A DNA stretch of 32,000 nucleotides, taken from assembly GCF_001465295.1 (NCBI RefSeq), contig NZ_CP011034.1:1950001-1982000 (forward strand), written 5' to 3'. This document shows, piece after piece, positions 1-32,000 of the stretch; the stretch's first letter is position 1, and each line of letters starts with the position of its first letter. Under the pieces are notes generated by a model. The model ran no database searches. It had not been told where the DNA came from and worked only from the letters and a program-made list of their open reading frames with translations. Origin of the DNA: Pseudoalteromonas translucida KMM 520. Its GTDB lineage: Bacteria > Pseudomonadota > Gammaproteobacteria > Enterobacterales > Alteromonadaceae. The position numbers and the translations under genes were made by a program.

Positions 1-284
1 TAGTCGAGTTGTAAAATTCGGTGCGGTTGTTTAAATAGTAAATAGCCAAATATCTGAATTGCGGCCGGTACTAAATAAGCCAACCAGCCAAAAGTGAGTA
101 ATAATATGTCAGCAATCCAGGCACCTGCAGCGCCAGTAATGTTTTTTACTTCGCTAAAGCTAGTTTGCGACCATGCAGCATCCGCCGGATCAAAGCTGAT
201 TAAGGCACATAAAATAAATATTGCTGTAAAAGTGCTGATTATCAGCCCTGTTTCTAATAGCCTTTGCACACCGTTTAGGCGCAT
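1..284 (-). CDS. ftsK: DNA translocase FtsK, N-terminal membrane segment (partial; the gene runs off the window start)
   Basis: This ORF is absent from the ORF track because it has no stop in the window. A reverse-strand ATG at 284-282 opens an uninterrupted frame to position 1: MRLNGVQRLLETGLIISTFTAIFILCALISFDPADAAWSQTSFSEVKNITGAAGAWIADILLLTFGWLAYLVPAAIQIFGY... This resembles the FtsK N-terminal TM region (SFxPxDxxWSQ ... GxxGAWxAD). It lies directly downstream of lrp on the same strand, as in E. coli. Confidence 0.8.
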   Translation of the reverse strand, partial: MRLNGVQRLLETGLIISTFTAIFILCALISFDPADAAWSQTSFSEVKNITGAAGAWIADILLLTFGWLAYLVPAAIQIFGYLLFKQPHRILQLD

Positions 285-480
285 AATTCCCTATTCCTCT
301 TTATTATTTTACACTCACTTAGCAGTGGAATACCTTAGCAGGAAATGTATTTTGTTGCACTTTATCTTAACCTTGATGGCCTGATTATGAACAAGTTTTT
401 ATAATTTAAACTTATATTATGCGAAACTAATTATAAATTACTATATTAGCCTGTAAATAACACACATATTGTAAATCAGC

Positions 481-966
481 TTAAGCAACATAGGGGCGAA
501 TAATTACGCCTTCCTCGCCTTTTACTTCTTCCATTACTACATAAGTACGACTTTCGCTAACATTGGGTAACTTTAAGAGTATATCGCCCAGTACTCCTCG
601 GTACTCAGACATGTCGTTTACCCGCGTTTTAAGTAAAAAGTCAAAATTACCCGATACTAAATGGCACTCTATTATTTCGTTATGCTTTTTAACTGCGGCA
701 CTAAATTCGTCAAATACATCTGCCGATGTTTTAGTAATAGTTACCTCAACGTATACCGATAAACCTTGGCCAAGCTTAGCCGGATCGACCACTGCCTTGT
801 AACCAAGTATATAACCTTCTCGCTCCAACTTTTTTACACGCTCTAAACACGGTGTCGCACTTAAGCCAACTCGTCGGGCCAGTTCCACATTAGATAGCCG
901 CCCATCCTGTTGTAATTCCACTAATATTTTGCGATCTATTCTATCTAATAGTGTATGCATACTCAC
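481..966 (-). CDS. lrp: Leucine-responsive regulatory protein (Lrp/AsnC family)
   Basis: The 161-aa product has near-collinear similarity to E. coli Lrp (DRIDRKIL..LQ.DGR.SNVEL..RVGLS.TPCLERV..LE..G.I.GY; C-terminal ECHLVSG.FD.LLKTRV.DMS.YR; TYVVMEEVK). It sits upstream of ftsK. Confidence 0.92.
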   Translation of the reverse strand: MSMHTLLDRIDRKILVELQQDGRLSNVELARRVGLSATPCLERVKKLEREGYILGYKAVVDPAKLGQGLSVYVEVTITKTSADVFDEFSAAVKKHNEIIECHLVSGNFDFLLKTRVNDMSEYRGVLGDILLKLPNVSESRTYVVMEEVKGEEGVIIRPYVA

Positions 967-1099
967 CTAGTTTATTATTCTGTTTAAAAGCCAAAAGCAG
1001 ATATTATCACTATAATATGTTAAAAAAAAGGTAAGACACACTGGCAACACATGAATATAATAGTGAAAAAACTTATCCCGTTCTAACAAGGCGAAAATT

Positions 1100-2221
1100 A
1101 TGATTATAGGTGTACCTAAAGAAATTAAAAACCATGAATACCGCGTAGGTATGGTTCCTGCTAGTGTTCGTGAGCTCGTTAATCACGGCCACCAAGTATT
1201 AGTGGAAACAGATGCGGGTATGGGCATTGGCTTTACTAACGATGATTACGTACAAGCCGGTGCTGAAATTTTAGCAACACCTGCTGATGTATTCGCAAAA
1301 GCCGAGATGATAATTAAAGTAAAAGAGCCACAAGCGATTGAACGTGCCATGCTGCGCGAAGATCAGATTCTTTTCACTTACTTACATCTTGCCCCTGATT
1401 TACCACAAACTGAAGACCTAGTTAAAAGCAAAGCAATTTGTATTGCATACGAAACAGTCACAGACTCTCGCGGTGGCCTTCCTCTTTTAGCTCCTATGAG
1501 TGAAGTAGCAGGTCGTATGTCTATTCAAGCAGGCGCACAAGCGCTTGAAAAAATAAATAAAGGCAGTGGTATGTTACTTGGTGGCGTACCGGGCGTTGAG
1601 CCAGCTAAAGTAGTTATTATTGGCGGCGGTATGGTTGGCCGTAGTGCTGCGCTTATGGCGGTTGGTTTAGGTGCAAATGTAGTAATACTTGATCGTAACA
1701 TTGATGTATTACGCGCACTAGACGCACAGTTTGGCAACAAAGTACGCGCTATTTACTCAACTGCCGACGCACTAGAAAAACACGTACTAGAGGCCGATTT
1801 AGTAATTGGCGGTGTACTCATTCCAGGTGCAGCTGCACCTAAACTAGTAACTGCGGAACACATTAAAGCCATGAAGCCAGGCTCTGCAATTGTTGATGTA
1901 GCAATTGACCAAGGTGGTTGTATTGCTACTTCTAAAGCAACTACGCATGCAGATCCTACGTTCATTGTTGATGACGTTGTTCACTATTGTGTTGCTAATA
2001 TGCCGGGCGCTGTGCCACGAACTTCTACGTTTGCACTTAACAATGCAACCTTGCCGTTTATTATTAACCTTGCAAACAAAGGTTATAAAAAGGCATTGCT
2101 TGACGACGCTCACTTCTTAAAAGGCTTAAATGTTATTAAAGGCCAAGTAACTTACAAAGAAGTAGCAGAAGCGTTTAACATGGAATATGTTGATCCTCGC
2201 ACTGCGCTAGAAAACGTTTAA
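1100..2221 (+). CDS. ald: Alanine dehydrogenase
   Basis: The 373-aa product starts MIIGVPKEIKNHEYRVGMVP, which is typical of Ald. It has a Rossmann motif VVIIGGGMVG and an AGGcgaaaattATG ribosome-binding context. It is divergent from lrp. Confidence 0.95.
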   Translation: MIIGVPKEIKNHEYRVGMVPASVRELVNHGHQVLVETDAGMGIGFTNDDYVQAGAEILATPADVFAKAEMIIKVKEPQAIERAMLREDQILFTYLHLAPDLPQTEDLVKSKAICIAYETVTDSRGGLPLLAPMSEVAGRMSIQAGAQALEKINKGSGMLLGGVPGVEPAKVVIIGGGMVGRSAALMAVGLGANVVILDRNIDVLRALDAQFGNKVRAIYSTADALEKHVLEADLVIGGVLIPGAAAPKLVTAEHIKAMKPGSAIVDVAIDQGGCIATSKATTHADPTFIVDDVVHYCVANMPGAVPRTSTFALNNATLPFIINLANKGYKKALLDDAHFLKGLNVIKGQVTYKEVAEAFNMEYVDPRTALENV

Positions 2222-2230
2222 TTTAGCGTA

Positions 2231-2262
2231 AAGCACTCAAGCATTAACTTACTTGAGTGCTT
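2231..2262 (+). terminator. Hairpin downstream of ald (11-bp stem AAGCACTCAAG/CTTGAGTGCTT)
   Basis: A perfect 11-bp inverted repeat lies 10 nt after the ald stop. The T-tract is weak (TTTAAACTTT). Confidence 0.45.
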
Positions 2263-2291
2263 TAAACTTTAGAGTAAACATTAGTGCAAAC

Positions 2292-2318
2292 AAAAAGCAG
2301 CTATTAAGCTGCTTTTTT
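2292..2318. terminator. Bidirectional rho-independent terminator between convergent ald and pssA
   Basis: The sequence AAAAAGCAGC-tattaa-GCTGCTTTTTT has a GC-containing stem flanked by an A-run and a T-run, so it can terminate in both directions. Confidence 0.65.
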
Positions 2319-2349
2319 ATTGTATAGATTTAAATTTATACCAATTACT

Positions 2350-3675
2350 TTATATAAAGCGTTTAATTATAAAATCTACTTTTACACGCTTTGCTTGGCC
2401 AAGTAACTTTTTAACCGCTTGCGGATAATCGTCCATGGTTTCTAAATCATCTGGGCCAGTTAAACGGCGACAGTGTTGTAGGATTTCTTGCTTTTCGTTG
2501 TCAATATCTTGCATTATTGTTTGCTGTGGATCTTCAATTAAAATACCATTTTCAACATCTAGTCCCCACGCCCGTGGGTTAAGGTTATGACCGCTGAGTA
2601 AATGTACTTTTCTGTCTGAGCAAATGCCTTTTAAATGAAACGAATTACTGTCGTGCTTCCATAAATAAACGTTTAAATTACCGTTATCAATGTGGCGTTT
2701 TTGTGTTTTAACAAATTTATACAAAATAGTTTCGTATAAATACGGCAACGCGCCTATTTTACTAAATGGCTCGCTAGGCGGTACATAAAAGTCGTTAGCG
2801 GTTTTATCGCCCACTACAATAGTAACTTGCTTACCTTGTTTTAATAGCCGGCGTAATGAGCGCATTAATGGCGCCGGAAAATTAAAGTAAGGCGTATACA
2901 ACACCAGCTCTTGCTCGGTGGCGTCAAACATAGTTTTAATTAAACGATTAAGTTCGTTATTGCGTCGCCCTAATCCTAAAAACAAACGAATACCTAAGGG
3001 CTGAGTATTATGCAGCTCGGCGCTGTTATACCTTGCTGTTTTTAAATCACGCATTAATTGCTTTTGATCTAATCTAAAATCATTAAGCTTTGGCAACGGG
3101 CGGCTATCAATACGCGGCACTGCATTTGAGCTAAGTAATGTTGTTTCAATAAAGTCTATTACAGCATCGCACAGCGCGTTTTGCGTAACTAAAAAGTAAC
3201 GATCGAGGCGGTAACGGTCGTTATACTCTAAATACACATTATTTATGCTCGCGCCGCTATAAAGCAAGGTGTCGTCAATTACAAAACCTTTTAAATGCAA
3301 TACGCCAAATAACTCTTTCGCTTTTACGGGTACGCCATATACCTGCACGTTCGATTGAAACTTTTCGAGGTAATCACAATATAAACTGGCATTCCCCTCA
3401 GATTTTTCGGCGCCAATAAGGCCACGTTGCGCGCGATGAAAATCTACCAGCACTTTTATTTCAAGTGCAGGGTTGGCTAATGACACCTGGTGCAGTGCCT
3501 CTAAAACTTCACGTCCTGCTTCATCATCTTGTAAATAAAGCGTGGTTATATAAATTCGTTTTTTTGCGTTGGCAATTAAACGTAGCAATTGCGTACGGTA
3601 CTCTTGCGCATTGGTTAAGACGTTAAGGTCTTTTGAAGTCAACCCAAATGCGGGTTTTTCCTGCCAAAATAACAT
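2350..3675 (-). CDS. pssA: CDP-diacylglycerol--serine O-phosphatidyltransferase (phosphatidylserine synthase, PLD-type)
   Basis: The 441-aa product has two HxKxxxxD (HKD) motifs, HLKGFVID and HLKGICSD. Long collinear blocks match E. coli PssA (VLVDFHRAQRG, YSGASINNVYL, IVVGDKTANDFY.P..EPF..IGALPYLYE, NLNPRAW.LD.EN.ILI.DP). Confidence 0.92.
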   Translation of the reverse strand: MLFWQEKPAFGLTSKDLNVLTNAQEYRTQLLRLIANAKKRIYITTLYLQDDEAGREVLEALHQVSLANPALEIKVLVDFHRAQRGLIGAEKSEGNASLYCDYLEKFQSNVQVYGVPVKAKELFGVLHLKGFVIDDTLLYSGASINNVYLEYNDRYRLDRYFLVTQNALCDAVIDFIETTLLSSNAVPRIDSRPLPKLNDFRLDQKQLMRDLKTARYNSAELHNTQPLGIRLFLGLGRRNNELNRLIKTMFDATEQELVLYTPYFNFPAPLMRSLRRLLKQGKQVTIVVGDKTANDFYVPPSEPFSKIGALPYLYETILYKFVKTQKRHIDNGNLNVYLWKHDSNSFHLKGICSDRKVHLLSGHNLNPRAWGLDVENGILIEDPQQTIMQDIDNEKQEILQHCRRLTGPDDLETMDDYPQAVKKLLGQAKRVKVDFIIKRFI

Positions 3676-3954
3676 AGTTGCCTATTCACTTAGGTCACAT
3701 AATCTTTCAGTGACAAATCAAAATTAGGTAAAACATATCAAAAAAAATCAAACCGGTCATGAATTAACGCAGTTTTGTTGCGTATTAGTCTGTTTATTGA
3801 ACTAATTTTACTTATTAGACATAAATTACTCCATTTTAAGTACACAATATTGCACAGCTTTAAAATTTGTTAAAAAAATTAATCACGGATTTTGTTTACT
3901 TCCTGCTTGTTTTTCTTAGAATCGAGCGCATTACAGAGTGAATTAAACGTTTAG

Positions 3955-4914
<960 letters not shown>

Positions 4915-4931
4915 GCAGTTAAGTGTTTAGT

Positions 4932-4959
4932 AAAAAGGCTGATAAATCAGCCTTTTTTT
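4932..4959 (+). terminator. Rho-independent terminator of trxB
   Basis: The sequence AAAAAGGCTGA-taaa-TCAGCCTTTTTTT lies 18 nt after the trxB stop. Confidence 0.75.
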
Positions 4960-5010
4960 ATGCCTAAATTATAGTTACACTTTTGTTATTCGTTTTTATT
5001 GAAGTATTGT

Positions 5011-5727
5011 ATGAAAAAACAGCTGTACCAGCTAAGTAATACCGATATAGCATTTCCTCCTATAGAGTGCGCACTCGACTCCCCCGACGGTTTACTCGCT
5101 ATTGGTGGCGATTTAAGTTTAGCACGGCTTAGTAACGCTTATAATAATGGTATATTTCCGTGGTTTAGCGAAGACGAGCCAATAATGTGGTGGTCGCCCA
5201 GCGAGCGCGGCATTGTAGAGCTCGATAATTTTCATATTAGTAAAAGCCTGCGCAAGCATTTAAAAAAGCACCCGGTCACCGTTACTATTAATAATGCCTT
5301 TATTGAAGTAATTGAAGCATGCTGCGAGCAACGCATTGATACCGATGGTACGTGGATCACCTCTGACATGCTCACTGCGTACATTAACGCCCACAACGCA
5401 GGCATTGCCCATAGTGTAGAAGTGTGGCGCGAGGGAGAGCTTGCAGGTGGCTTATATGGCATTATGCAAAACGGTGTGTTTTGTGGCGAGTCAATGTTTC
5501 ATCATCAAACAAACTGCTCTAAGCTGGCTATGTGGGCGTTAGTTAATTGGCTTAAGCGCCATAACGCGCATTTTATTGATTGTCAGCTCGAAAACCCCTA
5601 TTTAATGTCGTTAGGAGCAACAGTGATCCCACGCCCTGCATTTTTAGCTAAACTACACGCAGCGCAAAATTATAAAGTAGACCCTGCTATGTGGATACCA
5701 CAGGAGCTTAACGCTATTTATGAATGA
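5011..5727 (+). CDS. aat: Leucyl/phenylalanyl-tRNA--protein transferase
   Basis: The product is collinear with E. coli Aat (IAFP....AL..P.GLLA.GGDLS..RL..AY..GIFPWF....PI.WWSP; GTWIT; HS.EVWRE.EL.GG.YG; FCGESMF). The track ORF starts at TTG 4999, but the first ATG at 5011 (MKKQLYQLS...) fits the homologue N-terminus better. Confidence 0.9.
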   Translation: MKKQLYQLSNTDIAFPPIECALDSPDGLLAIGGDLSLARLSNAYNNGIFPWFSEDEPIMWWSPSERGIVELDNFHISKSLRKHLKKHPVTVTINNAFIEVIEACCEQRIDTDGTWITSDMLTAYINAHNAGIAHSVEVWREGELAGGLYGIMQNGVFCGESMFHHQTNCSKLAMWALVNWLKRHNAHFIDCQLENPYLMSLGATVIPRPAFLAKLHAAQNYKVDPAMWIPQELNAIYE

Positions 5728-6424
5728 ACATATTCCTGCACGCGCTGGTTTAAGCCAAGAGTTTGCTTGTAGTTATTTACCCAACCGCCAAGAGCAGTTA
5801 TTGGTCATTCTTGATCCAAGTTGCTACAGCAGCGATAAGTTTGAGTCTTTGCTGGCGTTAGGTTTTCGTCGCAGCGGTAACCAAATTTACCGCCCACACT
5901 GTCCAACTTGCAGCGCATGTAGCTCTGTACGTGTATTAGTACAAGAGTTTATTGAGACAAAATCGCACAAACGTAAACTAAACAAAGCAAAAACACGCTT
6001 TGAGGTTAAATATTCTAATCAAGAGCGCCCGCAATACTACGCGCTGTACAGTAAATATATTAGTTTGCGCCATCAAGACGGTAGTATGTATCCTCCTGAT
6101 AAAACACAGTTTCAGAGTTTTTTATTATGCAGTTGGTTAAACATCACTTTTATAGAGCTTTGGGATCAAGATAATTTAGTTGCAGTTGCTGTAACTGATT
6201 GTATGGACAAGGCTATTTCAGCTATTTATACTTTTTTTGACCCCGACTATGAGCAGTATAGTTTGGGCACTGTGATGATTTTACAGCAGCTAATATTTGC
6301 TAAAGCGCAAAATAAGCACTATGTGTACTTGGGCTACCAAATAGACGAATGCCCTAAAATGAACTACAAAACGCAATTTTTACCGGCGCAAAAACAAGTC
6401 AAAGACCAGTGGTTGACTATTTAA
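5720..6424 (+). CDS. bpt: Arginyl-tRNA--protein transferase family protein (Bpt/Ate; in Vibrio the homologue acts as an Asp/Glu-specific leucyltransferase)
   Basis: The 234-aa product has YLP.R......LDP......Y..L...GFRRSG...YRP.C..C.AC...R, the signature of the ATE N/C domains. Its start overlaps the aat stop (ATGAATGA, 8-nt overlap), indicating an operon with aat. Confidence 0.85.
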   Translation: MNEHIPARAGLSQEFACSYLPNRQEQLLVILDPSCYSSDKFESLLALGFRRSGNQIYRPHCPTCSACSSVRVLVQEFIETKSHKRKLNKAKTRFEVKYSNQERPQYYALYSKYISLRHQDGSMYPPDKTQFQSFLLCSWLNITFIELWDQDNLVAVAVTDCMDKAISAIYTFFDPDYEQYSLGTVMILQQLIFAKAQNKHYVYLGYQIDECPKMNYKTQFLPAQKQVKDQWLTI

Positions 6425-6496
6425 TTTGCAAAAATAGCCGCTGCGCCTTTACTTATTGGCGTATTTTGGGCAGAATCTGCAGCGTTTAACTATTAA

Positions 6497-6733
<237 letters not shown>

Positions 6734-6786
6734 GTAAGTGCGTAAACGAGATTTAGTTTTTGGCTAGTGCTTCACTAGCTTTAAGC

Positions 6787-6837
6787 GTTTATTAAATGTA
6801 ATTGATGGATATTAACTAGCAATTACATTTAATAAAC
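6787..6837. repeat. Perfect 18-bp inverted repeat (GTTTATTAAATGTAATTG / CAATTACATTTAATAAAC) with a 15-nt loop
   Basis: I verified the reverse complement by hand. It lies between infA and its terminator, is AT-rich, and has no obvious coding role. Confidence 0.8.
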
Positions 6838-6864
6838 AAAAAACCCAGCCTTGCTGGGTTTTTT
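6838..6864 (+). terminator. Rho-independent terminator (infA side)
   Basis: The sequence AAAACCCAGC-ctt-GCTGGGTTTTTT has a stem plus a T-run. Confidence 0.75.
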
Positions 6865-6885
6865 GTTGTCTATAAAACATTACAA

Positions 6886-6917
6886 AAAAAGGCCTGCTTT
6901 TAAAAGCAGGCCTTTTT
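6886..6917. terminator. Bidirectional rho-independent terminator (clpA side)
   Basis: The sequence AAAAAGGCCTGCTTTTAAAAGCAGGCCTTTTT is a perfect palindrome 27 nt downstream of the clpA stop (minus strand). Confidence 0.8.
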
Positions 6918-6943
6918 ATTTAACTCATTTAGCGCATATTAAA

Positions 6944-9205
6944 CTAAGCTGGAGTTAAATCGCTTTCGTAATCAAAGCGTATTTTTTTATCTTTAACCGA
7001 TACTTTAACCGTACCGCCTTCAACAAGTTCACCAAAGAGTATTTCGTTGGCTAATGGTTTTTTAAGCTGCTCTTGGATAATACGTGCCATAGGACGTGCA
7101 CCCATGGCTTTGTCATAACCTTTGTCAGCCAACCATTCACGCGCTTTAGCACTAAGCTCAAGATTAACTGATTTTTTATCCAGTTGCGCCTGAAGCTCCA
7201 CAATAAACTTATCAACCACGAGTAAAATAACGTCTTTATCAAGGTGATTAAACCAAATAATGTTATCTAAACGGTTTCTAAATTCTGGTGAAAATACTTT
7301 ATTAATTTCACCCATTGCATCGTGCGTATGGTCTTGCTCGCTAAAACCAATTGATGCGCGCGTTGTTTCTTGCACACCCGCATTGGTGGTCATTACCACG
7401 ACTACATTTCTAAAATCGGCTTTGCGACCGTTATTATCAGTTAATGTACCGTGATCCATTACTTGCAACAATATGTTGTAAATATCTGGATGCGCTTTTT
7501 CAATCTCATCTAACAGTACTACCGCATGCGGGTTTTTAATTACCGCTTCAGTGAGTAAACCACCTTGCTCAAAACCAACATAACCTGGTGGCGCACCAAT
7601 TAGTCGACTTATTGCATGGCGCTCTACGTACTCCGACATATCAAAGCGAATAAACTCAACACCCATACATTTAGCTAGCTGTTTAGTAACCTCGGTTTTG
7701 CCTACCCCTGTTGGGCCTGCAAATAAGAACGACCCTACTGGTTTTTCTTCGTTGGCTAAACCAGAGCGCGATAAGCGAATAGCCGATGTAAGCGCATCAA
7801 TAGATTGATCTTGCCCAAACACCAACATTTTTAAATTGCGGTCTAAGTTTTTTAGCGTTTCTTTGTCGCTAGATGACACACTTTGCGGTGGAATACGCGC
7901 CATTTTAGCCACAATGTTTTCTATATCGGCAACACCAATGGTTTTTTTACGTTTAGAGCTAGGCAGTAAACGTTGGCTTGCACCGGCTTCGTCGATTACG
8001 TCAATTGCTTTGTCGGGCAAATGGCGTTCATTAATATATTTTGCACTTAGCTCTGCCGCTGCTTTTAACGCTTTTTGCGTATAACGAATACCATGGTGCG
8101 CTTCGTAACGCTCTTTTAAACCATTTAATATTTTAGTGGTATCGGCAACACTCGGCTCAAGCACATCAATTTTTTGAAAGCGACGTACCAAGGCGCGGTC
8201 TTTCTCAAAAATATTTTTATACTCGTTATAAGTTGTCGACCCCATACAACGTAATTGCCCACTAGAGAGCAGTGGCTTAAGTAAGTTTGATGCATCCATA
8301 ACTCCACCCGATGCCGCGCCGGCACCAATAATGGTATGAATTTCATCAATAAATAAAATAGAACCCGGTTGTGCTTGCAACTCTTTTAGTAAGCTTTTAA
8401 AGCGTTTTTCAAAATCGCCACGGTACTTAGTACCTGCCAATAATGCGCCCATATCAAGCGAGTAAACAACTGCATCGGCAATTACTTCGGGTACTTGCTT
8501 ATTTACAATACGATACGCTAGGCCTTCTGCAATTGCTGTTTTACCAACACCTGCTTCGCCTACTAATAATGGGTTGTTCTTTTTACGACGACACAACACC
8601 TGTACAGTGCGCTCTACTTCACTATCGCGCCCTATTAATGGGTCAATGTGACCTTCAAGCGCTTGTACGTTTAAATTAGTGGTAAAGCTGTCGAGCTTGC
8701 TCGCTTCTTCGCTTTGCACTTCTTGTACGTCTTCGTGAATATCGTCGGTGTCATCGCCTAATTCATCATCGCCTTTGGCAATGCCATGCGAAATAAAATT
8801 AACGATATCGAGACGTGATATATCGTGTTTTTTAAGTAAATATACTGCTTGGCTTTCTTGTTCAGAAAAAATAGCCACCAGCACATTTACGCCTGTCACT
8901 TCGTTTTTACCTGATGATTGCACATGAAAAACAGCACGTTGCAATACACGTTGAAAACCAAGTGTTGGCTGAGTTTCACGCTCTTCTTCTAAATCTGGAA
9001 TAACCGGCGTGGTTTCGTTAATAAACTCAAGTAATTCAGTTTTTAACTCTGCAACATTTACTGCACAGGCACTTAGCGCTTCCCCAGCAGATGGATTGTC
9101 CAAAAGCGCAAGTAAAAGGTGTTCTACCGTCATAAACTCATGACGACGTGTACGCGCTTCGCGAAACGCGCTGTTCAAAGTAAGTTCTAAATCTTTATTT
9201 AGCAT
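6944..9205 (-). CDS. clpA: ATP-dependent Clp protease ATP-binding subunit ClpA
   Basis: The product has two AAA+ modules with Walker A motifs GEAGVGKT and GPTGVGKT, and an N-terminus [35 protein letters not shown] like E. coli ClpA. The track starts at TTG 9211. I prefer ATG 9205, which is preceded by AAGGGG. Confidence 0.97.
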
Positions 9206-9273
9206 TGGCAACCCCTTACAGAGATAATAATTTTATACCATTACAATCGAACGAAAGATCATTCGCTTGGTAT

Positions 9274-9591
9274 TTATTCCTGCTCACAACTACATAGCAG
9301 TGGATGCTCGTTATCCCTTGAATATCGGTTAACTTGTTCAGCTTTTGTATGGGCTACATCTGAGCTAAATACGCCACAGATCCCCTTCCCTTGTTGATGA
9401 ATTTGCAGCATCACGTCGGTTGCTCTATCGCTATCCATATTAAAAAACGTCATCAGGATCTCTATCACAAAATCCATTGGCGTGTAATCGTCGTTATTTA
9501 AAACAACTTTATATTTTCGCGGTGGTTGCAGCTTTTGCTTTTCCTTGTCGCGAACGATGTCTATAACACCTGAATCTTTCATACCACTCAT
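9274..9591 (-). CDS. clpS: ATP-dependent Clp protease adaptor / N-recognin ClpS
   Basis: The 105-aa product has KPP..YKV.L.NDDYTPM.FVI..L..FF......AT..ML..H..GK.ICGVF...VA.TK...VN.Y.R.NEHPLLC. It lies immediately upstream of clpA. Confidence 0.95.
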
Positions 9592-9790
9592 AATTAAATA
9601 TAGTCTTGTCTTAGTAACTCAAGCAAACTTGAATAAAAAATAAATAAAATGTTAATAAATAGATCAAAACACTTGACTGACTGGCTAAATAAACTACAGT
9701 CAAACATAGATTGATTAAACCTTAGTCAGTCTAGCAAATTATACAGTTTAGATTAACTAAATTAGTGAACTTATAGAAGGATGTAGAAGT

Positions 9791-10009
9791 ATGGCTTGTG
9801 GTAAAGTCAAATGGTTCAATAATGCCAAAGGTTTCGGTTTCATCGTAGAAGACGGCTGCGAGAATGATATTTTCGCTCATTACTCAACAATTGTAATGGA
9901 CGGCTATAAAACACTTAAAGCTGGTCAAGATGTAACATTCGAATTAGAACAAGGCCCTAAAGGCTTACACGCTAAAAATATAGCGCCCAACGGTGATATT
10001 ATTGAGTGA
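9791..10009 (+). CDS. cspD: Cold-shock domain protein CspD
   Basis: The 72-aa product has G.VKWFNNAKGFGFI....G..DIFAHYSTI.MDGY.TLKAGQ.V.F....GPKG.HA, which is the CspD-type NNAKG signature. It is divergent from clpS, as in E. coli. Confidence 0.9.
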   Translation: MACGKVKWFNNAKGFGFIVEDGCENDIFAHYSTIVMDGYKTLKAGQDVTFELEQGPKGLHAKNIAPNGDIIE

Positions 10010-10730
10010 CTGTTATTTTGTTCTACTAAAGCGAGTGACCTGCTTAGATCCTCGCTTAATTCCTTCAACATCTTTTTTATCATCTCTTCTTCTGTATTAA
10101 TAGCCTCATTATCTGCAAATTCAACCCTTCTCCTTGAATTTATTTTATCTACCCCAATATTTTCTGTATTGAATGTTAAATATCAATTTGTATTAAATAC
10201 GCGAACATACCAATAACGTTAAATTAATTAGTTATTTCGGCGCAAAAAAATGGCTCAACAATAGGGTTAAATAATGTATACCATTGTTTTACCTTAGTTA
10301 TTTTAAAAGTGACAAGTAAGCCATTTAATACGCTAGCATGCTCGTATTTTTAAGAAAATTGGCATTAACTATAACGGCAAGTAAAAAAGCTTAATAATTA
10401 AGCATAAATTTAAATGTATAGTTATTCTATATAAAAATTTTTAATGTCGATTATGAAACTTTTAGTCCGTTAGAACGATCAATGTTTTTAATTCAATTGG
10501 TATAACTACTTGGATGGTGCTTGCAAAAACTAGCCCTTTTAAACCAAGCTTGTTACACTCTTTACCCTAAAAATAACGTATTAACGCTAGCCTAAAGGCT
10601 AATTTATTTTTATTAAATGTTTAGTTATAAATACGGTACTAGCTGGTCAGGTGTGACTATTTTGCTTTATATAAATATAGGGCAATAAACACCTAACTGA
10701 CTGCTCGTTGCTCCATTATTAACGCTTTAA

Positions 10731-13031
<2,301 letters not shown>

Positions 13032-13046
13032 TATTGAATTAAATTT

Positions 13047-13082
13047 AAAAGCCGCTTACTTGCAAAAGTAAGCGGCTTTTTT
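13047..13082 (+). terminator. Rho-independent terminator of icd
   Basis: The sequence AAAAGCCGCTTACT-tgcaaa-AGTAAGCGGCTTTTTT has a 10-bp GC-containing stem plus a T6 run. Confidence 0.85.
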
Positions 13083-13101
13083 GTGTCTAAATTTTACAAA
13101 T

Positions 13102-13137
13102 AAAAAGGCCGCTATTTATAAAATAGCGGCCTTTTTT
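13102..13137. terminator. Bidirectional terminator between icd and the convergent amidohydrolase operon
   Basis: The sequence AAAAAGGCCGCTATTT-ata-AAATAGCGGCCTTTTTT is flanked by A and T runs. Confidence 0.8.
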
Positions 13138-13185
13138 AGTAGTAGCTTCAACCCCAATATATAGGATGTTTAGCTTAGTTTCTGA

Positions 13186-14427
13186 TTACTTAGTATATGC
13201 GCGTGGCATACTTGACTCAGTTGTATAACGGTCACGCAGTTTATCTTGGCGAGATTGTGTAGATACCTCAACCCCATTAATAAACATTTTGCTCACGTGG
13301 CTGCTAAGCTCAAACGGATCATTGCTCCACATAACCACATCGGCCGCTTTACCTACAGCTAAGCTACCTGCATTAATGCCAAATACCTCAGCCACGTTCG
13401 CTGTAACTGCTTTTAATGCGCCTTGCTGGCTCATACCATACGATACAGCATTACCCGCATCAAAACGTAGTTGATAAACGTTATGACTGGCATCGCCGCC
13501 CACTGTTAGCAGTACTTTTACGCCGGCCTTTTCAAGTAAACCTGCATTATTTAAACTCGCATTTAATGAGTCAAAACTACCAGGTAAACTATCCATAGCA
13601 CTAATGATCACTGGAATGTCTGCTTTGGCTAAACGCTCTTTAACTACGACAGCATCTTGCGCACCATTAAGTACTAAGTTAATCCCAAACTGCTGTTTTA
13701 CTTTAATAAGCTCAACTATATCGGCAGCGCGAGATACATTAACGATTAATGGCATTTCACCGCTAAGTACTTTAACCATTATTTTATCTTCGGCGGTTGG
13801 CTTTTTGTCATCTTTTTTAGCTTTTTTACCGGCTTTAGTTTGATGTTCATCTAGCTTATTTATAAGTGTTTGCAAAGTAAACGCACGCGAGCCTTTACTA
13901 CGTTCACCTAAATTAACCACTAGTGCCACTTGTTTTTGCAGCACGCTTTCAAAGCTACCACTTAAATCAACTACACTTGCAAGGCCTGCAAAAATACTCT
14001 CACCGCCCTGTGGGGTGATCACATCGCGCGTAATTCCGCCTTTACGTGCGTAAGGAATTAACCCCGAGTGGCCGTTAAAAGCTAAGCTTGCATCAAAATC
14101 AATACCGGCTTTTTCATCGCCGCCATCGCGTGAGCCTGCAACCGCACCCACTTCAACTAAACCTAACTGGTTAATACTGGCAATAAATCCAGGCGTTACT
14201 ATTTGGCCCTTAGCATCAATAATTTTATCGGCTTTTACAGCGCTTGGATTAATGGCAGAAATTTTGCCATCAGTCATTACAATGCTCGCGCCCTCTAACA
14301 CACCTTGCTCTGTTGAGGTGTGTAATGTGGCGTTAATAATTGCCAATGACTGCGCATTAACCGCGCCTGATGCTAATAACCCTGCAGCAACCAGAGAAAG
14401 CGAAAACGAACGTGATAAATTTTTCAT
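13186..14427 (-). CDS. Secreted amidohydrolase-family protein, probably catalytically degenerate
   Basis: The 413-aa product has a Sec signal peptide (MKNLSRSFSLSLVAAGLLASGAVNA/QS) and amidohydrolase-fold blocks (I.DAKG..VTPGFI; C-terminal G.L.VGK.ADVV.W..DPFE). The beta-1 HxH metal motif is replaced by I-N-Q (ASINQLG). Confidence 0.75.
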   Translation of the reverse strand: MKNLSRSFSLSLVAAGLLASGAVNAQSLAIINATLHTSTEQGVLEGASIVMTDGKISAINPSAVKADKIIDAKGQIVTPGFIASINQLGLVEVGAVAGSRDGGDEKAGIDFDASLAFNGHSGLIPYARKGGITRDVITPQGGESIFAGLASVVDLSGSFESVLQKQVALVVNLGERSKGSRAFTLQTLINKLDEHQTKAGKKAKKDDKKPTAEDKIMVKVLSGEMPLIVNVSRAADIVELIKVKQQFGINLVLNGAQDAVVVKERLAKADIPVIISAMDSLPGSFDSLNASLNNAGLLEKAGVKVLLTVGGDASHNVYQLRFDAGNAVSYGMSQQGALKAVTANVAEVFGINAGSLAVGKAADVVMWSNDPFELSSHVSKMFINGVEVSTQSRQDKLRDRYTTESSMPRAYTK

Positions 14428-14439
14428 TCTGGGTGCTCC

Positions 14440-15822
14440 TTATTGTTGACCTAACATAAAATCACTTGTTGCTTGATACGCGCTGTCGTTTCTATCGTAA
14501 ACTTTTGCACCATCAACAAACACTTGCTCAGCTTTAGCGTAAACACTAAACGGGCTTTGGTTCCAAATAACCACATCGCCCTGCTTACCCGCTTCGAGTG
14601 AGCCTGTTTTATCATCAATTCCTAGTGATTTTGCCGCATTAGCGGTGATCCACTTAATTGCGTGCTGCTCCGAAATATCAAAACCATTTTGATTAGCGCG
14701 GAACATTACCTTAGCGGCTTCTTGGTTTAAGCGCTGAATAGTCGTGTCTGAATCTGAATGAACGACCGCACACGAGTTTTTAACCGCATCAACAATGGCC
14801 ACATTTTCTTGTACCATGTCGTAGGCTTCCATTTTAAAGCCCCACCAGTCTGGCCAAAGCGCAGCACATGAACCGTTTGCAGCTAGCATGTCGGCAATTT
14901 TATAGGCTTCTATACCATGATGAAAAGTACCCGCGTGATAATTAAATTCTTTTGAAAGATCAATCATCATCGCCATTTCTTCTGCTTTATAGCAATGGTT
15001 ATGAATGCGTACTTCGCCCTCTAACACTCCACGCAGTGTGTCGTATTTAATATCGCGGGTAGGTGCTGCTGGGTTTTTACCCGCGGCATAATCGCTATCG
15101 TATTTATCCCACGCGCGTTTATATTCTACGGTTTCGGCCCATGCCATTCTGTAACCGGCCATGTTCCCCATACGGGTTGACGGTAACGTGCCTTTGCGAC
15201 CATAAACGCGTTTTGGGTTTTCGCCACACGCCATTTTTAAGCCGTACGGCGCATCTGGAAATTTCATTGCTTGCATTGTATGCGCTGGTACGTTTTTAAG
15301 TGTTACGCCGCGCCCACCAAACAAGTTAGCAGAGCCAGGTAATATTTGTAGCGAGGTAATACCGCCTTCGCGAGCACGGTTAAAGCCTGGATCTTGTGGC
15401 CAAATAGAGTGTTCTACCCATACTTCAGCTGTATTTGGGCTGGTCATTTCGTTACCGTCTTGATGCGACTCAACAGAAGGGCTTGGATAAGCGCCTAAAT
15501 GCGAGTGAACGTCAATTATACCCGGTGTTACCCACTTGCCTTGGGCATCAATTGTGGTATCTGCTGATGCAGTTAAATCTTTGCCTACTTGCTGCACTTT
15601 ACCATCAACAAGTAATACATCGGTATCATCTAAGCGCTCGCCAGTACCGGTTAATACAGTGGCATTAGTGATCAGCGTACTTGATGTAGCAACCACTTTA
15701 TAAGTACTTGGGTAAGGGTTTTTGTTTATTGTTATTTTATCGTCTTGTGGGCCGTTTTCTTGGCAACCAACAAGTGCAGTTGCTAAGCCAATAGCTAACA
15801 ATGAGGGAGCAAATTTTTGCAT
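14440..15822 (-). CDS. Amidohydrolase-family lipoprotein (metal-dependent hydrolase, COG1228-like)
   Basis: The 460-aa product has a lipobox LATALVG/C and an intact HxH motif (IIDVHSHLG). It also has later His/Asp ligand candidates (HHGIEAYK, VVHSDSD) and a C-terminal GSLE.GK.GDVV.W..PF. It sits 12 nt upstream of the paralogue, indicating an operon. Confidence 0.8.
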   Translation of the reverse strand: MQKFAPSLLAIGLATALVGCQENGPQDDKITINKNPYPSTYKVVATSSTLITNATVLTGTGERLDDTDVLLVDGKVQQVGKDLTASADTTIDAQGKWVTPGIIDVHSHLGAYPSPSVESHQDGNEMTSPNTAEVWVEHSIWPQDPGFNRAREGGITSLQILPGSANLFGGRGVTLKNVPAHTMQAMKFPDAPYGLKMACGENPKRVYGRKGTLPSTRMGNMAGYRMAWAETVEYKRAWDKYDSDYAAGKNPAAPTRDIKYDTLRGVLEGEVRIHNHCYKAEEMAMMIDLSKEFNYHAGTFHHGIEAYKIADMLAANGSCAALWPDWWGFKMEAYDMVQENVAIVDAVKNSCAVVHSDSDTTIQRLNQEAAKVMFRANQNGFDISEQHAIKWITANAAKSLGIDDKTGSLEAGKQGDVVIWNQSPFSVYAKAEQVFVDGAKVYDRNDSAYQATSDFMLGQQ

Positions 15823-15835
15823 GTTATTCGGTTCT

Positions 15836-15888
15836 CCTGTTTTTTTGCTACTTTAGCTAAAGCTAACTAATAAAGCTAAAAAAACAGG
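15836..15888 (-). promoter_or_regulatory. AT-rich 11-bp inverted repeat (CCTGTTTTTTT / AAAAAAACAGG) spanning the Shine-Dalgarno region of the amidohydrolase operon
   Basis: Read on the minus strand, the downstream arm (plus-strand 15836-15846) contributes the CAGG of the AAACAGGAGAACC Shine-Dalgarno sequence upstream of the ATG at 15822. The structure could serve as a terminator for the upstream 261-aa gene and/or mask the SD. The stem is weak because it is mostly A:T. Confidence 0.3.
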
Positions 15889-15922
15889 CCAAAAACCAAT
15901 AAATTGAGATGAGTTGCTGTAA

Positions 15923-16708
15923 TTACTTTTTTATATAATTGTTATAAAGTTTCTCTAGTGCGCCTTCAGTTGTTAACACTGGATCTTTTTCCATAAAGTG
16001 CTTAACAGTGCGAGTTACAAAATCAGAGTTTTGTTTATGCAGCTTTGAAAAATCTTTAATTAACGTGTTGCCATCTTTAGCGGCAGTTACTTTGTCATGC
16101 CGATGACGATACTGGCTAAGTGCTTTGTTAAAATCGCCTTGATAGTCTTCAACCAATATTTTATAAAAATCACTTTTATCAACATTTAAGTCGGTAATGC
16201 AGTAGCTTAGCGCCTCTTTAAAATCGGTAAATAACATACCTTCCACGTCAAATTCTTTAGTTTTTTCACGCACTGTGACTTTAGCTTCTTCAGTGGCGTA
16301 ACTAAAACCAGTAAATGCTAAGCGCTCTGCAGCTTCTTTACCTAGTTTCATACCTGCTTGAATGCTGTGCGCAAACTCGTCGCTCATATCGCCCAGTTCA
16401 CTCTCTTCCCACATGTTATAAACACGCAGTGGTTTAGCGTATTTATTAGAAAGCTTTTTTTTCATTTTAGTAAAGCGCTCATCTATCGTCATTAACCTTT
16501 CGTTATGTAGTAGCGCATAGCATTCATAACATGCCGGTATTGATACAAAATCGGCTTCTTCACCTAGGTCAATAATGCTTTGTAGCATGTGCAATGGCGG
16601 ACAATGGTCACGCTCTGTCGCTTCACAGCCACAATAAAAACATTGGTTAAAGTGCTGTTGGTCGCATGCATACGCCTGCTGATAATAACTGGCTAGCGTT
16701 TTACTCAC
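15923..16708 (-). CDS. Hypothetical protein with an N-terminal Cys/His-rich (HNH-like or treble-clef) module and a helical C-terminal domain
   Basis: This is a 261-aa ORF. Its N-terminus has C23-x2-C26-x-C28 ... D34-H35-C36-P-P ... H40 ... C60-x2-C63 ... H68 (CFYCGCEATERDHCPPLH...IPACYECYALLH). I recognise no family. It is a monocistronic orphan flanked by intergenic DNA on both sides. Confidence 0.6.
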   Translation of the reverse strand: MSKTLASYYQQAYACDQQHFNQCFYCGCEATERDHCPPLHMLQSIIDLGEEADFVSIPACYECYALLHNERLMTIDERFTKMKKKLSNKYAKPLRVYNMWEESELGDMSDEFAHSIQAGMKLGKEAAERLAFTGFSYATEEAKVTVREKTKEFDVEGMLFTDFKEALSYCITDLNVDKSDFYKILVEDYQGDFNKALSQYRHRHDKVTAAKDGNTLIKDFSKLHKQNSDFVTRTVKHFMEKDPVLTTEGALEKLYNNYIKK

Positions 16709-16950
16709 AGTGGCTCCTTTTAATTAAACACTAAAAATTAGGGGGCGATAATAACAGCCTGAAAAAATATGTCAGCAGGAAAAATAAAAGTGTGTCAAAA
16801 AATACACTTAATTTAAGTATGCTTTCAATCACCTAAACGATAAGCCAATTTACGTACACATGCCCTTACAACTGGGATCATTGAGTTAACAGTATTTTGT
16901 TCAAATTGAGCAATACTGAACTTGCACATTCACATAACGAGGCTTAAATA

Positions 16951-17313
16951 ATGAATACTCTAAAAGCAACTTTATACTCTAGTGTGCTATTAAGTGCAGT
17001 CTCAATAGCATCACCCGTAATGGCAACCCAGTTTATTGCTGCGGATTCAACACCCGGTACGCAAGCATGTATGGCGGTAGCGTCAAACAAAAGGCTAACC
17101 ATTCACAACACAATGAAAAGTTTACGTATAAGCAAAGCCGTCATAAGTAAAAAACTGCTATGTAATGATCTATCAGTAGGCGATTTTATCTCGCTGTATA
17201 GTCTAAATAAATCGGCACGTTTTTTAAATATAGATATGGATACACGCACCTCAATTACCGATTTAGCAAAGGCTAAAATGCCTTCGGTGGTTATTATGGC
17301 CGGGTCTAAATAA
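16951..17313 (+). CDS. Small secreted protein of unknown function (possibly DUF3718-like)
   Basis: The 120-aa product has a signal peptide (MNTLKATLYSSVLLSAVSIASPVMA/TQ), two conserved-looking Cys residues, and a GAGGcttaaataATG RBS. The family assignment is from memory only. Confidence 0.6.
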   Translation: MNTLKATLYSSVLLSAVSIASPVMATQFIAADSTPGTQACMAVASNKRLTIHNTMKSLRISKAVISKKLLCNDLSVGDFISLYSLNKSARFLNIDMDTRTSITDLAKAKMPSVVIMAGSK

Positions 17314-17332
17314 TTAATTACAGTTATATTTA

Positions 17333-17359
17333 TTAAGCAGGTAATAATTACCTGCTTAA
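17333..17359. terminator. Palindromic hairpin between convergent genes
   Basis: The sequence TTAAGCAGGTAAT-a-ATTACCTGCTTAA forms 13-bp perfect arms. It lacks strong T-runs. Confidence 0.5.
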
Positions 17360-17381
17360 TTATTCAATGCTCAATTTGTAG

Positions 17382-18074
17382 TTAAATTATTGCGGCAATA
17401 AGACCAAACAATCCACCAAACACGCCGCCCCATACTACTAACCAACCTAAGTGCTCACGGATCATGGTTTGAATTATTTCTTTAACCATTTTAGGGGTTA
17501 GCTCATCTAAACGCTCATCAACTAATTTAAGCACTGTATTGTGTAAACTTTCGGCACTATTACTTTGTGAAAGTGTTTGACTAACGAGCGCTTTAAAGTC
17601 ATCAGTTTGAGATATTTCCCCAAGCGACAGCTGCATTTTTTCAATGAATTTTTCACGCATTGGTTCCACCGCCGCACTGCCACCAAACATAGCAAGCATG
17701 CTGCCAAACTGAGATTGTTCAATTACCTCTAGTAAACTGTCGAATGCGGGGTTTAAATCAACATTATTTATTATTGGTTCAAAGTCGATATTAGGTTGCG
17801 CTTTGCTGAGTAAGCTATTAATTTTTTGCTCTGAAAAAAACTCAGTTAAAATTAAGTTTCTTATTGCTACTTTAAAGCTTTGAAACTTTAACGCTATTAC
17901 TCCCGAACCATATAAAAAAGGTACTTTTTCGAACAGCATATGAATAGCTAATAAATTAGTCACCGCTCCAGAGAGTGCAAATAAACCAACCGACAGCACA
18001 ATTGCCTGATCAAATATAAAGCCGAGAACAACAAATATACCCGCTAGCAAATTGGTTATTAAACTTTTATTCAT
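17382..18074 (-). CDS. Inner-membrane protein of unknown function (DUF445-like)
   Basis: The 230-aa product has N-terminal TM helices and a C-terminal TM helix (GWLVVWGGVFGGLFGLIAAII) with a soluble helical middle. The family call is tentative. Confidence 0.6.
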   Translation of the reverse strand: MNKSLITNLLAGIFVVLGFIFDQAIVLSVGLFALSGAVTNLLAIHMLFEKVPFLYGSGVIALKFQSFKVAIRNLILTEFFSEQKINSLLSKAQPNIDFEPIINNVDLNPAFDSLLEVIEQSQFGSMLAMFGGSAAVEPMREKFIEKMQLSLGEISQTDDFKALVSQTLSQSNSAESLHNTVLKLVDERLDELTPKMVKEIIQTMIREHLGWLVVWGGVFGGLFGLIAAII

Positions 18075-18183
18075 TTTTATTCCATTTCAGTGATTTATGG
18101 CATTAATTTTACAACGATTAGTTTGTTAAATTAATACCTTTTTGCCATAGTTTAAGTATCGGTTTAAAAAGCGAGCAATTGTT

Positions 18184-19044
18184 ATGTGGAAAACAGTAAA
18201 CGAGCAAATAAGCCAAGCCATACATTATGACTTTAAACACACTCATAAACAGCAACTTCAGAGTACCAACACCGACAAACTTTTTCATATAACCAATGGT
18301 ACGCACAACTATTTAGTAAAAGTAGCGTTAAAAAATGAACTAGAGCGCCTAGAGAGCGAATCTCTTGGTTTAAAGCTGCTCACAGAAAACGGGGTATTTA
18401 TAGTGCCTGATTGCATTACCACAGGTGCAAATATAGAGTTCTCGTTTATTGTTTTAGAGTGGTTAGAATTTGACAAACAACCACACCCCACATGGAACGC
18501 AATGGGTAAAGGCTTAGCAATGTTGCATCAAAAGCATCAACAAGCCATGTTTGGTTTTGATGTAGACAATTACTTAGCCACTACAGTGCAACCTAATAGC
18601 TGGCATAAAAAGTGGAATATATTTTACGCCGAAGAGCGCATAGGCTGGCAATTACAATTATTGGCAGAAAAAGGCATTATATTTATCGAGCCAGAGCGAT
18701 TAATTAATTTAGTAAAAGAGCAATTACACAGCCACCCCGTAGAGCCATCATTATTACATGGCGATTTTTGGCGTGGTAATGTGGGGTTTATAAATACAGT
18801 ACCGAGCATATTTAACCCTGCCTGTTATTACGGTGACCGAGAGGTTGATATAGCCATGAGCGAGCTATTTGCACCACTGCCAGATGATTTTTACAGCGCT
18901 TATAATCAACAGTATCCGTTGCTAGCAAGTTTTGAGCAACGTAAATTAATATACCAACTTTACCCTATTTTAAACCACGCTAATATTTTTGCTGGGCATT
19001 ACCTCACCCAAGCAAAGCAACACATAGAAAGGTTAATAAAGTAA
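18184..19044 (+). CDS. yniA: Fructosamine/ketosamine kinase family protein (YniA-like)
   Basis: The 286-aa product is collinear with E. coli YniA as I recall it (MW......; FGFD.DN.L.TT.QPN.W...W..F.AE.RIGWQL.L.AEKGI.F; PSLLHGD.W.GN; FDPACY.GDRE.D.AM). Confidence 0.88.
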   Translation: MWKTVNEQISQAIHYDFKHTHKQQLQSTNTDKLFHITNGTHNYLVKVALKNELERLESESLGLKLLTENGVFIVPDCITTGANIEFSFIVLEWLEFDKQPHPTWNAMGKGLAMLHQKHQQAMFGFDVDNYLATTVQPNSWHKKWNIFYAEERIGWQLQLLAEKGIIFIEPERLINLVKEQLHSHPVEPSLLHGDFWRGNVGFINTVPSIFNPACYYGDREVDIAMSELFAPLPDDFYSAYNQQYPLLASFEQRKLIYQLYPILNHANIFAGHYLTQAKQHIERLIK

Positions 19045-19179
19045 TCCAAATAAACTAAATTAAACGCAGTAAACATTCAAACCCGACTATATTGAGCTTA
19101 TACCAATAGCATTAAGTAAGTGGTTAATTAGTGTAATTAAATTATTGAAAGCCTACTTAATAATGTACATGGAGTGATT

Positions 19180-19383
19180 ATGAAAAACTTTGTATCGCAA
19201 CGTATTTCATGTCCGCACTGCGGGCATCATATTCATTTAGATTTAGATGCCAGCATGGGAGATCAAGACTACATAGAAGAGTGCAGCGCCTGTTGTAACC
19301 CTATTCATTTAAACATGCACATTGACCATGCTCGTAATAAACTAGAGCTACATGTAGATAGCGACGACGAACAAATATTTTAA
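19180..19383 (+). CDS. CPXCG-motif cysteine-rich zinc-ribbon protein
   Basis: The 67-aa product from ATG 19180 (preceded by GGAG) contains CPHCG...(x35)...CSACCNPI. The track starts at GTG 19174. Confidence 0.7.
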   Translation: MKNFVSQRISCPHCGHHIHLDLDASMGDQDYIEECSACCNPIHLNMHIDHARNKLELHVDSDDEQIF

Positions 19384-20006
19384 CCCTGCTGACGCAAGTA
19401 GTTTTCGACCGTATTTATTATGGTATAGGTTTGCTGATCCACCTCAATATTAAACTCATCACCTAACTTTGCTGCATCTAGGTTAGTAATAGCGAGGGTT
19501 TCTGGAATAAGGTGCAGCCAAAAGCCTTTCTCATCCACAATACCTACAGTTAAACTTGCGCCATTTATAGCCACAAACCCTTTATACAATACATACTTTT
19601 GCCACTGCGGCGGTATGCACAATTGCATTTTATAATTACTTTGCTGTTTAACTATTTGCGCCACTTTAGCAGTACAGTGAATATGCCCTGAAACAATATG
19701 CCCACCAAGCTCAGTACCAAAGGTTACTGAACGCTCATAATTAACTAAACTGCCCAGTTCAAGTTTACCTAAGTTAGTTAACTTGAGTGTTTCGTCAATT
19801 ACATCAAAATATACCTGCGCCATTAAATCATCATCACTTGCTAATACTTTAACAACCGTTAAACAACAGCCATTAATAGCAATACTCGCCCCTAAATTTA
19901 GTTGCTGTATATATTGCTTTTCAACCGCTATGGTTAATTGCATTACGCCATCTACTTGATTAGCCGACACCACTCTCGCTTGGGTTTGTATAATTCCTGT
20001 AAACAT
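19380..20006 (-). CDS. ribE: Riboflavin synthase (alpha chain)
   Basis: The 208-aa product starts MFTGIIQ and has two internal lumazine-binding repeats (GASIAINGCCLTV / GFVAINGASLTV; GGHIVSGHI). It is divergent from a MATE gene, as with ribC-mdtK in E. coli. Confidence 0.93.
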   Translation of the reverse strand: MFTGIIQTQARVVSANQVDGVMQLTIAVEKQYIQQLNLGASIAINGCCLTVVKVLASDDDLMAQVYFDVIDETLKLTNLGKLELGSLVNYERSVTFGTELGGHIVSGHIHCTAKVAQIVKQQSNYKMQLCIPPQWQKYVLYKGFVAINGASLTVGIVDEKGFWLHLIPETLAITNLDAAKLGDEFNIEVDQQTYTIINTVENYLRQQG

Positions 20007-20177
20007 ATAATCTCTTAAATTTATTACAAAATTGGGGCTGTTAAGCCTTTGATGCTTAATAGCCTCTAGTTTAACGTATCAAGTTATAAAATCATGCACT
20101 CTTAATAATTATCTTAATGGATTGGCACCCCGCAATAGATTACAATTATGCCCTGTATTATTTCTTAGCTGTTTGTT

Positions 20178-21533
20178 ATGACATTTAGTAATTGGGAAGC
20201 TAAACGCTTACTTTCCCTTGCCATCCCCGTTTTTTTAGCTCAGGTTACCCTTGTTTTAATGTCTGTCGTCGATACGATTATGGCAGGCCAAGTAAGCCCA
20301 ACCGATTTAGCTGCTTTATCTATTGCCACTGGTATTTGGAACCCATTATTACTTGCACTGCAAGGTATTTTACTCGCTTTAACCGGTGTTATTGCACAGT
20401 TTGCGGGTGCCAACGATAAAAAAGGCATCAGCCATTATTTTCAACAAGCTTTATATTTAACTGCGCTGTTATGTATTGCCGGGTTTGGTATTGCTCAATT
20501 TGCCGATATTATTATATTAAAGCTCGACACCAGCCCTGCTATAGCAACACTTGCCAGTGATTATATTCGCTTTGTTAAATGGGGAGTGTTTGGTTTTTTA
20601 ATTTTTACCGTTTACAGAAATATGACCGAAGGTATGGGCATGACCAAACCCGCTTTTTATATCAGCCTGTTAGGTTTAGCGGTTAATATTCCGGTTAACT
20701 ATATTTTTATTAATGGCTTATTTGGCCTACCCGCTTATGGCGGCGCAGGCTGTGGTATTGCTACTGCATTAGTATTAACTGTAATGGCAATAGCCCAAGT
20801 TATTTATTGCCAAATGAGTAAAAAAATAGATGCTAAAGGCTTAATGACTCCCTTTGAAAAACCTAATTTAACCACTATCGGCATTATCACTAAATTGGGT
20901 ATTCCTATTTCATTAGCCACTTTTTTTGAAGTAACCTTATTTGCCTGTATTCCATTATTTATTGCGCATTTAGGCGCCGTTGCCGTATCTGGCCATCAAA
21001 TTGCCGCCAGTGTTACCACTTTATTGTTTATGATGCCGCTCAGCCTTTCTATTGCTATAAGCATACGTATAGGCAACTTATACGGTCAAAACCATTTAAA
21101 ACAGCTAAAAGTTGCTGTTTCAACTAGCTATATACTGGCAGCGCTCATTGCCCTGTTTGTTGCCGTAACTACCTTTTTAGGCCGCGATTTAATAAGCCAA
21201 CTGTACAGCGATAGCCCCGAAGTACTGGCACTGGCTTCATCTATCATGATTTTAGCCTGTATATATCAATTACCTGATGCACTACAAGTTGCTGCAAACG
21301 GTATATTACGTGGATTAAAGTACACCGCACCTATTTCATACATTACATTTGTATCGTATTGGTTAGTTGGCTTTGCACTAGGCTATGTATTAGCCAGAAC
21401 CGACTTAATCGTCCCAGCAATGGGCCCACATGGTTTTTGGTTGGGCATTATTGTTGGCTTAACACTCGCTGCTGTATTATTAATGTACACAGTACATAGA
21501 CGTTTTAAATATGAACCGTCTTTGCAAGCTTAA
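20178..21533 (+). CDS. norM: MATE-family multidrug efflux transporter (NorM/MdtK-like)
   Basis: The 451-aa polytopic membrane protein has a typical MATE N-terminus (...LLSLAIPVFLAQV......VDT.MAGQVS..DLAA.S.A...W.P). Its conserved position next to ribE supports the call. Confidence 0.88.
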   Translation: MTFSNWEAKRLLSLAIPVFLAQVTLVLMSVVDTIMAGQVSPTDLAALSIATGIWNPLLLALQGILLALTGVIAQFAGANDKKGISHYFQQALYLTALLCIAGFGIAQFADIIILKLDTSPAIATLASDYIRFVKWGVFGFLIFTVYRNMTEGMGMTKPAFYISLLGLAVNIPVNYIFINGLFGLPAYGGAGCGIATALVLTVMAIAQVIYCQMSKKIDAKGLMTPFEKPNLTTIGIITKLGIPISLATFFEVTLFACIPLFIAHLGAVAVSGHQIAASVTTLLFMMPLSLSIAISIRIGNLYGQNHLKQLKVAVSTSYILAALIALFVAVTTFLGRDLISQLYSDSPEVLALASSIMILACIYQLPDALQVAANGILRGLKYTAPISYITFVSYWLVGFALGYVLARTDLIVPAMGPHGFWLGIIVGLTLAAVLLMYTVHRRFKYEPSLQA

Positions 21534-22563
21534 ACAACTATTAGTAAAGCCACTGCCAGTAACCTGTTTATTGGTAGTGTGCTTTATGGCATTAACGGCC
21601 TGCAGCGATAAGCCTAGCAATGCAAACCATACTTATACCCAGCGACTAGCTAACACGCTTGATTTACAGCCAGTAACACCAAAACCGCTAGTACCACTCA
21701 ATCTATTACCACCAACTGCATTAAATAATAGCAATATCACCTTGGGCATTATTCAACTTGCCAGTTTAAGCCACTGCAAACTTAACGTCCTCATTAGCGA
21801 GCATAATAACCAGCTCGGTAAAACCGCCACAGCAGCAAGTATATTAATCTATCAAATAAAGTTTATACAAAGTGCGCAGCAGTGCTTAACGACACTTAAA
21901 AAAGACTCTGCTATTTATAAAAAGATTTTGGCGGCAACCACACACAAACAAAATAACTTAATGCACTACTTTAATAACATGCTCTATAAAGAGTCCGAGC
22001 TTAATCGCATTTGGCAACTGAGCTCCCGTGAGCTTTCAATAACCCCAGCAGGCTTTAGCGATACAGTAAATGCCGTAACAAAGCTGGCAAATATTAAACA
22101 ACAAATAACAAAGCAGCAGTTTGCACAAATAACCTCCGAGCATTTATTTGACGCACTAGAGCAGCTTAATAAATACCAGTTTAACCAGCAGCTAATTCAA
22201 TCAGCAAGAACGCAAATAGCCCTAAATAACAGTGCCACCCAATTTATAAACACCATAAATATTAGCCAGCTATGCCAAGCAGGTAAAAATAATAACCAAG
22301 CGCAAATTGTAAATAATATCTTTAAAAAATATTACTTAGGACAAGTGCAACCTTACCAAGCACAACTCGCCGGCTACTTAGAAACCCTGCAGCCGCTATA
22401 TCGACAGCTTTGGTATAAAACAGCAATCACCAGTAAACCAATTAATAATTTACTCCAGCCCAATACAAACAGTAACTTATTGAACCAACTAAAATACTCA
22501 GCTAAAAACCATGTACTTTGGTGGCAAGAATTTTATAAAACGTGTGAAATCAGCCCAATATGA
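21511..22563 (+). CDS. Lipoprotein of unknown function (possibly DUF3080-like)
   Basis: The 350-aa product has a signal and lipobox (LLVVCFMALTA/C). It is Q/N/L-rich and helical. The start overlaps the norM 3' end by 23 nt. The family assignment is tentative. Confidence 0.6.
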   Translation: MNRLCKLKQLLVKPLPVTCLLVVCFMALTACSDKPSNANHTYTQRLANTLDLQPVTPKPLVPLNLLPPTALNNSNITLGIIQLASLSHCKLNVLISEHNNQLGKTATAASILIYQIKFIQSAQQCLTTLKKDSAIYKKILAATTHKQNNLMHYFNNMLYKESELNRIWQLSSRELSITPAGFSDTVNAVTKLANIKQQITKQQFAQITSEHLFDALEQLNKYQFNQQLIQSARTQIALNNSATQFINTINISQLCQAGKNNNQAQIVNNIFKKYYLGQVQPYQAQLAGYLETLQPLYRQLWYKTAITSKPINNLLQPNTNSNLLNQLKYSAKNHVLWWQEFYKTCEISPI

Positions 22564-22603
22564 ATAAAAAAACGGCAAATAAACGCAAAAACTATAAAGC
22601 TGC

Positions 22604-22632
22604 TTGATCCAACTCCCATCACGCTATATATT
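22604..22632 (+). promoter_or_regulatory. Putative sigma70 promoter of the tRNA-Val pair
   Basis: A TTGATC element (-35), a 17-nt spacer and TATATT (-10) are followed by a GC-rich discriminator (AGCGCCCG), typical of stringently controlled stable-RNA promoters. The -10 lies ~45 nt upstream of the first tRNA. Confidence 0.4.
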
Positions 22633-22677
22633 AGCGCCCGTGCTATCTAGTTAGCACTTAACTTAAATTAAAGTAAT

Positions 22678-22754
22678 ACGACTGTAGCTCAGTTGGTTAG
22701 AGCACTACCTTGACATGGTAGGGGTCGGTGGTTCGAATCCACTCAGTCGTACCA
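22678..22754 (+). tRNA. tRNA-Val (anticodon GAC)
   Basis: I folded the cloverleaf by hand. The acceptor stem is ACGACTG/CAGTCGT, the D-arm is GCTC-AGTTGGTTA-GAGC and the anticodon arm is CTACC-TTGACAT-GGTAG. The T-arm is GGTGG-TTCGAAT-CCACT, with an encoded CCA. It is close to E. coli valV/valW. Confidence 0.93.
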
Positions 22755-22780
22755 ACATTTAAGAATCCTAAAAAAATTGT

Positions 22781-22857
<77 letters not shown>

Positions 22858-22906
22858 ATTAAACTCTATATTTCAAACAGTTAAAAAACCCTATTCAATC
22901 TACTCG

Positions 22907-22930
22907 TTTAATTTTTTGTTGAAAATTAAA
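22907..22930 (+). terminator. Weak AT-only hairpin (TTTAATTTT-ttgttg-AAAATTAAA) followed by T-rich sequence; possible tRNA operon terminator
   Basis: A 9-bp perfect inverted repeat lies 50 nt after the second tRNA. Stability is low because all pairs are A:T. Confidence 0.25.
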
Positions 22931-23022
22931 TTCTTAGTTTTTTATTATTTTGTATTCAAAATTTTAAAATAACGAGAGCCAAGCCTCAAAAGATCATCCT
23001 AAAAACTCCAGTTTTTATCGAT

Positions 23023-23055
23023 TTGTGCCCAAACTTGTGCCCAAGCGCCCAAACC
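23023..23055. repeat. About 2.7 tandem copies of a 12-mer (TTGTGCCCAAAC / TTGTGCCCAAGC / GCCCAAACC)
   Basis: I read this directly from the sequence. A related GTGCCCAC occurs again at 23246-23253. Confidence 0.7.
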
Positions 23056-23224
23056 ACTTTTTTAGCTCTTTAATCTTCCTCAAAATTAGACCCCTACCCT
23101 TGCAAATTCACAAACCTCAAATCACAAATTCCAAACCAAAAATTTCAAATCAGGTGACCACTACCCTAATATTTTCCGTGTCATTCCATGAAATATTCTA
23201 TGACCCCTATTCCATAAACTGCTT

Positions 23225-23264
23225 CTGTGCCTTGTTTAGACATCGGTGCCCACACAAGGCACAG
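23225..23264. repeat. 11-bp perfect inverted repeat (CTGTGCCTTGT / ACAAGGCACAG) with an 18-nt loop
   Basis: I verified the reverse complement by hand. The loop contains the GTGCCCAC motif related to the upstream 12-mers. Confidence 0.7.
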
Positions 23265-23484
23265 ATACATTAATTAGTTGTGCGCAGCTATATAACTTTA
23301 ATAATATAATCTTCTCCTGTGTTTACAATAGAGAGAACTCTACATTAGGTTTCTATTATTTTTCGGGGGGATTACCCTATCTACATAACGAAAGCCTGCA
23401 TATCATTTCCAGGGAAACATTGATGAACCACCAACACTTCTTAATTGGTCTTGTAAAGAGCCCCCCTTACGGGTTTACTCCCTG

Positions 23485-25668
23485 TTAATTTACCCCAAGC
23501 GCTTTATAAACAGCGTCAACAGGGTCACTGTAAAAACTTACCTGAAACTTAGTAAACGTTTCTGCTGGGACTGAAGGGATATCACTGGCTGATGCCATTG
23601 GCAAAAGTACCTTAGTTGCTCCACCTTCTAGTGCAATTTGCATACTTGATGCAAGGTCTTGCACTGGATTTACCACACCACCTAATGTAATGCTGCCAAG
23701 CACAACCATAGACTCTTGTATTGGCTTATTCATTAGAACTGAACAACTAGCAATTAAAGAAGCTAAACTTGCTGTACGACTATTACCGGAGTTTTGTAAG
23801 TCAACAAAGTGCAAGTGAAATTCGTGTTCAGAAAATCGTGAAGTTGCTGCTATACGATTTAAATTACCTTTAAAATATTCAAAACCCACCCTAACCTGTT
23901 CTTTTGCTGACGTATCAGAGCCAAAACCTGAAGTAGAGTGCTTACCATTACCAGGTGTCATTTGAGTTTCAACTCTGTATAGCCCTAACTTGCCAGCTGC
24001 TCCTTCACTTACAAAATGAAGCACACCAGGGTTAGCTATTCCAGCTGGTATCAAGTTTGAACCACCTTGTTCTGGAACATTGACAAAAAACTCCTCGAGC
24101 GTTTCATTGTCAATATAGCTAAAGTTAACATCAAAAAATTCCATGCCGCCTATTTTTTTCAACTGTTCTTTAATTCGACGGCGAACCTCTAAAGCATAGG
24201 TTAAACATACCCTTACATCTTCTTTAGTATATTCCCCATGAGGTACTAATAACTTTAATAAACCAGACGTAGTTCGACGCACACCTATTACATCTCGTTG
24301 ATTTAAGTTATTTCCTAGCTTAAAGAACTTATTAATAGAGTCTGAAAACGTTGTCTTGCGCATTTCGCGCATGTATTCAGCTAAGTAATCAGTTATTAAA
24401 CCAAAGCGGTCTGTGAAGAACTCAGGGCGCATTTTAGGTATTTCCCAACCAGGAATGTATCCGTGAAAACGGTCAAAAAATGCGGCATCAATCATATCAT
24501 CAGGGAATGGCGCTAAAAGGTGACTCGTTTTTACTAAAGTTTCAACGCTATGGTCAATATTACCAACAAACACCATTGACGCTTTAGCTTCTATCGAATC
24601 ACGGCCACGAGAGAATGAACCTGAGGCCATATAATCTTTCATGATCTGAATACCGTCTTTATCTTTAAAACGGATTCCGGCTACTTCATCAAAGGCCACA
24701 ACGTCCCACATTCCCACTAAACCAATTTGGCGAGAAGACATATTATAAAAAAGGTTAGCAACTGTAGTTTGTCCGCCCGATACCAAGAGCGAGTTAGGAG
24801 AGCACTCTTTATAAACATGCGACTTACCTGTACCACGCGGCCCAAGTTCACAAACGTTATAGTTATTTTCAACAAATGGGATCATGCGAGCAATTAAATG
24901 CCATTTAGTTCGGTGATCTAAATTAGCAGGTTCCATTCCAATGGAGCGCAATAACATATCGATCCACTGATCCATTGTGAACTTACGTCGAGCTTGATAT
25001 ACCTCTTCCATATTCATAGAAGGCATTTGAATTGGCTTTAAGCTAAATACACTAAAAGGTGATACTTTCTGGCCTTCTTCATAGAAATAGCTAACTGTAA
25101 TAATGCACCAAATACCGCCAGTTAAGAGCTTCTCGTTTTCTTTAACAATTTTATTTGGCACAACCGCATCTTTGATACCGATATTAGATAGGCTTGCTTC
25201 GTAAATATCTTTTTTCTGGTTTAGCTTAACCGTCACTTTATCTATAACTTTATGTGTGCCTTTTTCACGAATAAGCGACTTGGCCTTTTCTGCCTCATCT
25301 GGTCGAACATAGTTTTCCGTTAAGATTTTCTTAACGTTTTTCATGCCTTCGTCAATTAAGTCATCTTCAGCAGCAGAGCAATACATACCTAAAAGGTATT
25401 CCAATACGTATACAGGAACGTTAGCACCTTCTTTTAACTGCTTTGTTAGATCTTTACGTACAATACGACCTTTAAATTCATTTATCATTAACTCGTCTAG
25501 ATCAATACTTCTTAGCTCCCCACGCTCAGTAAGCACAGGTGCAGTGTCGTCTATAGGGTCTATCGTCGCGTCATTTTCATGCATATGAACATGTACATTA
25601 ATTTCACGTTCTTGGTTGGCAACTTGGTTTTCTTGATTATCATTTTCTAAATTGTCTTTGGTTTCCAT
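23485..25668 (-). CDS. brxL: BREX system Lon protease-like protein BrxL
   Basis: The 727-aa product has long blocks characteristic of BrxL as I recall it (GRIVRKDLTK.LKEGANVPVYVLEYLLGMYC; YVRPDEAEK.KSL.RE.G..KVID.VTVKLN; NYNVCELGPRGTGKSH.YKECSPNS.LVSGGQTTVANLFYNMS; WDVVAFDEVAG; C-terminal FTKFQ.SFY.DPVDAV.KALGV). The Walker A motif is GPRGTGKS. A strong SD (GGAAGGcataaaATG) lies 12 nt after the pglZ stop. The ~55-aa acidic N-terminal extension is not in my recollection of E. coli BrxL. Confidence 0.93.
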   Translation of the reverse strand: METKDNLENDNQENQVANQEREINVHVHMHENDATIDPIDDTAPVLTERGELRSIDLDELMINEFKGRIVRKDLTKQLKEGANVPVYVLEYLLGMYCSAAEDDLIDEGMKNVKKILTENYVRPDEAEKAKSLIREKGTHKVIDKVTVKLNQKKDIYEASLSNIGIKDAVVPNKIVKENEKLLTGGIWCIITVSYFYEEGQKVSPFSVFSLKPIQMPSMNMEEVYQARRKFTMDQWIDMLLRSIGMEPANLDHRTKWHLIARMIPFVENNYNVCELGPRGTGKSHVYKECSPNSLLVSGGQTTVANLFYNMSSRQIGLVGMWDVVAFDEVAGIRFKDKDGIQIMKDYMASGSFSRGRDSIEAKASMVFVGNIDHSVETLVKTSHLLAPFPDDMIDAAFFDRFHGYIPGWEIPKMRPEFFTDRFGLITDYLAEYMREMRKTTFSDSINKFFKLGNNLNQRDVIGVRRTTSGLLKLLVPHGEYTKEDVRVCLTYALEVRRRIKEQLKKIGGMEFFDVNFSYIDNETLEEFFVNVPEQGGSNLIPAGIANPGVLHFVSEGAAGKLGLYRVETQMTPGNGKHSTSGFGSDTSAKEQVRVGFEYFKGNLNRIAATSRFSEHEFHLHFVDLQNSGNSRTASLASLIASCSVLMNKPIQESMVVLGSITLGGVVNPVQDLASSMQIALEGGATKVLLPMASASDIPSVPAETFTKFQVSFYSDPVDAVYKALGVN

Positions 25669-25680
25669 TTTATGCCTTCC

Positions 25681-28419
25681 CTAAAAAAAGTCGTCTTCAA
25701 AAGCTAAGTCAATAATCACAGAGTGTGTTGTTTTTACTTTGCTCTCTGTATCTTCCATCATTAACTTGTAGCTCACTGTGCGGTCAAAGCCGCTACCTTC
25801 TAATTTTATTTGTACGTTGCGTTTACGATCGTCCATCTTCTCTGAGGTCGATTCAAACAATACCTTTTCACGTGAACTTACCTTTTTACCATCGGAATCT
25901 TCAATCCATATTTCTAATTCACGGGCCTTAAATTTCTCGCCTACCGGATCTGTTTGAAGGAATTTGATCCTATCGATATTAGATACTATTTTCACAGGAT
26001 TATTGAGCGGAACAGCGTTTACTTTCTGCTTTGCGTGTTTCGTTTGAGCCTTTGTATCTAACTCTCTAATTTGAAGAACAGGAACACAAATTTCCTGTGG
26101 CATAATACCACCATGAATAAACTTAGCCCCACCAACAAAATTAAAACGGTTACTTCCCCTTGGGATCATAAACTCAGCATCATCACCACCGTCAACATCT
26201 ACGCCAGCAGTGTTAGCTAATTTGCCAGTCCAGTAATAACTGTCTGTAGGTAAGTTTGAGCCTATTACATAACGCTTTTTCGCTTCGGTTGTGCCTGCTG
26301 GTTTTGATTTAAGCGCAGTCTTATCTGAATCGGTCACGTCCGTCATTTTAAACAAAAAACCATGATCAGCAGTAATAAGTACTCTACTACCGTTTAAGCG
26401 ATTAATGATACGACCAATCAATTGCTTAATTTCATCAACGGCATCGCGAGCGGCTTCGAAGGTTTGATTCTCTGTCGCTTGCTTATCACCTATTGCATCA
26501 ATCTCATCGTGATAAATATAAACTACCTGAGTATCACGTACTTTGTCTCGGCCTTCTTGATTTGTCCAGTTAAGAACCTCATCCGCTTTAAATGCAACAC
26601 CGCCGTACTTTTCAAGGATTTTATGGCGGTTTTCATGCCCATGCACAGACATTCCATCAGCTTTATATTCTGGCTTAGTGCCAAGGTGAGCTGTCAGCTT
26701 CTGATGAGGTAACAAACTACCCATGCCCAGTTGAGTGTAAGAAGGTACAACGCCTAACTGAGACTTAATTTCAGACTTAAAGCGTTTTTCATCATTAATC
26801 TGCTGGTGAATATCATGCGCTACCTCGTATCGAAGAGCATCAGAGATGATCACAAAAACCCGTTTAGTTTGAGTTTTATTTAATAGGCCTTTAACTTCTT
26901 CACGGAAGAAGTCTTGCTGATTGTTTATTCCAGCTAGGCTCCAATTATCCAGTAAGTTTTCATCATCAACTAACTTACCCCAGACAATCGCTAAATCATG
27001 CAAGTACCAATCAACATATAAGTGCTCAATATCTTCAACAAGACCCGTTGCTTTTAAAATATCAGAGCCGTTTTTACTAATTTCAATCGAGTTCTCACTA
27101 AAAATACGATACGCATGGTCAAACTTATAAAGCTCCGTTTCATAAGCTTTATAAAGGCTCCTTGCACTTTCAAAAGCCAAACCATCAATATGCTTTTCTT
27201 TTAAGTCATAAAACTCTTTAGCCGCTCTTAATGCCGTATAAATAGCCGCATAGTTAGCACTATCTTTATGTGACCCTGTTGAGCACCAATGGCTGCGTAA
27301 CTTTTTCGAAACCCATTCATTAATTTCAACAGCGTTATATGCAGGTAAATCCGTTGCTAACGATTTAATTAGCTGCTGATCCGCTTCAACAAAGGTTTCA
27401 ACATGTATCAACTCCGACGGATGTTTAAACTCGGCAAGTTTACTCTTGATTTCTAGCTCTTGGGCAACCTCAAATGCCACAACATTATATGAATCCGATA
27501 ACGTTCGGCTTTCTCGCCAAGACGACACAAAGTTAACCACAGATGCACGTTTAGAAGCCGCATTAAATAGCAACTCTTTTACGCTCTTTGGCAGTGTCGT
27601 TGTTTCTTCGTCGCTTAAGGTCATGGGTAAAGTATGCGCCGAAAGGCTTGAGGCAAAATTAGTGGCCTGAACAGTAACGCCAGACGACTGCAACGCTTGG
27701 TAGCAATCAGTGACTAATAACTTGGTTAATAAATCTTTTAGTAAAACGAGTTGGGCACTAGCACCTTTATTATCAATCCATAAACAATTGGCAACATAGC
27801 CAAACTCTTCAACAGCTAACAGCCAAAACACTTTACCAAGCTCAAATTTATTTAAATCAGATAGCAACTCATCTGCTTTTTCTGGCTGCTCGGCATACAA
27901 CTTAATTAATTGATAAAAAGCCGCAGTAAAAGAAACCGTTTCTACCTTAGCGATAACAGCAATCATCGAAAGCTCTAATGTTTGTTTATCTGCACCCTCT
28001 GGAAGTAAGCGCTTTAGCTTGTTATATCGCTGCTGGTTCCCAAAAAACTTCTTATAGCGGCTTATATCTTGGCGAAACTCCATTCTCATACCTAGCTCAT
28101 TCAATATCATCGAGCTTGAATCAGCATAAAACTGCTCTGCGTATAAGCGAATATCATACAGCCAATCACGTGCTGGCTCGTTTTGCGGTTTATTGCTATA
28201 CAACAAGAACTTTGAGCTTGTTTCTTTTAGTTCAATACGTTGCTTTATTTCAAAATGAGAACACGCATCAAGCTCAATAAGCTCTACATTACTGCTATTA
28301 AGTTCATCATTTATTGCTGGCAGCTGCTCTTTAAATTCAACATCTTCATCTTGCCAAAATACCAATCGGCACTTGTCGAATTTGGCTAAAATGCCTTGTT
28401 TTATTTGTTCTAGGTTCAT
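25681..28419 (-). CDS. pglZ: BREX-1 alkaline-phosphatase-superfamily protein PglZ
   Basis: The 912-aa product has the N-terminal CRLVFWQDEDVEF motif, the PglZ-domain metal-site motifs VFVIISDALRYEVA and VLITADHGFLF, and a position immediately upstream of brxL. Confidence 0.92.
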   Translation of the reverse strand: MNLEQIKQGILAKFDKCRLVFWQDEDVEFKEQLPAINDELNSSNVELIELDACSHFEIKQRIELKETSSKFLLYSNKPQNEPARDWLYDIRLYAEQFYADSSSMILNELGMRMEFRQDISRYKKFFGNQQRYNKLKRLLPEGADKQTLELSMIAVIAKVETVSFTAAFYQLIKLYAEQPEKADELLSDLNKFELGKVFWLLAVEEFGYVANCLWIDNKGASAQLVLLKDLLTKLLVTDCYQALQSSGVTVQATNFASSLSAHTLPMTLSDEETTTLPKSVKELLFNAASKRASVVNFVSSWRESRTLSDSYNVVAFEVAQELEIKSKLAEFKHPSELIHVETFVEADQQLIKSLATDLPAYNAVEINEWVSKKLRSHWCSTGSHKDSANYAAIYTALRAAKEFYDLKEKHIDGLAFESARSLYKAYETELYKFDHAYRIFSENSIEISKNGSDILKATGLVEDIEHLYVDWYLHDLAIVWGKLVDDENLLDNWSLAGINNQQDFFREEVKGLLNKTQTKRVFVIISDALRYEVAHDIHQQINDEKRFKSEIKSQLGVVPSYTQLGMGSLLPHQKLTAHLGTKPEYKADGMSVHGHENRHKILEKYGGVAFKADEVLNWTNQEGRDKVRDTQVVYIYHDEIDAIGDKQATENQTFEAARDAVDEIKQLIGRIINRLNGSRVLITADHGFLFKMTDVTDSDKTALKSKPAGTTEAKKRYVIGSNLPTDSYYWTGKLANTAGVDVDGGDDAEFMIPRGSNRFNFVGGAKFIHGGIMPQEICVPVLQIRELDTKAQTKHAKQKVNAVPLNNPVKIVSNIDRIKFLQTDPVGEKFKARELEIWIEDSDGKKVSSREKVLFESTSEKMDDRKRNVQIKLEGSGFDRTVSYKLMMEDTESKVKTTHSVIIDLAFEDDFF

Positions 28420-29753
28420 TAATTGAATACACCCATATTCTCTTCTATTTCTTCACCACATACTTCACAAAATTGTGCGTACATATCGTTGCCTGCATTG
28501 CATTCGTAGCAGGTGCTGATATTGTCTTCACGTAAGGTTTCTGTACAAAATGGGCACTCTAATTCATATACTGAAACTACCGTATCACAAACATCACAGC
28601 TTGTTGCCAGTGCTTGTTCATCATGATGCTTTCTATCTTCTAGTTCAGGTTTTACCCTTTCAATAACGCCAAAACGCTCTAAGTTCTGCCCATAATCAAG
28701 TAGTAATGTTTCGCCTTTTGATGGGTGCAAACGTAAACCTCGGCCAAGTATTTGTAAAAATAACGACGTACTTGCGGTCGGTCTGGCGTTTACTATGCAA
28801 GCCAATCGCGGTGCATCCCAACCTGTAGTTAAGGTCGCTATATTTATAAGCCCATTAAGCTGGCCTTGCTCAAATTGCTGAAGGTAATCGGTTCGTTGTG
28901 TTTTTGGGGTTTGCGCAGTAATCAGCGGAAAATCAAAACCATACTCAGTCAAACACTGAGAAAATAATACACCTTGATTCACCGAACTTGCGTAAAACAC
29001 GGTAGGTAAGTTAGCCGATGTTTTATTAAGCCAGTCGGCTACTATCGACTCTACAATTGAATCTACAGCCGTAGCCTCGTCCAAATCTTTTTGAATAAAG
29101 TCGTTTTTTCCTTTTCTAACAGCTGAGATATCGGCAACAGCCTTTGGGTCTGTCACTACAGCACGTAATTGGCATAAATAGCCAGAATTTACCAACTCAT
29201 CAATACGCTTCTTATAAATTAGGGTTTTAAATAATTTATCTTTACTTTCGCCATATATTTCACCTGAATACATACGAAAAGGCGTAGCAGTGAACCCTAT
29301 AATTTTTGGCTCATTCCCATGCATAGCAATAGTATCTAATATATATTGATAACGGGCTGATTGTTCTGGTGGAATTAAATGCGCTTCATCAACAATCACT
29401 AAGTCCCAATCAGGGTTCTCTCCTATTTCTTTTATAATAGAATCTCGGCTTGCAGACGTTACCTGCTTAATTTCTTTGCGACGAAGTCCTGAGCAATAAA
29501 TACCAACATCTAAATCAGGCCAAATTGCTCTTAGCTTTTCTTCATTTTGCTGAACAATCTCCTGAGTGTGAGCCAAAATTAACACTCTAAGCTTCGGTAT
29601 ATCAGTAATTAACTGTTTAATCAGCTCAGCAAAAATAATTGTTTTACCACTTGCTGTTGGTAAAATACATAAGCCATTTTTTTCATTTGAATTAACGTAA
29701 AAATTTTTTAACGCTAAAATTGCTTCTTGTTGATAGGGACGCAGTTCCATCAC
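28419..29753 (-). CDS. SF2 DEAH-box helicase, RadD/YejH-like (ResIII/COG1061-type), with two C-terminal zinc ribbons
   Basis: The 444-aa product has a Q motif (LRPYQQEA), motif I (LPTASGKT, nt 29640-29660), motif II (VDEAH, DEAH at nt 29379-29390), motif III (TATP), motif V (LTTGWDAP) and motif VI (QILGRGLR). The C-terminus has CDVC-x10-CPFC and CYEC-x10-CEVC (nt 28458-28598). The likely start is ATG 29750, overlapping the upstream stop (TGATG); GTG 29753 is the track start. Its stop overlaps the pglZ start (TAATG). Confidence 0.85.
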   Translation of the reverse strand: MMELRPYQQEAILALKNFYVNSNEKNGLCILPTASGKTIIFAELIKQLITDIPKLRVLILAHTQEIVQQNEEKLRAIWPDLDVGIYCSGLRRKEIKQVTSASRDSIIKEIGENPDWDLVIVDEAHLIPPEQSARYQYILDTIAMHGNEPKIIGFTATPFRMYSGEIYGESKDKLFKTLIYKKRIDELVNSGYLCQLRAVVTDPKAVADISAVRKGKNDFIQKDLDEATAVDSIVESIVADWLNKTSANLPTVFYASSVNQGVLFSQCLTEYGFDFPLITAQTPKTQRTDYLQQFEQGQLNGLINIATLTTGWDAPRLACIVNARPTASTSLFLQILGRGLRLHPSKGETLLLDYGQNLERFGVIERVKPELEDRKHHDEQALATSCDVCDTVVSVYELECPFCTETLREDNISTCYECNAGNDMYAQFCEVCGEEIEENMGVFN

Positions 29754-30346
29754 ATATCCTTCACTTCAGTAATAACTTGAAAGAAATAATCAAAAAATGG
29801 TTGGTTACTTTGATAATCAGGCTCACTTATCCGCCCATTTCTATGGATCAACTCGTTACGTTGTTTACGGATTGTTTTTTGAGTTTTTCCCGTTCTTTGC
29901 TTAACAAGCTCACCAGTCAGCTTATCGGCCAGTAGTTGTTTTATCTTGTATTCATCTAATTCAGAATTAAACTTTTTCAAGCATTTGAAAACTTGATCAA
30001 CATTGATTTTTTCAAAAGAACTTCTTGAAGCTAAATATTTTGAAAACAAAGGTTCATACACTTTCTTTTCAAAGGTTTCGTCGGTGTAACCAATATCTTC
30101 TAAATTACTCGATAATGACTTAAACGTATCTTCACACCAATTGCATACCTGTGCAGTTCGAATAATATGAATAGCAATTTGCTCAACTGCCATCCATTGT
30201 GTTAGAAATGCCTGAGTATGATGCCCCTGCTTTTGCAATCCATTTACTTCGACTTCAATATTTACGATTAAATCATTGCCACTTTTAAGTTTTTGTAATA
30301 ACCGTCTTTTAACATTAGCGTCGCTAGTCAACCTTGGAGGTGCCAT
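29750..30346 (-). CDS. Hypothetical 198-aa helical-looking protein with an R-N-x3-H motif; candidate HEPN-domain RNase
   Basis: The ORF has a good SD (AAGGTGGTGaattaatATG) located inside the pglX 3' end. Its start lies 1 nt after the pglX stop. R163-N-E-L-I-H168 (nt 29843-29860) is a canonical HEPN Rx4-6H signature placed ~30 aa from the C-terminus, as in minimal HEPN domains. The composition suggests an all-helical fold, but I ran no secondary-structure prediction. I recognise no other family. The CDS is well supported (~0.85), but the HEPN assignment is tentative (~0.45). Confidence 0.6.
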   Translation of the reverse strand: MAPPRLTSDANVKRRLLQKLKSGNDLIVNIEVEVNGLQKQGHHTQAFLTQWMAVEQIAIHIIRTAQVCNWCEDTFKSLSSNLEDIGYTDETFEKKVYEPLFSKYLASRSSFEKINVDQVFKCLKKFNSELDEYKIKQLLADKLTGELVKQRTGKTQKTIRKQRNELIHRNGRISEPDYQSNQPFFDYFFQVITEVKDM

Positions 30347-30347
30347 A

Positions 30348-32000
30348 TTAATTCACCACCTTTCCGTGGATGGCTTTTACATCGCTCAGTAAATTGCCAA
30401 ATTTGCCGTAGTTAACTTTTACCCCGTCGTCGAGGTCGAGAGTAATACGTTTTTCAGCGAAGTGTTTGAGTTGTTCATCAAAAGAGCGAAGTTCGGCTTG
30501 TTTTCCCCCAAGTGACTTTAAGTCTTTTTCGATAGTACGTGCTTCCGTGCCTGTGGCTTGTAGTTGTTGCTCAGATAACAAATTATATTGAGCTTCGTAT
30601 GCACCAATCAGCGGTATAAGATACTCAGTACGCATACGCGACAAAGTGCTTTCGTTATAGCGATGCATATAGACTAAACACTCAAAGGCTTTTTCTTTTC
30701 CTGAGCTAAATAACCAGTATATTGGCTTTCTTGCATACTTAGTGACATGTTCTTTAAAAAATTGAGTTGATAAGTATCTTCTAAGAGTATTTTCTGCTGA
30801 CTCAGCCTTCTTAGGATTAATTGCATTAAGTATCAAGCTATCAGCAATGAAATTAATATTTTGGTTTAAGCTCTCAGCTCCCCAAACACTTTTTACAAAC
30901 TCAACTACCCTGCCTGTTGCATCATCTTCATATACCCAAGAATCCTCTGCTAACGGCACAATTGCATCATCATCCGGCTGAAAGCTTGAGTACATTCCCT
31001 TGTTTAATACCGATTTAAACTGACTAACGTCTTGGTTTGCAAAAACCACCCCGTCACCGGTATAACTAAATCGACCCATTATGCAGCCTACAATATAACT
31101 TATTAAACTAACCACGGTATCCGATCTAAAAGTATTAAGCACCTTCGCTTTATAAGCATCAGGTTCGCTTTCGTCTAAATTCGTACCAACAGTAAAGTAT
31201 GGGTTTTTATAGAAAGACAAATCAGATGCAGATATTACTACTCGCTCATTTGCGTCAATTTGATAGCTTTCATCTACATGCTCATTTAAGCTTTGCTCCA
31301 GCGAGCTAATATAATTAACAAATTGATGTGTATCAGATTCAATCGTTAAAAAGTCATCTGCTATCAATGTCGAACTTGCCTTAAGATGTTCAAGCATAAT
31401 AGGATGGCTGCCAAACGCTATTGATGTTTCTACGCTATGCCAGTCTTCTTTTGAACACTCAACAAGTTGCTCCACAGTATCTGCAATAGCTGCTTTTTCA
31501 TCATCAACAATAGGTAACACGGCTAAATCATTTGGTCTTATTGAGCCTAAAACCCCTTCTGGATACACCGTTTTGACTAAACGGTTAAACATTGAAGAGT
31601 TTAACAAACCCAACTGAAACAACCTTGTTTGCTCATCAGTAATATTTTCACTTGGGGCAAAGCAAGGGCCTGACGCATCATAAATAGCGTCAGATGGTAC
31701 TTCTCGAGCATTAAACGTCGGCGCCAAAGCGGTCCAAGAGTTAACTTTGCTTTCTAATTGTTGATTAAGTTGACCAATTTCAGATTCCTTCGTATTTACA
31801 TAGCCATTAATGTTTCCATACCAACGCCTATACTCTCCACCTGAAATTATGGGCTTCCAACTGCCTTGTTCGCTATCTAAATCATGATTATTTAGCTCCC
31901 ACCACTGCCTAACATATTTATCACGGTCAATGTTTTTACCTGCTGGCAGTGTTGCCACACTAGACTTAAAAGGCTGCCCCAACGAAAATGCATTCTGTAA
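30348..32000 (-). CDS. pglX: BREX-1 adenine-specific DNA methyltransferase PglX, C-terminal ~550 aa (partial; the gene continues beyond the window end)
   Basis: The frame is open to the window edge. The track's M at 31982 is a TTG inside a longer frame (...LQNAFSLGQPFK...). The C-terminal tail ...LDLDDGVKVNYGKFG..L is typical of PglX as I recall it. Its position upstream of pglZ-brxL supports the call. The catalytic NPPY region would lie outside the window. Confidence 0.85.
   Translation of the reverse strand, partial: LQNAFSLGQPFKSSVATLPAGKNIDRDKYVRQWWELNNHDLDSEQGSWKPIISGGEYRRWYGNINGYVNTKESEIGQLNQQLESKVNSWTALAPTFNAREVPSDAIYDASGPCFAPSENITDEQTRLFQLGLLNSSMFNRLVKTVYPEGVLGSIRPNDLAVLPIVDDEKAAIADTVEQLVECSKEDWHSVETSIAFGSHPIMLEHLKASSTLIADDFLTIESDTHQFVNYISSLEQSLNEHVDESYQIDANERVVISASDLSFYKNPYFTVGTNLDESEPDAYKAKVLNTFRSDTVVSLISYIVGCIMGRFSYTGDGVVFANQDVSQFKSVLNKGMYSSFQPDDDAIVPLAEDSWVYEDDATGRVVEFVKSVWGAESLNQNINFIADSLILNAINPKKAESAENTLRRYLSTQFFKEHVTKYARKPIYWLFSSGKEKAFECLVYMHRYNESTLSRMRTEYLIPLIGAYEAQYNLLSEQQLQATGTEARTIEKDLKSLGGKQAELRSFDEQLKHFAEKRITLDLDDGVKVNYGKFGNLLSDVKAIHGKVVN

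Follow-up and report, generated by a model that had tools for sequence, protein, structure and literature searches.

A RadD-like helicase and interchangeable HEPN/TIR partner genes between pglX and pglZ of type 1 BREX operons: a possible second-line defence arm

The gap between pglX and pglZ in the type 1 BREX operon of Pseudoalteromonas translucida KMM 520 holds two genes, PTRA_a2153 (198 aa) and PTRA_a2152 (443/444 aa), which encode a HEPN-like protein and a compact RadD-like helicase. Across homologous loci the helicase stays within BREX and diverges together with PglZ, while the small gene upstream of it is exchanged. We consider it possible rather than probable that the cassette forms a BREX-resident arm of a helicase and interchangeable effectors that acts as second-line defence.

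Accounts of type 1 BREX generally present it as helicase-free. The loci described here define a lineage with type 1 operons that bear a dedicated, co-diverging helicase together with interchangeable HEPN/TIR outputs. As an experiment set up by nature, they may help to show how recognition by BREX could be coupled to killing or arrest of the cell, and they would extend the known defence sensors by a RadD-like helicase of phage origin.

Genetic organization of the locus

The window, i.e. the whole stretch of 32,000 nucleotides that was analysed, contains the following features, given with their positions in the window.

30348..32000, minus strand: 3' part of pglX, the BREX-1 methyltransferase gene, which runs past the window end
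29750..30346, minus strand: PTRA_a2153, 198-aa HEPN-like protein, predicted effector; its ATG lies one base past the pglX stop
29843..29860, minus strand: RNELIH (R163-H168), the Rx4H motif of the 198-aa HEPN-like protein (translation checked)
28419..29753, minus strand: PTRA_a2152, compact RadD-like SF2 helicase, 444 aa counted from GTG
29640..29660, minus strand: Walker A PTASGKT (helicase motif I, K37; translation and clade alignment)
29379..29390, minus strand: DEAH box (helicase motif II, D122/E123; translation and clade alignment)
28458..28598, minus strand: two C-terminal zinc ribbons with the four CxxC pairs C386/389, C400/403, C415/418 and C429/432 (translation checked)
25681..28419, minus strand: pglZ, BREX-1 phosphatase type A (TIGR02687, 798.6 bits versus a cutoff of 270.35)
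23485..25668, minus strand: brxL, last gene of the operon (TIGR02653, 1228 bits versus a cutoff of 628.25)
22678..22857, plus strand: two tRNA-Val(GAC) genes just past brxL, at the edge of the BREX island (ARAGORN)

An earlier sequence-only reading had placed two extra genes between pglX and pglZ. Both were recovered at these positions on the minus strand, and the residues it had named were all present: K37 of Walker A, D122/E123 of the DEAH box, R163/H168 of RNELIH and the CxxC pairs at 386, 400, 415 and 429. The two genes are joined to each other and to the flanking genes by 1-nt gaps or overlaps. The TAA of pglX is followed by one base and an ATG, the stop of the 198-aa gene overlaps the helicase start in TGATG, and the helicase stop overlaps the pglZ start in TAATG. 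The ATG at 29750 is the probable helicase start, since it yields the 443-aa form annotated by NCBI as PTRA_a2152 in an exact match and since homologues also begin with MELRPYQ. Promoter- or terminator-like sites were not enriched, which together with the stop/start overlaps points to a probable co-expression with BREX.

The hallmarks of type 1 BREX, PglZ type A and BrxL, both exceeded their curated cutoffs, and BrxL comprised the Pfam domains BrxL_N, BrxL_ATPase and Lon_C. The 3' part of PglX was recognized by the PADLOC PglX model (1.4e-123) and by NCBIfam BREX_1_MTaseX (6e-121); its score of 405 bits versus a cutoff of 500 results from the fact that only this part lies inside the window. On a 99%-identical contig (L025) a PglX of 1241 aa is followed by a PglX' of 1115 aa, and by comparison with this contig the pglX part in the window belongs to the second, divergent member of a tandem pglX pair. 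The genes brxA, brxB, brxC and pglX were present in the homologous loci L001, L002 and L014.

The compact helicase

The proposal of a RadD-like helicase with twin zinc ribbons was borne out by profile matches (Pfam ResIII 5.5e-23, Helicase_C 5.9e-10, NCBIfam RadD 1.4e-69, PDB RadD 6jde 5.2e-49) and by the eight zinc-ligand cysteines, all of which were invariant in 21 helicases of the compact clade; the match of the zinc-ribbon region to Pfam DZR was below threshold (6.1e-4). Equally invariant in the clade were PTASGKT, DEAH, FTATP and QxxGRGLR (motifs I, II, III and VI).

The helicase is not an ortholog of RadD. It reached 234.9 bits on the RadD equivalog model NF053632 versus a cutoff of 720, with model positions 1-386 of 573 covered, and it ends about 12 residues past the last CxxC, while RadD has 586 aa. 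The arginines R21, R49 and R145, which form the SSB pocket of RadD on RecA-like domain 1 (PMC10238739), correspond to V20, K54 and K150, the first two of which vary within the clade. Given that location of the pocket, the missing C-terminal region was ruled out as the SSB-binding site (PMC10238739).

The nearest relatives outside the clade were phage and prophage helicases of about 555-740 aa with 33-44% identity. One prophage helicase (P0044, 44% identity) aligned over residues 1-434 including the zinc-ribbon region. Compared with RadD and the phage-type relatives, about 120-130 C-terminal amino acids are absent from the compact helicase. The protein was probably recruited from a helicase of a phage replication module and would have shed a C-terminal domain (about 120 aa) in the process. 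The family is rare, with about 29 clusters at 90% identity.

Distribution of the helicase within BREX

The compact clade was defined by at least 53% identity and sampled in 14 distinct loci of a narrow taxon group. In all 14 the helicase gene lies in the pglX-pglZ interval of a type 1 BREX operon; none of the 14 placed it outside BREX, and no match to the clade was obtained in phage, plasmid or viral-contig collections. PglX, PglZ, BrxL and BrxC were found in none of the flanks of the next-nearest helicase relatives (73 loci). The sequence-only reading had itself counted it as contrary evidence if the two genes never co-occurred outside this locus and were not enriched in defence islands; by that standard the cassette is not a free-standing system of defence islands, as every instance of the pair lay within BREX.

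Mean pairwise identities were 62.4% for the helicase versus 62.9% for PglZ, and the divergence of the two proteins was correlated (Spearman 0.67, compared with 0.71 for PglZ and BrxL). The helicase co-diverges with PglZ and, unlike the cargo adjoining it, does not move independently. PglZ proteins at least 90% identical to that of the window were also encoded on the 3.4-3.6 Mb contigs of complete Pseudoalteromonas genomes, and these are absent from the contigs of all compact-helicase clusters, so that BREX apparently manages without the helicase.

The HEPN-like protein family

In the family of the 198-aa protein, whose members diverge down to 19% identity, R160, N164 and H168 of the RNELIH region were invariant, as was E55, and R163 was retained by 22 of 23 members; the exception, an R-to-L exchange, is P0147 in L019. 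Shuffling of the 198-aa sequence produced RN...H in 1.1% of cases, and the motif is unlikely to be due to chance because of its invariance, with this one exception, across so divergent a family.

Profile matches pointed in the same direction at low scores. The 198-aa protein matched Pfam HEPN_RiboL-PSP (PF18735) with an E-value of 0.012 and 15.9 bits, below the gathering cutoff of 28.4, and the PADLOC Csx1/Csm6 HEPN model with 3.7e-4. Among the 23 members, HEPN_RiboL-PSP was matched by 12 (best E 8.2e-5, all below the gathering score), DUF4145 by four and Csm6 HEPN by three, and no unrelated family recurred in more than two. UniRef names the family as HEPN_RiboL-PSP type. An AF2 model of the 198-aa protein was all-helical (pLDDT 87.8, pTM 0.84). 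Foldseek searches of the PDB with two models (pLDDT 77.8 and 87.8) gave no match at E <= 0.001, and the HEPN entries 7bxo, 6tug and 2q00 surfaced only at E > 1. A PDB sequence search with the family profile returned nothing meaningful, the best hit being a myosin-tail-interacting protein (E 0.085). The HEPN assignment of the sequence-only reading gained support from the conserved motif, the RiboL-PSP matches and the UniRef name, with scores below threshold; the data are consistent with a small HEPN-like family of predicted RNases. A conserved N-terminal helix, TQAFLTQWMAVEQIA, is specific to the family.

A total of 1.84 billion proteins contained 21 representatives of the family when clustered at 50%. 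A further protein search with an extended alignment added only three members, on short contigs; a metagenome scan with the distant HEPN-like subgroup found no relatives, and neither the viral-contig scan nor tblastn against phages and plasmids yielded a match to the HEPN-like protein.

HEPN-like and TIR genes always lie directly 3' of a PglX ORF. In L022 and L029 the HEPN/TIR gene even lies within a split pglX, flanked by its two halves and apart from the helicase, so that PglX could be the real partner of these genes. At least three distinct loci have a member of the HEPN-like family but no helicase (L005/6 and L019, with the order pglX-HEPN-pglZ, and L020/21), and the helicase occurs without a small partner in L009 and L030. 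In L026/27 a truncated HEPN gene stands beside an intact helicase; decay of the effector is tolerated there.

Exchange of the upstream gene

In 10 of the 14 loci, the helicase gene is immediately preceded by the gene for a small protein of the HEPN family or of RNxxxH or TIR type, and in two further loci an insertion has displaced the small gene. The slot was seen to contain the HEPN-like protein in a long or short form, another RNxxxH protein, a TIR protein (Pfam TIR_2 3.1e-12, ThsB-like) or none. Homology to the 198-aa family extends to the 148-aa partners (hhalign 96%, E 4e-9) but not to the 152/153-aa partners (hhalign probability 0.1%), which have only the RNxxxH motif in common with it.

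The exchange is seen in the strain pair L001/L008, which approximates an isogenic effector swap. Their helicases are 98% and their PglZ proteins 100% identical, their partners differ, and the DNA similarity is lost precisely in the stretch from the pglX stop to the start of the helicase gene. The pairs L002/L014 and L012/L029 followed the same pattern. After a swap, the slot was refilled by another effector-type gene and not left empty. The proposed module of HEPN protein and helicase held only in part: the helicase is the conserved element and the HEPN protein one of several partners, and each also occurs alone.

The pglX-pglZ gap proved to be a hotspot for cargo, as had been proposed, with Bunzi, GmrSD-like genes, PDC-M16, an Abi_C protein and more. 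The two-gene insertion noted for Salmonella StySA was likewise traced as an indel at the same pglX-pglZ position, where it holds an ATPase+DUF4435 pair. In BREX-1 operons, defence cargo turns over at two precise insertion slots, the first after pglX and the second within it, near residue 640.

Possible function of the cassette

Both HEPN and TIR domains belong to the classical outputs of defence systems. In the reading that we tentatively prefer, the upstream slot would provide an interchangeable toxic output, a HEPN-type RNase in KMM 520 and a TIR or other RNxxxH protein elsewhere. The helicase, presumably an ATP-driven DNA motor, may be a long-standing add-on of one marine gammaproteobacterial type 1 BREX lineage, co-translated between pglX and pglZ, and could serve as nucleic-acid sensor or motor. 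On engaging phage DNA or replication intermediates that BREX failed to stop, it would license the effector, possibly by physical interaction; the effector would cut RNA or, where it is a TIR protein, consume NAD+, and the infected cell would arrest in a putative abortive infection. Against the cassette as a unit, the pairing is not obligatory, as HEPN-only and helicase-only loci exist.

These solitary genes fit an explanation that we regard as unlikely but worth weighing, namely that independent BREX accessories share one hotspot. The helicase would then be an auxiliary BREX motor analogous to BrxHI/BrxHII, and the HEPN and TIR genes would be standalone backups tied to PglX. Their constant position 3' of a PglX ORF, even between split pglX halves, and the core-gene-like co-divergence of helicase and PglZ agree with this, as does the description of standalone HEPN modules in BREX as backups (PMC12839542, PMC3710099). 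It is harder to reconcile with the fact that in most loci members of two very rare families are immediate neighbours whose stop and start codons overlap, with an effector-type gene refilling the slot after a swap, and with PglZ proteins at least 90% identical to that of the window in genomes whose BREX apparently does not need the compact helicase.

A role of the helicase as a BREX-dependent signal transducer, which reads the state of BREX and activates whichever toxin (a HEPN RNase, a TIR NADase or another) occupies the upstream slot, appears doubtful. Its input would be, for example, a PglX or PglZ that has stalled on phage DNA lacking methylation or has been inhibited by an anti-BREX protein of the phage. 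If this were true, the lineage would possess a BREX that by nature includes its own abortive-infection output, and the action of BREX on phage DNA would become accessible to genetics.

It is improbable that the cassette is an autonomous abortive-infection system lodged in the pglX-pglZ landing pad, like PARIS or BrxU/GmrSD, and functionally independent of BREX. Such systems do collect in the gap (Bunzi, GmrSD-like, PDC-M16, Abi_C), the StySA pair occupies the same position and the layout of helicase and effector resembles stand-alone Hachiman, but the compact helicase never occurred outside BREX in the 14 loci, neither family was matched in phage, plasmid or viral-contig collections, and the helicase follows PglZ in its divergence, unlike the cargo beside it. 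A non-defence role, with the HEPN-like protein as a non-catalytic adaptor or regulator (e.g. of PglX) and the helicase as a domesticated prophage remnant in housekeeping or operon regulation, is very unlikely: the missing Foldseek match to HEPN structures in the PDB (E <= 0.001), the one member without the motif arginine and the phage replication genes nearest to the helicase would suit it, but the invariance of R160, N164, H168 and E55 down to 19% identity argues for probable catalysis, a bona fide TIR (TIR_2 3.1e-12, ThsB-like) can fill the HEPN slot and all catalytic helicase motifs are intact.

Comparison with known systems

As the sequence-only reading had supposed, no named PADLOC 2.0 system was assigned to the cassette among the matches listed, and no description of it was found in literature on BREX with RadD, with TIR and helicase or with pglX-pglZ inserts. 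HEPN genes within Pgl/BREX operons are known (Anantharaman et al. 2013, PMC3710099; Rakesh & Krishnan 2026, PMC12839542); the families so reported, pEK499_p136 and RloC, form standalone modules described as backup effectors (PMC12839542, PMC3710099). The main texts of both papers mention no RadD, no TIR and no helicase partnered with HEPN/TIR effectors, and the supplementary text of PMC12839542 contains nothing on these organisms. In view of these reports from 2013 and 2026, the claim of an undescribed module was narrowed to the helicase-centred, effector-swapping cassette, which is the only new part.

The HEPN-like proteins resemble RiboL-PSP HEPN (PF18735), their commonest and best family match, in the C-terminal RNxxxH and the predicted all-alpha fold; they differ in their own N-terminal helix and in occurring only directly after PglX ORFs. 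With E. coli RadD the helicase shares the SF2 core, which aligned over residues 3-359 (E 5.2e-49); in contrast to RadD and the phage RadD-like proteins, it is encoded in a defence operon and not in a repair or phage replication context.

PARIS (StySA) and BrxU/GmrSD are comparable in their position in the pglX-pglZ gap and as a proposed second line behind BREX, but PARIS and GmrSD are widespread outside BREX and the compact helicase is not. PARIS, Gabija, Mokosh, Hna and Nhi were rejected, with no AriA, AriB or GajA among the matches listed for either protein; the weak match to PADLOC MkoA (E 0.0023) covered the generic helicase core only.

Like BrxHI and BrxHII of BREX types 2-6, the helicase is encoded in a BREX operon, and in type 6 the pglX-pglZ interval reportedly harbours BrxHI (Goldfarb et al. 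2015). These helicases are, however, Ski2/Lhr-like and Swi2/Snf2, whereas that of the cassette is RadD/XPB-like; BrxL is kept here and all hallmarks are those of type 1. Neither was among the best 25 of 34 PADLOC families matched, down to E 0.0086.

In Hachiman, a helicase presumably senses the state of DNA and licenses an effector. The cassette likewise consists of two genes, the first for a small predicted effector and the one immediately following it for an SF2 helicase. It does not belong to Hachiman: the 198-aa protein had no HamA/DUF1837 match, and PADLOC HamB matched the helicase only partially (residues 17-128, E 3.7e-6). Its effector is HEPN or TIR, its RadD-like helicase has about 440 aa versus about 850 aa of the Ski2-like HamB, and it is found only inside BREX-1. 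By analogy, Hachiman may be the best guide to a possible mode of action of the cassette.

Organization of the locus

The two genes assigned to the pglX-pglZ interval by the sequence-only reading were recovered at exactly the positions it had reported:

28419-29753, minus strand, compact helicase gene PTRA_a2152, 444 aa from a GTG start
29750-30346, minus strand, 198-aa HEPN-like gene PTRA_a2153

Initiation of the helicase at the ATG at 29750 yields 443 aa, the form deposited for strain KMM 520 (PTRA_a2152). The cassette is flanked by the 3' part of pglX, which the window edge cuts, and by a type A pglZ and brxL, all three with strong profile matches; the PglZ is PTRA_a2151 by exact sequence match. 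On the coding strand, the TAA of pglX is followed after one base by ATG, and the next two junctions read TGATG and TAATG. These junctions show that the cassette is translationally coupled into the operon. Neither promoter-like sites (14 found, 25 expected) nor terminator-like sites (3 found, 7 expected) were enriched over the cassette stretch, and the GC content was even at about 0.39.

The operon is followed by a tRNA pair:

22678-22857, two tRNA-Val(GAC) genes, just past brxL

DUF3080 and MatE genes adjoin this pair (window 20178-22563), as they do the BREX island in Alishewanella agri (L012:19660-21335). The common flanks suggest a conserved chromosomal insertion site of the BREX island across genera.

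Distribution and origin of the compact helicase

Genomic contexts were gathered by contig look-ups, a genome scan and a metagenome scan, and all ORFs were classified with purpose-built profiles. Fourteen distinct loci with a compact helicase were obtained: the window together with the 99% identical contig L025, L001, L002-4, L007, L008, L009, L011, L012/13, L014/15, L016-18/28, L026/27, L029, L030 and L031. They originate from marine or aquatic Gammaproteobacteria (Pseudoalteromonas, Alteromonas, Alishewanella and a Chromatiaceae MAG) and from metagenomes. At all 14 loci the helicase was located in the pglX-pglZ interval of a type 1 BREX operon; on the short contig L026/27 only the downstream pglX copy is visible. 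Among the sampled loci, no compact helicase lay outside BREX-1. A version of the claim in which the pair is a free-standing defence-island system thus fails by the standard that the sequence-only reading itself had set.

Below the compact clade, identity in the metagenome scan fell from 53% to at most 37%. The sole protein in between, P0044, is a 555-aa prophage helicase with 44% identity and the closest non-BREX relative of the BREX helicase; it lies among the Prim-Pol, AAA_24, DUF669 and T5orf172 genes of a prophage replication module (L024:6825-11668). PglX, PglZ, BrxL and BrxC were absent from the flanks of 73 loci with relatives of about 555-740 aa (33-44% identity), and 3,157 phage records encode relatives of about 30-34% identity annotated as DNA helicases. 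We therefore regard the BREX helicase as a branch, shortened at its C-terminus, of a RadD-like family carried largely by phages, and the prophage setting of P0044 together with the phage relatives points to a phage origin. Phages of Pseudoalteromonas and Vibrio encode similar helicases beside Cas4-like nucleases.

In pairwise comparisons the helicases shared on average 62.4% identity, the PglZ proteins 62.9%. The divergences of both proteins were correlated (Spearman 0.67) to a degree comparable to PglZ and BrxL (0.71). The helicase co-diverges with the operon and is therefore a long-standing resident, not recent cargo.

Sequence features of the helicase

Pfam ResIII, DEAD and Helicase_C exceeded the threshold in the helicase, and a double zinc ribbon match stayed under it. 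The top NCBIfam match was RadD (1.4e-69), but its 235 bits fall short of the cutoff of 720 and it is restricted to model positions 1-386 of 573; the best solved structure was E. coli RadD (6jde, 5.2e-49). When 21 helicases of the compact clade (437-452 aa, 53-99% identity) were aligned, the invariant elements were Walker A, DEAH, FTATP, QxxGRGLR and the eight cysteines of four CxxC pairs. The description as a RadD-like helicase with intact motifs and twin zinc ribbons was thereby upheld, and so were the residues singled out for mutagenesis, K37 and D122/E123 in the helicase and R163/H168 in its neighbour, along with the four CxxC pairs.

The helicase terminates about 12 residues past the last CxxC and is missing some 120-130 C-terminal residues of RadD and of its closest non-BREX relative. 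The arginines R21, R49 and R145 of the RadD SSB pocket (PMC10238739) align with V20, K54 and K150, the first two positions varying within the clade. Because the C-terminal region is missing and the SSB-pocket arginines are not kept, orthology with RadD was rejected.

The HEPN-like protein

Among 5.8 billion proteins, a word-indexed search retrieved only 11 relatives of the 198-aa protein, at 60-99% identity. With a profile run over 1.84 billion cluster representatives, the family grew to 21 proteins, which measure about 180-230 aa and reach as low as about 19% identity. In 23 aligned members E55, R160, N164 and H168 were invariant, and R163 was present in 22, the exception being the homologue P0147 with L. 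The consensus T-I-R-x-x-R-N-x-x-(V/I)-H is the textbook Rx4H HEPN signature; RN...H appeared by chance in 1.1% of shuffles of the 198-aa sequence.

The window protein matched HEPN_RiboL-PSP with an E-value of 0.012 (15.9 bits, under the cutoff of 28.4) and a Csx1/Csm6 HEPN model with 3.7e-4. Among the 23 members, RiboL-PSP-HEPN was matched by 12 (best 8.2e-5), DUF4145 by four and the Csm6 HEPN domain by three; no unrelated profile family recurred in more than two. As judged from these profiles, the evidence for HEPN is consistent across the family, yet under threshold. The UniRef name of the protein is "RiboL-PSP-HEPN domain-containing protein". A confident AlphaFold model from a deeper alignment was all-helical (pLDDT 87.8, pTM 0.84). 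Foldseek against the PDB with both models of the protein gave no significant match, and searching the PDB with a sequence profile was equally fruitless. Membership in the HEPN superfamily is for this reason rated as likely rather than fold-proven.

Beside the intact helicase of L026/27, the HEPN-like gene is truncated to 122 aa and its motif is missing (L026:87-455). The homologue P0007 is a truncated form of 165 aa, and the R-to-L change in P0147 affects the motif itself (L019:2944-3555). Such decay is consistent with the loss of a costly or toxic gene.

Exchange of the upstream partner

The upstream partner is swappable and varied over the 14 loci. The 198-aa family occupied the position at five loci, including its truncated form in L026/27. 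A 148-aa family (RNELVH or RNAIVH), a shortened homologue of it (hhalign 96%, E 4e-9), was found at two loci; a 152/153-aa family (RNVAGH), with no detectable homology to the 198-aa family, at two; and a ThsB-like TIR domain (Pfam TIR_2, 3.1e-12) at three, L011 and L029 among them, with the TIR gene of L029 located between split pglX halves. The small partner was missing at the remaining two, L009 and L030.

Partner swaps are recent and precise. In the two Pseudoalteromonas strains of L001 and L008, the helicases are 98% and PglZ and BrxL 100% identical. DNA similarity breaks exactly from the pglX stop to the helicase start, where L001 has a HEPN-like protein and L008 a 153-aa protein, and again from the helicase to pglZ, where a GmrSD-like gene and two others in L001 correspond to Bunzi BnzA/BnzB in L008. 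The pairs L002/L014 (helicases 90% identical) and L012/L029 (91%) behaved alike.

The HEPN-like family can also occur without the helicase. The order pglX-HEPN-pglZ was found in L005/6 (60% identity) and L019 (26%; the R-to-L member). In L020/21 (38%) pglX and the HEPN-like gene are followed by other genes, and in L022 (23%) the HEPN-like gene lies between two halves of a split pglX. In every case it was placed directly 3' of a PglX ORF. Complete genomes of both P. nigrifaciens and P. agarivorans, along with another genome-sized Pseudoalteromonas contig (all 3.4-3.6 Mb), encode members of the PglZ cluster at least 90% identical to that of the window; in the cluster metadata, the contig of KMM 520 is the sole one of such size in any compact-helicase or HEPN-like cluster. 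From these metadata, the cassette appears dispensable for BREX.

Further cargo in the BREX operons

The varied cargo between pglX and pglZ bears out the idea of a landing pad. GmrSD/SspE-like genes (L001, L030), an Abi_C protein (L014) and pentapeptide and NTP-transferase genes (L007) were detected. Pseudoalteromonas sp. T1lg48 carries a complete Bunzi system between helicase and pglZ (L008:11400-14638; BnzA 6.7e-203, BnzB 5.2e-191), in whose place a GmrSD/SspE-like gene and two unknown genes stand in T1lg76 (L001), a sister strain, the operons being otherwise 97-99.9% identical. The same interval of L029 (7860-14491) holds the candidate systems PDC-M16A/B, a PDC-M25A (OLD/AriA-like) ATPase and a 247-aa ORF. 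The presence of a gene pair in this gap in StySA, named in the sequence-only reading, was confirmed by the StySA paper, which places an ATPase and a DUF4435 gene between pglX and pglZ of Salmonella LT2.

In L016 (2909-6886; also L017, L018 and L028), genes for proteins of 370 aa, 375 aa and a 586-aa Hsp70/MreB-like ATPase separate the 152-aa RNxxxH gene from the helicase. The insertion turns up again on many contigs from marine metagenomes (24 were read), had no PADLOC match at E <= 1e-5 and may be uncharacterised defence cargo.

A second precise cargo slot inside BREX-1 is residue ~640 of pglX, where a gene separates an N-terminal ORF of about 660 aa (the methyltransferase half) from a C-terminal ORF of about 590 aa:

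L009:2-6305, split pglX; insert with an RVT_1 match, similar in size to that of L012
L012:3-5999, split pglX; insert a UG5-nitrilase defence reverse transcriptase of ~1020 aa (PADLOC 3.2e-299)
L031:512-7489, split pglX; insert similar in size to that of L012
L029:1973-6389, split pglX; insert the TIR gene
L022:2070-5258, split pglX; insert a distant HEPN-like family member

L009 and L031 share 93% DNA identity. No other full-length pglX was present in the stretch of L031 examined, and the split pglX may therefore be functional.

The pglX fragment of the window (30348-32000) is the second of two tandem, divergent copies, which encode 1241 aa and 1115 aa in L025 (59-7406), the second only about 38-40% identical to PglX of L001. 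L007 and L011 likewise carry tandem copies, and L026/27 has a pglX copy after the helicase; the arrangement may serve specificity switching or phase variation. Extra genes were further seen between brxC and pglX (L001:4784-6316, L014:5242-5814). The one in L014 is an unannotated 190-aa ORF; that in L001 encodes 510 aa with Schlafen/AlbA_2, HATPase_c_4 and Fic-like_C domains and matches the Schlafen-family backup effectors of Rakesh & Krishnan 2026.

Possible function of the cassette

A type 1 BREX-specific, co-diverging helicase with a plug-in effector slot emerges from these comparisons. The observation behind the sequence-only reading was confirmed and its interpretation upheld in part: the hotspot is real, the pair as a free-standing system is not. 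Tentatively, the cassette is best read as a BREX-resident sensor-effector arm of helicase and upstream effector, for which we infer the enzymatic activities, physical interaction, trigger and outcome. The helicase, a predicted SF2 ATPase that has intact motifs and two zinc ribbons and descends from phage replication helicases, would recognise phage DNA or replication/recombination intermediates and license whichever toxic domain fills the upstream slot, here a putative HEPN RNase. By halting the infected cell, the licensed effector would back up BREX as a second line of defence. A sensor role of the helicase is at least as plausible as processive unwinding.

The main competing explanation, somewhat unlikely in our view, treats helicase and small effectors as independent BREX accessories, the latter tied to PglX; the existence of HEPN-only and helicase-only loci and the strict placement of the effectors directly after a PglX ORF speak for it. 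That the pair is an autonomous system which has only settled in the hotspot is improbable in view of the BREX exclusivity and co-divergence of the helicase. A non-catalytic or regulatory role is very improbable given the motif invariance and the TIR replacement in the slot.

Comparison with known systems

PADLOC-DB 2.0.0 (version of 2023) assigned no named system to either cassette protein, in line with the sequence-only reading; the helicase matched generic cores only (type IV REase, PbeA, type I R subunits and the HamB N-terminus). Targeted literature searches found no description of the cassette. HEPN proteins in BREX have been described in 2026 as "standalone HEPN" backup effectors (PMC12839542). 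Neither RadD nor TIR is mentioned in the main text of that study, where no helicase is paired with an effector of the HEPN or TIR type, and the supplementary text of the study does not include the organisms of these loci.

Membership in Hachiman, BrxHI/II, PARIS, Gabija and Mokosh was rejected on every count tested. In its architecture, the StySA pair corresponds to AriA/AriB of PARIS. As to layout, the cassette comes closest to Hachiman, in which the effector gene likewise lies upstream of the helicase gene. The known kinds of system that the cassette resembles are helicase-plus-effector modules and BREX-embedded backup effectors.

Follow-up and report, generated by a model that had tools for sequence, protein, structure and literature searches.

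A RadD-family ATPase without the C-terminal domain encoded in a type-1 BREX operon of Pseudoalteromonas translucida KMM 520

Genes of the BREX operon

The window is the whole stretch of DNA that was analysed, 32,000 nucleotides of contig NZ_CP011034.1 (positions 1,950,001 to 1,982,000; assembly GCF_001465295.1). It holds a type-1 BREX operon with the gene order pglX, a small gene, a helicase gene, pglZ, and brxL. The features are listed below by their positions in the window.

30348..31982, minus strand: PglX (BREX type-1 methyltransferase), C-terminal 544 aa, from a profile match; the rest of the gene lies beyond the window.
29750..30346, minus strand: 198-aa all-alpha protein, putative HEPN-like effector, from the ORF and an RNxxxH motif.
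28419..29753, minus strand: RadD-family SF2 ATPase lacking the C-terminal domain (CTD), here called the helicase, from the ORF, profile, and sequence and fold matches.
29640..29660, minus strand: Walker A/motif I of the helicase, PTASGKT, with K37 corresponding to RadD K37, from the translation and RadD alignment.
29379..29390, minus strand: motif II of the helicase, DEAH, with D122 and E123 corresponding to RadD D117 and E118, from the translation and RadD alignment.
28545..28598, minus strand: predicted zinc ribbon 1 of the helicase, CDVCDTVVSVYELECPFC, residues 386-403 (C386, C389, C400, C403), from the translation and alignment.
28458..28511, minus strand: predicted zinc ribbon 2 of the helicase, CYECNAGNDMYAQFCEVC, residues 415-432 (C415, C418, C429, C432), from the translation and alignment.
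25681..28419, minus strand: PglZ (BREX-1 type A), matching TIGR02687 at 799 bits.
23485..25668, minus strand: BrxL, a Lon-like AAA+ protein and the last gene of the operon, matching TIGR02653 at 1228 bits.

The window encodes PglX, PglZ type A, and BrxL, all in the same orientation. The PglX C-terminus matched NF033452 at 405 bits, below the model's own cutoff of 500 bits since the window end truncates the gene. With the 799 bits for PglZ and 1228 bits for BrxL, this score bears out the defence-operon context proposed in an earlier note on this DNA. BrxA, BrxB, and BrxC, whose genes would here fall past the end of the window, are encoded upstream of pglX in the related loci L011, L102, and L104. 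The stop codon of pglX lies 1 nt ahead of the ATG of the small gene (TAA-n-ATG), the stop of the small gene overlaps the helicase start (TGATG), and the helicase stop overlaps the ATG of pglZ (TAATG). Promoter-like and terminator-like sites were rarer than in shuffled controls. On sequence grounds, the helicase gene is translationally coupled between the 198-aa HEPN-like gene and pglZ. The helicase ORF comprises 444 aa from a GTG start; translation probably begins instead at position 29750 with an ATG (443 aa, MELRPYQ...), since homologues begin there and this ATG forms the TGATG overlap with the upstream stop.

Kinship of the helicase with RadD and with phage helicases

The helicase consists of RecA-like domain 1, RecA-like domain 2, two zinc elements (ZF1 and ZF2), and a short acidic tail. 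Its best curated family was the RadD model NF053632 (heli_RadD_YejH; 235 bits, E=1.4e-69, residues 2-390), with the next curated family at 53 bits. The best sequence match among solved structures was RadD 6jde (E=5e-49), and the top Foldseek match was RadD 7r7j (E=1e-26; XPB, 1e-16). The motor could be aligned with E. coli RadD over residues 4-361 of the latter, and it retains the Q-motif, Walker A, DEAH, and motif VI. The blocks quoted in the earlier note as signs of RadD kinship (LRPYQQEA, TATPFR, LTTGWDAP, and RPT.S.SLFLQILGRGLRL...LDYG.N) were found in place in a residue-by-residue alignment with E. coli RadD. E. coli RadD (YejH; PDB 6JDE / 7R7J / 8H5Y) belongs to the same SF2 subfamily at about 32% identity and has in common with the helicase the Q-motif LRPYQQEA, GKT, DEAH, TATPFR, and QIxGRGLR, as well as a tandem pair of C4 zinc elements that follows RecA-like domain 2. 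Kinship does not extend to orthology, which was rejected: the helicase scores 235 bits against an equivalog cutoff of 720 bits for NF053632, whereas E. coli RadD itself scores 1030 bits. The term "helicase" may be a misnomer, because E. coli RadD has no unwinding activity in vitro (PMC9049331).

Both ribbons have the form CxxC-x10-CxxC. The cysteines of ribbon 1 align with C384/387/411/425 of RadD ZF1, of which it is a compact equivalent without RadD's roughly 22-residue insert, and those of ribbon 2 align with C434/437/448/451 of RadD ZF2; both RadD zinc fingers are described in PMC9049331. The twin ribbons are thus real but are a compact form of RadD ZF1 and ZF2 rather than a new acquisition. 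ZF1 is conserved in all 61 of the 61 aligned family members. The conservation expected of the ribbon cysteines was found, with all eight invariant, together with Walker A, DEAH, and motif VI, in 26 homologues at identities down to 51%. In the AlphaFold model, the zinc-ribbon region has pLDDT <50. A conserved acidic tail, VCGEEIEEN..F., follows ribbon 2. The feature is not a chance resemblance, given the E-values against the RadD model (1.4e-69) and the PHROG family phrog_16 (1.8e-81) and the eight invariant cysteines.

At 142 aa less than the 586-aa E. coli RadD, the helicase shows the shortening of ~140 aa read earlier from the sequence. It ends 12 residues past ZF2, and no member of the BREX clade has residues in the CTD columns of the family alignment, so the loss of RadD's C-terminal domain is confirmed. 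RadD uses its CTD to bind branched DNA and the C-terminus of SSB (PMC9821108). The domain is homologous between RadD and phage-type helicases, and the whole of it is absent from the BREX helicase (PMC9049331, PMC9821108). The genomic settings also differ, being a defence operon for the helicase and a housekeeping locus for RadD.

The match to phrog_16 ("DNA helicase"; 276 bits, residues 1-409) scored higher than that to the RadD model. The closest relatives outside the clade are helicases of ~555 aa at 37-46% identity, located in (pro)phage modules of AAA_24 (RecA-like NTPase)-DUF669-helicase or Prim-Pol replication genes; the helicase does not derive directly from housekeeping RadD. None of the 90 nearest relatives tested reached the RadD cutoff, and all were far below it. 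AAA_24 and/or DUF669 adjoin the helicase in 30 of 72 further metagenomic loci, and in nearly all of these 30 the helicase shares 30-45% identity with the query. The BREX-embedded helicases form a clade of their own, as had been envisaged (200/200 bootstraps); it is small (2/3089 clusters), and BREX and prophage-type sequences together are split from E. coli RadD and cultured-phage helicases (197/200 bootstraps). Phage-module helicases have the motor, ZF1, and often ZF2 in common with the BREX form. They are about 530-600 aa long with a CTD and sit among phage replication genes, whereas the BREX form lacks a CTD and has neither AAA_24 nor DUF669 as a neighbour in any locus. In the window, the neighbours of the helicase are pglX, the HEPN-like gene, pglZ, and brxL, with no phage replication module.

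Some automatic annotations name homologues "DNA repair protein RadD," as would suit a redundant or decaying paralogue of housekeeping radD carried along in the island; this reading, or that of a prophage remnant, is disfavoured and very improbable. The score is far under the RadD equivalog cutoff, and no catalytic residue or zinc ligand varies over 51-99% identity. Homologues in Pseudoalteromonas, Alteromonas, Alishewanella, and Chromatiaceae share one position in the operon and the codon overlaps, and no phage genes were found in the window.

Residence in BREX and the exchangeable upstream gene

In about 15 non-redundant loci with enough flank, the helicase lies between pglX and pglZ, and this holds for every such clade member. 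Its divergence parallels that of PglZ (identity 54-99% versus 57-98%). The clade hosts are marine and aquatic Gammaproteobacteria only. BrxL is 78-99% identical across the loci, all of which belong to one fairly narrow BREX lineage, so the exclusive residence in BREX could reflect one old, vertically inherited insertion and not functional dependence.

The 198-aa protein directly upstream carries the RNxxxH motif as RNELIH (29843-29860, minus strand), invariant in nine homologues, and its AlphaFold model is all-helical (pLDDT 78); an Rx4-6H motif in an all-alpha domain is thus present by the model and the nine homologues. Matches to PADLOC Csx1/Csm6 (E=3.7e-4) and Pfam HEPN_RiboL-PSP (E=0.012) were weak and below threshold. 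Foldseek gave no match at E<=0.001, with 2q00 as the best HEPN-like structure (probability 0.25). The protein is regarded as a putative HEPN-like effector. Across the loci, four gene types fill the slot directly upstream of the helicase, either 0-23 nt away or with codons that overlap: HEPN-like A; HEPN-like B, a distant relative of A by hhalign (E=3.7e-4); an unrelated family of 152 aa that carries an RNVAGH motif; and TIR_2. In L106, four genes lie between pglX and the HEPN-like gene, which is still fused to the helicase start. This swappable HEPN-like/TIR gene is the strongest clue to helicase function and did not figure in the earlier note.

The helicase and the small gene are separable, which counts against a fixed pairing. 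The helicase occurs without a small gene in L002 and L026, a GmrSD-like gene takes the place of the small gene in L027, a three-gene insertion separates the two in L025, and L102 and L103 keep pglX, the HEPN-like gene, and pglZ without the helicase. In favour of the pairing with the upstream gene, Bunzi, HEC-02, PDC-M25, AbiJ-like, and GmrSD occur downstream of the helicase as independent cargo, set off by 74-183 nt in most loci, but abutting it in L011 and L101. The gap between pglX and pglZ is a hotspot for unrelated defence cargo.

Residence only in BREX, between pglX and pglZ and with divergence in step with PglZ, would also be expected of a BREX-integrated accessory motor, an analogue of BrxHI/BrxHII that joins PglX, PglZ, and BrxL in acting on phage DNA, with the small genes as separate "backup effectors" in the adjoining slot. 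The overlap of the helicase stop with the pglZ start in the window is consistent with such a motor, as are the helicase without a small gene (L002, L026) and the HEPN-like gene without a helicase (L102). SF2 helicases are carried by other BREX types, and standalone HEPN modules inside BREX have been reported as auxiliary or backup effectors (PMC12839542). However, type-1 BREX already has BrxL and functions without a helicase (PMC12839542), and tight coupling of the helicase with PglZ is not conserved because independent cargo is often inserted between them. The small gene also tracks the helicase when moved from pglX (L106), and neither the BrxHI nor the BrxHII model, the families against which the earlier note had set RadD, was among the best 25 of 26 PADLOC families at E<=0.01. 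The top PADLOC score, 59 bits, went to a generic helicase core of type IV REases. We consider an accessory motor rather unlikely.

BrxHI (Ski2/Lhr-like) and BrxHII (RapA/SNF2-like) of BREX types 2, 3, 5, and 6 are likewise BREX-encoded SF2 ATPases, but they belong to other SF2 families, are much larger than the RadD-like helicase, and replace BrxL in their BREX types, whereas BrxL is kept beside the RadD-like helicase. Goldfarb et al. (2015) are said to have noted that in BREX types 3 and 6 a helicase gene adjoins pglX and pglZ. Embedded BREX effectors (standalone HEPN, GmrSD/BrxU, PARIS, and others) resemble the present case as small nuclease-like genes or entire defence systems nested among core genes. 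The BREX survey PMC12839542 makes no mention of a RadD-like helicase partner, of TIR partners, or of a fixed helicase accompanied by an exchangeable small gene.

The cargo hotspot also bears on a further, improbable reading, namely that a protein of phage origin serves as a decoy or acts in a dominant-negative manner. Lodged in the hotspot as a self-contained gene, the CTD-less helicase would poison, titrate, or be triggered by phage AAA_24/DUF669 machinery. The nearest relatives are indeed phage-module helicases, and the lost domain is the partner- and DNA-binding CTD (PMC9821108). Against this, a passive decoy would have no need for the strict conservation seen in the ATPase motifs, the helicase is never found outside BREX, unlike other embedded cargo, and specific mimicry is unlikely because identity to the phage helicases is 37-46%.

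A possible additional defence layer in BREX

Judged from its sequence and setting, the helicase is probably an extra defence layer in BREX. The role in phage sensing suggested in the earlier note is plausible. Our preferred reading, which we hold about equally likely to be right or wrong, is a phage-derived, CTD-less RadD-family ATPase that became fixed in one gammaproteobacterial type-1 BREX lineage and is usually coupled with a swappable effector-like gene. It would trace back to the helicase encoded in phage AAA_24-DUF669-helicase replication/recombination modules, with later loss of the CTD. As a putative sensor of DNA structure, the ATPase would bind or translocate on branched or replicating phage DNA via ZF1-ZF2 and the motor core, with no recruitment via RadD's SSB-binding C-terminal domain. 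Once engaged, it would license the small partner, which may act by RNA cleavage (HEPN-like) or NAD+ depletion (TIR), giving a second, abortive-infection-type layer as a backup to BREX.

More tentatively, and somewhat on the unlikely side, the ATPase and its interchangeable HEPN-like/TIR partner may form an unnamed two-gene abortive-infection module that works only inside type-1 BREX, with the suicide effector freed when BREX is overwhelmed. The trigger might be stalled or branched phage replication intermediates arising from BREX action or, alternatively, phage proteins that dock on the phage's own RadD-like helicase. A similar logic is found in Hachiman (HamA nuclease and HamB Ski2-like helicase) and Gabija (GajA and GajB), in which a DNA-monitoring SF1/SF2 ATPase is paired with a separate effector gene. 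Those systems have other effector types and are autonomous, whereas the RadD-like helicase is BREX-confined. Identity with Hachiman was ruled out by the weak match to HamB (23 bits, Walker region alone) and the lack of a HamA (DUF1837) neighbour beside the helicase in the window.

The general impact is moderate because the clade has few members, all from marine and aquatic Gammaproteobacteria. This lineage adds to BREX a branched-DNA-type ATPase from phage replication modules and a slot that exchanges HEPN-like and TIR genes, and natural BREX variants with an added motor and effector offer handles on how BREX stops phage replication. If the two-gene module is real, type-1 BREX would have a sub-type that contains a helicase and its own fail-safe. 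Should the pair prove functional, three things would follow: a connection of BREX with abortive infection that can be tested, a case in which host defence has taken over a replication helicase from phages, and a minimal protein of the RadD family (motor and ZF1-ZF2) in which the zinc fingers may be dissected without the SSB-binding domain.

The helicase gene and the RadD family

The helicase gene lies in a co-oriented, tightly packed run of genes, and its flanks are type-1 BREX components according to Pfam, PADLOC and NCBIfam.

Genes around the helicase in the window (coordinates, strand, product, basis)
23485..25668, -, BrxL, profile match at 1228 bits
25681..28419, -, PglZ type A, profile match at 799 bits
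28419..29753, -, helicase ORF of 444 aa, ORF listing
29750..30346, -, 198-aa ORF, ORF listing
30348..31982, -, C-terminal 544 aa of PglX, continuing past the window end, ORF listing; BREX-1 PglX by Pfam/PADLOC/NCBIfam

The gene junctions read TAA-T-ATG, ATGTGATGG and TAATG, so that each stop codon abuts or overlaps the next start codon, and promoter-like and terminator-like sites are rarer in the operon than in shuffled controls. The true helicase start is most probably the ATG at 29750 (443 aa), judging from its agreement with the start of the homologues. Translation confirmed the PTASGKT and DEAH motifs and the twin ribbons at residues 386-403 (CDVCDTVVSVYELECPFC, ribbon 1) and 415-432 (CYECNAGNDMYAQFCEVC, ribbon 2), and all the elements described in the earlier note were recovered. 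A low-GC non-coding gap of ~920 bp (window 22564-23484) separates brxL from DUF3080. The BREX island adjoins a DUF3080 and MatE pair both in the window (20178-22563) and in Alishewanella agri (L005:19660-21335), which suggests that the chromosomal insertion site is shared between genera.

The likeness to RadD proposed in the earlier note held for the family but not for orthology. The RadD equivalog model NF053632 was the top curated family (E=1.4e-69, 235 bits, residues 2-390 against model positions 1-386 of 573), with the second-best family at 53 bits. E. coli RadD was the best sequence match among solved structures (E=5e-49, residues 3-359), ribbon 2 aligning weakly to RadD 432-452, and a fold search with the AlphaFold model returned RadD structures first (E=1e-26) and XPB well behind (1e-16). 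The orthologue cutoff of NF053632 is 720 bits, and E. coli RadD scores 1030 bits; housekeeping RadD orthology is ruled out by the 235 bits against this cutoff together with the genomic context, and it is very unlikely that the protein is a repair paralogue or remnant. The AlphaFold model (mean pLDDT 74) is confident for residues 1-364 and has pLDDT <50 at residues 365-444, too low for the packing of the ribbons to be read from it.

RadD structures define five parts, namely the RecA-like domains RD1 and RD2, the zinc fingers ZF1 (C384/387/411/425) and ZF2 (C434/437/448/451), and a C-terminal domain, CTD (PMC9049331). In truncation experiments on RadD, the CTD accounted for binding of the SSB C-terminus, and the zinc-finger domain together with the CTD for binding of branched DNA (PMC9821108). 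In an alignment of 61 family members, RadD and phage helicases included, the four ZF1 cysteines were kept in all 61 and ZF2 was present in 46. RadD and the phage-type proteins of ~555 aa share an alignable CTD, but its columns were empty for the window protein and for its close kin, as the earlier note had supposed. By this domain alignment the window protein is a RadD-family ATPase cut down to RD1-RD2-ZF1-ZF2, which, unlike E. coli RadD, is without the SSB-binding CTD. At sequence level, the twin ribbons are a compact form of the ancestral zinc fingers of the family and no novelty.

The tails of two full-length RadD-like phage helicases, ...DFSFEEIPF in gp20 of Roseobacter phage CRP-901 (L020:3995-5638) and ...ADLDDDIPF in Pseudomonas phage NP1 (L021:4001-5776), resemble the SSB C-terminal tip. 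Since the RadD CTD binds such peptides, these helicases might regulate themselves or compete for proteins that interact with SSB. In the BREX-clade proteins ZF2 is followed by a conserved, terminal acidic tail, VCGEE[IL]EEN..F.

A small clade resident in type-1 BREX, and its phage relatives

Among the 120 best matches of the homologue search, ~29 homologues of 437-452 aa (and one of 504 aa) were 51-99% identical to the window protein, below which identity fell to 37-46% at proteins of ~555 aa. Walker A, DEAH, TATP, QxxGRGLR and all eight cysteines were invariant in 26 aligned clade members, so the conservation of the zinc-ribbon cysteines, on which the earlier note made its claim depend, was borne out; the VCGE motif that runs into the acidic tail was likewise invariant. 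In neighbour-joining trees the short proteins were monophyletic in 200/200 bootstraps, which answers with yes the question of the earlier note whether BREX-embedded copies form their own clade. The short and ~555-aa proteins together split from E. coli RadD and three cultured-phage helicases in 197/200, in a tree that included one true RadD. When 1.84 billion cluster representatives were searched exhaustively with HMMER, 3089 clusters reached E<=1e-30; the clade accounts for just two of them (P0013, P0030), and the remaining top matches were <=41% identical and typically 520-600 aa. No copy closer than 35% identity was found in the plasmid collection. It is a genuine clade, though a small one.

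All clade members whose flanks are long enough to judge are in type-1 BREX operons with brxL, placed between pglX and pglZ. The genome-collection scan gave only two close loci because single-protein patterns are narrow, and the remaining loci came from the metagenome scan and direct look-ups.

Loci with the order pglX-helicase-pglZ
Window and its TARA twin L022
L001, Pseudoalteromonas sp. T1lg48
L101, Pseudoalteromonas sp. T1lg76
L004, Alteromonas halophila
L005, Alishewanella agri
L002, Chromatiaceae MAG
L007, L009/L028, L011, L025, L026, L027, L104, L106, metagenomic

Identity of the helicases to that of the window (53-99%) is in step with that of PglZ (57-98%), and BrxL is 78-99% identical across the helicase-bearing loci, which places them all in one BREX lineage. 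In many related BREX loci pglX is present twice, or is accompanied by a 3' pglX fragment (L002:1555-9903; L005:1-9553; L009:2509-9486; L004:2427-9523; L007:2438-9523; L022:4183-9400), often with a DRT UG5-nitrilase reverse transcriptase between the two copies. Either specificity swapping or the splitting of pglX by a DRT insertion may account for this layout. At L024:3255-4895 the C-terminal part of a pglX, sharing 66% identity with that of the window, lies downstream and not upstream of the helicase, and this locus may be rearranged or may hold a further pglX cassette.

The relatives of ~555 aa do not count as housekeeping RadD: 90/90 score <=290 bits on the RadD model. Each of the three that were looked up was in a phage or prophage setting: the helicase shared a strand with AAA_24 and DUF669, the opposite strand carried a Prim-Pol/PriCT/AAA_25 primase, and terminase, HNH, RusA, tail-fibre and methyltransferase genes lay close by. 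AAA_24 and/or DUF669 adjoined the helicase in 30/72 more distant metagenomic loci, most with both directly upstream; nearly all of these helicases were 30-45% identical to the query, and neither pglX nor pglZ was found in the 30 loci. The PHROG family phrog_16 ('DNA helicase') matched the window protein with 276 bits; a homologue occurs in 3157 phage records. The best 150 of the 3089 exhaustive matches all scored >=220 bits, against ~170 bits for E. coli RadD, and no true RadD was among them or among the 120 best word-index matches. The most economical reading is that a helicase from a phage replication/recombination module was captured by a BREX operon and lost its CTD. Phage origin and loss of a partner-binding domain would also suit a decoy or dominant-negative acting against the phage AAA_24-DUF669-helicase machinery, a role made improbable by the strictly conserved ATPase motifs and by an identity to phage proteins of just 37-46%.

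Variable small genes upstream of the helicase and cargo downstream

The gene directly upstream of the helicase differs between loci.

Small gene upstream of the helicase, by locus
197-203 aa, invariant RNxxxH: window, L022, L023/L055, L024, L101, L104, L106
148 aa, RNxxVH, distant kin of the 197-203-aa family (hhalign E=3.7e-4): L005, L011
152 aa, RNVAGH, unrelated to the other two: L001, L025
TIR_2, 158-163 aa, usual SPAFLxS...E.EL segment: L004, L007, L009
GmrSD-like gene: L027
No small gene: L002, L026

The 198-aa protein of the window had no Pfam match at threshold, weak HEPN hints (PADLOC Csx1/Csm6, 3.7e-4; Pfam HEPN_RiboL-PSP, 0.012, below threshold) and a reasonable all-helical AlphaFold model (pLDDT 78), for which Foldseek returned no significant fold match in the PDB; it is therefore labelled HEPN-like, not HEPN. 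GC content is lowest in the operon over this gene and the helicase 5' end (window 29600-30200, 0.32-0.34 vs ~0.39), which fits a fairly recent exchange of the small gene. The HEPN-like gene is broken by a frameshift in the metagenomic contigs L023 (87-661) and L055 (1003-1577), either as a pseudogene or through assembly error.

The small gene and the helicase are spaced from overlap up to 23 nt. In L106 the HEPN-like gene is four genes away from pglX and still overlaps the helicase start, which suggests that it travels with the helicase. In L025 an Hsp70-like trio separates small gene and helicase, and L102/L103 hold pglX, a HEPN-like gene and pglZ without a helicase. An obligate two-gene module is weakened by L002, L026, L027, L025 and L102. 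This separability speaks for the main rival reading, in which the helicase would work for BREX proper, like the BrxHI/BrxHII of other BREX types, and the small genes would be independent backup effectors of a kind catalogued in PMC12839542; we regard that reading as rather unlikely.

Downstream, the interval between helicase and pglZ is a cargo hotspot (L001:11400-14638; L009:11500-15037; L011:11329-12869; L101:9928-13512) that holds known or candidate defence systems: Bunzi (BnzAB), pairs of HEC-02 and PDC-M25 OLD-type ATPases, an AbiJ-like pair, GmrSD/HEC-06 and the Hsp70-like trio. A spacer of 74-183 nt precedes the cargo in most loci; the exceptions are L011 and L101, where cargo and helicase directly adjoin. 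The trio, with proteins of ~360, 380 and 589 aa, the last Hsp70/MreB-like, follows the helicase in L007 (11487-15458) and precedes it in L025 (2834-6811); it had no PADLOC match and may be undescribed defence cargo.

Known systems and proposed role

Known defence helicases (BrxHI/II, HamB, DrmA-type, GajB, DpdE/F, type I/III Res, PbeA) were rejected as the identity of the protein: the matches among the best 25 of 26 PADLOC families were generic core ones at <=59 bits, with no BrxHI or BrxHII model among these 25, and PADLOC v2 holds no specific model for a CTD-less RadD-like BREX helicase. Helicases in other BREX types are already known, as are standalone HEPN genes and defence cargo inserted within BREX (PMC12839542) and the two zinc fingers of RadD (PMC9049331). 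The literature search returned no paper linking RadD to anti-phage helicases and only unrelated papers on RadD and BREX, and RadD is unmentioned in the 2026 BREX survey. That search gave no prior description of a CTD-less RadD-family/phrog_16-type helicase as a fixed part of one type-1 BREX lineage, beside a HEPN-like/TIR partner that is exchangeable; its significance is limited by the narrowness of the clade and by a function that we infer.

The helicase is a conserved ATPase, presumably active, that carries two zinc fingers and lacks the SSB-binding domain. It resides permanently in the BREX operon beside a swappable effector-like neighbour. In the role that we propose as the most likely, with confidence about evenly balanced, the ATPase would recognise or translocate on branched or replicating phage DNA and would control the small effector, the outcome being an abortive-type backup to BREX.
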